Below are positions 1 to 64,000 of a stretch of 64,000 nucleotides of DNA, piece by piece (positions within the stretch are counted from its first letter, which is position 1; each line of letters starts with the position of its first letter). This stretch comes from Fistulifera solaris (taxonomy: Eukaryota): assembly GCA_030295235.1 (NCBI GenBank), contig AP026131.1:124001-188000 (forward strand), read 5' to 3'. Under the pieces are notes generated by a model, which was not told where the DNA came from, did not search any database, and saw only the letters and a program-made list of their open reading frames with translations. Both the position numbers and the translations under genes were made by a program.

Positions 1-96
1 TGCAAAACTAATCAATTAGCGAGCAATTCTTTTGGATCATTCCTTTCGTCCTTCCCTCATAAGTCGTCGCATTTGCGGATCTGTTGTTGAATTGTC

Positions 97-2001
97 ATGT
101 CGGAAAGTATTTCACCGAAACAAGCACCAACGTGCGTAAAGGCAAAACCCGCGACTCCTCGACCTTTTCCTTCGCTTCGTGATCACATGGATCTTCCGAA
201 AGATGCGACGAGTCCGTATGCTGCTTCGTCACGAAGAACAGGTCAATATAGCGACTACGACAGCTCACCCGAATCGGACGAAGACGACGTGACACCTGCG
301 GCTATCGATTTGGATGAAGATGTGCGACTTGCGGTTGCCCTTCAACAAGAAGAATTTTTGGCGCAAGAACGCATGTTTCACAAGGCCAGTAAGGACGAGA
401 CGTCATTTCACTGCAATATGGATGAACTCCTGGCTCTCAGTCTGGAAAATGCAGATGATGACGACAATGAGGAGACCTGGATAGCCAAATTTGCTTCTAT
501 ATCCGAGACGAAATATGTATCAGACGATGAAGACGACGAGGATGACGAGAAGCGACAGGCCCAAATTGATGCGGATGCTGCTCTTGCCAAGGCAATGGCG
601 GAAACCTTTGAGCCTTTAGATGAAGAAACTCGCAAATTGGTTGAAGAGTTCGAAAAGGAGGCCATGTTTTTGACAATATCGGGAAGAGCTACGCTCTTTG
701 TTCAAGCCGTGCTTGACCTTGTAACCAAGACAGAAGCGACCTTGCCAACTAATATGCAGGCGAAGATTCGTGCGGTCAACAGGGATGACATGGTTTATTT
801 TGCTGAGCGCCTTTTGAAAGCTCAAGAGGATTTAGAGGAGCAAGGTAGAGACACGAGCGTTGACGTTGGGTATCATTATACCAAGAGTGAAGAATGCATG
901 ACGCGAATTCGTGTTGATGGGTTAATGACATTTGCCGAACGCAATGCAGCCGGCATTCCTCGTGTGTTCAACGGTGCTGCGTTTGGAGACGGAATTTACA
1001 CCGCTAATAACCCCACTTCCTATTCCGGATACGGTCCTATTGGTCTTTTAGTTGCAAGGTTGAAAGGAACCACGACAACAACCACGGGAACGCCCGCTGA
1101 TCAAGCTGACAGTGTCATTGGACATCCAGGTCGTGTTGACGAGATTATTGTTCTTCGAAATTCTAGGAATTGTCTGCCGTTGATTGAGTACGAGACGGCC
1201 CTCGCAAGTAGCCACAAGGCCCTCTTGGAAAACCTGCAAGGGGATCTACAGGCACTCATTTCGAAATACATACTCGTAGTGCCGAAGGTTAGTTTAGACC
1301 AATTACCTGCCAAGACATCGTTTCCTTCAGTCAAGATCGTGGCATTCAATCTACCGGACAATATGACTTACACGGCTCCGTCCATGCTAAACACCGACCC
1401 AATTTCGGCCACATCTCCTGCTGGCAGCTCGACTGATGAATGCCCCATTTGTCTAGCCACCCTTTCGCAATCCGTCGTTTCTTGAAACTACTGCGGCCAT
1501 AAGTTTCACCGCGAGTGCCTATTACAAAGCGCCAGAGCAGGCCAACGGTCGTGTGCCTATTGCAGAAAGCTGTTTCAAGAGCCACAAGGATTGTGCCCAT
1601 CGGGAACCCTGACTGTGTCGTATTCGAGCTCGCAAACATGCAGCGGTTTCCCGGCAGGAGTTATTACATTGGATTACAACATCCCCAACGGAGTTCAACA
1701 ATCGTATCATCCGTCGCCGGGTGTTGCGTTTTCTGGAGCTAAACGACAAGCATTTCTACCAGATAATCGCGAAGGTCGAGAGTTACTGAAACGACTCAAG
1801 TATGCCTTTACCAGAGGCCTTACATTTACTGTCGGTACGAGTTTGTCGAGCGGTGCGTCGAACACTGTAACCTGGGCCAGTATTCATCACAAGACTGCTC
1901 TATCGGGTGGCACACATGGCTTTCCAGACAATTCTTACTTTTACAATTGTCACCATGAGCTCGATAACTTGGGCGTTCCTGCTGCAGATGCATTTCAGTA
2001 A
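97..2001 (+). CDS. Deltex-type E3 ubiquitin ligase (RING-H2 + DTC) fused to an N-terminal PARP-like ADP-ribosyltransferase domain; one in-frame TGA at 1483-1485
   Basis: ORFs 97..1485 and 1591..2001 share a frame. Reading through the TGA gives CPIC..SVVS*NYCGHKFHREC..CAYC (complete RING-H2). DTC motifs follow: ITLDYNIPNGVQ, HPSPG, AFLPDNREG, TFTVGTS, IHHKT, HGFPD. ART-like motifs: GYHYT, FGDGIYTA, DEIIVL. Confidence 0.85.
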
Positions 2002-2125
2002 CGATGGTGGAGAAGAATCACTTGCATGTTCAGAGATAAATTGATTTAACAAATTTTAAAGAGTTTCTTTATGATCGATGTTGAATGATCCGTATCAATC
2101 AACGCGATAAATTAGCATATCGTTT

Positions 2126-2800
2126 TTACGACATTCCGAGGCTCTTGAGACTGGGTGCTTCATCTGGTACATTGACACAGTACTGGTCCTCTGAGCGCAA
2201 ACAAGTCGTAATTGCCTCCACAGCGTTTGTAATAGCCAGATCAATTCCATTGTCACGAACATAGAATGTGTTTCCAAATTTCGCCTGAAGTCGGGTCCAG
2301 AAGACGTTCGGTAGATTGAGTTTGACTCCACCACCAACATTGAAATTCAAAACGTTTCCTTTGCCTCCAAATTGATCGACTACAAGAACAATGTACTTGT
2401 CGTCCTTCTGTCCTTCTTTACCAAGATCCCAGTAATCGCGAATCGCCAATCCAGGAGTGTTGGGGTACGCTTGACACAGAACACGAACACGAAAGCCCGT
2501 GTCGCGCTCCAGCGCTTTGAGTAGATCATTCATCCGACGGGCTTGTCCGGCCGTCAGAAACTTTTCCGTCTGAATGACATTCAAACCAGCTTCTGTCGGA
2601 AGCAAATCCGGACGATTGACTGCTTCTAAACGAGCATAGGCGGGAGATGCCAGTGTTGTTGCCCCTGTCACAACAGCAGCGCCACCACTGATCCAGGAGG
2701 CAATCACCGTTCGTCGCGATGTATTGGGTGCTACAGAAAACGCCGATGCCGATGCGGCGAAGCACAAGAATGCACAGATGACAGTGCAACGAGAGGGCAT
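2126..2800 (-). CDS. Thylakoid-lumen TPM-domain protein (resembles thylakoid lumenal 15.0 kDa protein 2), plastid-targeted
   Basis: Signal peptide ending ASASA|F, twin-Arg SRR plus hydrophobic stretch and AYA cleavage site. Conserved core RPDLLP..ERDTGFRVRVLCQAYPNTPGLAIRDYW..LNFNVG..FWTRLQAKFGN. Confidence 0.85.
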   Translation of the reverse strand: MPSRCTVICAFLCFAASASAFSVAPNTSRRTVIASWISGGAAVVTGATTLASPAYARLEAVNRPDLLPTEAGLNVIQTEKFLTAGQARRMNDLLKALERDTGFRVRVLCQAYPNTPGLAIRDYWDLGKEGQKDDKYIVLVVDQFGGKGNVLNFNVGGGVKLNLPNVFWTRLQAKFGNTFYVRDNGIDLAITNAVEAITTCLRSEDQYCVNVPDEAPSLKSLGMS

Positions 2801-3014
2801 ATTATATTATTGTGTTTTTCTCCGAGTTGACTACTATTTAGCAACTAATAGCATTTGTAATGAAGGCAATAAGGTATAGTCATCGTCTGCCGATTACCGA
2901 TTATTATTGCGCTGACACAGTTCTGGCGTTTTGTTTCAGCGTGACATCATCTCGGATTTTCATGTCGTCTCCACAAAGGTGTCACCGACGTCAGAAATTT
3001 TGTAAGTGTATTTA

Positions 3015-3290
3015 TTTACGTATCCACAAAATCTGGGAGTGTGTTGTTTTCACGTATCCACAAAATCTGGGCTTGTCCTTTTCACGTTTCCATAAAATCT
3101 GGGATTGTCTTGTTTCACGTACCAGGTACAAGCAACCACAAAATCTGGGGTGCGATCTTTCACGTCCCCAGAAAATATGGGCGTGTGGTGTTATCACGTT
3201 TCCAGAAAATATGGGAGTGTCTTGTTTTCACGTCGCCAGAAAACATGGGAATGTGCTGTTTTCACGTTCCAGAAATTATGGAGATGTGCC
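3015..3290 (+). repeat. Minisatellite, about 8 units of 32-35 bp, consensus TTTCACGT-NN-CCA(C/G)AAAAT(C/A)TGGG-N9-10
   Basis: Read directly, e.g. tttcacgtatccacaaaatctggg, tttcacgtttccataaaatctggg, tttcacgtccccagaaaatatggg, tttcacgtcgccagaaaacatggg. One unit carries an insertion near 3121-3134. Confidence 0.95.
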
Positions 3291-3480
3291 GTAAACCTTA
3301 GTCTTTTATGGGCTCCGTTGGGTCTTTTTCTGCTTTCTGCTTCTTAGCATTTTGTTAAAGTCTATTCAAACAAGTAACAATAGGTTCTAAGCAACAACCA
3401 TACCTTGATTATTACGTCGCAGACACGTCGTTGAACAAAAGAAGAAACTGTAAAATAGGAATAAAGGGAACACGGTGATC

Positions 3481-5667
3481 ATGTCTCGATGGTTGAAATC
3501 CGTCAATAATTTACTCGACAAGTTGGACGATCAGAGTCGATATTGCCGATGCGGCTGCTTTTACACAGCGCATGGCGGCAAGAGTTGGAGGTGCTGTACA
3601 GCGAACACACTCGGATGATGACGAGGATGATGACGAAGAAGAAATGTCGGAGAGTTATGATGATGAGAGTATATCATCGTTTCTAGACGAGGACGAAGGG
3701 CATGAAGAGGAAGTACAGGAGGAACCAGAGGCAAGTGACAATTTAGACACCGAAGAAAGCCTTATACAAAGAGACGAAACAGTACGATTGCGCAACAATC
3801 CATCGGATCCGACCGCCACTCCTGCGGCAAGTAATTATAGCTATGGCGAAGATGTCTTTTTCACACCCATGGATCAAATACGTCGAGAACACATTTCCGA
3901 AATCATTTCGCCACCAAGAGAAGTCGTTTCGTCTCTCCCTTCGTCTCAGTCAGTGTCCTCGCACCAATCGGATCTACCCAGCCAGTCAAATCCGTCTACA
4001 GTGATAAGGACTCATCCGAGTCAAACAATTCTCGAAGGTCAGGCATCGCGACAAAGACTCCATAAACCTGCCGTCAAATCCCCACCCAACAGCGGTATGC
4101 CCTCTTCTGTCACTAATGCTAATAAATCGAAAGCAATCAAGAAACTCAAAGAGGAAAATCAGCGACTGCAACAGCTTCAGGTTGCCCTGGAGAAATCAAA
4201 CGCCGAGCTCCAGGACGAACTGGAGCACGCCCGGGCGGAATTGACGGCACAGCACGTAGAGTTGCAACTAGCGGCAGAACGTATGGAGAAAGATCGTATT
4301 CGGAACAAAGAAGATCGAGAAGAATTGTTGGAAGAACAGGAAGAAGAGCTGCAGCAACAAAAGAAGAATATGACCAACAACTGGCGGAACAAAAGGAATA
4401 CTATGAAAATGAGTTACGAGAATTGCGGAAACGGCTGCAACAAGAAGAGCACAAACGACTTGAAGAGGGTGGAGATTGGACGAAAGAATTAGAAGATGCG
4501 TTGCAGCGGGAGAGAGATGCGCTAAATGAATTAGTCTCAGTCAAATCGGAAAAACAGCAGTTGGAGTCCAAAGTCGCTACACTGGACTCTCAACGAGAGT
4601 CGCTGCAAACAAAGGTTGCTTCACTGAAAGAGAGTTTAAGGAATACCACTGAGCGAGAGCGTATAGCTGAAGAAAAATTAGACAAAGAAATGAATCAGCA
4701 CAAACGACAATTGAGACAGCAGCGCGAGCGAGAGGAACAGCTAGAACGCACCGTTGCGGAACTGAGCGCTGCCTTGACCAGCGCGCAGCAGCAAGTAACA
4801 TCCTCGACCCCTTCGTCTGTAGAGCACGGCATAATGGCTTACAAAGAACGATATCTAAACGCAATGGAAGAGATGGAGACATTGAAGTCGCAGCTTTCTC
4901 ATGTAACACAACAAAATGGAGTTTTGCAAATGGAACTCCAATCCATGTCGCATGAACGGACAGCTGATGCAGAAGTAATGCGAAATCGCCAGCGAAAATA
5001 TGATGAACAGGTTCACGAGCTACAAAGGCAAGTAGCGTATTTGGAAGCCACTTTGAGAAGCACGTCGAACGAACAAAATAATGAGGAAATGAACGGTTTG
5101 TTGAACAGTCCGGTTTCTCAGCAACAGGTCGAGCGACTTGCAAAGGAGCTGGAACAGGCACAGCGACAGCTTGCTTTTTCTACGGGGCAGATTGTAGAAT
5201 TAAAAGGGCTTTCTGATGCAGCCAAGGCCGAAGTCCTTGCTCTGAAAGGGCGCCTTCAATCGGCAATGGACCGTGCTGAAATGGCAGAGAATGCTTTAGC
5301 ATCGCAAACTTCTTCAACATCTAGAGCCTGCGATATGGGCGAAGCAAGTTATTCGAACACAAGAACAGTTCGACGGAGAGTTCGAGGTGGTCGAGGTCGC
5401 TTTAGTCATCTTTCAACAAGGTCGATGTTTTCCGTGTTGGGAATGCATGTAATAGGGGAGCAAATTTCTATGACAGTTGATGCTATCGACAATTGGATGC
5501 TCGAGACAGGTAATATTCTGCGCCATGAACCCTTGGCACGTTTAGGATTTGCTATTTACTTCGCTTTGGTTCATCTCTGGTGTTTGGGTTTAGTTTTCTT
5601 CCATACTGTTCAGTCTGAGCGCGCGGATTTGGGATCACTCACAACGCATAAGAAACATGTGGAGTAA
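3481..5667 (+). CDS. Golgin-84 (GOLGA5)-like coiled-coil tail-anchored protein; two frameshifts (~3535, ~4360)
   Basis: N-terminus MSRWLKSVNNLLDKLDDQ from ATG 3481, long coiled coil, and C-terminal LRHEPLARLGFAIYFALVHLWCLGLVF transmembrane segment typical of golgin-84. Restoring one A at caacaaaagaa joins the 3572 and 4423 ORFs. Confidence 0.7.
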
Positions 5668-5741
5668 CTACTAATGAATGATTACATAGTGTAACTATTC
5701 ATAATGAAAAAATCGTTTAACATACCATGAGTGCAGAGGCT

Positions 5742-8530
5742 TTACTTTTCCGATGATAAAGCTAGCTTTGGCCGTCGATCGACGCCACGAGGTTTGAATG
5801 CAAGGACACTTGTTCCTGCATTGTTCGCTTTTGAATGAGTTGCAATGCTCTCGTCCTGGCCTCTGGAAGAATCCTGCTCAGGTTCCAGTTTGTTCTGTTG
5901 CACAGCCTCAACCGTTTCGGCCTTCTCCCTCCGTTTCTGATTAAACTTGCTCTTTTCCCTTGTCCCTTGGGATTCACTCGATGCATACCAGCCGGAACTA
6001 AGGAAACCGCCGGCATATGAGACATTTCAATTTTCACAACCTTTTCTTTGATGCCTATTTCCTCATGGAGAGCCAGAGCTTTAGCTGCCGACTCCTTTTC
6101 TTCGAATTGCACTAAACCCCATCCTTTCGATAACGGTTTCACCCCATGATCATGCTTGTTACGGATGATTTTGGCATGAACAATTGCACCGCAAAGGGGT
6201 CGAAAAATGTCGACGAGATCCATATCTTCTGTCGAGAGATCTAAATTCGAAACGCGGATAGTGAAGGGATGCGCCTTGTGATGAGGCTTTTTTAATTGCA
6301 CCTCGGGACTATCATCGTTATTCGCAGGAGCTTCGCTTCTGGCATCTGCTTCATCAGCTGTACTTGAAACAGGCTCTGTATTGGTGCCCGGTTCCTCATT
6401 TTTTAAATTCTTTCGCTTCAACTTTTTTGGGGAGGACTCAGTGCTCGGACTGTCTTCATCAATATGACCACGTTTCCGTTGTGTTCTCACTTCCGCTGTT
6501 GATTCAATCGGTTCCACGTGAGCAATAATCGCTTGACTTAAAACTGATTCTCCAGCTGGGTCAGCAGTGACATGCTTCATCTTTTTGATATAGACTTCTC
6601 GGCCAAACTCAGGCTTCGTTCGGACCCAAACATTTGTTCGAAATCATGCCACTCTTGGCACAGATCGGAAAGTGCGCGGCTGTAAGGTCGAACACCAAAC
6701 TGAAGCAAATTATCCTTACTATACTGCGGTCCGACAGATTGCACACCCTTCTGAAAAAGAAATCGAATGTTACGTATGTGCCGTCCGATTGCAACTGGAT
6801 TGGATATCAACCATGAACCGCAACTTGTAAATTGTCGAATGTACGATAAGTAAAGGTCTGGATACGGAGGGTTATGCACTTTGCAACACCTCTCGAATTC
6901 ATTCAAGATAAATTTCATCTTTTCTTTGGTTGAGTACGGTAAAGTGGAAGATGGTTTCTCGGAAAATACTTGCTTGCATGGTTGCAGTAAAGAAGATCTG
7001 ACGCAGCCCTCTCTTTCCAGAGCAGTGCTCGACCGTCGCTCCATGAAGGATGACATTCTTTCAATCTTAATTCGATTTCCTCAAACATGTCTGGAACGTC
7101 CTCAATCAAATCTTCTATCTCTTCCTTGGATTTGTCGTCTATCTCGGGGTCAGAGAGCTGACCTTTGGACAACTCCTCCGGGTCATCGAAAGCAACCTTC
7201 TTAGATTTTGTTTTCTTGGCCAGTAATCCGAGAATCCGTTGCTTAACAATTCTAATGGTTTCTAAGTACAATCCAAGAAAAATCGTGGGACTCGGCGGAA
7301 GGAATCCCTTGCTCAGCGCATTCTGAACGGTGCTGAGAAGTTGATCCGGTTCCAGAACACTAACGCCGCACGTGGCGATCAACTGGAGCGCATGTAATTG
7401 CTTTTGGCCAGTTCATAGCTATACGGACAGTTTCGGCATGCGCGCTGAATCACACTCTGCAGTTGCGTTAACAACGAGTACTGCGGCTCCCCAACAGCTG
7501 AGTTGACTTTGTTGCTAATGTGGAAATAATATGAAATCCAGAGCTTCTCGACGGTTGGGCATTCCGCGATGGCCCGTTCGTAGACCTGATTGATTATGTG
7601 AGAAATACGATCAGGTATTGTTTCTTCATCCTCATCCAGATCGAAAGCTTTGCCTTTCTGTTTTGCAGATTGGCTGATGCGTAACATCTTGATATACGAG
7701 AGAAAAGCATTTGCAGTTCTTTCTCCTCCCAAGCCCATGGCGAACTTTTGATCGCTGGATGACTCAAGCTCGGCAATCCATTCTTGCGGCATGACACCAT
7801 TGATTGGCTGAGTCAAGAGATAACGTCCCAAGATGCCTTCTTCGTGCATTGCTACATCGATTTCGTCCTCAGCGGAAACAAATGAGCTGTACATGCGAGC
7901 TTCCATTCTTCTACCAATTTCCATCATTTCTTCGACGTCACTGTCGAACTCAAAGCCATTTTTCCGACAGCATTCTCGATATTCAGAGGCAATTGTATCG
8001 TTAATCTCCTTCATTGGAGTTCTCGAGCGGCGAATAAAACTCTCACTAATGTGTTTGACTTTTTGCTCTGTATTCAGAGTCGGTTCCTTGGCGTACAAAT
8101 CAATCTGATAACGAAACAGTATAGCCACCCAAGGTCCTTCATTACGATGCGATCCTGATCCAACTGCGTCTATTGCCGTTTTAAGAGCTTCGTCCTTCTT
8201 TTCGAACGGTTCGGAGCTGTTCATCAACCAGTAGTTGTAATAAATCTGCAGCAACGACGATGAAGGAAATTCGACAAGACCCAATTCTAGAGTTTGTAAA
8301 CGTATGACGGTTGCTTGTTCTTCCGAACCAACCCCAAAAGCTCTTAGAAAATCATACATTGTCTTGGAATACTGGATCCACAATAAGGGAGTCATCGGGC
8401 AATGAGAAGAAAGCGTCTCAAAGCTCTCAATTGCTGTTTGCAGATGCTCTCGACTCGTTTCATCATCCGAGGCGGCCTTCCTGCGTGCTTCCGCAATCGA
8501 GGTAACAAAGGCGCTGTAATCATAAGACAT
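5742..8530 (-). CDS. SART3/Prp24-like HAT-repeat + RRM protein; several frameshifts
   Basis: HAT-like repeats (PMTPLLWIQY, YERAIAECPTVEKLWISY, RACRNCPYS, WHDFEQMFGS) and an RRM (IRVSNL..SKGWGLVQF). Assembled from ORFs 7379..8530, 6915..7382, 6577..7056 and 5762..6580; the shifted tail reads AFKPRGV..LSSEK*. Confidence 0.75.
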
Positions 8531-9291
8531 GATTGGTTTGCTTGAGGTCGATACAAGATGCTGGTTTGATAATCAAAAGCCCAAGCAAGTGCTCATTGTC
8601 AATCAACAGGGAAACGAAGCGTGTCGCACAGCATGACTGAAAAAATGCAGTCATGGTAAATGTCGTCTACACTTGGGCCTACAGTAAACTATCGTGAAAC
8701 GGATCCGCAACCATTTTTCGACGAAATATTATCCATGAGTGCTAAAATGATGCTGTAGTTTTTAACATAATGGTTGGAGTGAACAACGCTTGCGAAAGGG
8801 ACGTACTTTCTTGGAAGTCTGGAGACTAGTGAACTTCTTTCTTGACTGTGAAAATTTCTGATTCATGACTGAAATGGAGTCTTGGGTGGCCCACAGTAAA
8901 AAAATGGGCGTGACACGTTTACAAGTAGACAGACCGCACCTCCATTGCACAAAACATCATGCAGCGTCGTAGCGTTTACGGTTCCGTTGCTGCACTCATT
9001 GTCGAATACTATTTTTATCCGTTGAGGATCTCTTTGTGTATGTGACTACATATATAGCCTTGGTAAATGTATATTCTAGATTGTAACGCATCTTATTCCT
9101 GGCGTATCTATGATCCGACGTCTTCGCGGTTTGCGTTCGCGGGCGGTTGTTTTGTGATGGATAAAACGTTTCTTGCCATTTTTCTTCCTCGATACTTTAG
9201 CAAAGCAAAGTCTGAAGGAAAAGGAACGGAAGATCGAAAGTTATTTAAACTTTCTTTGTCTTTTAGCTTTCATTACGGTCCTTCAAACATC

Positions 9292-10284
9292 ATGAGAGCT
9301 CTGGAAGACATACCCTCGCATACACCCGTTCTGACTCGAAAGCAGTGGCTGCAGAATGCATTCAAGCCGACCGAGAAGAACAGAGCTCCGGCTCCCGGAC
9401 ATGATCTTGTACACAGTCGGTTATCGTGGCTCGAGGAACAGAAACGAAACTCTCGTTTGACGATGAGTCCGAACAACAAAGACGCCGCGAGCATTCCGGA
9501 ACACTTGGTGGAGGATCGAAAGAAATGGCTGGACGAAGAATTGCGTCGGATGCTCAAAAGGACCGAGGGGAACCGTCGACACTCGTTTCCCGCGCGAAGA
9601 TTTGCTAGCATGGGAAATTTGACCAGCATAGATGCAAGATGCAACTCCGACTTTAGTGTGGCTCAGAGTTACAGCTACGACATGTTCGACAAGAATCAAG
9701 GTGATTACATGGTCGGAATGAAGTACGCTATGCCTTGCTCGACAACTTCGACCGACACGGACATGACGAGCAGTAACTACTCCAGCAACTTTCAGGAATA
9801 CAAAGGCTTCATGCAGGAAAGTAATGACCTTTCAATGGAGGCGGCCGTGCCGCTATACTACGATGACGACGTCTCGAATGATCTACAGCGATACATCACG
9901 GACGTAAGCGAAAATTTGGACTACAAGATTATCAACATCGGCCACTTGGAGGATCAAAAGTCAAGCGTGACGAATCACGTCACGGTCCGAAAGCAGGTTC
10001 CAGCGCGAAGCACACTTAACGACATAGTGTCTCCCACCTCATCTTTAGCCGACTACGCCCGTCACAGTGCACACACATTTACTCAGACGCAGTTCGGAGT
10101 GGGGCCTCAGGATGAAGAGCTTGTGCTACATTCTTCGCATGATTATCCGTTACGTACGCCACCAAGAAAGACTCAGCGACCCATTGACAAAACTTCAAGG
10201 ACTAAAGACCAAAAAGCTGCTCGATCGAAGAAGGTAGTAATGCAAAAGCCAGTTGAAGCAAGGTGTACATGCGCCATTATGTAA
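9292..10284 (+). CDS. Unknown largely disordered protein with C-terminal CaaX motif (CTCAIM)
   Basis: Long open frame (9067..10284). ATG 9292 follows a pyrimidine-rich leader. Basic tail ends in Cys-Ala-Ile-Met-stop. Confidence 0.6.
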   Translation: MRALEDIPSHTPVLTRKQWLQNAFKPTEKNRAPAPGHDLVHSRLSWLEEQKRNSRLTMSPNNKDAASIPEHLVEDRKKWLDEELRRMLKRTEGNRRHSFPARRFASMGNLTSIDARCNSDFSVAQSYSYDMFDKNQGDYMVGMKYAMPCSTTSTDTDMTSSNYSSNFQEYKGFMQESNDLSMEAAVPLYYDDDVSNDLQRYITDVSENLDYKIINIGHLEDQKSSVTNHVTVRKQVPARSTLNDIVSPTSSLADYARHSAHTFTQTQFGVGPQDEELVLHSSHDYPLRTPPRKTQRPIDKTSRTKDQKAARSKKVVMQKPVEARCTCAIM

Positions 10285-11094
10285 AAGCGTTGCAAAGAGT
10301 ACATGGCATCGGATCGGACACAAACAGGCATACGGCGTTGAGTTTCTAAGAACGACATCCAAGGCTTGACTCTTTATCTTTAATTTGTTACTTGTAAATT
10401 CATTTCATCCTACTTTGGCATACTTTAATGCGTGATGTGGCGAGAAAAGGAAGGAAAACGTTGTCTCTAGCTATAGCTTTCGTGCCTAGGTCGTCCAGAC
10501 AACACTACGATGGTAAATTGAACAACGAGCAGAGTCACTCTATTGCTTCCTCCTAGTTACATACACGACGCGCCGAGCGTTCATCGAATGGGTGTATGTG
10601 CGCGGAAATGATAGGGTCTAGTCGTCAAATCATTCCGCCTATCAATTCCGCTCAGATCGTGAACCATAACGATTACTATCAGTATATTATGGGGTGTATG
10701 CGTTGCTTCTCAATGACAGGATTAGCCCAAGAACAGAGAAATGCTATTTTCATGTCCTTTTGACTATTACCATGTCGTCTATCGTCGCTTGGGTGTTCTA
10801 TTGTGCAGTTGATATTGTATTGATGCTGCCTCACATAATTTACTTTTAGTTAATCCTCGGTCAATATCTTCAAGGAATTCTCCTTGCTACAGTATCGTGC
10901 CTCCTTAAATCACTATAGGCGTAAAGTGTTATCCGTATTCTCCAAGACTGGATTTCAGTCATGAGATGCAAGACTTTTTCTTTTTTGCGCGTCTCGTCGT
11001 TCATTTTTGTCAGATGTGCAAGGTACAGCAGTTCACTATTATTGACATCAATTTAATCCAGGTTCCGCACTTGTTACCTCTATTCGTAACCAGA

Positions 11095-12444
11095 ATGTCA
11101 TCAAAGCGACGCGTCGTAGTCACAGGAATAGGCGCAGTGACGCCGTTGGGCATAACCTTTGTCGAAACCTGGAGACGGCTGTTGCAACACGAATGTGGCA
11201 TCACAACACTAGAGCAAGCGCTACTTGCTCAAGGAGATGTGGTTCGTGACGCAGAATGGAGTCTAGCTCGTCAATTGCCGTGTAAAGTTGCCGCTCCTGT
11301 TCTGAATTACACTTCACCGCCCTCTAGAACAACCAGTCGGTTCGTTCAGTTTGCCTTAGATGCGACACGAGAAGCGATTCGTGAAGCCAAGCTTGACGAA
11401 TGGTTACCAAAGCCCTCATCAGAGGACGCGAACTTGAATGAGGTTTCAGACGATAAAACCAGTAGCGAGGAGAGACGATACCGTGTGGGTGTATCGATAG
11501 GCAACGGCATGTCGTCCGTTCGAGAGATTGTGAACGGAGCAGAAACGATTCAAGAACACGGTTTACGAAAGCTTTCTCCGCATTTTGTTCCCAAAGTATT
11601 GGGAAACAGTGCGGCGGGTCGTGTATCTATCGAAATAGGGGCCAAGGGTCCCATTTTATGTGCTGCTACGGCGTGTGCCGCTGGAGCGCATGCCATTGGT
11701 GAAGCATTTCGTTGTATACGCGACAATCAAGCCGATGTTATGATAGCCGGCGGAGCCGAAGCCTGTATTGATGCTTGGTCGCTTTCTGGATTTTCTCGTT
11801 TACGAGCACTCAGCACTGCGTTTAATGATAATCCGACATTGTCGTCACGTCCGTTTGATGCCGAGAGAGACGGTTTTGTTATGGGAGAAGGGGCTGCTGT
11901 TGTGGTACTGGAAGAAATGGTTCATGCATTGGAGCGATTGGGACGATCTAGTGCGAACGGAATGATAGAGCTTGTTGGGTACGGTTTGACGGGAGACGCG
12001 TACCATGCGACTGCTCCAGATGCGCAAGGGAGAGGAGCGGAACGTGCCATGGAAATAGCTTTGAGAGAACTCGGGAATACGCCTATCGATTACGTCAACG
12101 CGCATGCAACCTCCACACCAAAAGGTGACGAAATCGAAGCTTTAGTATTGGATCGATTAGTGAATAAATATCAGCGCGATCGCCCAGTCTATGTCAGCAG
12201 TACCAAAGGAGCGACCGGACATTTGCTCGGTGCAGCAGGGGCCCTCGAAGCTGCGATAGCCATTCAAGGGCTGCAACAGAATACTATTCCAGCAACATTG
12301 AATTTGTTGGAGACCGATAGCAACTATTCTTCCTTCCACCACGCACGTGAGACAATCACGTCATCGTCTCTTCATGTCGCGGTCAGCAACAGTTTTGGAT
12401 TCGGTGGAACAAATGCTTCGCTTGCTTTTCGCAAAGTAGACTAG
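11095..12444 (+). CDS. 3-oxoacyl-ACP synthase II (FabF/OXSM-like, probably mitochondrial KAS)
   Basis: RRVVVTGIGAVTPLG, TACAAG (catalytic Cys), SRPFDAERDGFVMGEG, NAHATST, STKGATGHLLGAAG, SNSFGFGGTN. Confidence 0.95.
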   Translation: MSSKRRVVVTGIGAVTPLGITFVETWRRLLQHECGITTLEQALLAQGDVVRDAEWSLARQLPCKVAAPVLNYTSPPSRTTSRFVQFALDATREAIREAKLDEWLPKPSSEDANLNEVSDDKTSSEERRYRVGVSIGNGMSSVREIVNGAETIQEHGLRKLSPHFVPKVLGNSAAGRVSIEIGAKGPILCAATACAAGAHAIGEAFRCIRDNQADVMIAGGAEACIDAWSLSGFSRLRALSTAFNDNPTLSSRPFDAERDGFVMGEGAAVVVLEEMVHALERLGRSSANGMIELVGYGLTGDAYHATAPDAQGRGAERAMEIALRELGNTPIDYVNAHATSTPKGDEIEALVLDRLVNKYQRDRPVYVSSTKGATGHLLGAAGALEAAIAIQGLQQNTIPATLNLLETDSNYSSFHHARETITSSSLHVAVSNSFGFGGTNASLAFRKVD

Positions 12445-12600
12445 ATTTCACTTTTTATAGTTAATACTATACGAATCTCGAAGTAGATACGTGCGATACG
12501 TGAAAATTACAGCTTTTTTCTCAAGCCAAATGAAATAACTACACTTCTACACGTAATGGAAAGATTTTCTTTGCCTCGGTTGTATACTATCTTAGTTCAA

Positions 12601-14726
12601 CTATGCCCCTTTCTTGAAGTAATCGATGGCTTTCTTTCGTTTTTGTACGTTTGAATTGCGGGGCGCAGTCACTTTTTGTTTCTAAGAATGCCTTTTTCTG
12701 GGGAGCTAACGCGCGACGGTGGCACAATCATATCACGCAAGCCTTTCATGGACGCTTTCCAAGAGCGAAACAAATTGGTCTTTCCAAATTTGACGCGCTT
12801 GTTGTCGCTGGAGCTATCTTCGGAACTAGCTTTGCGCTTCTTCTTTAGTTGATCGCCTATTTCTTTTCGAAAGCTCGTTTGGCCTTGAGTTGGTCCTGAA
12901 TCGAAATCGTTATTTCCTCAGACTGGCCAAGAATATCGCTGTCATGATTGTCTTGGGTGTTTGTCTTTTCGGACGCTTTCGTTTCTTCTTTTCGCCTTCC
13001 GATGTACTAGTTTGCTCAGCCGTTACACTCTCCTTTTGGTTTCCCCAACGCCTTTGTCGGGACTTTTCGAAGTTTTCTGTTCATCAACTCGCTTGTCCAT
13101 ATAAATCTTCTTTTTCGTTTCCTCTACTGATACCTCGGATTCTTGCAAAGTTTGTAGCTCTTCTGCTTGTTTCTTCCCCTTCTTCTTCTTCTTCTTTTTG
13201 TCGCGCTTTTTATCTGTCTCGATATCTTCTTCCATTTCAGTGTCCTCTTGTTCATTCTCTTCTCTTTGTTCGACAAGGACGTCTTGCGGTTGGAAATCAT
13301 CTTTGCTGTGAACCAGTTCGTCCTCATCATCCGCATGCGCGTCCAGGGGAACATCTTTGCCTACTTTCTTGAGCCTGCGATAGTATAATTTATTCAAGCC
13401 ATAAAGCTTTTTCCTATGACAATCAAGCGTAGCCCCGTCGCTGGCCACATCGAAAATGAATTTTGATACCGAGCCAACATGAACCTGATCAAGAATGAGT
13501 TCTTTCCCTTCATCGCTATCGCTGTTAAGGTAAGTCTCGGAAAGAACGCTGTGCTCCTCTAAAAATTTCTTCATGATCTTTTCCATAACTCGCTCATGAA
13601 TAAGCGTTTCGGAAATTTGCAACAAACTGAAATATGGCTCCAAGCAATCGAGAAACGTGGCTTCTGTGAGAGTCATGGGTGCAGAAGCATTGACCTTCGC
13701 TAATTCTTCCATGGTAATATCAATCAGATGGTATCGGATGCCGTTCGGCGTTTTTGACAGAACCTCTTCAAAGATGGTGTCATTGAAGAGTCGAATGATA
13801 CCCAGGCTCCAATGACGTTTCGCCATGTACTGAAAGCTCTCGCGCAGTAGGAATCGAGTCAAGGTGTAGAACTTATCGATTCTGTACTTGTCCATATTTC
13901 CCCATTCACGACGAAGCGTGGCAAAGTACGTTCTCAGGAACAAAGAGGCAAGATGGGCCCCGCGGCAGTGACGAATTTCCGAAACATCTTCAGTGTCGCT
14001 CTCGTCATGTTCCGGTTCAGCACCATCCTCCGACTCCCCTTCAGAAAAACTATTGCCTCCGTTGTCGTCTGATTCTTGATCATCATCATCTTCTTCTTCT
14101 TCCTCGTCTTCATCTCCGAGCGTGTTCGAGATTTCTTCCATGGTCACTTCGTAGCTATCATCACTCTCTGAGGCATCATCAGCATCCACCATTTCGTCGT
14201 GATCGTGTTCTTCACAGTCCTCATCACACCCGTTATCTGTCATATTCATGTAAGCCGTAGCGGCGTATTCGTCCTCTTCTTCGGTTCCTTCAAAACACCA
14301 AATCAGACTCGCAATCTGTGCACTCAGCTCTTCTTGCACGGGTGCCTTGTCTGCCATGTACAACGTGTACCACAATCCCTTCCACAATTTGAGCAAATCC
14401 ATTTCTGAAAGTCCATCTTTATCAATATCGCAGCGCGCCTTAAGATACGCTCGTAACTGCAAAACGGCAGCATGACGAGCTCGTTGGTCGGTCCCACCCA
14501 AAAGACGGCCCAACTTGATGGTCGAAGGATCTTGTAAAGGAAGACTCGCCATTTCTTTCGGCTTCAACAAACCCGCCGTACGCACATAAGCTTTCGCGCG
14601 CTGTTCCGGATTTCGAATGTTGGGATGCTGAGGCCAGCGATTCTTGTCCGATTTTTTGAGTTTCTCGTGGCGCGCTCGCTTTGTAGGAGGTTCCGCTCCG
14701 GCGGCTGCATCAGCTTCCGTCGTCAT
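12601..14726 (-). CDS. RRP1: RRP1/Nop52 ribosomal RNA processing protein; frameshifts in the Lys-rich C-terminal region
   Basis: LLKLWKGLWYTLYMADKAPVQEEL, REWGNMDKYRIDKFYTL, PNGIRYHL. Reconstructed tail ends RKKAIDYFKKGA*. Confidence 0.85.
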
Positions 14727-15147
14727 GACTTTTTTAAAGAATTAAGGTGAATAGATGAACGAAAGAAAAACAATAGATGATACAAACTTCACTTTCGTCT
14801 CGAATCAAATGAAGTTTTACGCAGAAAATAGAATGTTGATAGGTCGAAAAAGAATGGATGGCTTTGAGGTCAAAAGTGAACTGAAGCAGTTCTACACAAA
14901 TAGCTATACCACAACGACGTATCGTACTTATAAACCGCGCGCCGCTGCGGTACTACTGTATTTCAATGATCGCACCGGCAACCGTCTGACCTTCCTCCGA
15001 AAAAGATCCGCATTTTTTCTCCACCAACAAAACGAAACACTCGTTTATTATCACGACAAGCGACATGAGCCTTTACTCATCTTTTCTTTCAAAGAAAACG
15101 ACAAAAAAGCAACGCTTAACCAAAATTTGGCAGAGTAGAATTTTATC

Positions 15148-16059
15148 ATGAAGGAGAAGAAAAAAAGATAAAAAGAGAAAGCGGTCGGAAGTAGAAGGAA
15201 GCGACGACAATGCGTCAATCGACGATGACAAAGAAAAACGTCGAGCCCGTAGAGAAGAACGCAAGCAGTGGCTCGAGAAAGTACCCAAAGTCGACGAACA
15301 CGGTATTGCATATACAAAGCTACAGCTCCGACGAATGGCGAAGCGAATGGCTCGAGGATTGGATCCTATTGAGTCCGAAGCTGAAAAACAGGAACGACTG
15401 AAAAGTGAAGCGGAACTTCGGCGAGAAGAGCAGGATGAACTGGAGGGGATTATCCGTAAGCCTATTCCACGTGAAAAAGAAGACTCGGGACATGAAGCAG
15501 AAGAAAGTGACAATGAGAGGGAAGAATCGCGTGATGCCCAACGGAACGTCAACATGGCTAAACACGAAAGTATTGAACCCCAAACTGTATACAAAAACAA
15601 ACGAAAGAAAGAAGTACCCGAAGACTATGTTTGCTCCGCTTGTCAAAATAAACACACTCCTGTTCACTGGATCTATGACTGCCCGAGCAAAAGACCATTC
15701 GTGGAACCAACCAGCTGTCAAAGAAACTGCGCGGACTGCACAATCCTTCCGCCACAAAAGTATTCGTATCAGGACTTCCTTTTTCCATGACATCGAAAGA
15801 ATTAAAGGACCTTTTTGAAAAGGCTTCCGGCCCAGTAGCCCGTGCGAAAGCCATTACCTTTCCCGATTCGGGAAGGTGTAAAGGACAAGGCATTGTTACG
15901 TTTCAAGATGAAGAAGGTGCTCGCAAGGCGTTAACGGCTATGAATGGGAAACAGCTGGATGTGGCCGGAGACTCGAAAAAGGGCGGAAAGCAATTGCAAC
16001 TCAAGGTTACAAAGGTTCTCAACAGAAAAGTGTCGAAGCAACGAAGTGCGTCTAATTAA
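15148..16059 (+). CDS. RRM protein with a zinc-knuckle-like CxxC..HWIYDC motif; frameshifted
   Basis: VPEDYVCSACQNKHTPVHWIYDCP in ORF 15335..15790. RNP1-like CKGQGIVTF and ARKALTAMNG in ORF 15787..16059. Lys-rich N-terminus from ATG 15148. Confidence 0.65.
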
Positions 16060-16413
16060 TTATTGGGCTGTAAAGCTAGAAACGAAGTAGTATTGTGTAT
16101 TGAGTATTGTGTGTGTAAGGACTTACTTCTTTGTAAATGGAGTCGTTTGTCGTCTAGACTAGCAAGTACCGTACTCCAAGGCCGTTATTCATGAACGCTC
16201 TTTCTCGATTTATCTTGGCTTTTTTAAAGATAGAAGAACTCAGCGCCAAGCCAGTGATTTGAGGAATTGGCTACAGGCGATACCAGGGTGTTCCAAGTCG
16301 CTCATTACTCTGTATACACTAACACGTGAAAAGAAGACAATTGATATGATCTCTTATAAACTGCTTTACCAACTAGGAACTTTTGCGTGGCACGTACTAA
16401 TCCGCAAACTTTC

Positions 16414-16917
16414 CTAAAGCAATTTGACGCAAATGAATGATTCTCGGCAGAAGTATTCAGTTTTCTGAACACAGTCAGTTCGGAATGTCTTGCCGACCCA
16501 AATGCAGACTTCATCGGCACCACCACCACAGTCAGAAGAGGACTTGCATTCTCCATTGCACTGACCAGTGTTACCACCAGTGCAGTAAGGGTTTCCTTCA
16601 ATACTGACGGCACATTCTCCCTGAACACCGCTCGATCCCGTGCAAAATGTCAATGTTTCGAAGCCATCCTTGCACTGCCACTCGCTGTTGGCACAGTTGC
16701 AGCCATCTCTCTCAGGTCCGCTGCAATTGGGGCGTCGGCGGATCTCATCGCAAAGTCCGAAAGGCAGTTTGGTATTGCCGATGGGACCAGGGAGGAACAA
16801 GTTTTCACGTTCGATGCTGCTCTCGTCGTACCCGACAACAGCCGACACGGAAGAAGCGGATGCAGCAAGCAGGACCGCAAGAAGGGACCATTTCTGGGAG
16901 AAGATAGTAGAAACCAT
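16414..16917 (-). CDS. Secreted small Cys-rich protein
   Basis: Signal peptide (WSLLAVLLAASASSVSA) and about 15 Cys in about 140 aa. The 3' end may be frameshifted. Confidence 0.7.
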   Translation of the reverse strand: MVSTIFSQKWSLLAVLLAASASSVSAVVGYDESSIERENLFLPGPIGNTKLPFGLCDEIRRRPNCSGPERDGCNCANSEWQCKDGFETLTFCTGSSGVQGECAVSIEGNPYCTGGNTGQCNGECKSSSDCGGGADEVCIWVGKTFRTDCVQKTEYFCRESFICVKLL

Positions 16918-17894
16918 GTTTGAATAGTTAGTTAGCAACAGCAAGAGCAAACAAGAGAAGAATTATGAAGCAATGCCGGGAAATTGAGCGTGAAGTCATG
17001 AGATGATTTGCGGAGAGTCCAGTGAAAATTTTCAGCGATTGACATTATTGTGTACGAACATAATCTTTATTTAAGTCGGGGCTCGATTGTTTGGCGCCAA
17101 ATCGAGCGTTACATAGTGTTTACGACCTAATAAGTTGCCGTTGATTTTTTTAAAATTTATCCGATACCAGCTAAATAAATTGATATTCGTGCATTCCAAC
17201 AGTACGCTCGCAGAAATTTACAGCATTGGTGCTACTTTCTATCTCTATGTGTGTCATCGCAAGTCATGCAAAAGATGTCGTGGACACGGGCTATGGGCTT
17301 TAATGTAGCATGTGGATCAGTTTTGGTCCCAACGGATCGTTTTCCCTTCCATCGGCTTCTGATTTTTCAGGCTTGTTTCGGAAATAGTAACGACAACGCC
17401 GGCATGTGACAGTGTTATCTTGAACTGTAAAAGAAGATTGTTCTGCATCAGTGAAGAAGCTGGGCTCGCGTGTAAAGAGATGGGTGGAATTTTCCGCGCG
17501 CCGCTTATTGTGACGTGGCTCGCTTAACACTGACGCCTGCCTCATGACTCATGACTTGACTTCCTCGTCACGCGCAAGATCGTCGGCTTACAGGTCGTCT
17601 TTTTGATAAGAATCTAGACCAACAAACTTTGTTCAAATAGTAGTCAGCAGCATTTGCAATCAACGCATCCCCAATGGTCAACATCTCGATAATGAATGTA
17701 CAAAGCTTGTTTATTTCTTTTGAGAACCCTGATGAATAGTGCTCTTCACAATTTACGAAAGACACCACGTGTAGGCTCCCCTTCATTCTTACCGCGACTC
17801 TTCCGTTCTCTTGTAGAGAAAAGACGTAATCAAAGGCGACGTTTTGTTTTTGTGGAAGGCATCGCAACAAATGAACAATTGTTATTTCCTTGTG

Positions 17895-19113
17895 ATTCAT
17901 GGCAACTGTTCAATCCAGTCTTGGATGGCGTAAACCAACACTCCGTTTCATAGTGAAAAATCAAGGTGTCGATCCTAGGATTTTTTCGACTTGAAAATAA
18001 CAGAAACACTTAACAAGTAGTTCAGAATCATCATTGTTGCGTCTTTATTTACCCGTAATTATAATTATATTCGCAGCCGAATGACAATGGACGGATGCGA
18101 GAGACGCAAAACGGAACCCCTTGTTGTTCGGCTCATGACTGTTGACTACTCTACAATCCAGTCTTGGAAGGCGTAAACTAACACTCCGTTTTATAGTGGA
18201 AAATCAAGGTGTCGATCCTCGGATTTTCGACGTGAAAAGTAGCTCAGAATCATCATTGTTGCGACTTTAGTTACCCGTAATTATAATTATATTCGCAGTT
18301 GAATGACAATGGACAGATGCGAGAGACTCAAAACGGAACCCTATGTTTTTGCTGTTCAGTTCATGACTACCGCTCAATCTAGTCTTGGCTGGCGTAAACC
18401 AACACTCCGTTTCATAGTAGAAATCCAAGGTGTCGATCCTCGGATTTTCGACGTGAAAATTAAAGAAACTCTTGGCAGATAATTCAGAATCATCATTGCT
18501 GCGACTTTATTTACCCGTAATTATAAATATATTCGCAGTTGAATGACAATGGACGGATGCGAGAGACGCAAAACGGAACCCCTTGTTGTTCGGTTCATGA
18601 CTGTTGACTACTGTACAATCCAGTCTTGGAAGGCGTAAACTAACACTCCGTTTCATAGTAATAATCCAAGGTGTCGATCCTCGGATTTTCGACGTGAAAA
18701 GTAGCTCAGAATCATCATTGTTGCGACTTAAATTACCCGTAACAATAATTATATTCGCAGTTGAATGACAATGGACAGATGCGAGAGACGCAAAACGGAA
18801 CCCCTTGTTGTTCGGTTCATGACTCATGACTACTGTACAATCCAGTCTTGGCTGGCGTAAACCAACACTCCGTTTTATAGTGGAAAATCAAGGTGTCGAT
18901 CCTCCGATTCGACGTGAAAAGTAGCTCAGAATCATCATTGTTGCAACTTTATTTACCCGTAATTATAATTATATTCGCAGTTGAATGACAATGGACAGAT
19001 GCGAGAGACGCAAGACGGAACCCCTTGTTGTTCGGTTCATGACTGTTGACTACTGTACAATCCAGTCTTGGCTGGCCTAAACCAACACCCCGCGTCATAG
19101 TGAAATTTCAAGG
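17895..19113. repeat. Tandem array of 5 full units plus a partial unit, 220-243 bp each
   Basis: Anchor CAATC(C/T)AGTCTTGG at 17911, 18154, 18375, 18616, 18838 and 19058. Spacings are 243, 221, 241, 222 and 220. Confidence 0.97.
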
Positions 19114-19189
19114 ACTTCACGAATTTTTCCTGTCCACTTTTTTTACGTCTCACATTCTTTTGCGAAACCCATGTATCTCTGTTGTTGTC

Positions 19190-20306
19190 ATGTCATCTAC
19201 GAGTATCTGTTCTGGATGTCAAAAGGAAGCGCATTTTGTAGACGGAGTGGTTGTTCCGTTGCAGAGGTGTTCGCGGTGCAAGAAAGTATTTTATCACGAT
19301 AGAATTTGTCAAGCAAGGCACTACAAACAGCATCGTGCGGCTTGTACGCTCGCATCCAATATGTCGGAGAACGAAGCGGCAACTGTTCAACATGATCGCA
19401 AAGAGATTTCGCTAAACGAATCAAAAGCAATTTATGAGGACGACCGATCTTTTTATTCTATACAGCATATTTCCGGCAAAGGAAAATCCTTGATTGCTAG
19501 AATCCCGCTCGATGCTGGCTCTTTTATACCAAGCAATCAAACCGAGGGTATTCTTCCGTTAGTCCACCCTGTTCTTTTTCAGTCATGTCGGAGGAGGCAT
19601 TGCACGTGGTGCTTCGAAGAGCTGTCGAGTTCTGAAACAGATACTATTATTTGATCACTCGGTGGTATCTTACATCATTTGTTCCCCAATTTGCCAAGAG
19701 CAAGCTAGTGCTGTGCTTGAGGACGAAATTCAAGCTCTCAAGTTTCTGTATTCATCGACGGGACAAACATTGGGACCGCCTGTGTTGCTTCCAACAGCGC
19801 TTTTGGTTTTTCGAATGATACACAGCGTAAAGAAAGGGATCGTCGACCAAGCACTCATGGAAGCGATGATATCACACAAAATCCCACTTTCCGATGATGC
19901 AACAATACACCAAGAGGCGATTGTTATTACTGTGAAAAGCTTGCTGCTTACTTCATCGATTCTCGATGTGGAAAATGATTTGATTATTCGCTTCCTTGGT
20001 TACGCGAAATACAACTCGTTTACAATAACTGACAACGGTGCTCCATTGGGTGTCGGCTTATTTCGCGACCCTGCCCATTTTATGAACCATTCGTGTCGAC
20101 CCAGTGCAATGCAGCTCTTTCAACTTCGGCCCGGTAGTGCGCCGATGCTTCGACTGGTTCTGACACGTGGGGTAGAAGCTGGTGAAGAGATTTGCATATC
20201 GTACAATACAGAGCAAATGAGCCGTCCGTCAAAAGAACGCCAAGAGGACCTGTTTCAAAACTACAACTTTTGTTGTAAATGCGAACTATGCCAAGAAGAC
20301 AATTGA
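19190..20306 (+). CDS. SMYD-like SET + MYND lysine methyltransferase; frameshift ~19650
   Basis: MYND finger CSGC..CSRCKKVFYHDRICQARHYKQHRAAC, SET-N GKGKSLIA, FMNHSCRP, GEEICISY and post-SET CCKCELC. One missing T in attatttgat joins the two ORFs. Confidence 0.85.
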
Positions 20307-20495
20307 ATACGTCGGTTTGTTTGTTTCGACATGCACTGAGAGCCGATTTAGAGTATTTCTCAGATTTTGTTCCGTGTGCGAGGTAAATCGACTGTAAATG
20401 GAGCTGAATCAATAACCCTAAAAGCAATCGCGCTGTTAAGTAAACCCATAGAAAAAGACGATCAAAAATGCTGAGTGTTAATAGTTTAACTTTCA

Positions 20496-22660
20496 TCATT
20501 GAACAGTAAGCCCTCGTCGTAGCTTGGGTTTTTGTTTGTTAACCAACTGCTTGGCATCTTTTGATGTCTTCGATGTAGGAGTGTTGAAAAGGCGCAATCC
20601 TCCGTAAACAGGTCGCGGAGAATGTAGATCTTCGCTCCGATCGCCCTGGCAGAGCCTACCTGACGCATTCCCACATGATAGAACCTCTCCTGTCTCACTG
20701 ACAAAAACGGAGCAGTCAAATCCTGCAACAGCCTCTATTATCGAATCAGACGCCTTGTCCTTTTGAAGCATATCATTTTCATCCGGCCGCTTAGGAAAAG
20801 ATAACTGGCACGGACTCCATTGGAACAGGTTTGTAGCATCTTCTTGCATTCCAGAGCTCGATATCCTTCCCCACGAGTAGACATTTCCTTTCTTTGTTGT
20901 GGCATGAACGTGATGCGCTCCCACGCTTACTTTGATTAAATGCTCTCTTTCGGAATTCGAAGGGAATGCAATTTCGGTTGGCTGAAACGCCTCTGGGTAA
21001 TCTTTTCCGAGACCGAGCATACCCTCTTCGCTGATACCGAATGAAAAGCACCGCCCATTGGAAGTTGTCACGAACGAGCATGCACGTCCGAGTGCAATCT
21101 GTGCTGGATATTCACCTGCGGCCAACATACTGGATGTCTTGGCATGCTTGTTAGAAGAACGCGACAGGGCTGCGACAAACGATGGGACGGGAACAACTCG
21201 CACTGGGGAAGGCGATGTCGATTCTACACTGTGCTTTCGTTGATCCATCGATGCTTGCAGGATCCCCAACGCACCATGCGTAGCATTTCCCCACGTATAG
21301 AGCTCGACGTCACCGGATTCGCGGCGAACTAATGCAGCCGAGTGCTCCGCCGACGCTTGTATGGAAAATATCCCATGTGGAGGTCCTATGTTGTCTGGAG
21401 AGGTATTGTGTTCTTGCGCAATTTGACATCGCAAGGCAACTCTTCGAGGCAGTATAACGTTCTCCATTTCGTCTTCCGAACCCGATTTGGAAAGTTTGGG
21501 GCTCACCAGACCAATTTTCATGTAGTCATTTCTGCCAAAGCCGTAAAGTTGGTGATGTATCTCTGATTTCGTGGATTCTTTCTCTCGCCGACGCGTTTGC
21601 GTCTTGTTCGGTTGCGATTTGATTAACCGTCTGACTTCCGTGGCAACCACTACGAGTGAATGATTGACACCTGCCGCACACGCAATCGCTTTTCCGCCGT
21701 TTTCCACGAGAGGCGTGACGATGGTAGGTCCATAAATATGTTCGGAAGTGCTCCCTCTGCCTTTTAATCCGATTCCTAATTGACCGTGGGTGTTCTTTCC
21801 GTATGAATAAAGCAAGCCGGCATTTGAAATAAGAAGCACATGTGATCCAAGCGGATTAGCAGAAAGTTGCGTGATTTTGATTTGGGCAAAAGCGGGCGCA
21901 AACGTCGGCACACCCGGTGTATCGATTTGAGTTAGGTCATCCGCACGAGTCGTCTCGTAGTTGTAGCTCGTTATTCTTTTTGTAGCTGATACACTTTCAT
22001 TGCAGTGTCTAGAAATGTCCTTGCCGCTAGCTAATGCCTGCGGCGATGATGGCAGCATATCGTTTCCGCCCTCGGCAAAATGAGAATAATCAAACGACAA
22101 AATAGGAATAATGCCCTCATCATCAAATGCGGATTCATCCAGACGTAAATTTCGAAACGCATGGTTCATATTGGAATCATACAACGTCCTTTTTTCGACA
22201 ATTCTTTCCGGCGAGACGGTATGCTTGCTTTTCCGGACCGCACTATCTGGAAAGACCTTCTTTTCGATACAACGGGTTCGGAATAAGGAGCCACTTGCGC
22301 AGGAGCACCACCCAGTAAACCTCCTCTCGGAATAGCTGTATTCGCATCGTTCCAGGGACTGCATAGCATTGCCGATTCGCCCAAATGGGTCGTCAAATCA
22401 TCACATTGTGCTTCACAACAAAGCATAGCAAGGTCGTCTTGACATTTCGATTCGGGTTCATCGCGAAAAGAAGAGCTCCGACATCGACTGATAAGAACAT
22501 CACCCGCCGAAGAAATCAGTATAGTTTCATTTTGCGACATTGCCACCATCGATGGAGTATAACAAGATAGATGAAGAGGACAACAAGCGGAAGGATATGA
22601 AAAGGTATTTTGCGCGATTTCGTGGCATTTTTCGAGATTGCTTTCGTCAACTTGTGTCAT
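20496..22660 (-). CDS. RCC1-repeat protein; frameshift ~22370
   Basis: Repeats LYSYGKNTHGQLG, AAGVNHSL, LYTWGNATHGALG, FGISEEGMLGLG, SVGAHH, VYSWG. Confidence 0.8.
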
Positions 22661-23128
22661 TCTAGCTCAGCACAGTCCTCTCTTCAGCAGTTGCGTTTAT
22701 AAAACCAGAAGAAACTGGGATGGACGATTAATGCAGGCTTCAGAAGTTACTTCACTCGCTTTGCTGGTTGGCCTACTTGTCGGTTTTATCGCGCAGCGTC
22801 GAATGTGTGTAAAAAAAGTTGGCAAGTTCGCAACCCTTGATCTACATGTCCAATGGCGCGATACGCGAGGCGCGTCAAGTACTCTTCTATGGAATGTAAA
22901 AGTCTCAAGCAACGGAAAAGTCTCGCACCAATGCGGCTTGGTCCCCATGCAACGTTATAGCTTTGTATCAAGGGCTTAAGACATGATAACGGTTTTAACG
23001 GCGATTGGGCTAGACGGTCCATATAGTGACTGACATTGTTTTCCAGTCACGAGACGCCGGATGCTGATGATCGTTCCGTCGCATTTTATTGTGCGCCGCA
23101 TTTATTTTTCTTCAGAGCAAAAAGCACC

Positions 23129-26100
23129 ATGGCGCCTATCGTTCAAGCAACTTCAAAAAAGCGGTCTTTGCTTGGCGTTCCCATAGTTGCTGCTCCAACA
23201 GAGACGACACAAAGACTAGCTGACCTGCTTTCCGAGGCGGAAACGAAAACAAAGAAGAGAAAGCCTTCAACTGCAAATACATCAAAATCAACCAATGACA
23301 ACAATTTACAAAGTCATCCTGCTTGGTCTAAATGGTCGCAAAAGACAACTTTGGGACCTTCTAAGTCGCTTCGGTTAGATACGTCTCTCCAGGGACTTGA
23401 GGGGTTGGAAGGAAAACCGGTAAAGTCATTGAAACCTAGAGCGACGGACATCATCAAGTCGACAAAGTCACAACCATCCAAGGCAGCTCTAATAAGCAAA
23501 GTAGATTCACGATACAAGGAAAAAGAAAATGAAAAGAACAAAATGGAAGTTTTAGCTGTAAAGGCGAGTGTAGATGCAGCAATCGAACGTGACAACGTTT
23601 CCCATCGGACAGAAACATGTCATACCCATCCACTCAAACCTATTTCCGCCACTTCAAAAGGAACGGCCAAAGTCAATCTCGCTCTTCGTGCACGATCATC
23701 AGTTTTCAAACGAAAGGAAACAGAGGGAATTCGCGGCCGCTACCTGGAACTGGTCACCAACGATGGCCCGTCAGAGACAATTCCTCAACGCGATCACCCT
23801 GACGAGCATTCACCACCCGTTGACTCGCACCTGTCCAAGAAAACGGACTGCATCGAGAGTCATATTGCATCTCAAAAAGACGATCTCTTGTCAGATCTTT
23901 TCGCTTTGGTCAACAGTGCTGAGAATATCCCACCTCCGTCGACTGTGCGCGAAGTCCACAGCTCCGAGAGGATAATGCCCGCGGCTTGTATGGAAATACC
24001 AAGGCCTAACACAGCTACGGGAAATGAAGCCGCGCAGAAAGCGACTTCCAACGACAACTTTGTGCGTCTGAATTTAAAGAACGGTGCAGGAGCATGTCGA
24101 GGAGCAAGAAACAAAAAGACATTACGAAAAGCCGCCGTCCTTCATCGACAGCGGCTGGAACGGACCAACGCGCCACTCGACCAAAGAGCCCCGCCGGGTG
24201 TCGAGGCTACGGTGATTTGTCAGTCAAGAACAGGCGTCGATCCTTTGGATGATCTGTTGGATGGAACTTACAAAGTGGCTAGCAGCAAAAGCAAACGATC
24301 GCGACGCGGAGACGCGCCCTCTTGTTCCGGTCATCAACAGCCTTGTAAACTGGTCACCGTGAAGAAGAACACTCGTGGAAACAAAGGTAGAAAATTTTAT
24401 GCGTGCTCCTTTCCCCGTGGAGAGCAATGTGATCATTTTGAATGGGCGGATGATACTCAGGAGGTGAGTCGACTTTCGACGGTCAGTTTCATTGTTTGTA
24501 TGCATTCTCTGATGTCGTTTCTTCTTTCAGGCTATTAACGCGGCGCTTCAAAACAACGATTCGACTTCGGGCTTTATCGCGCGGCAGGTTACAGGATACG
24601 TAAATCAAATTCGTTCTCTTACTGTTCCGGAGTTGCGAACTCTGACAGAGAAACACAAGCTCCGGAAGACTGGTAATAAAGCTGAATTGCTGGCGAGACT
24701 TGCGATCTGGGCACACGACGAGATCGCAAAGGAACAGAAGACTGGCAAGAAGCGAATCCAGTCAGCGCGAAAAAGGTAGGAGATTCGTTGCCAAAAGTTA
24801 AAGATCGTGTGCCGAAACAAGACCTTGAAAACGCCGACAGTTCAATCCGTGAAGCTTCCTCAGTGGTTTTGTCGGAAACAGAGGACGAAGACGACAACGA
24901 TGATGAAGACGACGACAGCCTTTCATCGTCTGAGAACGAACTTGAGATTATGAACTATTCGGAGACTTCCCCTGAACGTGGACGTGACTCTGGAGGTGAT
25001 GGCGAACTTCCAACTACTTCCTTGAATCAAGGTAACTGTCGCATTTTGTCGGCTCTTCAAAACACTTTTGGCTTTAATTCCTTTCGAGAAGGCCAAGAGT
25101 GGGCAATCAGGCGCTGCCTTGACCATAAAAGATCATGCTTCGTCGCACCTACTGGCTTCGGCAAATCACTTTGCTACACACTTCCTGCAACTCTGATGGA
25201 TGGCGTTTGCATTGTTGTATCACCGCTGGTATCGCTGATGGAGGATCAACTCCGTCTACTTCCTCCACGTATTCCTGCTGCTACATTATCAGGTTCTTTG
25301 TCCGCTTCGACTATGACGGCTACGGTCGACGATATCCTGCGTGGAAGAATAAAAATAGTGTTTGTGTCGCCAGAGAGGTTGACCAGTCCCTCCTTTCGAC
25401 GAATGTTCTTGCCTACCTGGAATGCGGTGGAAAATCGCTTTGATCGGCGTTTCCCAGATGTTTCCTTACTCTGCGTGGATGAGGCTCATTGCATGAGCCA
25501 GTGGGCGCATAATTTCAGGCCTTCTTATATGCGACTAGCCATGATGTTAGAAATCATACAACCAAAAAGCGTTTTGGCTATGACGGCAACAGCTGGTCCT
25601 CGCGTCGTTGATGATATATGTCGCACGTTAAGCATAACCGCACCAAACGAAGACGAAGGGGTTGATTGCTCGGAGGCGGTTCAAATAATGTCATCTGATC
25701 GAGATAACATAAATGTCCAGAGCATCTTTCTGTCTTCGCAAGAGGAACGATTATCGAAGGTAGGATATTGTTGCAGGATCTATCTGTTTTCTGACATTTC
25801 TTTTCTAACTTTTCGACCGCCCGCAGTTAATCGATATACTTTCGCCAGTTCCTAAATATGAGCAGCGCAAATCGCCTCTTTACGGTCAGCTTGCTAACGG
25901 CAGCGTCATTGTGTATGTATGGCGTCAGCGGGATGCAGAAGCTGTTGCCGAAAGTATAGTTAGCGCAGGCATTGAGGGTGGTGTGGTATTTTATCATGGC
26001 GGTATGAGCTCCGATGCTCGCAGTCGCTCACAAAGCAAGGTAAGCCCAGCGTTTCTGGACAAAACATGTTTTCAGGATTCTAAAATTTATTGACGTGAAG

Positions 26101-27459
26101 TTCATGAGAGGCAAAGCTCGTATTTGTGTCGCAACTATAGCTTTCGGACTGGGTATCAACAAAGCAGATGTGGCTGGTGTCATTCATTTGTACCTTTCTA
26201 GTTCACCAGAGCATTATGTGCAGGAGATCGGACGCGCTGGTCGTGATGGACGCCCAGCGAAAGCGATAGCACTCGTATTGAACGACGAAGTAAGCGTTCG
26301 AAATTCGCTTGCGCACTCAGATCTCATTTCTAGATCGCAGGTACTTGGATTGCTGAAAATTTTGCAATCCCTCGTGTTAGCCGCAATCTCTAAGTTGTCG
26401 AAACCCAGAGACACGCTTAATGTTTCTGTTCCGTTACAGGACACTGTTCTTTCAACTGATGTCAAATCCGAAACTATTGAAACGATACTTTCTCTTTTGG
26501 AGGGACGTGAGAAAGGCCGCCTTCTTTTTGTTCATGGAGTTTTATATGACAAGGCGGTGGTTTCACCGAATCAAATGAACCTGTCGCCCCTAGGTGAAAA
26601 GGAGCCAGTTGTTAGAACACTCCAATCTTGCGCAACATGTCTGGAGTTGCCTGTTATTAGTGCTCAATCGGATTTCACATTACAGTCTATGCCAATGAGT
26701 CTTGATACCTGCAACTCCGGATCTAGTTTTGGCACGTACGCATTTTCGGTTTCGGATTGTAGCAACATGTTGGCAGAGAATGCGGAACCTCGGCACATTT
26801 TTGCAACTTTACGCCGGTTAGAAACCTCGGGTGATATCAAACTGTCTCTAGATACTTCACCGAGAGGACGGGCACTAAGTATCACTGTTACCAAAGAAGG
26901 CATTGCTACTTTTACTGATTTGAAAACGACAGCGATAGAAGATCTTGCAACTGAGCTTTTCAATCAACTTGCCAACACGATCTTTGCAAACGCCAAGAAA
27001 GTTCTCGATATTGACTTTATTCTGCGTGAAGTCAGTAAGAGAGATTCGTCGTCGCATACTGACCAACGCGAGTCATCGAAATCCCCCAGCCTTGAGCGTT
27101 TTCAGGAGCTCGTAAGACAGTATTTCTGTTCATGCGAATCTAGCTCTGTCACCCCATCAGATGGAAGCAGTGCAGCTTGTTTCCTTGGGGTGCCAGCCGC
27201 GAGAACTCTTCAAGAACACTCTGAAATTGTCTACCGCTTCTTGATGGAAATGGAGAGTTCTCGCGGAGAATCCAGACATGTTCAGCTGGGAAACCCTGCA
27301 GCTAAAGATTACACGTTGCTTGCCATTACTAAATTTCTCCACGGTATACCGTCTGCATCATATCGATTGGATAATCTCCGCGCCCATCACCTTTTTGGAC
27401 AACTGCAGCAAACTCACTTTAACCTGCTACTAAATTCATTGCGCGCTTTCTTCTGCTAA
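23129..27459 (+). CDS. RECQL4: RecQ4-like DNA helicase with GRF zinc finger and SAP domain; introns 24464-24530, 25760-25826, 26040-26100; frameshift ~24770
   Basis: NDNFVRLNLK (RecQ4-type motif), CSGH..NKGRKFYACS..CDHFEW (zf-GRF), FGFNSFREGQ, APTGFGKS, DEAHCMSQWAHNFRPSY, ATIAFGLGINKADV, YVQEIGRAGRDG. Confidence 0.85.
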
Positions 27460-27678
27460 CCGCAAAGGTGGATACACGATAACTAGAAAGATTATTTCAA
27501 TAGTACAACCGCAATACATGATAAGTTTAGTATGATTTTAGCGTCATTACTCTGCGATTCCATTGAACCGTACATCACTTTCGAAGGTTTTGACGCCGCG
27601 TGAAATGCCTCGTTTTAGACGAACTTCTCCGTGCCACTATTGATCATAGGGTTCGTCTCTCCAGGAAACGAGCGTATG

Positions 27679-29560
27679 CTAGGGTGCGTCAGGGGCATCC
27701 TGTAGAGCTACCTGTTCTTCGGCCGCCGATGCATCGACAGCGGCATTAAAACGTGCACGAGTTATACGTAAACACCTACACGGACCACTTGACACAAAGG
27801 CATCAAAGTCAGCTTTGTAATTTGGGTTCGTTAGCGCACCGATTCCTAGCACCGACCAAGACCCAAGGTCGGTGCGGAAATTCTTCGCCGACAAACACCG
27901 TAACTTTTCCAGAAAGAAGTAACGTACAAACATCCGTTTCTTCGCCTTTTGTATACAATAAATCGCGAGGCAAAGGTTGTCCAATTTCTCTTACTACCTC
28001 AGGCAATGTGATCACCTGAGACCCTGAAACAAGAAGTTCCGCTTGCCGGTCGCTCAGGAGTTCCCAAGTGCTAAAGTGATTCCGTTGCAAGTGAGCGGTG
28101 ATGGCCCTTGTTTCTTCAACCGATAATCTTTCGTCCAACAATTTGGAGTCCAACAACCGTAAACGTGCCCATTCGAATCCATCCGTACGAGTCACAAGCT
28201 CCGTATGCGTGCCATCTACGAAAGCATCTGTTTCGTCCACGATTTCGTCACCAAGGATCTCTTCGATGATATCCTCCAAAGTAATGATTCCTTTCACCTC
28301 ATAAAACGGATCCTGGTCCCCGTCTTCATTGTTGACATCCCGAACCAACGCCATATGCGAGCGTCCTGTTTTCAGCTCACGCAAAACGTCGCCGAGTTTA
28401 TCATCTGGCCAAACCGTGTTGAGCGAACGTCCGAAAATGTTCACGACATCTGATACCCTCGTATCATCTTCCGGATCCACGAAAATGAGGTCTTTGACCA
28501 AGAGAAGTCCAATGACATTATTCTATGTCACAGTTCAGAAACGCGTTTAGTGGATTGATAATCGCAAGCTCAAACTTAAAATTCAAACCAGCAACGAATG
28601 ACTTACTCGGTTGACTTCGTAGATCGGAATTCGCGAGTAGCCCGTCTTGAATATATTCGAGATAGTTTGAAAATTGAGTTTTTCATCGACCGAAAGCATG
28701 AATGTGTTAGCAATCGGTGTCATAACTTGCTTGACGGGGATGTTTTTGAACAAGAGTGCTCCTGTCATGGTGTTGGCCGTCTCCTTGTCCAGAGCATTTT
28801 CATTGACGTGTATTTCGAGCATTTTTCGAATCTCCGAGCTGCTGTATATCGTGGCCAGCTCAGCGCCTAAAGCAAGATCCAATGACAAGGCCAGGGGTTT
28901 GGTGACGGGGTACATGATGAACATAATGACACGAACGAGAGGTACCGTGAAACTTCCAATTTTGAGTCCGTGTCGACTGCAAATAGCCTGTGGAGCGATT
29001 TCACCAAAGATGACAATGAGAAAGGTCGACGAAATAAATCCTACGATACCTCCTGCTTTGTCTGCCAGCAAGATCGATAAGAGGGTATTCACCGCCACAT
29101 TCCCCAAGAGCAAAGTACACAGTAAAAGGTTCCCATCTTGGCGAACAGGATAAATCTTCTTGGCGTACTCGGCATTTTGTCTGTCTTCTCCTGACATGAC
29201 GATTTCGAGTCCGGTGATATCGAGACTCATTAATCCGAGAGTGAGACCGCTGAAGAGAGCCGACATACTGAGCAACACAACAATGAGAATGATTTGTATC
29301 GCGAGAGGAAGAAAATTCAAAGGATTTCCTGAAGGGCATTCTTGCTGATACTGCTGACAACAGGATTCTGTGCATGTTTCCTCGGTAACTTGTAAAAGAC
29401 GAGTGACTCTTAGATGACGAGATGCAGAAGTTTCCGTTTGATTTGTTCGGCTTCCGAAAAAAGAAACGAGAATTGTGGGCAAGGCCACCGCCAGCAACGT
29501 GACTAACACTAATCGACAATTAATGTCATTTTGCTTTGTGCGCTTTTGCTGTGTCGTCAT
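27679..29560 (-). CDS. CNNM/DUF21-CBS metal transporter with cNMP-like C-terminal domain; intron 28523-28606; frameshift ~27880
   Basis: SALFSGLTLGLMSLD, NLLLCTLLLGNVAVN, VIFGEIAPQAIC, GYSRIPIYE, GIITLEDIIEEILGDEIVDETD. The exact 3' end is uncertain. Confidence 0.9.
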
Positions 29561-31167
29561 TCAGAATCAATAAGGAATACTGGAGGAAGTATTGTATCGA
29601 GGGTTTGGTGGTTTTGAGGTGGGAAAGTGTAATTAATGAAGGTCAAAAGATCGCCATGAATGGACGAGGAGGAGATTTTTTGTCAACGACAGAAAAACGA
29701 CGCTATCGCTTATTTTGGGGATGAGTGCGGGAGCGATTGAGTCCAATCCCAAAACCTGAAACCTAATAAGGGTGGGAAAAAGGTCGCCCCCTATCACTGT
29801 CACAGTGGGTTAAAGGATTTAAGATTAGAGAGAGCAGGCAGCTAACACGTAAAACACAAAAGATAGATCACCCCTTCATGGCAACTAACGGTGACATTAG
29901 ATTGTTGCGGTTTCAGCAGTTTTCTCATCCTTGTCTTCGATTTGTCCGCAGCTGCAAAAGAATGCGGGATCTGTCAATAAGACATTAACACCGAGAGCTT
30001 TTGGATCCGGTTTGGGTTTGCCGTCAAGCGAGCTTCCCAATGTATTGTACGCCATCAAATAACCATTGATTATCGGGAAAAATTTCGATTAAAAAATCGG
30101 GCAAAAACTGGACCGCTTCAGCTCCTGGAAACATTTTCCAGTTTATTTGCCAATCCACTTCTATCGTACAAACCAAGAGTATCGAATCTTGAGATGCGAC
30201 CACCGCAAGATGCTTCTCTTTATCTTCTTCATGCAGTTCAGCCAGACCCATTAGTAGATTTTATGTCAACAGTCCTTGCTGTCGACGATACTAAGTTACC
30301 TCAAGTATGAAACCCTCTGTTGACTTCCTTCGCAATTCACTTCTCCTAAAATCCTTCCCCACCCCCGTGGAAGTTCACCCGCCTACGGGAAGTAATCGAA
30401 CTCTCATCGACAATATTGTTCATACTGACAACGTTGTTGACAATTCCAAATACTGTAGCTCTTTTGTGAAGACGAGTAGTAACTATTTCGGTGACCGGAA
30501 AATATACGAGCATTTGCATCAAGCAATGCTTTTTTGTGATGTTGTTCCCGTGGGTCTCACGTGTCAAACAGTAATCTGGCTTGCGGTGGATATTAAACAA
30601 TTTGCGGTCAATGTTCATTCTGTAGCGCCTCACCTCTGAGCCAGCTTAAGTCTCAAAATCCATAGTTCTTCGTAGAGTGCTCAACGGCTGCATTTACAAT
30701 CAACAAAAGTTCGACGTGAACTTACGAGGGCATGCTATGAATTCTCTTTGTCTTCTGTCTCGTCATGTGATGCAGAACATTGCGCTTTCTTGTATGTTGT
30801 TTGGCTCCGACTTTTGTGCCGAATATGGAAAGACATTCTCTCTCCTCGAGCGGTTGAAGGAACCATGAAATCACTCGCACTTGTATCACTTGTATTCAAA
30901 CGTCCGTTTAATCAAATGATGCCAGGTAGTAGACGAGAATGATCGCAGCTGCTTTGCATGTGCTCAACGTTCTCGAGCGCAACGAAGTCGCATCGTGGCA
31001 TCGAATTATATCAAAAGAAGCGGTGTTTTCTCCACATCCGACAATGGTCGTGCTCTATCATTTTTTGTGAATACTTACACTTTCAAAGCTTTAGAACATT
31101 GCATTCTGACTCTAGGAAATTAGGAATAATTAAAATATTAGTGAAATTGTGTGTTTGCTGGATTGCT

Positions 31168-31315
31168 GGACACGTGCAAAAGCACATTCCCAGATTTTCT
31201 GGTGACTTGAAAAAGCACAGCCCCACATTTTCTGGAGACGTCAAGAAAGCACATGCCCACGTTTTCTGGAGACGTAAAAAAGCACACCCCCACATTTTCT
31301 GGACAAGTCAAGAAA
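31168..31315 (-). repeat. Inverted, shorter copy (about 4 units of 34-35 bp) of the 3.0-kb minisatellite family
   Basis: Minus strand reads tttacgtctccagaaaacgtggg, ttgacgtctccagaaaatgtggg, ttcaagtcaccagaaaatctggg, matching the TTTCACGT-NN-CCAGAAAAT-TGGG consensus. Confidence 0.9.
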
Positions 31316-31415
31316 GGGCTACCATGAAATCCTCATTTGTTTTTCGACGCAAACAATACACACGTCTTGCAAATAAAGTTATTGCAAATCCATTCATCTG
31401 ATATAATTCACAACT

Positions 31416-32741
31416 ATGGGAAAGCGAAAGCAGAGACGACGGAATCAGCCACCGCAAGGGGCCTCCAAGCGACCGAAATTGCGGAAATACTGGATTGAAG
31501 ATTTCCCCGAGTTGCTACTCGAGACGAGTGATATTTCATTGTTGATTACCAGGATCAATCTTTCTGATGCGCATCATGCTAGGCCTCAAAGTGAAACAGT
31601 CCCTGTAGTAGCATCGGCAGCTGACCCTTCCGTCGAAAGGAATATTGTGCTTACGAAATCGACAACAGACGACCCGGCGTTGAAAATCAAGACATCCGAG
31701 GATATGGTGAATCTGCACTGCGAAGGACAAAACGACTTCATTTTGAACGAGACGACAGGAACGAAATATGGTACTGCTCGTGACAAACAAAGTGACTTGA
31801 GTGCATGCAAGGAAGCTGCAGACGAAAAAATCAGTCCTACTCGAAACGTTATCGTTTCAGTTCAACGAGCCAGCTATGCACCGTTGTGTTTCAAACGCGA
31901 TCCGAAATTCCGTCACAAAAGAACGGGGATTGCGGAGACGGTATAATCAATCCGTATCCGAAAACAGAAGTTCCTGATAAGTTTTGGGCCCAGCGCAAAC
32001 GATTGTTTTCCCGCTTCGCCGAGGGGATTCAGTTGGATCCAGAAAGTTGGTACTCTGTCACACCCGAAGTCATTGCCAATCACATTGCCCAACGAGTGAT
32101 TGAAGCCTCAAAGAAAAAGGAAGGAATGATCCTACTCGAAGCATTTTGCGGCGCTGGAGGGAATGCGATTGCCTTTGCACGACGACCCGAAGTGAGCAAG
32201 GTCATTTGCGTCGATATCAATTTGCAAAGGTTGAAAATGGCGGCTCACAATTGCGGTGTGTACGAAATCCCGAAAGATAAGGTCGTTTTTATTCATGCCG
32301 ATGCCTGCGCTGTCTTGAAGACGCTCGCCTCGGAAAGAAAAAGAAACTGCTGTTGATGAACCGAAAACAGTGATTTCGGGTTATGACTGTGGCTCCGTCT
32401 CCTCGCTGCCGCACGAAATAGACGCCATTTTCTTTTCACCGCCCTGGGGTGGTACGGAGTACGTTAAGCTGGGACCACGACAGTATAGTTTGAGTCACAT
32501 TCAACTAGAGGGGGGCGTTGACGGAGAGGAACTACTGCGACTTGCATCGAAAGCATTTCGCAGCGGCCAAGATACAAACATGGCTATTTTCCTACCGAGA
32601 AATTTGAACGGTTTGAGTTTTGCGCAAAGCGCTTATACTTGCGGCCACAGCGGGACGATTGAGCTAGAGATGGATCTCATCGATTCTAAATTCAAAGCAA
32701 TCACTGCTTACATCTCTAAAAGGTCCGACAATGCAATTTAA
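31416..32741 (+). CDS. TGS1: Trimethylguanosine synthase; frameshifts ~31900 and ~32335
   Basis: KFWAQRKRLFSRF..GIQLDPESWYSVTPEVIANHIA, EAFCGAGGNAIAFA, FFSPPWGG, FLPRN. Confidence 0.9.
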
Positions 32742-32800
32742 GTGACACTATTAAATTATCATTCCTTCATGTACAGAGTTATCTGCGTAGAGACAGGCGA

Positions 32801-34086
32801 TTATTGTAGCGTCAATAAGCTAATTTCACTATTGCCTTCGTATTTCAAAGACGATGAGACGACGCGATACCCCAAATCTTGCGCTAATGCTATTGATGTT
32901 TTCAATAAATAGTCGTTTGGGAGCGGAGATTTCTGGAACGCGAGGGCTTTTCCTCCCCACAATGTCGCTGGTGATTGTAGCGTCAAGCTAAATGTAGCTC
33001 CGGAAGCAGTTCCAGGAATAGTCGAAGCTTTCTTTACTTCAGCTACTCCATCGAAAGCGTAGCCGTTGATCAGAAACAATTTTATCTGTATACAAGGTGC
33101 AGTAGATGATACGATATCCTGTGCGCAAGGGCAAGTCGAACGCACGATCATGATTTACTCACGAGTTGAGAAAAGGATGCCAATACTTCGTCTAAGCGGA
33201 CCCATCAATGACAGGTCAACACATAGCGATGTGAGACGCAATGATTGTGAAACATTTGCAATACGAAAAATATATACAAAACGTACCAGCCCCAGGTCGA
33301 CTGCCGCTTGGAAACTTGGGAAGCGATGATGGCGAATCTCCAAAGATTTCGTTCAGTCTGTCCAAAATCTTCTTCCCTACCCTTTCGTTGTGTTCGGAGA
33401 GTAATCGGTCATTTGTGATGGTCGGATCCCGTCGCACGATAACTTTGACAAATTCATTAGGTACATCGTCACCTTTGTTGATGGCTTGTTGTTCTTCAAA
33501 CACCATGGGAGGATCGTTGGTCAATATTCGATTGATTGTCATATATTGAGCAAACGAAATGAAATCAAAGTAATAAGGATCCGTCAAATCTCCTTGTGAA
33601 ACCAATCCAGGCCCCAGGTCGTTGACATACGGTTCATATTCGGCCGAACGAATGAGAAAAAAGTCTCGTTGAAATTGATCCATCGGGACAATATCCAATT
33701 CATCTGCAAGCATACGAACAGTTGAGTTTCACACAAAGGAGCTTATCGACACTCTCCCACGTACCTGTCACGGCATAGGACGATCTCATCAGCAACACAG
33801 CAAAATCTAGGTTTAACTTTTGTCGAAGAATGCGGGGAGGTTTGGGTCGAAGTTTTCGCAACGTTTGAGCTCCAAGATTCTGTGTTTCGCCTAAAGTAAT
33901 AGGCGCCGCCGCAGCTTGAGCCGCTTGTGGATTGACGAGAAGGAGGGCACCGGGTAAAGCAGCGTTTGACGTTAACTGAAACAAGAAATGGCGGCGATTT
34001 TGGCGACCGGGTATACTGTAACCACAGCAGACCCCAAAGTAGCAAAGGAGCAGCAGAACAAGCAATCGAGAGAGGCCTTTCTTCAT
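32801..34086 (-). CDS. Probable plastid/thylakoid-lumen-targeted protein of unknown function; introns 33704-33764, 33192-33286, 33086-33162
   Basis: Signal peptide, then NRRHFL twin-Arg and AQA cleavage site. Three GT-AG introns restore a continuous frame (LLMRSSYAVT|DELD..QGDLTDPYYFDFISFAQY). Confidence 0.7.
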
Positions 34087-34289
34087 AGTAGCTACTCCGT
34101 ATTACTTATGTAACACGAGCTGATTATTTGGATGCTTCACATCGGATGAGCAGGAGTTTTGTTTATTTCTCGTTATCATGCTTTTTTTGGCAACACGTCA
34201 CAAACAAAGGGACCCCGGAGCTTTAGGTCTTACAGAAAATCAGTTTGATGAGGTACCGGTAAGCCGGTAAGTTCCACAAACTGAAATCT

Positions 34290-34812
34290 GTGAGATTCCG
34301 GAAATTCTGGAATATTCGATTTAGGATCATACAGAAAATCTGTAGATGGTCCAGAATTTCTGGACCAAGTGTGTATGGTCCTACGGAAGTTCTGTTCACA
34401 ATCCAAAAGTTATGGAATCGTAATTTTGAGTCCTACCGAACATCTGCGGGTTTTCTCTGATTTCTTGGACTCGATTTTTATGGTGATACAGACATTCTGT
34501 GGACATTCCAGATCTGGAAAATTCGATTTAGGGTCATACAGAAAATCTGTATATGGTCCAGAATTTCTGGACCAAGGGTTTATGGTCCTACGGAAGTTCT
34601 GTTCACAATCCAAAAGTTATGGAATCGTAATTTTGAGTCCTACTGAACATTTGCGGATATATCTGATTTTCTGGACTCGATTTTTTATGGTGATACAGAC
34701 ATTCTGTGGACATTCCAGAAAATCTGGAAAGTTCGATTTAGGGTCATACAGAAAATCTGTAGATGGTACAGAATTTCTGGACCAGATGTTTGTTGTTTCC
34801 AGAAATTCTAGA
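34290..34812. repeat. About 2.4 copies of a 207-210 bp unit built from short palindromic sub-repeats
   Basis: Anchor TTCGATTTAGG near 34315, 34522 and 34732. Sub-motifs include TTCCGGAAATTCTGGAA, ACAGAAAATCTGT, GGTCCAGAATTTCTGGACC and TTCCAGAAAATCTGGAA. Confidence 0.95.
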
Positions 34813-35071
34813 GATCAGGTGTTTTTGGGGCATAAGGCATAAGGTATAAGGTTACTTGGTACCGGTACCTGGTAAGGTAAGGTTACAGAAATGCTGCGCC
34901 CATTCCAGAAAATCTGGACAATGTTGTCTTCCCGTCGTCAGTCTTTGGCGGCTACCGCCACGCGGAGCATTCAGCGCAGCAACAAAGAGATTTTAATAAA
35001 ACAAATTATTGCGTTGCATTCATTCGAATGCTCTCTCTGAATTCATCATTTCGACAATAAACAAGCACACC

Positions 35072-35385
35072 ATGGATTACGAAGGCCAAAAACTCGCAGA
35101 ATTAATATTTTACATTATCATCCTGACGTTCGGATGCGTCGGATGGGTAATTGGTTACTTTCAAGAAGATTTCACCGTAGTATTTCAAGCCTGGTTGGCT
35201 GGAGTCGTCCTTTCTGTGATTGTAAGTGGCTTTTCAGATTTGCTTTATCCAGTTGTGATATTTCCTTTCATTCATCTGACTCGTAAACACAGCTTTGTGT
35301 TCCAGATTGGCCGTTCTATAACCGACATCCTATCAAGTGGTTGGAATCCGTCCCCGATCGAAGGCAACACGCGAAATCATCGTAA
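35072..35385 (+). CDS. SPCS1: Signal peptidase complex subunit 1 (SPC12); intron 35222-35292
   Basis: MDYEGQKLAE, two TM segments, and spliced LCVPDWPFYNRHPIKW. Confidence 0.92.
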
Positions 35386-36155
35386 TGAACAAAGCTGCCG
35401 CATTCGTTGCTGCTTTGCGACAAACACAGTCTGAGCAGCTGCTTAAGTTACTTGGAAAATGACGAAGTGTGTGCATGGTCTGTTTCTTATCCGCGCCTAT
35501 GGTTTGAGTGATGCTAGCTTGATAAAACTTGTAGGTGGCGGATGTATTTAACTAAATATAGAAAGAGGAATAAGCTGGTTGACGACTTTGCGGATATTCA
35601 AGCCGGAAGTTATCGTTTTGAAAGCTGTTTGTCGGTTTGATTGAATTTTCAGGCGTCGAGACAAAAGGATGCGTGAAGATGATGATTGATCGAATCCATT
35701 TTTGGTGCCTTGAAAAACGTTCCCTACGCGTTTTGAGCGGCAAGCACAGAATATACGTTCGATCATTCAAAAACAAGATCGTGGCGAACCTGATCGCTGG
35801 AGCTCTATCTTCCATCGTCAACTGAGACTTGTATTAAGCCTCAATCCTTCATCCTATTCCGGGTTCATACAGTTGTTCGAACTCCCGTCATCCAAAACTC
35901 TTTATGGAACCTTAGTCCATTTCTTTCCATGTTGTAATTTAAATTTGCCGCACAGAATCGTCGGAGCGCAAGATTCAAGGGCTGTAGTTTTTCTCCTCAT
36001 TTGAATTGCAAGTCAAGTCGACAGCAAAAGTATGAAAACGAACCAGTAATAGTAATTAATGAATAAACTCGTTTTAAGCGTCATTTTATGAAAACTGGTG
36101 TTCGAATGCAAGAGGGAGGCGTCTATTCGGACAGAGTGTCCGCCCGCTAAAGGAG

Positions 36156-37587
36156 CTAATGCCCCAAGTCTTCGCCTTTTTGAACAGAAGGATAGATTAC
36201 TCCTAAAGTACCGACAATCACCATAAAGTTTCCCACCCATCCCATGGGTCCAGGTAGCTCGCCGACGCCCACTGCAATTGCAATCAGAGTAGCAATCATT
36301 GGTTCGAGTAATGTTGCGACGGCAATGACAATATTCTCAAAGTGTTTCATAGCTCGCACGAACCCCATCGTTCCAACTACATTGCAGATCAAAGCGATGT
36401 AAAGAGAACAAGGATTCGACTGTGGAACAGATTGGCCCATCCGAAAAGACCGAAGTAAGGATCGTTGTTCCATTGAATGTCGACTCTGGTTATGAGCATG
36501 AACAGAAGCACAAGAAACGAACCACAGAACATGATCATGAACATGAAAACAGTCACGGGAAGGTCGGCTCGAAGGACTTTGGCAAATGTCAAGTATCCCA
36601 CTCCCATGATTCCTGAACCGAGAGCCAGCAGATCCCCCATGGCGGCGGAAGCGGCAGTATCGTTGACGTTGCTGTTTGCCGCCGACTCGCGGGCTTCGTC
36701 CGTGGAACACAGCATGCAACCCATAAATGCCAAAACGACTCCCCCACCTTCCATTGGAAGAACGGATTCACCGACAAGAAATTTCCCTAATATCAGTAGA
36801 ATCGCTTGTGAATTGGCGCTGCAAGCGAAGAGCACGAGGAGTAAGAGGCACATTTTCGACATTCGCAATTGCATTTTTCGTCCGACGCAACCTACCCAAT
36901 GACCGCATTCCCAATGGAAGTAAGTTCGAGCGCCAGGACCAATAATAGAGCGTAACACGTAAACGAAATGCACGCCGCAACAAAAGTTACCCAGAGTGCT
37001 CCATTTAAATGAGGCAGACCTTTCTTGCGAATTGTTTTGCAAACAAACGGCAACAAGACAATACACGTGCATATCATCCGCCAGTATAGTTTCAAAGGAG
37101 GAGGTACGTTGTCGAGAAGCGCTAACGCAGTTCCATTCGAAGATACACTCAAGACTGCCGCCACCAAACCCACGGCGGGTAAGAATGCGTTCTTTTCCGA
37201 TTGAACTTGTATACCAACCGCTTCCTCCACCAAATCCGGTATCGTTTCTGGTACAACGGACAACGAACGCGTCATGGACATGTCTAAAAAGTACGTTTTC
37301 CCTTCATCCGCATCACGAAGTTCTTGCTCCCAAGTGGCGCGAAGCAATTCCGCTTCCAATTCAATTCCTTCTTGAATTCCAATCAATCCGTTTCCCAAAC
37401 TCCCCGAAAAGGACTGAAAGAGTTCGCCGAAAGATGCCCGTTGTCGATGACGCCGTCCTTCGTGTCGTTGTCCTGTGGGGATACCGACAAACAGTGATTG
37501 TGTCTGACGATGTTTTCGTTTCGGGGGCGCGTGCAGCGGATGCAATAAAGCATCTTTTTCACTTAATGGCTGTTCGTCCCGTTGCAT
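36156..37587 (-). CDS. EamA/DMT-family transporter; intron 36818-36895; frameshift ~36400
   Basis: About 10 hydrophobic segments with ALELTSIGNAVI, GDLLALGSG, TLLEPMIATLI. Confidence 0.8.
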
Positions 37588-38096
37588 GATTGTTTCTTTC
37601 TTGCTTGTGGGTGTCTTGTCGTGAGTTAGATTGCGTTTTTTTAAAGTATGATGTATGAAAGATAGAAAGATATTCACCTTTGAATGAAAGAAGACGACGA
37701 TGCGGCGCCTGGAACCGTTTTTGTGAAAGATGTCTGGTTCGTGTTTCTTTAGAAAAGGATGAGGCGCAAGTTCTTCTAAAACGACTCTCTGTGGTAGAGT
37801 AGTATCGACCGTAATAAAGGAAAACCGCAATGACACTGTCGAGGTGCACACTCGCTCGCGCGTTTTTTTTTGGTGGGAGATTTTTGGGACTTTTTCGCAT
37901 GCTTGTTGTTATTGATGATAATATTGTTGTGTTGTTGATGATTGATGACTATCGTATTAGTATAAATTAGCAATTATAAAGGAACGGGCAGCCGTGTTAC
38001 AAATCTGAACTCCCATTCCTTAGTTTGCAGAACGGCGAGTCAACAACAACACGAGTGATCACAAAGATATTTACCTTCGATTGAAACAACAAGAAA

Positions 38097-38350
38097 ATGA
38101 TCATTGATGCCAAGGCGATCGTCTTCACAATTCTCATAGTAAGCGTCGGAGCCTATTTTGCGTTAAAAGTCATCCGTGCGTTTGCTCTGCAAATTGCAAG
38201 AGAAAATCATGACGCTATAATGGCACTCGATCAAACCGAAGAACAAGATCGGAAAAGAGAGTTGCGGCAGCGGATGCCGCCGAGAAAATGGCGTTTGCGA
38301 AAGTGCAACCAATATTGACAAACCCCACGGGTGCAAACGCTATATAGAAG
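38097..38350 (+). CDS. Small single-TM protein of unknown function; probable frameshift ~38265
   Basis: ATG after an A-rich leader, hydrophobic AIVFTILIVSVGAYFAL, then a charged helical segment. Confidence 0.45.
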
Positions 38351-38445
38351 AAGCTCCTTATAGAGAAGGAGCACTCTGGTTGATGTATCTCTTAAATAAA
38401 CTATACAAAGAAGAACGTTATGGGTCGGGAAAGTATGAATTATAG

Positions 38446-41445
38446 CTATAACACAGGAAGGTTCGTTCTGCAGATAGGGCATTCCATTTTCACATCCATC
38501 CATTGCACAAGACATTCGCGATGAAACAGATGATTGCAAGGAGCCAACATATACTCGGATCGTTTTTGAATATCAATCCCTTCGTAACAGATACTACACT
38601 CCAAGCCATGCACCTGAATGGCATTCGAAACTGCTGTTGATCCTACCAAAGGGCTGCCATTCAAACCAGTTGTGTGCTGTTCTGTTGTCATTCCCTCTGC
38701 TCGTGATATAGCGCGATTTCCTCGCATACGATTCCGAGTGGTCATGGCTGTCTTGTGTCTTCCGCTCGGCGAATCGCTGGATAAAGATTGCTCTATGGAA
38801 AATTGAGGCGCTGCATCACGGTCTTCCATCGCTTCAGTAGCTGGTACATGCGGATCCAGAGCACCAGGCGGTAACATGGAAGCGGGGATGGGTCGACTGT
38901 AGTCGAATTTTGGCGGAAGACATCTCGCTGGTATCATAAATCGGGCACCATACTTGCGTTGTCCGTACAGAACTGCTGTCTGGAGACCGACCCAAAGCAC
39001 CAACAGATAACAGGTAAAAGTATCATGCGGGGCCTCTGGATACACTTCTTTCAAAAAGTTGCTTTGTAAAGCATAATAATACAGAGGAGCGAAAATACGC
39101 GTTACGCTCATACCCAAAATGTAGGAATTGTGCAACGGAGTCTTGGCCTCCGTATAGATATTCAAGATGATCTGGGGAATCCAGAATGAGAACAATGCCA
39201 AGATATACAAAGCTCGATACTTGTCATTGACGTAGAAGAAAAGCACAAAAGTTCCGGCCAAGACAGTATAAAACCTCAAGTGAAGTAATGCAATTTGCCG
39301 TCTCAAAACATCCACTGGTTGACCACCGTTTGAACTATTTCGCGCCTGAATGATAATTGCCATGTACTTCATTTGAATAACACAAAAGATTAAAAGCTTG
39401 AAGAAAGCAACACTGGCAAATGCAGAAAATAGAGGCTGAATGGACAAGCTCATGTAAATATGCATTATGCACAGGAGTGCGTCCAGCAGTGTCTGCCACC
39501 CGACACAGAGGATCGAGACGCGTGTTGCTGCAGAAACGCCCTGAGAGTGAAGAACTTGCCTCAACAAAACCAGCATTTGTGTTAAACATATCAGCATCAT
39601 CACAAACGAGTAGTTGATCGCTTTGCTTGTCGCGGCTTCCCAATCTGTTCGGAGAGCCGTTGCGTTTAGTGTTGCATTAAAGTTACAATTCCGCGAATGA
39701 ATAGTGCCCACGAGTGTCATAACAACAGCCTGGTCTTGAATCGGTTTACCCCAAGATCCACGTAGATGCATTGGAGTATCCGCTGTATCAAAATTGTCTT
39801 CCGTATCGTCCTTCTGCAGTGGGTTCAACCGTTTGGTATCCATTACTTTTCGACTGACGAGCTGTCTCCACGCCCCTACAGTCCAATCCACCGTTCCGAC
39901 ATCAAGGCTGATTTCAAAGCCACATCCTGCTGCATTTAGTTCCAAGTCTTTTTCTCGCGCCGGCATTTCTCTGGCAGCAGGCGTCTTCACACGTCGTATC
40001 GTTTCTTTAGCGTCATCGCGAACGAATGGGTACGGCAATACAGCGTCGGACCAGTCGGACGTTGCCTGGAGGTGGCGATCTTGGTTGCTTGTGCGCAAAG
40101 CATTATTCAGCTGTTGCAAGGAGAGTTCGTCGGCCAAAGGTTTTAACTCTAGTGCATGTTCCTGTATAGATTTGACGCTTTGATCTGCAAAATCGTTGGC
40201 GGAGACCAAACTCCAGTCAACGGCCGCCTTTCCTACCGACTCAGAGAAGAGGACGTGAGCGTCCTCACGAATCACATTGATGTCGGCATTGTCGAGATTC
40301 GCCAGTGTTTCTTCCAGTCGACGCTTCGCGGCTTCTCGTTCGTCTCCCGGCACATACATGACAGACTGTGACACTTCTGTCGATGATACGAGCGAGAGAC
40401 GACCGATCGAATGTATCAACACACCCCGCACGCGAAGCAAAATATCTTTTCTCGTAGAATACCCAATACTGTTTGAATCGTAAATTTTGATGAACCCATC
40501 CACCAAGCTGAGTTCTTTCATGGCCGGAACAGATCGCGAGAAGAATTGAAAGACTGCACGCCCCGAATCTTGTGTCAATGGTATCGCCACGGGAAGGTCA
40601 CTGGATGGGGGTGCCACGTTGGAATCTGACCGGACGATCGCATTGTGTCCGTCGGTTCTCAAATCTTCCCATCGCATTGATGTCAAATTGTTATCATCTC
40701 TCATTCTTACGTCCAAACCGTAAGGAAGAAGAAAGACACCTAATCGATCACCGTGCAGCATGGCTATTTTCTCCATACGTTCTTCCAATGATTTCGCGTC
40801 GTAAGCAACAGTAGCCACGGGTTGTGATGTCGAATCTTGACTATGTTCCGTGACGTGATGCTGTTCACCCCACTCCGAGGACTGATTGAAGGGCAAGCGC
40901 ATCCACTGTCCCCGATAAAAGCCAGTAGCATTCCACGGATAATGGAAGACTTTCCGAGCGTCATCAGGATCACTATCAGAACCCGGCTGAAAACGACTGG
41001 ATCTCTTGGCACTTTCCGGAAACTGATCCTTCTCCTGTTCGGCTCGTTGTTCGGCCCAATGGTAGACACTGCTTTCCATATCCTCTTTTCCGTTCATCTC
41101 TACTAATGCCGCATACCGTTTGTGACCTTTGACGTAGGACCGAATGCGCTGTTCTTGAATTTGTCTAGATTGAAAGACGTTTTCTTCTAATTTCTGCATT
41201 TTACTCCATTCTTTTTGCGATCGTTTGTGCATAGCATTCTTTCGTTGCTGTCCTTCTTCTCCGTCCATGAGAAGCAACATCACCAAAAACATCATAAATA
41301 GACGTATTGTACGCTGCCTTCGTTCACGTTCTCTCCAAATTGCTGTGACGCTTTCGTCATTTATGGTATTATTGTTGTTGTTCGTCAAATCGAACTCAAA
41401 GACTTCGAGATCGTCCGGTTGCGGTGGGTCGTCCCCAATTTGCAT
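38446..41445 (-). CDS. TUL1/Dsc1/FLY-like multi-pass transmembrane RING-H2 E3 ligase
   Basis: Intact ~1000-aa ORF: luminal domain, TM block (KAINYS..AFFKLLIFCVIQMKY..FWIPQI..YGARFMIP), and C-terminal CSIC..APCNHLFHRECLVQWMDVKMECPICR. Confidence 0.88.
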   Translation of the reverse strand: MQIGDDPPQPDDLEVFEFDLTNNNNNTINDESVTAIWRERERRQRTIRLFMMFLVMLLLMDGEEGQQRKNAMHKRSQKEWSKMQKLEENVFQSRQIQEQRIRSYVKGHKRYAALVEMNGKEDMESSVYHWAEQRAEQEKDQFPESAKRSSRFQPGSDSDPDDARKVFHYPWNATGFYRGQWMRLPFNQSSEWGEQHHVTEHSQDSTSQPVATVAYDAKSLEERMEKIAMLHGDRLGVFLLPYGLDVRMRDDNNLTSMRWEDLRTDGHNAIVRSDSNVAPPSSDLPVAIPLTQDSGRAVFQFFSRSVPAMKELSLVDGFIKIYDSNSIGYSTRKDILLRVRGVLIHSIGRLSLVSSTEVSQSVMYVPGDEREAAKRRLEETLANLDNADINVIREDAHVLFSESVGKAAVDWSLVSANDFADQSVKSIQEHALELKPLADELSLQQLNNALRTSNQDRHLQATSDWSDAVLPYPFVRDDAKETIRRVKTPAAREMPAREKDLELNAAGCGFEISLDVGTVDWTVGAWRQLVSRKVMDTKRLNPLQKDDTEDNFDTADTPMHLRGSWGKPIQDQAVVMTLVGTIHSRNCNFNATLNATALRTDWEAATSKAINYSFVMMLICLTQMLVLLRQVLHSQGVSAATRVSILCVGWQTLLDALLCIMHIYMSLSIQPLFSAFASVAFFKLLIFCVIQMKYMAIIIQARNSSNGGQPVDVLRRQIALLHLRFYTVLAGTFVLFFYVNDKYRALYILALFSFWIPQIILNIYTEAKTPLHNSYILGMSVTRIFAPLYYYALQSNFLKEVYPEAPHDTFTCYLLVLWVGLQTAVLYGQRKYGARFMIPARCLPPKFDYSRPIPASMLPPGALDPHVPATEAMEDRDAAPQFSIEQSLSSDSPSGRHKTAMTTRNRMRGNRAISRAEGMTTEQHTTGLNGSPLVGSTAVSNAIQVHGLECSICYEGIDIQKRSEYMLAPCNHLFHRECLVQWMDVKMECPICRTNLPVL

Positions 41446-41860
41446 CGTGAATGTTTGTCGTATTCGTTTGTACAAAATTGAAAGTGAGACGTGAAGTCCG
41501 TCCTGAAAGCCTGAAAGGTTATTTTACTTGATTTGCTGGAATACCAATGATAGTTAACAAAATAGAACGTAAATCAATGATAATTGTTAAATGCTGTATG
41601 CTGTTCGTTCTTTCGTTTTTGACGATGTTGGTGCGTCAAAATGGCGATATGGCCGTTCGGTGTCCCGTTTTCATTGTGTAAGCAGTGCAAATGAAATGAA
41701 CCGGTACTCGATACCTATATTGAAACACGAGCTGAATGTCGTTCTGTGGTTTGTAATTTATCAGTCCATCCTAGCCATAGGCCATATCATAGCTATTATT
41801 ATTTTACAGTACCGAGAACATCTAGAAAAAACATTACGTAATAGCGTCTTCTTTATCTAT

Positions 41861-42367
41861 TCAAGTAAGCTGATTGTTCTCTTTGACTTGCTTGTATTTG
41901 AGGGGATCGGCCTTTCCCAAAGGATTCGCCCGCGCCCACTCTTGAATCTCATCCACAATCGTTCCTTTTAGTTCATCCGGAACGGGCAGACGCAATGTAA
42001 TAATGTTGTATATATCGATCGTTTCTTGATTTACAAATGATTCGTACTCGTCAAGTTGTTGCGCCGACAATTGCGGTACATTTTGGTGGGCCCATGTCCC
42101 CAACAACAAATCGACTTCCAACCATCCGCGTTGCTTCGAACGATAAATCAATCGCTTGCGACGGACTTGTAGTTCTTCTCCCTTATCGGGTAAATTCGGA
42201 AGACGCGTGTGCGATGTCATGATGGCTTCGGCGCGGGGCAGTGCTACTTGTAAGAGTGCTTCTTCGCGCGACGAAAGTGTGGGAGTGCCTTCGCCGGCTT
42301 GACCGCGATACGACCGAAACGCCAGTCGGCGGGTGTAGGTTCGTAGCAACGGCAGTGACTTAAACAT
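41861..42367 (-). CDS. SDHAF2: Succinate dehydrogenase assembly factor 2 (Sdh5)
   Basis: RRKRLIYRSKQRGWLEVDLLLGTWA motif and a mitochondrial-presequence-like N-terminus. Confidence 0.93.
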   Translation of the reverse strand: MFKSLPLLRTYTRRLAFRSYRGQAGEGTPTLSSREEALLQVALPRAEAIMTSHTRLPNLPDKGEELQVRRKRLIYRSKQRGWLEVDLLLGTWAHQNVPQLSAQQLDEYESFVNQETIDIYNIITLRLPVPDELKGTIVDEIQEWARANPLGKADPLKYKQVKENNQLT

Positions 42368-42746
42368 TGTATTTTATTAATTTTGTCGATACAAGGAAAT
42401 ATCAAGAGGATGGTTTGTGAATAAAACAAAACGAGGAGAAGTGAAGCGCGGCAGCAACGGCCTTTTGCTGACGCGGTCGCAGCGCAAGAGGATTGAAAGC
42501 GAGCTCAAAACTTTTCTATTGAATTTTATGTAGAATTGACAACAATTGCTATTAATGAAAAGTGTACATTCTTACAAGAAGTACTATGGTCTAAAATGTA
42601 GGTTTCACATAAAGTACACTTTCCGTATTCGGTGCGACACTGAGGTTGGCTTTGAATTTTGTTCCCTTCCAAGAACTTTTTCCTTTTGCTGACCATGGTG
42701 ATAAATACGGAGTAACTCGCCAGTTTTCTTATAAAGCAACACACGC

Positions 42747-44731
42747 ATGATAGGCTTCCGGAGGCATGATGCTCTTAGACTTTCTCTTCTTCTGTTCGTT
42801 CTTTTCAGTCACATCATGAGCGTGTTTGGTGACGAAGAAGAAGAGGAAGAAGATGAACAAAACAATGACTTCTTGTATGCTTCAGAGGATGCTCTGCCGG
42901 TGATAGAATATCAAGATAAAGACAACGGAGAGCAGCAAAGTCGTCCCGACTTTCTCTATGAATCCAGAAATGGCCCTCGTCTTGTTGTACGTATCTCGTG
43001 AAGACGACGCGATCTGCTGTTTTTCCTTTTCATGTCGCTCATACTCGTCGGCATTGTCGCTCAATTCTTTCTGTCGACCATCGTCTGTGATAAAGGAATT
43101 TTACGCTCCCTGGTGTCCGCATGTAAGTGCCGAGAAAAGCAAAGACCCTCGGGCGCAAAAGTATAACGCGACATATCTCAAAAGATTCTTCGTCCCTATC
43201 GCAGTGTCAACATTTTCGAGACCATTTCGTCGAATTTGCCAGACAGGTCAATGCCGTAACCGAAGAAGCCGGATCGGAATCCATTGCATTTTATGCCGTA
43301 TCATGTGTCGCACACAAGTCGCTTTGTCGTGGTATGTTCGCTGCTCGCTTCTTGTGCTTCTTTGTAAAGGGCTTCACAAGGATACTCACACGACCATAAC
43401 ATCTCAGATTTCTCCATAAAAGGATATCCACGTCTCCTTCTCTGTAGGTTTTCATGATGAAATCCCTGTATTCAGTGCACTCAACGTTGCTTACAATGTC
43501 TCTATAGTTCCAGCAGGAGTCGGAAAAGAGAATGCCATCGACATGAACTATTGGGAGCTACATCCTTTTGATCTGCTCAATCGTTTGGGAATTCAGGTTG
43601 AGGAAATGCATTTAGGTTCTATCGTAGATGCAATTTCTCCGGTAGCTCAGCTGAAAGGATCAGAAAACAGAATTCAGCCGACAGTTCTACGTACAAAGCA
43701 AGATATCTACAATGACGCATACTTGGCTTTCGACTTTAGTTTACGAAACGGCGTATTCACTTCGAGCAAATCCTTGACGAATAGCACAAAGCAAGCGTTA
43801 CACGAGTGGCTGGGTCTTTTACGACGATCGCTTCCTCCCGTTTGGAAAATTCATCGCACCATTCGTGCACTTTTGGATGACTTTGAAAGGGCCACGAGTA
43901 GCGAAGAGCAATTGCACCAAATCATGGATCAGTTACCGCCACCACCTGCCAAAGTTTGGTCGGACTTCTGCACCAAAGGAATTGCGGGAATGGGATATAC
44001 TTGTGGTCTCTGGGGTCTCTTTCATATCATGTCGGTAGGTGTCGTTGAATGGAACATGATGCTGGATGAAGACCAAGGTGAAATGGCTCTATCTCCAATT
44101 AACGCAGCTAACGTGCTGCGCTACTTCATCGCTAATTTCTTCGGCTGCGAAGTGTGCCGTACAAATTTTCTCGCATCTTTCGACGATTGTGCCTTTGATC
44201 GATGCAACCGGCTCACAGAGGACGATTTCGATTACGAACATTGGATACAATTTCCGATTTGGCTCCACGACATGCACAATGGAGTAAATTTGCGCTTGTC
44301 GAGAGAAGCTGCGGAGCGAGAAGGACGCTCTCCGTCTCACATCGACGAAACACGCTCTCAATGGCCTTCTCAAGCAGATTGCCCGAAGTGCTGGTACGAG
44401 GATGGTTCACGTGATGAATGGATTTACAAGTTCCTACGAGTGGAATATTGGTACGTGATCACGACGATGTTTGACGAATGTTTGACGAATGTTTCAGTAT
44501 TACTTAAAGGCATTCCATTGCAGGCCAGATGACTTTCTTACCACCGACTATAAAGCTGCTCTTCTGGAAAAATCTCATGATGAGATAGCCGATGATGATG
44601 TTTCAACCCCAACCCCTCTTCACCGCTCGAGGACTATTCCAGCAATTGTTTTTCTAGCTGTGGGCGCTTTTTTACAATTCAAGAAAATGAAGCGCTTCAA
44701 AACGGGAAGGCACAAGAAAATAGATCCGTGA
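42747..44731 (+). CDS. QSOX-like sulfhydryl oxidase (thioredoxin + Erv/ALR + C-terminal TM); introns 42987-43095, 43123-43204, ~43332-43407, ~43445-43508, 44451-44523
   Basis: Signal peptide, spliced EFYAPWCPH|C, GYTCGLWGLFH, FFGCEVCRTNF, WLHDMHNGVNLRL, QWPSQADCPKC. Confidence 0.88.
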
Positions 44732-44790
44732 CCGATCTCTGGTCAAACAATAGCACGATGATGTTCATCGTAACATGAAATAAAATGATA

Positions 44791-46961
44791 TTACAATTTG
44801 CGTTTCTTCGGTGCCATATGCGGGCCAAGATTCTTCGCTAACCATAATGATCGCTGAATATGGGGTGTTGAAATGCTCGTCTTCAGAAAGTAAAAGAGAA
44901 CGATCAAAGCTGTGGCCAAAAAGTACATCAATCCTCGATTCGCAGGCGTGTCACCCGCAAACCATATTAGACGGTTGTCCATATGATCAAAATCAAAGTC
45001 GAAATCAGGCCTGAATACTCAGTGTTAGAGATAGTTTTTGGTATTTGATTTTCACGTAGAACACAGTGCTCCTTGTTCCTTACCAGTAGGTCTCTTCCAA
45101 ACGTCGAAACACGGCTGCTTCGTTCCAAGTACCGTCAATGTTAAAACAGACCAAACAATCACTCATGTCGGGCCACAATGCCTGGATCGTTGTTTGAGGA
45201 GAAGCGATACCTGGACCAGCACCCGCTCGACTGAGAAACGCCTTTTGCTTTTTCTTCAGTTCCGCATCAGCCGCTTCATTTACAAGTTCCACATTCAGTG
45301 AGTTGTGGACTTCCCAAAACCACATGGCAAACTCTTTCCAGTCCTCGTCCGACGCACTGTACGTGTCGCTCGAAAGTCGAACACAGCGACGGTGTTTCTC
45401 GCAGTCATCATAGTCTTCTAAGAAAGACTGAGCACAATCTTCGCAATAAAAGAAATGAGCGATATAGTCGCGCACAGTGTCCGCTGCTTCTTCGGGGGAA
45501 AACGTTCTTGTGCCGACCGGTCGCACTTCGGTGTCAACCAAATTTAGGCCGCCTCTGTGTTCCGCAATACCGACCGAAATAACGTGGAACAATCTCCAAT
45601 GACCACATCCTACTTTTGCGGGTAATGTTTTATTCTTGATCCCACAGGTCGGACTAAAATACTTTCTTCGGATCTGATATCGGTCGACTACTTCTTTCAT
45701 ATTTTCGAAACGCTCCGAGATGTATGCTATATTCTGGCGCAAATCGTAGATAAGAGAATGAACAGCCCATTCGGGTGGCAAGGAGATATCGAGCAAGTCC
45801 AACCAATTGGTCAAAGCTTTCTGTTTTGCCGGTGTCAGCGATCCACCCTTTTTGAAGACGTTAAACGTTAGACCGTGCCAGATCGCCATGGTGCAATCCA
45901 GAATGAGTTGTTCTTCGGCGCCCATGCGAATGACGCGCTTTACAGCCGGAATTCGTTCCACGAGCTTTGTTTTCGTGACATCTTTCTGAAAGGCGGGTTT
46001 ACCAAGAGGAATACCAGGGCCCGCATCAAAAACAATTTTCTTGTTCTTCTTCTTTTGCTGTTTCATGAAGTTTATGTATTTACGTTTGCGTTCAAGAAAT
46101 TCCGCTGTCTGTACTTTGTTGCCTTTCATGGTCGGCGTGGCTCCTTCGTCTTCATCAATGGGCATGTTGGGCGGCCCTTTTTTGTTTCCGGCCCCTTTGA
46201 CTCCCTTCGGCTTTTGTTTCTGCAACTTGACTTTCATCTGATCTTTGAATTTGTCCATGTCACGTTGACGATTTTTCGCCAGAGCTGCTCCGGCCTTGGG
46301 ACGCGGGGGAGAATCGTTTGACAGATTGTCTTCATCGTCGGACGGCTTGTTGCTTTTTGCCTTGTCAATTTTATTGTTTTCGCCAGCCGGAACTTTCTCA
46401 ATCACTTCTCTCGCAGTATTCGACAGGATTTTTGATTCTGATAGCATGTCGTTGGGAGCATTCGCTGCAATAGGACGTACAGGCAAAAGATCAATGATTT
46501 TATCCCATTTCAGTTCCGATTGGCTGAGCGCAACAGCATTGTCTTTGACGGGCTCGGCTCCCGTTGGTACAACGAATATAGACGGGACACCACTTATAGC
46601 CCATTTCGAGCACAATGCCCTGTGTACAGCGCATGAAATAGCCTTGACATGAATTTCATTTCCGTGTTCTGCTAGCAAAGTCTTGGCAGCTTCTATATAA
46701 TGCGGCTTGAACGCTATGCAATGTCCCTAATATAAAAAGGTGGGAGTTAAGGCAAGTGCTTCGAGACTTACTTGTAGGAAACCGTGCAACTAGACAAGCG
46801 AAACTTACACAATAAGGGCTGTAGAACTCAACGAGCAAAATCTTGTCGTTGGTTTTCTCGAGTTCGCCAACATCTTCGACCTCGGGAACATCTCCGTAAA
46901 GGAACGCTTTGTCGGCCGAGCTCTTGGAGAGCAAAAGCAGCCAGAAAAGCAATCGTAACAT
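44791..46961 (-). CDS. Second QSOX-like sulfhydryl oxidase; introns 46727-46808, 45011-45083
   Basis: Signal peptide, spliced EFYSPYC|GHC, GCGHWRLFH, FFYCEDCAQSF, WFWEVHNSLNVEL, LWPDMSDCLVC, C-terminal TM and basic tail. Confidence 0.85.
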
Positions 46962-47613
46962 AGCGCCTTCAATACATAAATAGGTTCAAAAGTCGATTCG
47001 AATCTTAGCGTGAGAAAATAATCGCCTTCCTTTCTCAACTCCGTTATTACTTTGGCTTTGTCTTAATTATTGTCCTGGCAAATACCTGGTAACTTGCGAA
47101 CGGTCTGTCGCTGGCATTTTTCACCTTTTCGAAAACTGTAATATTCCGGAGTAGTTTGAAGTACTCTTACGTATCGTACTGGCACTAAATCCACCCAAGC
47201 ATGACAAAAAACTTTGCATTTGCTTTCCTTTAACAACTAGGATCCTCACAAATTCAGCTTGAAAGTGTGTTAGTAGTCTATCTGCCACACAATAAAAGGA
47301 TCATTATCAGCTAAAAACGTGAATTGGATGAATAATACAACACATCGAATGTCTACGTGAGAATTACGTACACCTCGTAGGGAAATTTATCGACACAGGG
47401 GGAACCCGGATAATGGGTAGGGGGTACCCGGATGTTACCGGGGTAAGCCGAAATAAATTATAAATACCAACGAGGTAATTTGGCAGGGACGATGGCGCAC
47501 AACTACGTTTTAATTTTTCCTTGTTGTGCTTTTTATCATTACGGGAAAGAAAATGATATTCTTAGGGTGCATGATGATTCATCACAGCGTATGTTTTCGA
47601 TTGATCGCTTCCT

Positions 47614-48871
47614 CTAGAAGTTTCCCCTGGTTAGGCGAAAAAGATCGTCTTGTCTCTGCTTCTCTCTCAGTAATTGTAACTGCAGAGCCTGTAAGGTCAG
47701 CGGCCGTCCAAGCTGATCATATCGTGATACCATGGATCCCAGTCTTTGTTGTCGAATAAACGGCGATACTAGTGATGGATTAATGTTTGGCAAACTGGTA
47801 GCGTACGAGGGTAACAGGTCTGAAGCGTGAGACAGACTTGGCTGCATCGCGAAATCAAGCAATGAACGCCGTTCTGTTAGTTCTCTCGCAATTTGTATGT
47901 TTTGTTGTTGGATCAGTTGTTGCTGCTGCAGGATATTGTGGCGAACTAGAAGTTCGGAGAGAGATGGTTGAGTGATTTGTGCATCAGTGCCTATGAACCT
48001 AGTTGTTTCAGTCCTGGGTGCAGTAAATCCGCTTCCAAGATATTGTGCTGGTATCTCAATATTTCGGTTCGGTAAATTCAAGCTATGCACATTGAGGTCA
48101 GTCATTGCAGCAGAATTCAGTTGCTGATCCAAGATAAAGACTTCCGATGAGGGCATTCCAGCGCTCTCAATCGGAAGATTTCCTCCCCGAGAAGAATCCT
48201 TGGGGCTAGTGTCTGAAACGGAATAGATCCCAGATTTAGCATCCGCCTCTGGTTTCCTTAACAATTCGCTCTTTTTCGCTGGCGGTGACTTTAGCTTTCT
48301 CTCGCCTCTTATCTGTGTGATAAGCTCTGGCTGCCCGCGAAGGAAAAAGTCGTGATAATATACGTGTGTGCCGGGAGGCATACCATCGTCTGCCACTCGT
48401 GAAAACCCGTGCCGTGTTAGTCTACGGGCAAAACTATCAAACTTGGCGCCCTGAAATTCTTTGTCCAAAACTTGAGACTGAAAGTTCTTTGGGTAAATGC
48501 ATATAGCAGTTCCTGCTTCGTTCCACCAGATGACATTCTGATTTTGAGGATTCTCGATGATATCATGTACTTTCTCTGGGAAAGTTCTCCCTGCGGCTCT
48601 TTTACGAGGGCTTCTTTGAGAAGTGTTGAGTGACTCCTTCACGTGTGAGGCTTCACTTCCCTCAATTCTCGAAGAAGGCTTGCTCTTTATGGACGCCACG
48701 CTCTCCGTCAATGAACTTTTTGGACGGCTTCTCCGCGACTTCTTGGAAAGATTTTGCTCTGAGAGGTCAGGCAGATTAAGAATCCCCGTAGTATCAACGG
48801 TCGACAGCTAGAGAAGGGAACCTACCGTTTCGTGCTCCTTGTTCGTTATTGAATCGTAAACCAGATTCCAT
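47614..48871 (-). CDS. Heat-shock-factor-type transcription factor; intron 48759-48825
   Basis: HSF DNA-binding domain FPEKVHDII..VIWWNEAG..KFDSFARRLTRHGFSRV..YYHDFFLRGQPELI and a Gln-rich tail. A GT-AG intron links ATG 48871 in frame. Confidence 0.85.
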
Positions 48872-49239
48872 GTCCGGCCTATCTGCTCTTTGCTTTAAAT
48901 AATTGGAGGTAGGAACACTTTAAAGCAATGTATGTTTCTAAGCTATTAATTCATAGCTGATTTTTGCTTCTCTTATTTCGTAGCAACGAAGAGGAAGACG
49001 AGCTTTCAGAGTTGAGATCCTCGAGCATTCAGAGTGTTTTCAGTGCAATTTTGCAAGATACAATCGTACATTGTTGAATTATCAACGAGAATGACCGGGC
49101 TTAATGGTCATTAGAAATGAGTCATGACGGCCGAATTTAGACGGCAAGGGCAATATTGTCATTAGTTTCTCGCCTATACTCGCATAGCTAGATACTATAG
49201 AGTTAATTGTACATTTTTGTCTGACATGACGCATCAGCG

Positions 49240-50590
49240 AATAGCAATAAACAATAAACATTTTTTACGTTTCGCTGCAATAAATCAGAGAGGTATAAAG
49301 TATAAATGAGTTGTAGCTATTAGCTATAGGGCCATAGGGCCACAGATTAAGAACTTTCGGACTCGGGACTCGGCACTCCGGCCCTCGACGTTAAGTTAAG
49401 TCGTGAGACTGACAAAGAACTGTTCACAGAATACCGTACCATTACGTAAAAACGTACCAGGTAGGGGGGTACGTATGGGGTATCGGGTATTGCGTAGGAA
49501 GTAGAACAGTAGAAAGCATTAAAACTAAACAGCATAAAGGTACAAGCTAATCCGCACAAGCTACGGACGACGGAGTAACTGGTGCACAAGTAGAAATGTA
49601 GGAGCAAGAGATAAGAATAAGAGGGACGAGCTTGAGGCAAGGTCCACGTCTGGTGACTGGTGACTGACACCACATAACCATCCTCGCTTTCACTCTCCAT
49701 TTTACTCTAGCGCCTTCATCCAGTATCCAGTCTCATTAGTAGGTTCTACATGACACTTTACCATCTAGATTCAAGAGTCTAGCTTCGCTAAAGAGAAGCT
49801 GAAGCCCGGCTTGCTCATCTCTTACGCTGGTGTTGACGTTGACGACAGACGGCCAACTCATTTGTCAATCTTGTTGATCTCATCATCTCGTCCAGATCTC
49901 GTTTCTCGTCTCTCGTCTGCAGTCTGCAGTCCGCAGTACAAGTACAGTCTTCAAATGTCGAGTAATGTCAAATCATTATTTCGTATTTGTTTCTTGTCTC
50001 TTGTCCTCGTCCCTCGTCCGCGAACGGCGAACCTCGAACCGCGAGTTGGCCAGATACTGTGGCTGACGACTCATAGATTAGTAGGTCTGGGTAAAATTGT
50101 ACTGAAAAGAGCAATAGGCAATAGGTCAATGGGAAATGGATAGTAGATAGTACTCCGTATCTCTTATCACGGATCGCGGCTGTGGGCTGGGGCTGTGGGG
50201 CTCTGGGGAATTTGGGGAATGGGAATGGGGCAATGGGGAGATCTTGTGGAAAAAGCGAAAATCATACTCTGTACTCCGTAATGATTATTTATGATTGACT
50301 TGCGCGCGCTACGTCTTCCTGAAACATACTGTCTCTGGCTAGGTCGACTACGACCCCACAACAAAATGATTTTAGGTTGCTGTTTGCTGTTGCAACAAAT
50401 CATTTACCATCCCATGGTACAGTACCAGGTACTTGTATCGTCTATCGTCGATCTGTCAATCTGACCTTAGTAAACAATAAAGCAACTTGGGGGCTCGTGG
50501 CTCGTGGCTGGTTCGACCGTCACTACTACGAAAATACGAAGTAGATCTACTCTAGGGGGTGCGAAATAATACGGAATACGGAGTATCCTG
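49240..50590. repeat. Intergenic tract of dense, unrelated 7-bp (some 6- and 8-bp) tandem micro-duplications
   Basis: CAATAAA x2 (49244), GTATAAA x2 (49293), TAGCTAT x2 (49314), TGGTGAC x2 (49651), ATCCAGT x2 (49718), TCTCGTC x2 (49904), CCTCGTC x2 (50005), GCAATAG x2 (50111), TATCGTC x2 (50436), GGCTCGT x2 (50492), AATACGG x2 (50568). Confidence 0.9.
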
Positions 50591-50805
50591 GAGTGAGTAG
50601 TCATGATAATCATCTTTCTCGTGACTAAATCCAGTCATGTGTAGATGTTAACGCGTTTTTGTTTTTTGTTACTCTCTGTTTACAATCCAGTAATAATAGT
50701 CTACCAGGTAATTGCTTGATCATCATCGCTTTATCATAAAAAATTGGGTGCCTCGCAACGCATCTTCATCAAGTCAACGTCCCACTTAAAGAATAGTTTT
50801 AGAGT

Positions 50806-51852
50806 ATGGCAATGAATACCCGAAAGGTTGCTCTGATGTCGTCGCTGATACACTTTTGCTCCGCTGACTGGTGTGACTTTAGGATTTCGGCGTTTCATAA
50901 ACGTTCTTCCCAAGGTGCATTGGATTCAATGCAAAATAATCTATTTTTTCGTGGTGGACACCATCAGGACGATAGCACAGAACGAAAATACGGACGAGTA
51001 TCTCAAAACGAATACATATTGACACCCGATCAAATTGAAGCATTTCACAGAGATGGATGTATCACATTAGAACACGTCTTGACCGAGGAAGAAGTAGAAC
51101 CACTGTGTTCGATGTTTGATCAATTTGTTAATGGAGATATACCCGTGCCGGGAAAAGACTTTTGTGACATGTCACAACCGTTTGGAACTCCGTATGATGA
51201 GTGGAATTTAGTCAATTGTATGCTGCCGTCACGGTATTACCCGCCGCTGCAAAACAACATTTACGAGCGCATCACCAATCATATTGCCGCGCAGCTATTT
51301 CACAATCACAATCATACGATGGTCAAAGATTATGATCAGTTACTCAACAAACGACCCAATCGAACGGCAGCTGTGTTTGCGTGGCACCAGGACATGGCCT
51401 ACTGGCCCGGTGTCGAAGCATTGCACATGAATGTCAATACAACGGCGACCTGTACCTTTTCGCTGGCGTTGGATGATTCGGACGAGGAGAATGGATGTCT
51501 CCGGTATGTGGCGGGCTCGGGCGCTGCCAAAACACTTCGCCCTCATCGTCCTCTCAATCAAAATCGAGAGGAAGGTCATGCTCTCATCACAGATGTCCGT
51601 GACGATGAACCGATACGACTGGCACCGGCTCGAAAAGGGAGTATCACGGTTCACGATGAATATGTCGTCCATGGTTCTGGTGGCAACAACAGTCCTCATC
51701 GTCAACGACGAACGTATGTTCTCGCATATCGAGCCCATGAAATTGTGGAAGCCGAACGGAAAATCGGTTTTACTCATTCGCACAACGATCAAGTCAATTG
51801 GGATACTTTCGAAGATGGTGCATCGCATCGCAGTCCGCAACAAACAACATAA
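50806..51852 (+). CDS. PhyH-family Fe(II)/2-oxoglutarate dioxygenase
   Basis: LTPDQIEAFHRDG, WHQDMAYW (HxD), ALDDSDEENGCLRYVAGS, VVHGSGGN..RRTY. Confidence 0.9.
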   Translation: MAMNTRKVALMSSLIHFCSADWCDFRISAFHKRSSQGALDSMQNNLFFRGGHHQDDSTERKYGRVSQNEYILTPDQIEAFHRDGCITLEHVLTEEEVEPLCSMFDQFVNGDIPVPGKDFCDMSQPFGTPYDEWNLVNCMLPSRYYPPLQNNIYERITNHIAAQLFHNHNHTMVKDYDQLLNKRPNRTAAVFAWHQDMAYWPGVEALHMNVNTTATCTFSLALDDSDEENGCLRYVAGSGAAKTLRPHRPLNQNREEGHALITDVRDDEPIRLAPARKGSITVHDEYVVHGSGGNNSPHRQRRTYVLAYRAHEIVEAERKIGFTHSHNDQVNWDTFEDGASHRSPQQTT

Positions 51853-51924
51853 AATCTCAAAAAAGAGTAGCTAAGTGTCAATAACTTCACTATTCGACAT
51901 AGTAGGAGGAACGACATGCATGTA

Positions 51925-53715
51925 TTAAACATTAACAGATTGATTCTTGTTGTCCATTTGCTCCAAAAAAGCATCGCTTCCAATTTCCACTAATTTCGCA
52001 CTGGCTTCGTCAACTTTTTCCTTCATTGCTGTTTGATATTCTTCCATCTGCTGCAACAATGCTGGACGGCTGGCTGCCAGCATTCGAACGGCCAGCAAGC
52101 CGGCATTCATTGCGTTTCCAATCGCCACTGTAGCAACGGGAATACCGCGAGGCATTTGCACAATACTATACAGGGAGTCCACGCCACTCAATGTGGACGT
52201 CTTGACGGGAACGCCCACGACAGGAAGTGCCGTCATGGACGCCACCATGCCGGGTAGATGGGCAGCTCCGCCGGCACCAGCAATTATGACCTGAAGTCCG
52301 CGACGAGCGGCGGAGCGACTGTATTGCATTAACTTGTCAGGCGTTCGGTGCGCCGATACAATGTCGACTTCGTAAGGTATCTTAAACTCTTTTAGAATCT
52401 GAATGGCGTCATTCATAGTCGGCAAATCACTGTGAGATCCCATGATAACTCCCACCAGAGCTGGTTCCTTTGTCATGAGAGGTCCAGGAAGCAAGTCCGT
52501 GGGAATTCGTTCGAGCGCGAGAAGCTTCTCGAGAGCAATGTCGATCTGAGACTGCGAATCCCCAATCACATTAATATGACCCATTTTGCGTCCGGAACGG
52601 CAGGCCGCCTTACCGTACCAGTGAACAGCAGCTCCAGCCATTTCCATGGCAGCATTCGAACTGGCGAGGGTCTCTTCCATAGACGAAGCCCCTAGCACAT
52701 TGACCATGGCGGCAGCTGGCACCGTCATATCGGTACTTCCCAACGGCAAGCCACAAATCGCGCGGAGATGATTCTCGAATTGATTGCAGGCACAGGCATC
52801 TTGTGTGTAATGGCCTGTGTTATGCGGACGGGGTGCTACTTCGTTCAATAAGACGTCATCACTGTTCGTAACAAACATTTCGACACCAAAAACTCCACTC
52901 GCGCCCGCTCCCAACGAATCAATGGCTTTTTGTGCTAATATTTCAGCTTTGTGCCGAACTTGAGCGGATATATTACGAGCCGGTACAAGAACTACGCGGC
53001 ATATTGAATCTTGCTGAATCGCATTGACTGCTGGGTATGATTTGGTCGTAACAAAAGGAACTTGTGGGTCACCAGCACGACTGGATCGAACCACCATGAC
53101 TGCGACTTCGCATTTGAAGTCAATCCATCCTTCGGCGTACAAATCCAAAGCGGTGGATGCATCCGATTTTGTGATTCCCAGTTGTTTCAATGCCTCTTCA
53201 ATTGCTTCTAATGTATTTTCTTTCAACACCGCATTTCCTTTTCCATCGTATCCCCCACGACGTGATTTCAACATCAAGGGCAATCCCAGTTCGACTGCCG
53301 CATTTTGCACAGCGGCAATGGATGGTGTTTCACGAAAAGGCGGTACAACAATGTCATGATTGATAAAGTGCTGCTTCTGTAAGAACTTGTCGCGAATGAT
53401 CCCGAGAACCCGGGCCGAAGGCTGTACATTACAACCGGATGCTTCCAATTCGACGAGTGCCTCGACATTGACGTGTTCGATTTCGACGGTAATAACGTCG
53501 GCGTTTTTCGCAATTTCATGAATTTTCGCCGCGTCTTGCAACGATCCTTCGATGACGCGTGCGGTTGTTTGCGCCGCGGGGCTATTGAGGCCCAATGAAT
53601 CCAAAAATGTCATTTCCAGATTGAGACGCGGCGCTTCGAGATTCATCATGCGTCCCAATTGACCTCCTCCGACGCACGCGACGCGCAGTGGTTGATCTCC
53701 GACGATGAGTGACAT
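51925..53715 (-). CDS. ADE2: Phosphoribosylaminoimidazole carboxylase (PurK-PurE fusion)
   Basis: GGGQLGRMM, GYDGKGN, NEVAPRPHNTGH, GRKMGHI, VIMGSHSDL, SAHRTP, AGAGGAAHLPGMVA, VQMPRGIPVATV. Confidence 0.97.
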   Translation of the reverse strand: MSLIVGDQPLRVACVGGGQLGRMMNLEAPRLNLEMTFLDSLGLNSPAAQTTARVIEGSLQDAAKIHEIAKNADVITVEIEHVNVEALVELEASGCNVQPSARVLGIIRDKFLQKQHFINHDIVVPPFRETPSIAAVQNAAVELGLPLMLKSRRGGYDGKGNAVLKENTLEAIEEALKQLGITKSDASTALDLYAEGWIDFKCEVAVMVVRSSRAGDPQVPFVTTKSYPAVNAIQQDSICRVVLVPARNISAQVRHKAEILAQKAIDSLGAGASGVFGVEMFVTNSDDVLLNEVAPRPHNTGHYTQDACACNQFENHLRAICGLPLGSTDMTVPAAAMVNVLGASSMEETLASSNAAMEMAGAAVHWYGKAACRSGRKMGHINVIGDSQSQIDIALEKLLALERIPTDLLPGPLMTKEPALVGVIMGSHSDLPTMNDAIQILKEFKIPYEVDIVSAHRTPDKLMQYSRSAARRGLQVIIAGAGGAAHLPGMVASMTALPVVGVPVKTSTLSGVDSLYSIVQMPRGIPVATVAIGNAMNAGLLAVRMLAASRPALLQQMEEYQTAMKEKVDEASAKLVEIGSDAFLEQMDNKNQSVNV

Positions 53716-54202
53716 TATAACTTAAGCAATGAGAATACAGGAGATATCGATCGAAAAACAAGCCAGTAAATGCATTAACAATCGAGAAGAATTTCGATCC
53801 GGTTGTCTTTTTGTGCGAGGGATTTTTGCGGCTCATTTTCGTTTTTGAATGGTTTGGATGAGACCCGACAGACGGCCACGTCAATAAATGTCGCACCAGC
53901 ACTTTTTACTATCGAAGGACAAATTGAACACGTTTTCATTCTTCGCGTGTAGGACAGACAATGATGCAGAAAGGTACAATGAGTAATAACAGGTTACCAG
54001 TATGCTCGATTTTGAAGATCTTTCGCCGCTGTTCCTTTCGAACAAGAACTTGTTGCTTGTTGTTGCTTGTCGTGTCAATCCTTGATTTGTAATAGCAGCA
54101 AAAGCACGAGACAAAGCAGTTAAATTCAGTCCTTGATCGAACAGAATTGTGCGTTTGTTCTTTGGCTACAAGTTGACATTGAAAAAAGACCGCAAAGAAA
54201 AA

Positions 54203-54754
54203 ATGACTGCTCCTTCTATGGCCTACGCCATGGGCGCCCGCTGGTTTCACTGGATGACAGCGGTCCCATTGATTGGATGTGTCGGAACTGTTCTGAAAGC
54301 GCAACAAGCACCGAAAGAAGACAAAGGAAAGTGGATGTTTCGTCACAAGTCGCTCGGACTTCTCACGGGCATGATTGTTGCTCCTCGCGTGGCGTATCGT
54401 ATCATGGGAAGATCCGGATACAATGTCATTGGGCTCCCGGGCACATCTAGTACTGAAAGTGTACTAGCGAAAGCAGGACACGCCTTCTTGTATGTCTTTA
54501 TGACAGTCATGCCGGCGACCGGCATCGCCATGGGACTCTACGGAGGCAAGGGCCTTCCCTTCTTCTGGACGACGTTTGCCGGCTTCGAGCAGACCAATGG
54601 CACCATCGCAAAGAATACCTTTCAGATTCACAAGCAGTTGGGTGTGTATGGGAAGTATATGATCCCAGTGCATGCCGGAGCTGCGGTGATGCACGCAACC
54701 CGTGGGCAAGCCATCTTTGCTCGCATGAATCCCTTTCGTGCTGCTCGTGGATGA
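54203..54754 (+). CDS. Prokaryote-type cytochrome b561 (CybB/YceJ family)
   Basis: YxxxARWFHW, FRHKSLG, HxxLYxxMxxMPxTG, IHKQLG, VHAGAAVMH; four TM helices; no intron. Confidence 0.88.
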   Translation: MTAPSMAYAMGARWFHWMTAVPLIGCVGTVLKAQQAPKEDKGKWMFRHKSLGLLTGMIVAPRVAYRIMGRSGYNVIGLPGTSSTESVLAKAGHAFLYVFMTVMPATGIAMGLYGGKGLPFFWTTFAGFEQTNGTIAKNTFQIHKQLGVYGKYMIPVHAGAAVMHATRGQAIFARMNPFRAARG

Positions 54755-54998
54755 AAGCGATTTGCTTTCGGTTAAAAAATATATCTTATGATAAGCTTAT
54801 TTATTTTGTGTTTAAGAACTGAAATGGTTTGTTTCTTATTGGATGACCCATTTGACATCGTCTTCTTCAATATCAGCTGCTCAGCCGCGGAGACTTATAC
54901 ACAACCTCTCAGAAGAGACATCAAGCAAAATTAAAAATTAATCAACTAATTAGTCTAGAGAGTAGCAAAAGAATTTTCAATTATTAGTACTCGATGTG

Positions 54999-55462
54999 TT
55001 ACTTTTTCTTGATTTGCATCAAGGCTTTATGTCGGTTCTCAAATGTATTGGCGGGTTTCGCATCATGTTTCGCTTGATAATATTCTTCAATTCGTTCATC
55101 CATTCCTACTAACTTCTGTTCAATCTTTTTGGCTCGTTCTTCTCGATTGCGCTGGTGTCGAGGCAGTTTCGGCGGTCGAATGGAGGGAAAGCGGCCTTTG
55201 CTGGTCCCTAACATTTCTAAATCCCAAGAAGGATCCCAGCCGCCCTTATCAGCAACGAATGTTCCAAAAGATCCATTTTGTATCGCCTCTTTGCGTAACG
55301 CAGCAGCTTTGCGTCGAGATACCATGGGAGGAATCCAGACTTTTTGTTCTCTACCATTCGCATCGAAGGTTTCAGGGCGTCCCCTCCGTGTTGCGATAAC
55401 TTTTTCAAAGCCGAAGGGAATCGCGTGGTGCTGGTCGAAAAGGCTCTTGAAAACGAGTTCAT
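54999..55462 (-). CDS. Probable mitochondrial ribosomal protein mL59 (yeast MRPL25-like); frameshift ~55340
   Basis: Presequence-like MNSFSRAFSTSTTRF joined through an A-run to WIPPMVSRRKAAALRK..PKLPRHQRNREERAKKIEQKLVGMDERIEEY. Confidence 0.7.
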
Positions 55463-56010
55463 GTTGTTGATTGTAGAAAGAAAAAGGGGCGATCGAGAGA
55501 GTAATAAAATACTGAGTATAATGATAGGTTTTGCGTAACGTTTTTTTTGTGATGCAATACAAAAGTACCAGTAACCATCTACGGCATCTCGTATCCCGTG
55601 TCATGAAGACGTACTGACGATCAGACGAAGTCTCTCATTTCTAACTTTTTTTATGGATCAGGGATCAGGTTTTAAATCATCGGAGATAGTATATGTACTG
55701 TCAGCATTGAGTACCCAGGGATACTTTGCCAACAGCCAATACTACTATCTATAAGATACATGGGGTCGGCTCGTGCTCCTTCCTCTACTTAAAAGTATCT
55801 TTCTATTGCTTCTTTTCCAAGTAAAGCAATTTTTCTAGATAGGTTGGAGCGCCGGCAGGGCGATCTTCGTGCGGCCATCGCAAAAAGTGGTCAACGAACA
55901 TCGCTCTTTCACTTTTTTCTCTCATCAGTCGCGTTGTTCTGAAACGAATAACTTACTTGTCAGTTTTGCTTGAAAGAGACTAACAACCGCTCCAGACGAC
56001 CAAATCTACA

Positions 56011-57672
56011 ATGAGATTAAAGCTAGGAGTCATTCTTGGCTGCTTGGGTTTCGCCCATGGCAGTTCTTTCGCGCAAGATGTCGTGCGTCCTTCTTTGCGA
56101 AATGGCAGAGCTCAACAACAGCAAATGGCTATCGAAAACGAACTTCTGGCTCGCGCTATCCCAATGACCGAGTACAGGAAACTTCTAGAAGATCACGGTC
56201 TATCCATGCCTTCTCGAGAGTTGCAAGACCAAAACAATAATCAGCAAATGTACAGCTTCAGTGGGTATGCCATCAAATATGCCACCTGTCAACCCGTTCA
56301 GTACTTTTCAGAAGATGTCATTCGCGCTGGAGAACACTCGCCGATGCTCACTCAAGATATCGTGGTTCTTCGATTGTGTCCTAGTAATGTATGCTCTTCG
56401 AACAGTCGGTACGGATGTCACTACAACTTTGCTGAATATGCCTTGACCTTGTCCGACTATCTGGAAGTCATGTTGCAGTTCCGTGGCTATCAGAGAGAAA
56501 ACGTATGCGCCTGGTGCGAGCAATGCGCTGAGGATGGATACAATTTAAATCAAAACGGAAATAGACGTCGTTTGGAAGACAACGGAGTACAAGATAATAA
56601 CGCTCAAGAAAACAACAACGTCGACCAGCAACAGGAACAAGCAAACCAAAACAATGAAGCAAACCAGGAGAATAATGCCAATCAGGAGAACAATGCTAAC
56701 GCTGAGCAAGGAAACAACGACAATCAGGAGGACAATAATGCGGAGCAGGCGAATAACGGAAACCAAAACAACAATGCTAATCGGGCCGACAACGAGAACC
56801 AGAGCGGCGCCGAGGGATGTGGCAAGTACTTCGATACGTACTGCTCCGATTACGCGAGTGAATGTGTCAACAATAATCAAGACGGAGGAAATGAAGACTC
56901 GTCGTATGTGAACTATAACTTGTATCTGGGATACCTCGCCTGTACTGAGGCAGCATACAACGGGTATGGATATTATGTACGCCCAACATGTGATGGAAAA
57001 GAGAAAACAATCAGGATGGCTGTCTATTACGACCAATACTGTTCCCGAGTGGCGGAAGGAGTGAATATCAAAAGTCTGGGCTTGGGCTTTCATCAAAACG
57101 CTTTCCAAGAATTCTACTCGCCGGATTGCATTGATTGCTCCGAAAGCGTAAGTCTGTAACACGAATCTCTTCTTGCATTAACTACAATTTGTCTTGCTCA
57201 CGAGACCTTTCAACAGCAATACCCTCCTTACTTCGACACCGGAAGTGCTTTTTGCAACAACTTACACTCCGCTAGTGCAAAATGCACCGGGGATTTGATG
57301 TACGATTTGTTTGATGGGGAGGTGGATCAATCATCCGAGTGCACATTCATCGAGAGCATACGTTTTGGAGCGTACGATTCTTCCGGTTCACTCAGCACGT
57401 CCCACAATGGCAACGTTTGGAACGCGGAAGCTTCTAATATGCAAAACATTATGGTGGTCATCTCCCTTGGTATGGTGGTCTTTTTTATTATTTATGCCTG
57501 TTATTTGCATCATGCAATGACAAACCTCTTGATCAAGTCTTTAAGTCATCGAGAATTACTTCCTGCTAGTCGACAGCAACGCCGTCGCCAAACAGGCGAC
57601 AACAGTGTTGTAACTGGCAAACGTCGTCCAAGCGAGGATCTTGACGACGGCTTGTCCACTGGCTCGTTTTAA
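56011..57672 (+). CDS. Silicanin-like type-I membrane protein (diatom silica-deposition-vesicle family); intron 57148-57216
   Basis: Signal peptide, RXL motifs (SREL, RRRL), N/Q-rich region, 18 luminal Cys after splicing, one TM (IMVVISLGMVVFFIIYACYL) and a short cytosolic tail. Confidence 0.8.
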
Positions 57673-57753
57673 AAGTAATGTTTTTTAGTCGTGTATTTTT
57701 CGAATGATCTCTTAAGATTACTTTAGCTGTGCATTTTATAATCAAGCACAAAT

Positions 57754-60700
57754 TCACATTGCTTCTAGCAAAGCTCGAGCCGTATGCCTGAGGAAAATAT
57801 CTGGATGTGGATAATTTGCAATGGGAGTCAACAATTCTGCGGCTCGATCTAATAGAGCTCTACGTTCTGGATCTCCTTGCTCTTTGGTGTATGCTAGACG
57901 CCAACATAATTCTCCCCATTAATGTATGAGCGCGGCGTTCAAGCTCGATATCATAATTGCTGCTTTCTTCATCCATCACCCACGCTTCGAGATCCTCCAA
58001 AATGTCCGTATCGTACTGCTCACTTTCTTCCATAAGGATGAGCTCCAACACGTACGCCAACGGATTGAAGACTGGACTCCAGAAAGAAACTTGGCCTGAT
58101 TCATGGTAAGGGTTGATGATATACTTCTTTAACAACCAATCCGCGTCCTTGGATCTATCCACGAGCATCAAAACGGATATGACTGGTAGGATTATTAGCA
58201 TCGTATCATCAATGTCCATCCCATCAACCTGGGGCAGCAACTCGTCCATTATGTAGTCTGCTCTAAGTTCAGCTTGTTCTTGTTCTTGTGAAAGGTATAA
58301 CCATTGGACACTTTCAGCGACAGAAACAAGTGCAAAATCGCAACCGTACTCAGCGACCATGTCAGAGCTGTGCGACGCAATGTCATAAATTGACAAGATA
58401 GTATCAACACATCCATTGGATTGCTCGAAGTTACACAGACGTGCTTCGTGAGACGCTTTGATTGAAAGTGCGCGACAAATGTGCACCGGGTGTCCGTTGT
58501 TGTTGGCCTCGTACAGAAGGGTTTCAATCAGTGTCGCTTGCTCTTCCGCCAAATCATTAGGATATTCGCTTTCATGTGCATCAAGCTTCAATACGCACAA
58601 TGACGAGATGATAGGCATCATGAGCGCTTTACTCATACCCGGAATCTTTGATGCACTTTTGATGATACTATACGCATCTTCAAAGAAGAAAATACTTTCC
58701 TCGGGGTCTCCAAGTCTCTGATGACAAAGCCCTACGCAAATGTGAAGTCTCAAGATAAGGTCAAGCACCATCGGCTTGGCTTTTACTTGAATCCACTCAC
58801 TGTCGGGATCTTTCTCTTCTTCGGCGTTGAATATACTCTCGAAGGAAAGTTCTAAAGCGTCTTCATATAGCTCCAGGCTTTGTGCGGAAAGATCCCATTC
58901 TTCTAAACGAGCTCCAACGGCAAGCGCAAGTGGTGCTGCTTTGCAAAAATCGCCACATGCCTTCCAATGTTCGAAAATTGTCAAAAGACGCGAGATGTTA
59001 CTCTGCTCCAGAACCAAAACTTTATCGCCTTCCATAGTTTCAGCAATAAGTCGATGCAGCTCGTATTTCCTTTCCTTCAACATGGTTGCAAGCACGTTAT
59101 TTCGCCACATAGCGTGACTGAATTGAAAGTAACGGTCATCCAAAGTGTTCCGCGAATGTGAACGGCTTGTTTTCGAATGACTGCTAAATGTATGCTCATC
59201 TTCGGAAAGAGAAATCGACTTGAGAGAGATCGTTTCATCATCGTCTTTGCTATGTTCGACGAGAATCATTTCATCAACCGCTAAATCTAGTGCATTCTCG
59301 ATCTCAATCTCGGCCATTTCGGGGTGAACTTGAATGACATCAGTCAGTGCAAATTCAAGCCCGAGAATTGCGCATGTCTGCAACACCTTCCGAACGCGAC
59401 TATCCAGCGAATCGACACGGCTCAAGAATGATTCTTCCATCACCGCTGTATTATTGGTAGACGAGAAGTTTCGCTGCAAAATGTTTTAGTGCGATATGCA
59501 GCAAATTCAATATTCAATATTGACATACGTGAAACCTACCTTTTCACGCAGACCTTCTGCATTCCACCTCAACACTCCTTCTACGAGCTCAAGTGTCTTT
59601 TTCCTTTTGATATTTTCTAGAGTCTGGACAACAAAAACAGGCAGTCCCCCGGTCCTTTGGAAAATGTCAGTGCATATACCTTCTGAGACAGAGGACTTGT
59701 CGACTTCCAATATTAACGCAATCAGGTCGCGGATGTCGCCAAACTCGAGAGGACCGAGAGATATCTCTGTCAGTTTGCCTTGCAGATCGTTCTCTTCGGC
59801 GAGAGCCGTCGATAAACGGCGCAATGCTTGCTTGTCATGTGATCGAGTGGCGCAAACAAGAAGCATTTTCGGCGATATTTTACACAAAGCTCGGAAAATC
59901 TTCCAGCTGAACGTGTCCGTCCATTGGAAGTCATCAAGAACCACAATAGCCATATCAGCGAAATCGGAAACACAAACGAATGCTTTGGAAAGGAAGTCTG
60001 CGAGTTCGTCCATTGTGGGCACATGCCCATCAACGTGCGTAATCGGACTAGCACTATCCAGCCCGAAAAATTGCGAGCCCACAATGTCCGCGTACTCAAA
60101 AGGATAATCAAGTTGCTCGCAAATCCAACAAAGTTTTTCGAAGTAGGGAACCGAATCTGCCAAGCGATTTACGTTTGAGTCAGCACTTGCGACGGTGCTA
60201 TCATCAATAGTGCCTTTTGCGCCTTTTATATTACGAACAGATTGTGATTTCATGGTTGATCTCATGAGTGATTCACGTGTACTGCGCTGTTTATGAAGCG
60301 ACATTCCTAGAAGTGCCGGCCGCTCACTACCGGTGTCACGAGTGTTTCCAGAACGTTCAACAGTTCGTAACTGATGGAGAGAGTGACTAAGTGCGTCTTT
60401 CTTTGCTTTATATTGCTCACCACCGTGTGAGGAATATCCAGAGAGAAGTCTGCTACGCTTTGAGAAACTTCCACGCCGGACAAAGTTTTTAAAGGTTGAA
60501 CTCCTAGATGTGTGTTCCGTTTCAGTCATTGAGAAGTCTGTGGGCTCGCTGTATTCGTTGTGCTGAGTGTGGACTATCGATTGATGCATTAGGGAAGGAC
60601 GCTTCTCGTTAGATGAAGAATGGGAAGAAACAGTGCCATGTGACGATAGCTGCCTCGATGTATGAGACGATCGACTCAATGATGCATTTTGTGCCGTTGC

Positions 60701-63700
60701 TCCCAAGAAACGGCCGGATCGGTTTCGAGAAAAAGCGTGATTTTGGCGTCGACCGGATAATCCTCCGAGTCCCCCAGATCCTCTCGACGAAGCGCTTCTT
60801 CCTTCAGAATCGTTGTTCATGGTCAGAGAACCATCATATTCGCATAAATCACGGATCATGCTTAAGAAAACTTGTCGAAAAGAACTAATATTGCAAAGAA
60901 GGGTGAGTGGACTGGCGCTGGTAATTTAGACAAGAATTCATAAACACACCTTAGTGGAATCCTCTGCTCTGTTTCGTTTGATGTAGATCGTGCAGCTATA
61001 ATGATCTTCTTGGCTTCCTTTTTGCGGCATTCACCTCCTTTATCTCGTCTACTACAGACGTAGCTAGTGCACTTTACCCGAACCACTTTCACCAATTACG
61101 AATACTATTGAACTTTTGCTAGGATTGTCGAGCATGTAGTCTGCAACTGACATAACCGCTCGCTTTTCCTCTTTCCTTCCAATGAAAGGATAGGCTGATT
61201 TCTTCTTTTTATAGGCCGGAACGGTGTTTAGCGGTTCAAAGATAGTAACGGGCTTGTCGTATCCTTTCGCTTGAATTGGTTTTAGCGAGTTCATCAAAAA
61301 ACGATCGCCAGCTTGCTGCTGAACGGCTTCGTCCACCAGGATTCCCTTGTTCTCCTTCGAGCACATTAGCCGGGCAGCCTGTTAACGTGAAGGCAGGTTT
61401 TTAGTAAATGAAGTCGCCAGATAGCAAACACAACAATGCCGCACAAAAAAGTTTACTCACCAAATTACAGGGCGCACCCAAAACAGCAAACTCATGTCTT
61501 CTTATTCCTCCTACGACTCCGCAATACACTTTTCCGAACGTGCACCCAATCCTATTCTCCACAGAGAGTTCATCTTTCAAGCATCGATTGATAGCAAACG
61601 CTGCCGGTAGTGCATTATTTGCAACCATGTTTGGAAATGTAGATCCCCTCAAGCCAAAGGTCGCAATAAGTACAACACCTACAGATAGGAAGATAGCATC
61701 ATATGAGAATCATCACCGCAGCGGTCCCAAAGACAGGCCTCATTCTCACCTTTGTCGTCAACAATAAATTGCCTCAAATGGCCACTGTATCGATCCAGTT
61801 CACGTGATGTGACATGCATTATATGATGGAGTTTCTGAGTGAGCTCAAAGTCAATTTCTTCGTCTCCAGTTATCTTTGGCGAAATCATAGCATTTATGAA
61901 CATAGTGAACACAGAACGCAGCTCAGCTTCAGCTCGATGACGACTTTCGAGGGCTTCCGTTGGCTGAGTTGCTTTTCCCGATTGAATTGCAGCGGAAAGA
62001 GCCAATTCATCACCGCGAATCACAGGATGAACATAAAGAGCCATTTGAAGATGAAGTCGCGCTAAGGCAGTGTTGTTCAAAGCGCTGCAGTGCACGCGAA
62101 GAGACTCATCATTTTGTTGCAATGATGCTTGCCGTTCAGTAGCATGATCCGAGAAGTCCAAATAACATTCGCCACGAGATGCGATCAGGAGCGGTTTATC
62201 CGTATACAGTTGCTCATCTGTCAAGTCAACACAATGTGCAAGAGCTGCCACCGCTTCTGGGGAAGCAAAAACTTCACCGTCGTTGGCAACATCGGCAGCG
62301 ATAGAGACCTGTCGAATTTTAGAGGTTTTAGCGTCTTGGTCCGGTTGCCTCATGTTCCTACAATCGAGCTACCTACCTGCTCGATTGGTTCGCCAAGGAT
62401 AAGAAACTCCCTCCTCAACTCAATTGCATCCTCTTCCTCCTCGCCATCTTTAAAATCACCAACATGAAGCCCGGTCATTTTCCCTACGCCAACACCGCAG
62501 TGCACATTCAACATAGCCTCGTTTTTGCTCGGTGACGCGGACGTGACATGAAAATCGCTGAACTTTGCGACAATGGAACACGCGCATTGGGCCGCCATCA
62601 AAACACAAGTTGAGAGCTTGGGTACTTCGCCATCATCCCACATGAATTCATTCACTGATGCGAGAGACGCATTTAAATTTTCCAGAGGATTGCGTACATT
62701 GAGACCGGATGCTCCGTCCTCGCTCACGACTCTCCATTCCGCAAAAATGCATCTCCGGCGAATTTTAAGATATCTCCACCATGTTGAATCACTTCAGTCA
62801 CAATCATATCGAAGTAGGCATTGATTACTTTGGATAATGATTCCGCATCGAGCATAGTCGACAGTTTCGTAAAGCCGGACATGTCGACAAACAAAAGTGC
62901 GCTCTCCCGCGGAACACTCTTGGGCAATTGCATAAAGGAATGATTTCCCTTGTCTTGCAATTTGATGAGGTTTTCCGACAATCGCTGGCCATCGAGGACG
63001 TCCGCCGAAGATGCCAAGTCATCCATGGAACTCACACTCGCAGCTTCGCCGCCTGTCTTTCTTCTCCCACCTCGTCGAGTTTGTCGAGACTTGACTGGCG
63101 TGCTGCTTCTCCAAACTTCCAGCTCGTGGGTAATCAAGTCTTCCATGACAGTCTTTGGTGTGTGAAACGAGAACCACACAACACTTTCGATGAGCTGTTC
63201 TTTTTTGAGCTTGAGGTGTGCATCTGTATCATTCCGGGCCATATTGGCGGTGGGTAGCGTCAAAGAAGACTGATGCATAAGGGCCACCATGGCTAGATTG
63301 GAAAGGTCTGCAGAGCTATGACCCACGCGAGGAGATTGCGACGTGGCATAAGAGGATGATTGCCCGAGCACACCCCCGAGACTCAAGGAAGCATCCGACA
63401 TATCCGACGAGTCATCCAGTGCACGCGACCTCCGAATATTGCCAGGAAGTACGGGTAAGCCAGTCTCCGTACTCTTGTGTCGATTGAGTTTGTTGCGTCC
63501 TCCATCTGTGCTGGAGTTCAAATAACGAGCAAGTCCCATTGTGCTATTCGCATTTGAAGTAGTATCACTTTCGCTTTCTTCGCTGTTATAACGGGCGGCC
63601 GGGCTTAAAATGACCGAGGTCCGGTAGGAATTAGCGAACGATTCAACACCGTCTACTGAGTTTCTTCGTTCTTCGCGACGACCGGGTCGTCGAGTAAGTC

Positions 63701-63803
63701 CAGTCATTAGTTGCTGATCAAATGAATTTGTACGCGAAGTTCCTCGACGCGGATCCATTTCCATGGATCGAGATCTTGCTGGTTTCATGGGACGAGGATC
63801 CAT
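57754..63803 (-). CDS. Soluble adenylyl cyclase (ADCY10-like: two class III cyclase domains + P-loop ATPase + helical C-terminus); several introns and frameshifts
   Basis: LLFVDMSGFTKL, ILKFAGDA, NVHCGVGVG, FIVDDKG, GKVYCGVVGGIRRHEFAVLG..NL|AARLM, FIGRKEE, GESGSGK, VLDDFQW, RTGGLPVF, YFQFSHAMWR. Confidence 0.9.
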
Positions 63804-64000
63804 TTTGATGACTGATTTCTCTTATAAGGGCAATCTTTACTTATTTTCTCTTAAAGTAGCAACGAGAGACGGATTCAGCGTCTGATTGAAAGAATCGCTC
63901 AAAGGATCCAGAAGCCTAAAAGCTCGGCAGCAACTTTCTCGGCCCGTCCAGGTCAAAATTGGTCCCAACTTCCACTTGACTCACTCTCTTTCTTGGTGAG

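Follow-up and report, generated by a model that had tools for sequence, protein, structure and literature searches.

A diatom Deltex-family gene with a predicted PARP-like domain ahead of its RING-DTC module and an in-frame stop codon inside the RING

What connects Deltex ligases to ADP-ribosylation in animals is a set of separate proteins (DTX3L together with PARP9 and PARP14), and the substrate, the product and the writer of the ADP-ribose mark are still debated. An earlier note on a 64-kb stretch of Fistulifera solaris DNA (the window) proposed that positions 97-2001 encode one polypeptide fusing a writer and a ligase into a self-contained enzyme. Does this locus encode such a protein, and is it a singular oddity? 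Our analysis suggests that the locus is probably one of the homeologues of a diatom Deltex-family gene, whose ancestral product was a single chain of ~634 aa and which carries a nonsense codon here. The ancestral chain would have held, in order, three MIU-like helices, putatively ubiquitin-binding, a divergent PARP-fold domain with an H-Y-E triad and a possible transferase activity, a RING-H2 and a DTC domain, the last two presumptively a ligase. The features are collected in Table 1.

Table 1. Features of the locus, with positions in the window.
Feature	Positions	Strand	Residues	Observations
First open frame	97..1485	+	462 aa	From ATG 97; ends at TGA 1483-1485
Annotated start variant	ATG 187; product 187-1482	+	432 aa	Exact protein is a public database entry
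MIU-like helix 1, DVRLAVALQQEE	319..354	+	75-86	Invariant in 6/6 orthologues; pattern match; predicted helix 73-94
MIU-like helix 2, DELLALSLE	421..447	+	109-117	Invariant in 6/6 orthologues; pattern match; predicted helix 108-120, low pLDDT
MIU-like helix 3, DADAALAKAMAE	568..603	+	158-169	Mostly invariant; pattern match at aa 160; predicted helix 148-170
Helical lead-in and predicted PARP-like ART-fold domain	622..1275	+	176-393	AF2, Foldseek, VIA-align, hhalign; without Pfam model
His260 codon (GYHYT)	874..876	+	260	45/45 in alignment A2; hhalign to H of HGT
Tyr301 codon (FGDGIYTA)	997..999	+	301	45/45 in alignment A2; hhalign to Y of GEYFA; counterpart of Y in PARP G-x-Y-F-A
Glu349 codon (DEIIV)	1141..1143	+	349	Third triad position, directly before strand IIVL
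RING-H2	1441..1563	+		Ligands C449, C452, C466, H468, H471, C474, C486, C489; interrupted by the stop
In-frame TGA	1483..1485	+	463	Between RING zinc ligands 2 and 3
Second open frame	1486..2001	+	171 aa	Without Met; remainder of RING and DTC; TAA 1999-2001
DTC domain	1588..1977	+	498-627	Pfam PF18102, E 1.4e-40; IHHKT, HGFPD and EL intact
DTC catalytic pair	H597, 1885-1887; E621, 1957-1959	+	597, 621	Equivalents of DTX2 His582-Glu608

Reading frames and the stop codon in the RING

Positions 97-2001 form, in frame 1 of the plus strand, two open frames in the same phase that are split by a TGA (SQSVVS-stop-NYCGH). The description as one polypeptide overlooked this codon: it holds for intact relatives (P0253 and the orthologues) but not for the window copy. 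The public annotation terminates its protein at the same TGA, and the codon is crossed, with 0 differences, by contigs of runs X1 (record 6), X3 (record 24) and X4 (record 29), none of which has a contig joint within 97-2001. X1, X3 and X4 derive from three samples and were assembled separately; because all belong to one study, and one is possibly the source of the assembly itself, a strain-specific or culture mutation is indistinguishable from a fixed one. Contigs of X3 and X4 give no cover at 871-1048 and 2002-2600. Those ending at window position 39 continue into 20-23 A's, which suggests a cDNA origin, and that X3 and X4 are RNA is a guess. Run X2, from a different study, resembles a 98%-identical relative.

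At residue 463 all five close orthologues carry Leu, as does P0253, a 634-aa protein identical to the window gene read through its stop at 623 of 634 residues (98%). Across 54 relatives this residue is Leu in 49, Ile in 2 and Val in 2, and our simplest guess for the underlying change is TTA to TGA. Beyond the stop only 2 of 171 residues differ from those of P0253, which implies either a recent break or a tolerated stop. A metagenome scan detected no DNA of P0253.

Since the TGA lies within the RING, the window copy could be a self-contained enzyme only if the stop were read through. The change of Leu463 to TGA would terminate translation downstream of the PARP-like domain, leaving at most a ligase-less protein of MIU-like helices and PARP-like domain, and the DTC half, which has no Met, would not be made from this copy. 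The 64-kb window encodes no second copy of the family (a DUF2921 RING protein at 38449-41523 is unrelated and has only the RING in common with it) and no ubiquitin gene.

Domains of the intact family

The middle region is predicted to adopt a PARP-type ART fold, a conclusion supported by several comparisons. The AF2 model of the domain (pLDDT 87, pTM 0.80) gave 225 Foldseek matches at E<=1e-3; among the matches listed all are PARP-family proteins, and the best rows are exclusively PARP catalytic domains, with E about 4e-5. With VIA-align all 16 chains at Z>=8 belong to the PARP family. PARP10 is the best match (Z 11.6, rmsd 3.6, 144 residues aligned), and the scores of further PARPs (PARP13 11.5, PARP15 11.3, TASOR 10.2, PARP16 7.4) lie above those found outside the family (exotoxin A 5.3, DarT1 5.2). 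Consistent with this, hhalign against Pfam-positive diatom PARPs gave a probability of 77.5% (E 1.9e-5), and the first ESM Atlas match of the domain is a PARP cluster (score 0.93). The earlier note had proposed a PARP-like ADP-ribosyltransferase here and named structure prediction as a check; the predicted structure bears out the fold. Pfam, on the other hand, gave no PF00644 match in the window protein even at E<=1; the model appears weakly and below threshold in 13/45 relatives (best E 1.8e-4) and at E<=1e-5 in 0/95 scanned family proteins. Profile A3 searched against PDB sequences returned DarT1 as its sole match (E 0.0065), over 27 residues covering the YHYT...GLL motif.

The proposed triad motifs GYHYT (874), FGDGIYTA (997) and DEIIV (1141) lie where they had been reported, and hhalign places them at the triad positions, Glu349 aligning with the residue that precedes VIVV in canonical PARPs. 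Conservation of H-Y-E in homologues, which had been put forward as a check, holds in part: the H, the T and the Y are invariant in 45/45 relatives (A2 alignment), but a Glu at the same position or one residue later is present in only 136/195 (~70%). As it is missing in the other 59, some members, or even all of them, may lack catalytic activity. Furthermore, the nicotinamide-binding motif H-G-[ST] is not matched, the window protein having H-Y-T with Tyr in place of Gly; residue 261 is Y in 38, W in 5, F in 1 and N in 1 of 45 relatives. To judge from its predicted fold and these residues, the domain may catalyse NAD+-dependent ADP-ribosyl transfer.

The core of an MIU is a helix with the consensus acidic-x-x-L-A-x-x-hydrophobic. 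Scored as [DE]xxLAxx[LMI], this pattern matches the window protein three times, at aa 75, 109 and 160, within helices of low to middling pLDDT whose positions come from the structure model of an orthologue. The helices had been noticed before at the same places, and the pattern is strongly enriched in the family: 143 matches are observed in 199 family proteins against 11.9 expected, with 141 of the 143 N-terminal to the ART-like domain. On sequence grounds they are putative ubiquitin binders.

All eight zinc ligands of the RING-H2 described earlier are encoded, but the TGA interrupts them, and the window copy lacks an uninterrupted RING joined to a DTC. Such a RING is present on one chain with the DTC in the orthologues P0002 (zf-RING_2, E 1.8e-8) and P0253, and the ligands are kept in 52-53/54 relatives. 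A fusion of writer-like and ligase modules is thus found in intact relatives, and the claim of a self-contained enzyme is not supported for the window copy. The DTC domain, which starts ~8 residues past the last RING ligand, is as intact as had been claimed. Its best matches among PDB sequences are DTX2 (6y22, E 2.9e-32) and then DTX1 (E 2.8e-30), and alignment to 6y22 equates DTX2 R535, W578, H582, H594 and E608 with R550, W593, H597, H607 and E621, so that all ADP-ribose-binding and catalytic side chains of DTX2 are kept. In DTX2 R535, W578, H582 and H594 are reported to contact ADP-ribose, and His582-Glu608 to be catalytic (PMC7442474, PMC7615817). Among 54 relatives the W is found in 54, the H582 equivalent in 46 and the E608 equivalent in 47.

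The window gene belongs to a large diatom family and is no singular oddity. The earlier note had suggested looking for the same order of domains in other diatoms and stramenopiles; for the middle domain there are matches in 588 cluster representatives, all of whose named sources are diatoms; a profile search among longer proteins gave 8 matches. The DTC is present in 33/95 scanned family proteins, and close orthologues conserve all motifs (helices, H/Y/E, RING-H2 and DTC), which puts these motifs well outside what chance would give. Family proteins change fast between near-identical strains. A 2010 survey described diatoms as without PARPs, a view that these proteins would revise because the domain escapes Pfam. 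In agreement with the suggestion that the fusion is uncharacterised, no paper on a PARP-like/RING-DTC fusion turned up in the literature searched.

A possible mechanism and its alternatives

A bolder reading, which we consider possible though short of probable, is that this single-chain diatom family carries a cryptic but active PARP-type mono-ADP-ribosyltransferase that writes ADP-ribose, and its RING-DTC ubiquitylates the mark immediately, producing hybrid marks in cis. The mechanism that we propose as likely in intact relatives is as follows: the PARP-like domain would mono-ADP-ribosylate a target or itself, consuming NAD+; the ADP-ribose would be held by the DTC pocket (W593, H607, R550) and its 3' hydroxyl activated by His597-Glu621; E2~ubiquitin would be delivered by the RING and ubiquitin placed onto the ADP-ribose or the marked substrate, with the MIU helices holding ubiquitin.

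The most serious alternative, which we regard as rather unlikely, is that the PARP-like domain is a pseudo-enzyme: acting as reader or scaffold in the manner of PARP9, PARP13 and TASOR, it would bind NAD+, ADP-ribose or a partner and simply target the RING-DTC, and the writing would be left to another enzyme. The missing Pfam match, H-Y-T in place of H-G-[ST] and the loss of the triad Glu in 59/195 relatives all favour it, and the pseudo-PARPs TASOR and PARP13 match active PARPs in structural score. However, His and Tyr, both lost in the known pseudo-PARPs, are invariant here, together with a G-x-G-I-Y-T motif; the Glu is retained in the majority of relatives and occupies its canonical position within the clade of the window gene; and DarT1, an ADP-ribosyltransferase according to its PDB title, likewise carries a residue other than Gly at this point of the motif (F-H-F-T). 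The DarT1 profile match could also be taken to mean that the domain ADP-ribosylates nucleic acids in the manner of DarT and that the ligase ubiquitylates the ADP-ribosylated DNA or RNA, an activity on ADP-ribosylated nucleic acids having been reported for DTX3L (PMC10810221). We think this very improbable and have set DarT kinship aside: the structure groups with eukaryotic PARPs (Z 9.4-11.6) and DarT1 scores far lower (Z 5.2), and the sequence match is confined to its 27 residues.

Two further alternatives concern the stop codon. The gene may be intact in the living organism and the TGA an error, or a mutation restricted to the sequenced culture, as the Leu of the relatives, the nearly unchanged downstream frame and the origin of the stop-carrying runs in one study would allow; yet the TGA recurs without differences in three separately assembled runs and the annotated protein ends there, which makes this improbable. 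Far less credible is the idea that full-length protein is still made through readthrough of the codon or its translation as selenocysteine. An open and conserved frame after the stop, and contigs, possibly cDNA, that cover both halves, speak for it, but the relatives carry Leu rather than Cys or Sec, positions 1-2600 hold no SECIS or other Rfam match (E<=1), and the nucleotide 3' of the TGA is A, which is not a readthrough-favouring context.

If the reading of hybrid marks made in cis is correct, the MIU helices would provide ubiquitin feedback, and the truncated window copy would be a natural separation-of-function allele, a writer only. The size and fast change of the family, together with the rise of Deltex-family genes reported during diatom sex (PMC12618581), would then point to DNA-damage or meiotic signalling, or to defence; an antiviral or stress role is conceivable. 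More broadly, a diatom-wide fusion of PARP-like and RING-DTC modules would be independent evolutionary evidence for the joint function of the two activities, and the single chain would offer a compact system in which to make and study the ADP-ribose-ubiquitin mark. Given the stop codon in the window copy, an intact orthologue is the suitable experimental material.

Comparison with known systems

The closest parallel is the vertebrate DTX3L-PARP9 pair, with PARP14 as writer, where a RING-DTC ligase is likewise paired with a PARP-family protein; the DTC pocket for ADP-ribose and the His-Glu pair are conserved in the diatom protein. The vertebrate system uses separate proteins, whereas the diatom design puts both modules on one chain. 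PARP9 has lost its catalytic triad and the diatom domain keeps H-Y-E; the diatom protein also lacks macrodomains and KH-like repeats and has N-terminal MIU-like helices. DTX1, DTX2 and DTX4 (WWE-RING-DTC) share the RING-H2 directly before the DTC, but their N-terminal WWE domains read PAR, and in the diatom protein MIU-like helices and the PARP-like domain take their place; in addition, Ser568 of DTX2, a main-chain contact, is Leu here.

The mono-ART type represented by PARP10, PARP15 and PARP13 provides the best structural matches (139-148 residues aligned). The diatom domain has 14-19% sequence identity to these proteins and differs in scoring below the Pfam threshold, in its H-Y-T, and in its fusion to an E3. 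PARP10 is itself reported to carry ubiquitin-interaction motifs (PMC2964712). A combination of RING ligase and MIU-type ubiquitin-binding helices is described for RNF168 (PMC2699339), which has neither a DTC nor an ART domain; the corresponding diatom helices are candidate ubiquitin binders by their sequence pattern. Finally, TAZ-RING-DTC-PARP proteins of diatoms (Thalassiosira profunda P0079 and relatives) are a second case in which a DTC ligase is fused to a PARP domain. There Pfam recognises the PARP (PF00644, E 4e-8), which follows the DTC on its C-terminal side, whereas in the family of the window gene it is cryptic and lies N-terminal to the RING.

Reading frame and in-frame stop

The gene at window positions 97–2001 had been described in an earlier note as encoding one polypeptide, and the motifs named there are all present, read in frame 1 from position 97 (table). 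A single polypeptide cannot be sustained for the window copy: an overlooked in-frame TGA at 1483–1485, inside the RING between zinc ligands 2 and 3 (...CPICLATLSQSVVS*NYCGHKFHREC...), breaks the frame into 97–1485 (462 aa) and 1486–2001 (171 aa, without a Met).

Motifs and domains encoded at window positions 97–2001
Feature	Motif or residues	Position	Strand	Frame
Acidic helix 1	DVRLAVALQQEE	aa 75-86	+	1
Acidic helix 2	DELLALSLE	aa 109-117	+	1
Acidic helix 3	DADAALAKAMAE	aa 158-169	+	1
His260	GYHYT	nt 874	+	1
Tyr301	FGDGIYTA	nt 997	+	1
Glu349	DEIIV	nt 1141	+	1
RING-H2 ligands	C449, C452, C466, H468, H471, C474, C486, C489		+	1
DTC domain		C-terminal	+	1

When Logan contigs of four sequencing runs were placed on window 1–2600, the TGA was crossed with 0 differences by X1 record 6 (1170–2234), X3 record 24 (1401–1936) and X4 record 29 (1217–1551). 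These stop-carrying runs are three samples of one organism from one study, and the assembly may itself have been built from X1, so that their support for the TGA is not fully independent. The run contigs on this region showed no joints (introns) within 97–2001, and neither a SECIS element nor any other RNA family was found in window 1–2600 at E<=1. By exact look-up, public databases contain the 432-aa product from ATG 187 to the TGA as an annotated protein; residues upstream of this public start are still conserved in orthologues. Residue 463 is Leu in all five close orthologues and in P0253, an intact relative of 634 aa (623/634 identical to the window protein); among 54 family members it is Leu in 49, Ile in 2 and Val in 2. 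The window protein and P0253 differ at 2 of 171 residues after the stop and 8 of 462 before it. We conclude that the window copy carries a recent nonsense mutation that truncates it inside the RING.

The two 98%-identical proteins are separated by ten amino-acid differences plus the stop, of which outgroups in the alignment of close orthologues (A1) assign ~4 to the lineage of the window copy (N118, N124, stop 463, Y616) and ~6 to that of P0253. With changes split across both lineages, protein change seems, from the sequences, to be fast in both. The stop-carrying runs also contain a second copy, ~9% divergent (46 differences over 328–816 in X1 record 3). Among the differences listed for it, changes like 623 A>G (Glu176Gly) agree with the Fistulifera solaris "deltex" protein P0004; the organism therefore has a homeolog with Leu at residue 463. 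P0004 is annotated as 583 aa, ending at ...HGFPDNA, ~21 residues short of other orthologues, and therefore has no equivalent of the catalytic Glu (E621). This early end may reflect an error in the gene model or damage to this copy as well.

Around the gene, at window 1–39 (+), X3 and X4 contigs end at 39 and run on into 20–23 A's. Taking these runs as RNA and the A's as poly(A) tails, which is a guess, suggests that an upstream plus-strand gene is polyadenylated at position 39, just 58 bases before ATG 97. The convergent neighbour (2126–2800, minus strand) encodes 224 aa with a hydrophobic N-terminus and a TPM domain (PF04536, E 4.5e-9). An intergenic tandem array at 3018–3289, with 32–34-base units in ~3–4 copies each (80–84% matches) and a 112-base higher-order period, accounts for the repetitive overlapping ORFs at 2860–3350. 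A 1025-aa open frame at 38449–41523 (minus strand), which encodes a transmembrane E3 domain of the DUF2921 type (E 3.7e-63) and ends in a RING, was considered as a Deltex-family member and is unrelated, sharing the RING only. The 64-kb window holds no further family members besides the gene at 97–2001.

Fold and triad of the middle domain

A Pfam scan of aa 1–462 gave no match at E<=1. In an AlphaFold2 model of aa 175–445, built from 45 aligned sequences (mean pLDDT 87.0, pTM 0.80), the strands follow the order characteristic of an ART fold: His ends the first strand, Tyr lies within the GIYT strand and Glu falls just before the IIVL strand. Foldseek against the PDB returned 225 matches at E<=1e-3; among the matches listed, all are PARP-family catalytic or pseudo-PARP domains, with tankyrase 2, PARP3 and PARP1 tied at E 3.7e-5. 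Independently of Foldseek, VIA-align against 48,161 representative chains gave 16 chains at Z>=8, all 16 PARP-family; the best was PARP10 (Z 11.6, rmsd 3.6, 144 aligned), then PARP13 (Z 11.5), PARP15 (11.3) and tankyrase 2 (11.0), followed after a gap by PARP16 (7.4), exotoxin A (5.3), DarT1 (5.2) and diphtheria toxin (5.0–5.1). The earlier domain reading holds and has structural support, with the middle region predicted to be a PARP-type ART fold.

Profile-profile comparison with seven PF00644-carrying proteins (Pfam precomputed; one named as Thalassiosira profunda) scored E 1.9e-5 (probability 77.5%) across 86 columns; in this alignment H260 falls on the HGT histidine, Y301 on the GEYFA tyrosine and E349 on the residue preceding VIVV. 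Weaker support comes from sub-threshold PF00644 matches in 13/45 relatives (best E 1.8e-4) and from a first ESM Atlas match to a PARP cluster (score 0.93). The sole PDB match by sequence profile was DarT1 (27 residues, E 0.0065), which has in common with the window's domain a non-glycine H-x-T motif.

Conservation of the H-Y-E triad in homologues held for two of its residues: His260 and Tyr301, together with Thr262, Gly297 and Gly299, are invariant in 45/45 relatives picked from the match list rather than by motif. Residue 261 is Tyr in 38 of these, Trp in 5, Phe in 1 and Asn in 1. Glu proved less constant. A larger set comprised 195 domain stretches, for which the selection pattern already required H, T, G, G and Y. 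In 52 of these Glu occupies position 349, in 84 it is at 350 alone, and 59 have it in neither place; as 136/195 have it at one or the other, the family is ~70% H-Y-E and the remainder H-Y-other. The window's clade has Glu in the canonical place. The mono-ART PARPs of animals show a similar mix.

DTC domain and MIU-like helices

The C-terminal domain is unambiguously a DTC (PF18102, E 1.4e-40), whose closest solved relatives are DTX2 (E 2.9e-32), then DTX1 and DTX3L. In DTX2, W578, H594, H582, R535 and S567/S568 are described as binding ADP-ribose (PMC7442474), and His582-Glu608 as paired catalytic residues through which the 3' hydroxyl is activated (PMC7615817). With the chain offset set so that DTX2 His582, His594 and Glu608 fall correctly, identical residues stand in the window protein at R550 (=R535), W593 (=W578), H597 (=H582), H607 (=H594) and E621 (=E608); Ser568, a main-chain ADP-ribose contact, is replaced by Leu583. 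Among 54 relatives the W578-equivalent is always Trp, the H582-equivalent is His in 46 and Pro in 8, and the E608-equivalent is Glu in 47. We infer that the PARP-like domain and the RING-DTC would have enzyme activity.

We take the pattern [DE]xxLAxx[LMI] to be the core of the MIU motif. The window protein contains it three times (aa 75, 109 and 160), and 199 family proteins contain it 143 times, where shuffled sequences give an expectation of 11.9; 141 of the 143 lie N-terminal to the PARP-like domain. In six orthologues the motifs are invariant and the acidic linkers between them variable. A full-length model of P0253 (pLDDT 78.5, pTM 0.46) puts the motifs, with low to middling confidence, in helices 73–94, 108–120 and 148–170. 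The helices would be expected to bind ubiquitin.

A diatom family of Deltex-PARP fusions

Rather than a singular gene, the fusion represents a family that is widespread in diatoms. A phmmer search of 1.84 billion cluster representatives with the middle domain gave 588 matches at E<=1e-3, of which 415 reach E<=1e-10. In another search, whose query took in the RING-DTC part, all source-named matches at or above the rank of P0079, a Thalassiosira profunda protein, are diatoms (Fistulifera, Mayamaea, Chaetoceros, Skeletonema, Thalassiosira); lower in the list, Epithemia (P0103) also has the PARP-like domain. Animal DTX proteins match the query in the RING-DTC part only. A Pfam scan at E<=1e-5 covered 95 of 140 newly returned family proteins and found DTC in 33, RING only in 7, a TAZ finger in 2, a Nup98 GLEBS motif in 2, no match in 53 and PF00644 in 0/95. 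Since many of these are short-contig fragments, a missing DTC does not show stand-alone forms.

In some members (P0138, P0139, P0255, P0186, P0198) further modules flank the PARP-like domain and the RING or lie between the two; these are a zinc finger of the TAZ type, ankyrin repeats or repeats resembling Nup98 GLEBS. A second design, in Thalassiosira profunda and five relatives, runs TAZ, RING, DTC and then a Pfam-recognisable PARP. Such a PARP domain is present in the P0079 relatives (P0258–P0263), in some placed after TAZ-RING-DTC; in one protein of the set PARP is linked with an E2 domain (UQ_con).

We found no literature on deltex, diatom and PARP together, and among the deltex and diatom papers found, no title or abstract opening deals with this architecture; a 2015 review by Aravind et al. 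may bear on priority. Deltex-family E3 genes are reported to increase in four diatoms during sexual reproduction (PMC12618581). The Pfam-recognisable PARP in P0079 and its relatives is at odds with the 2010 statement of Citarelli et al. that diatoms are without PARPs (PMC2964712). We infer a biological role for the fusion, and read it as a form of the Deltex-PARP partnership in which the ligase is joined to a cryptic PARP-fold domain.
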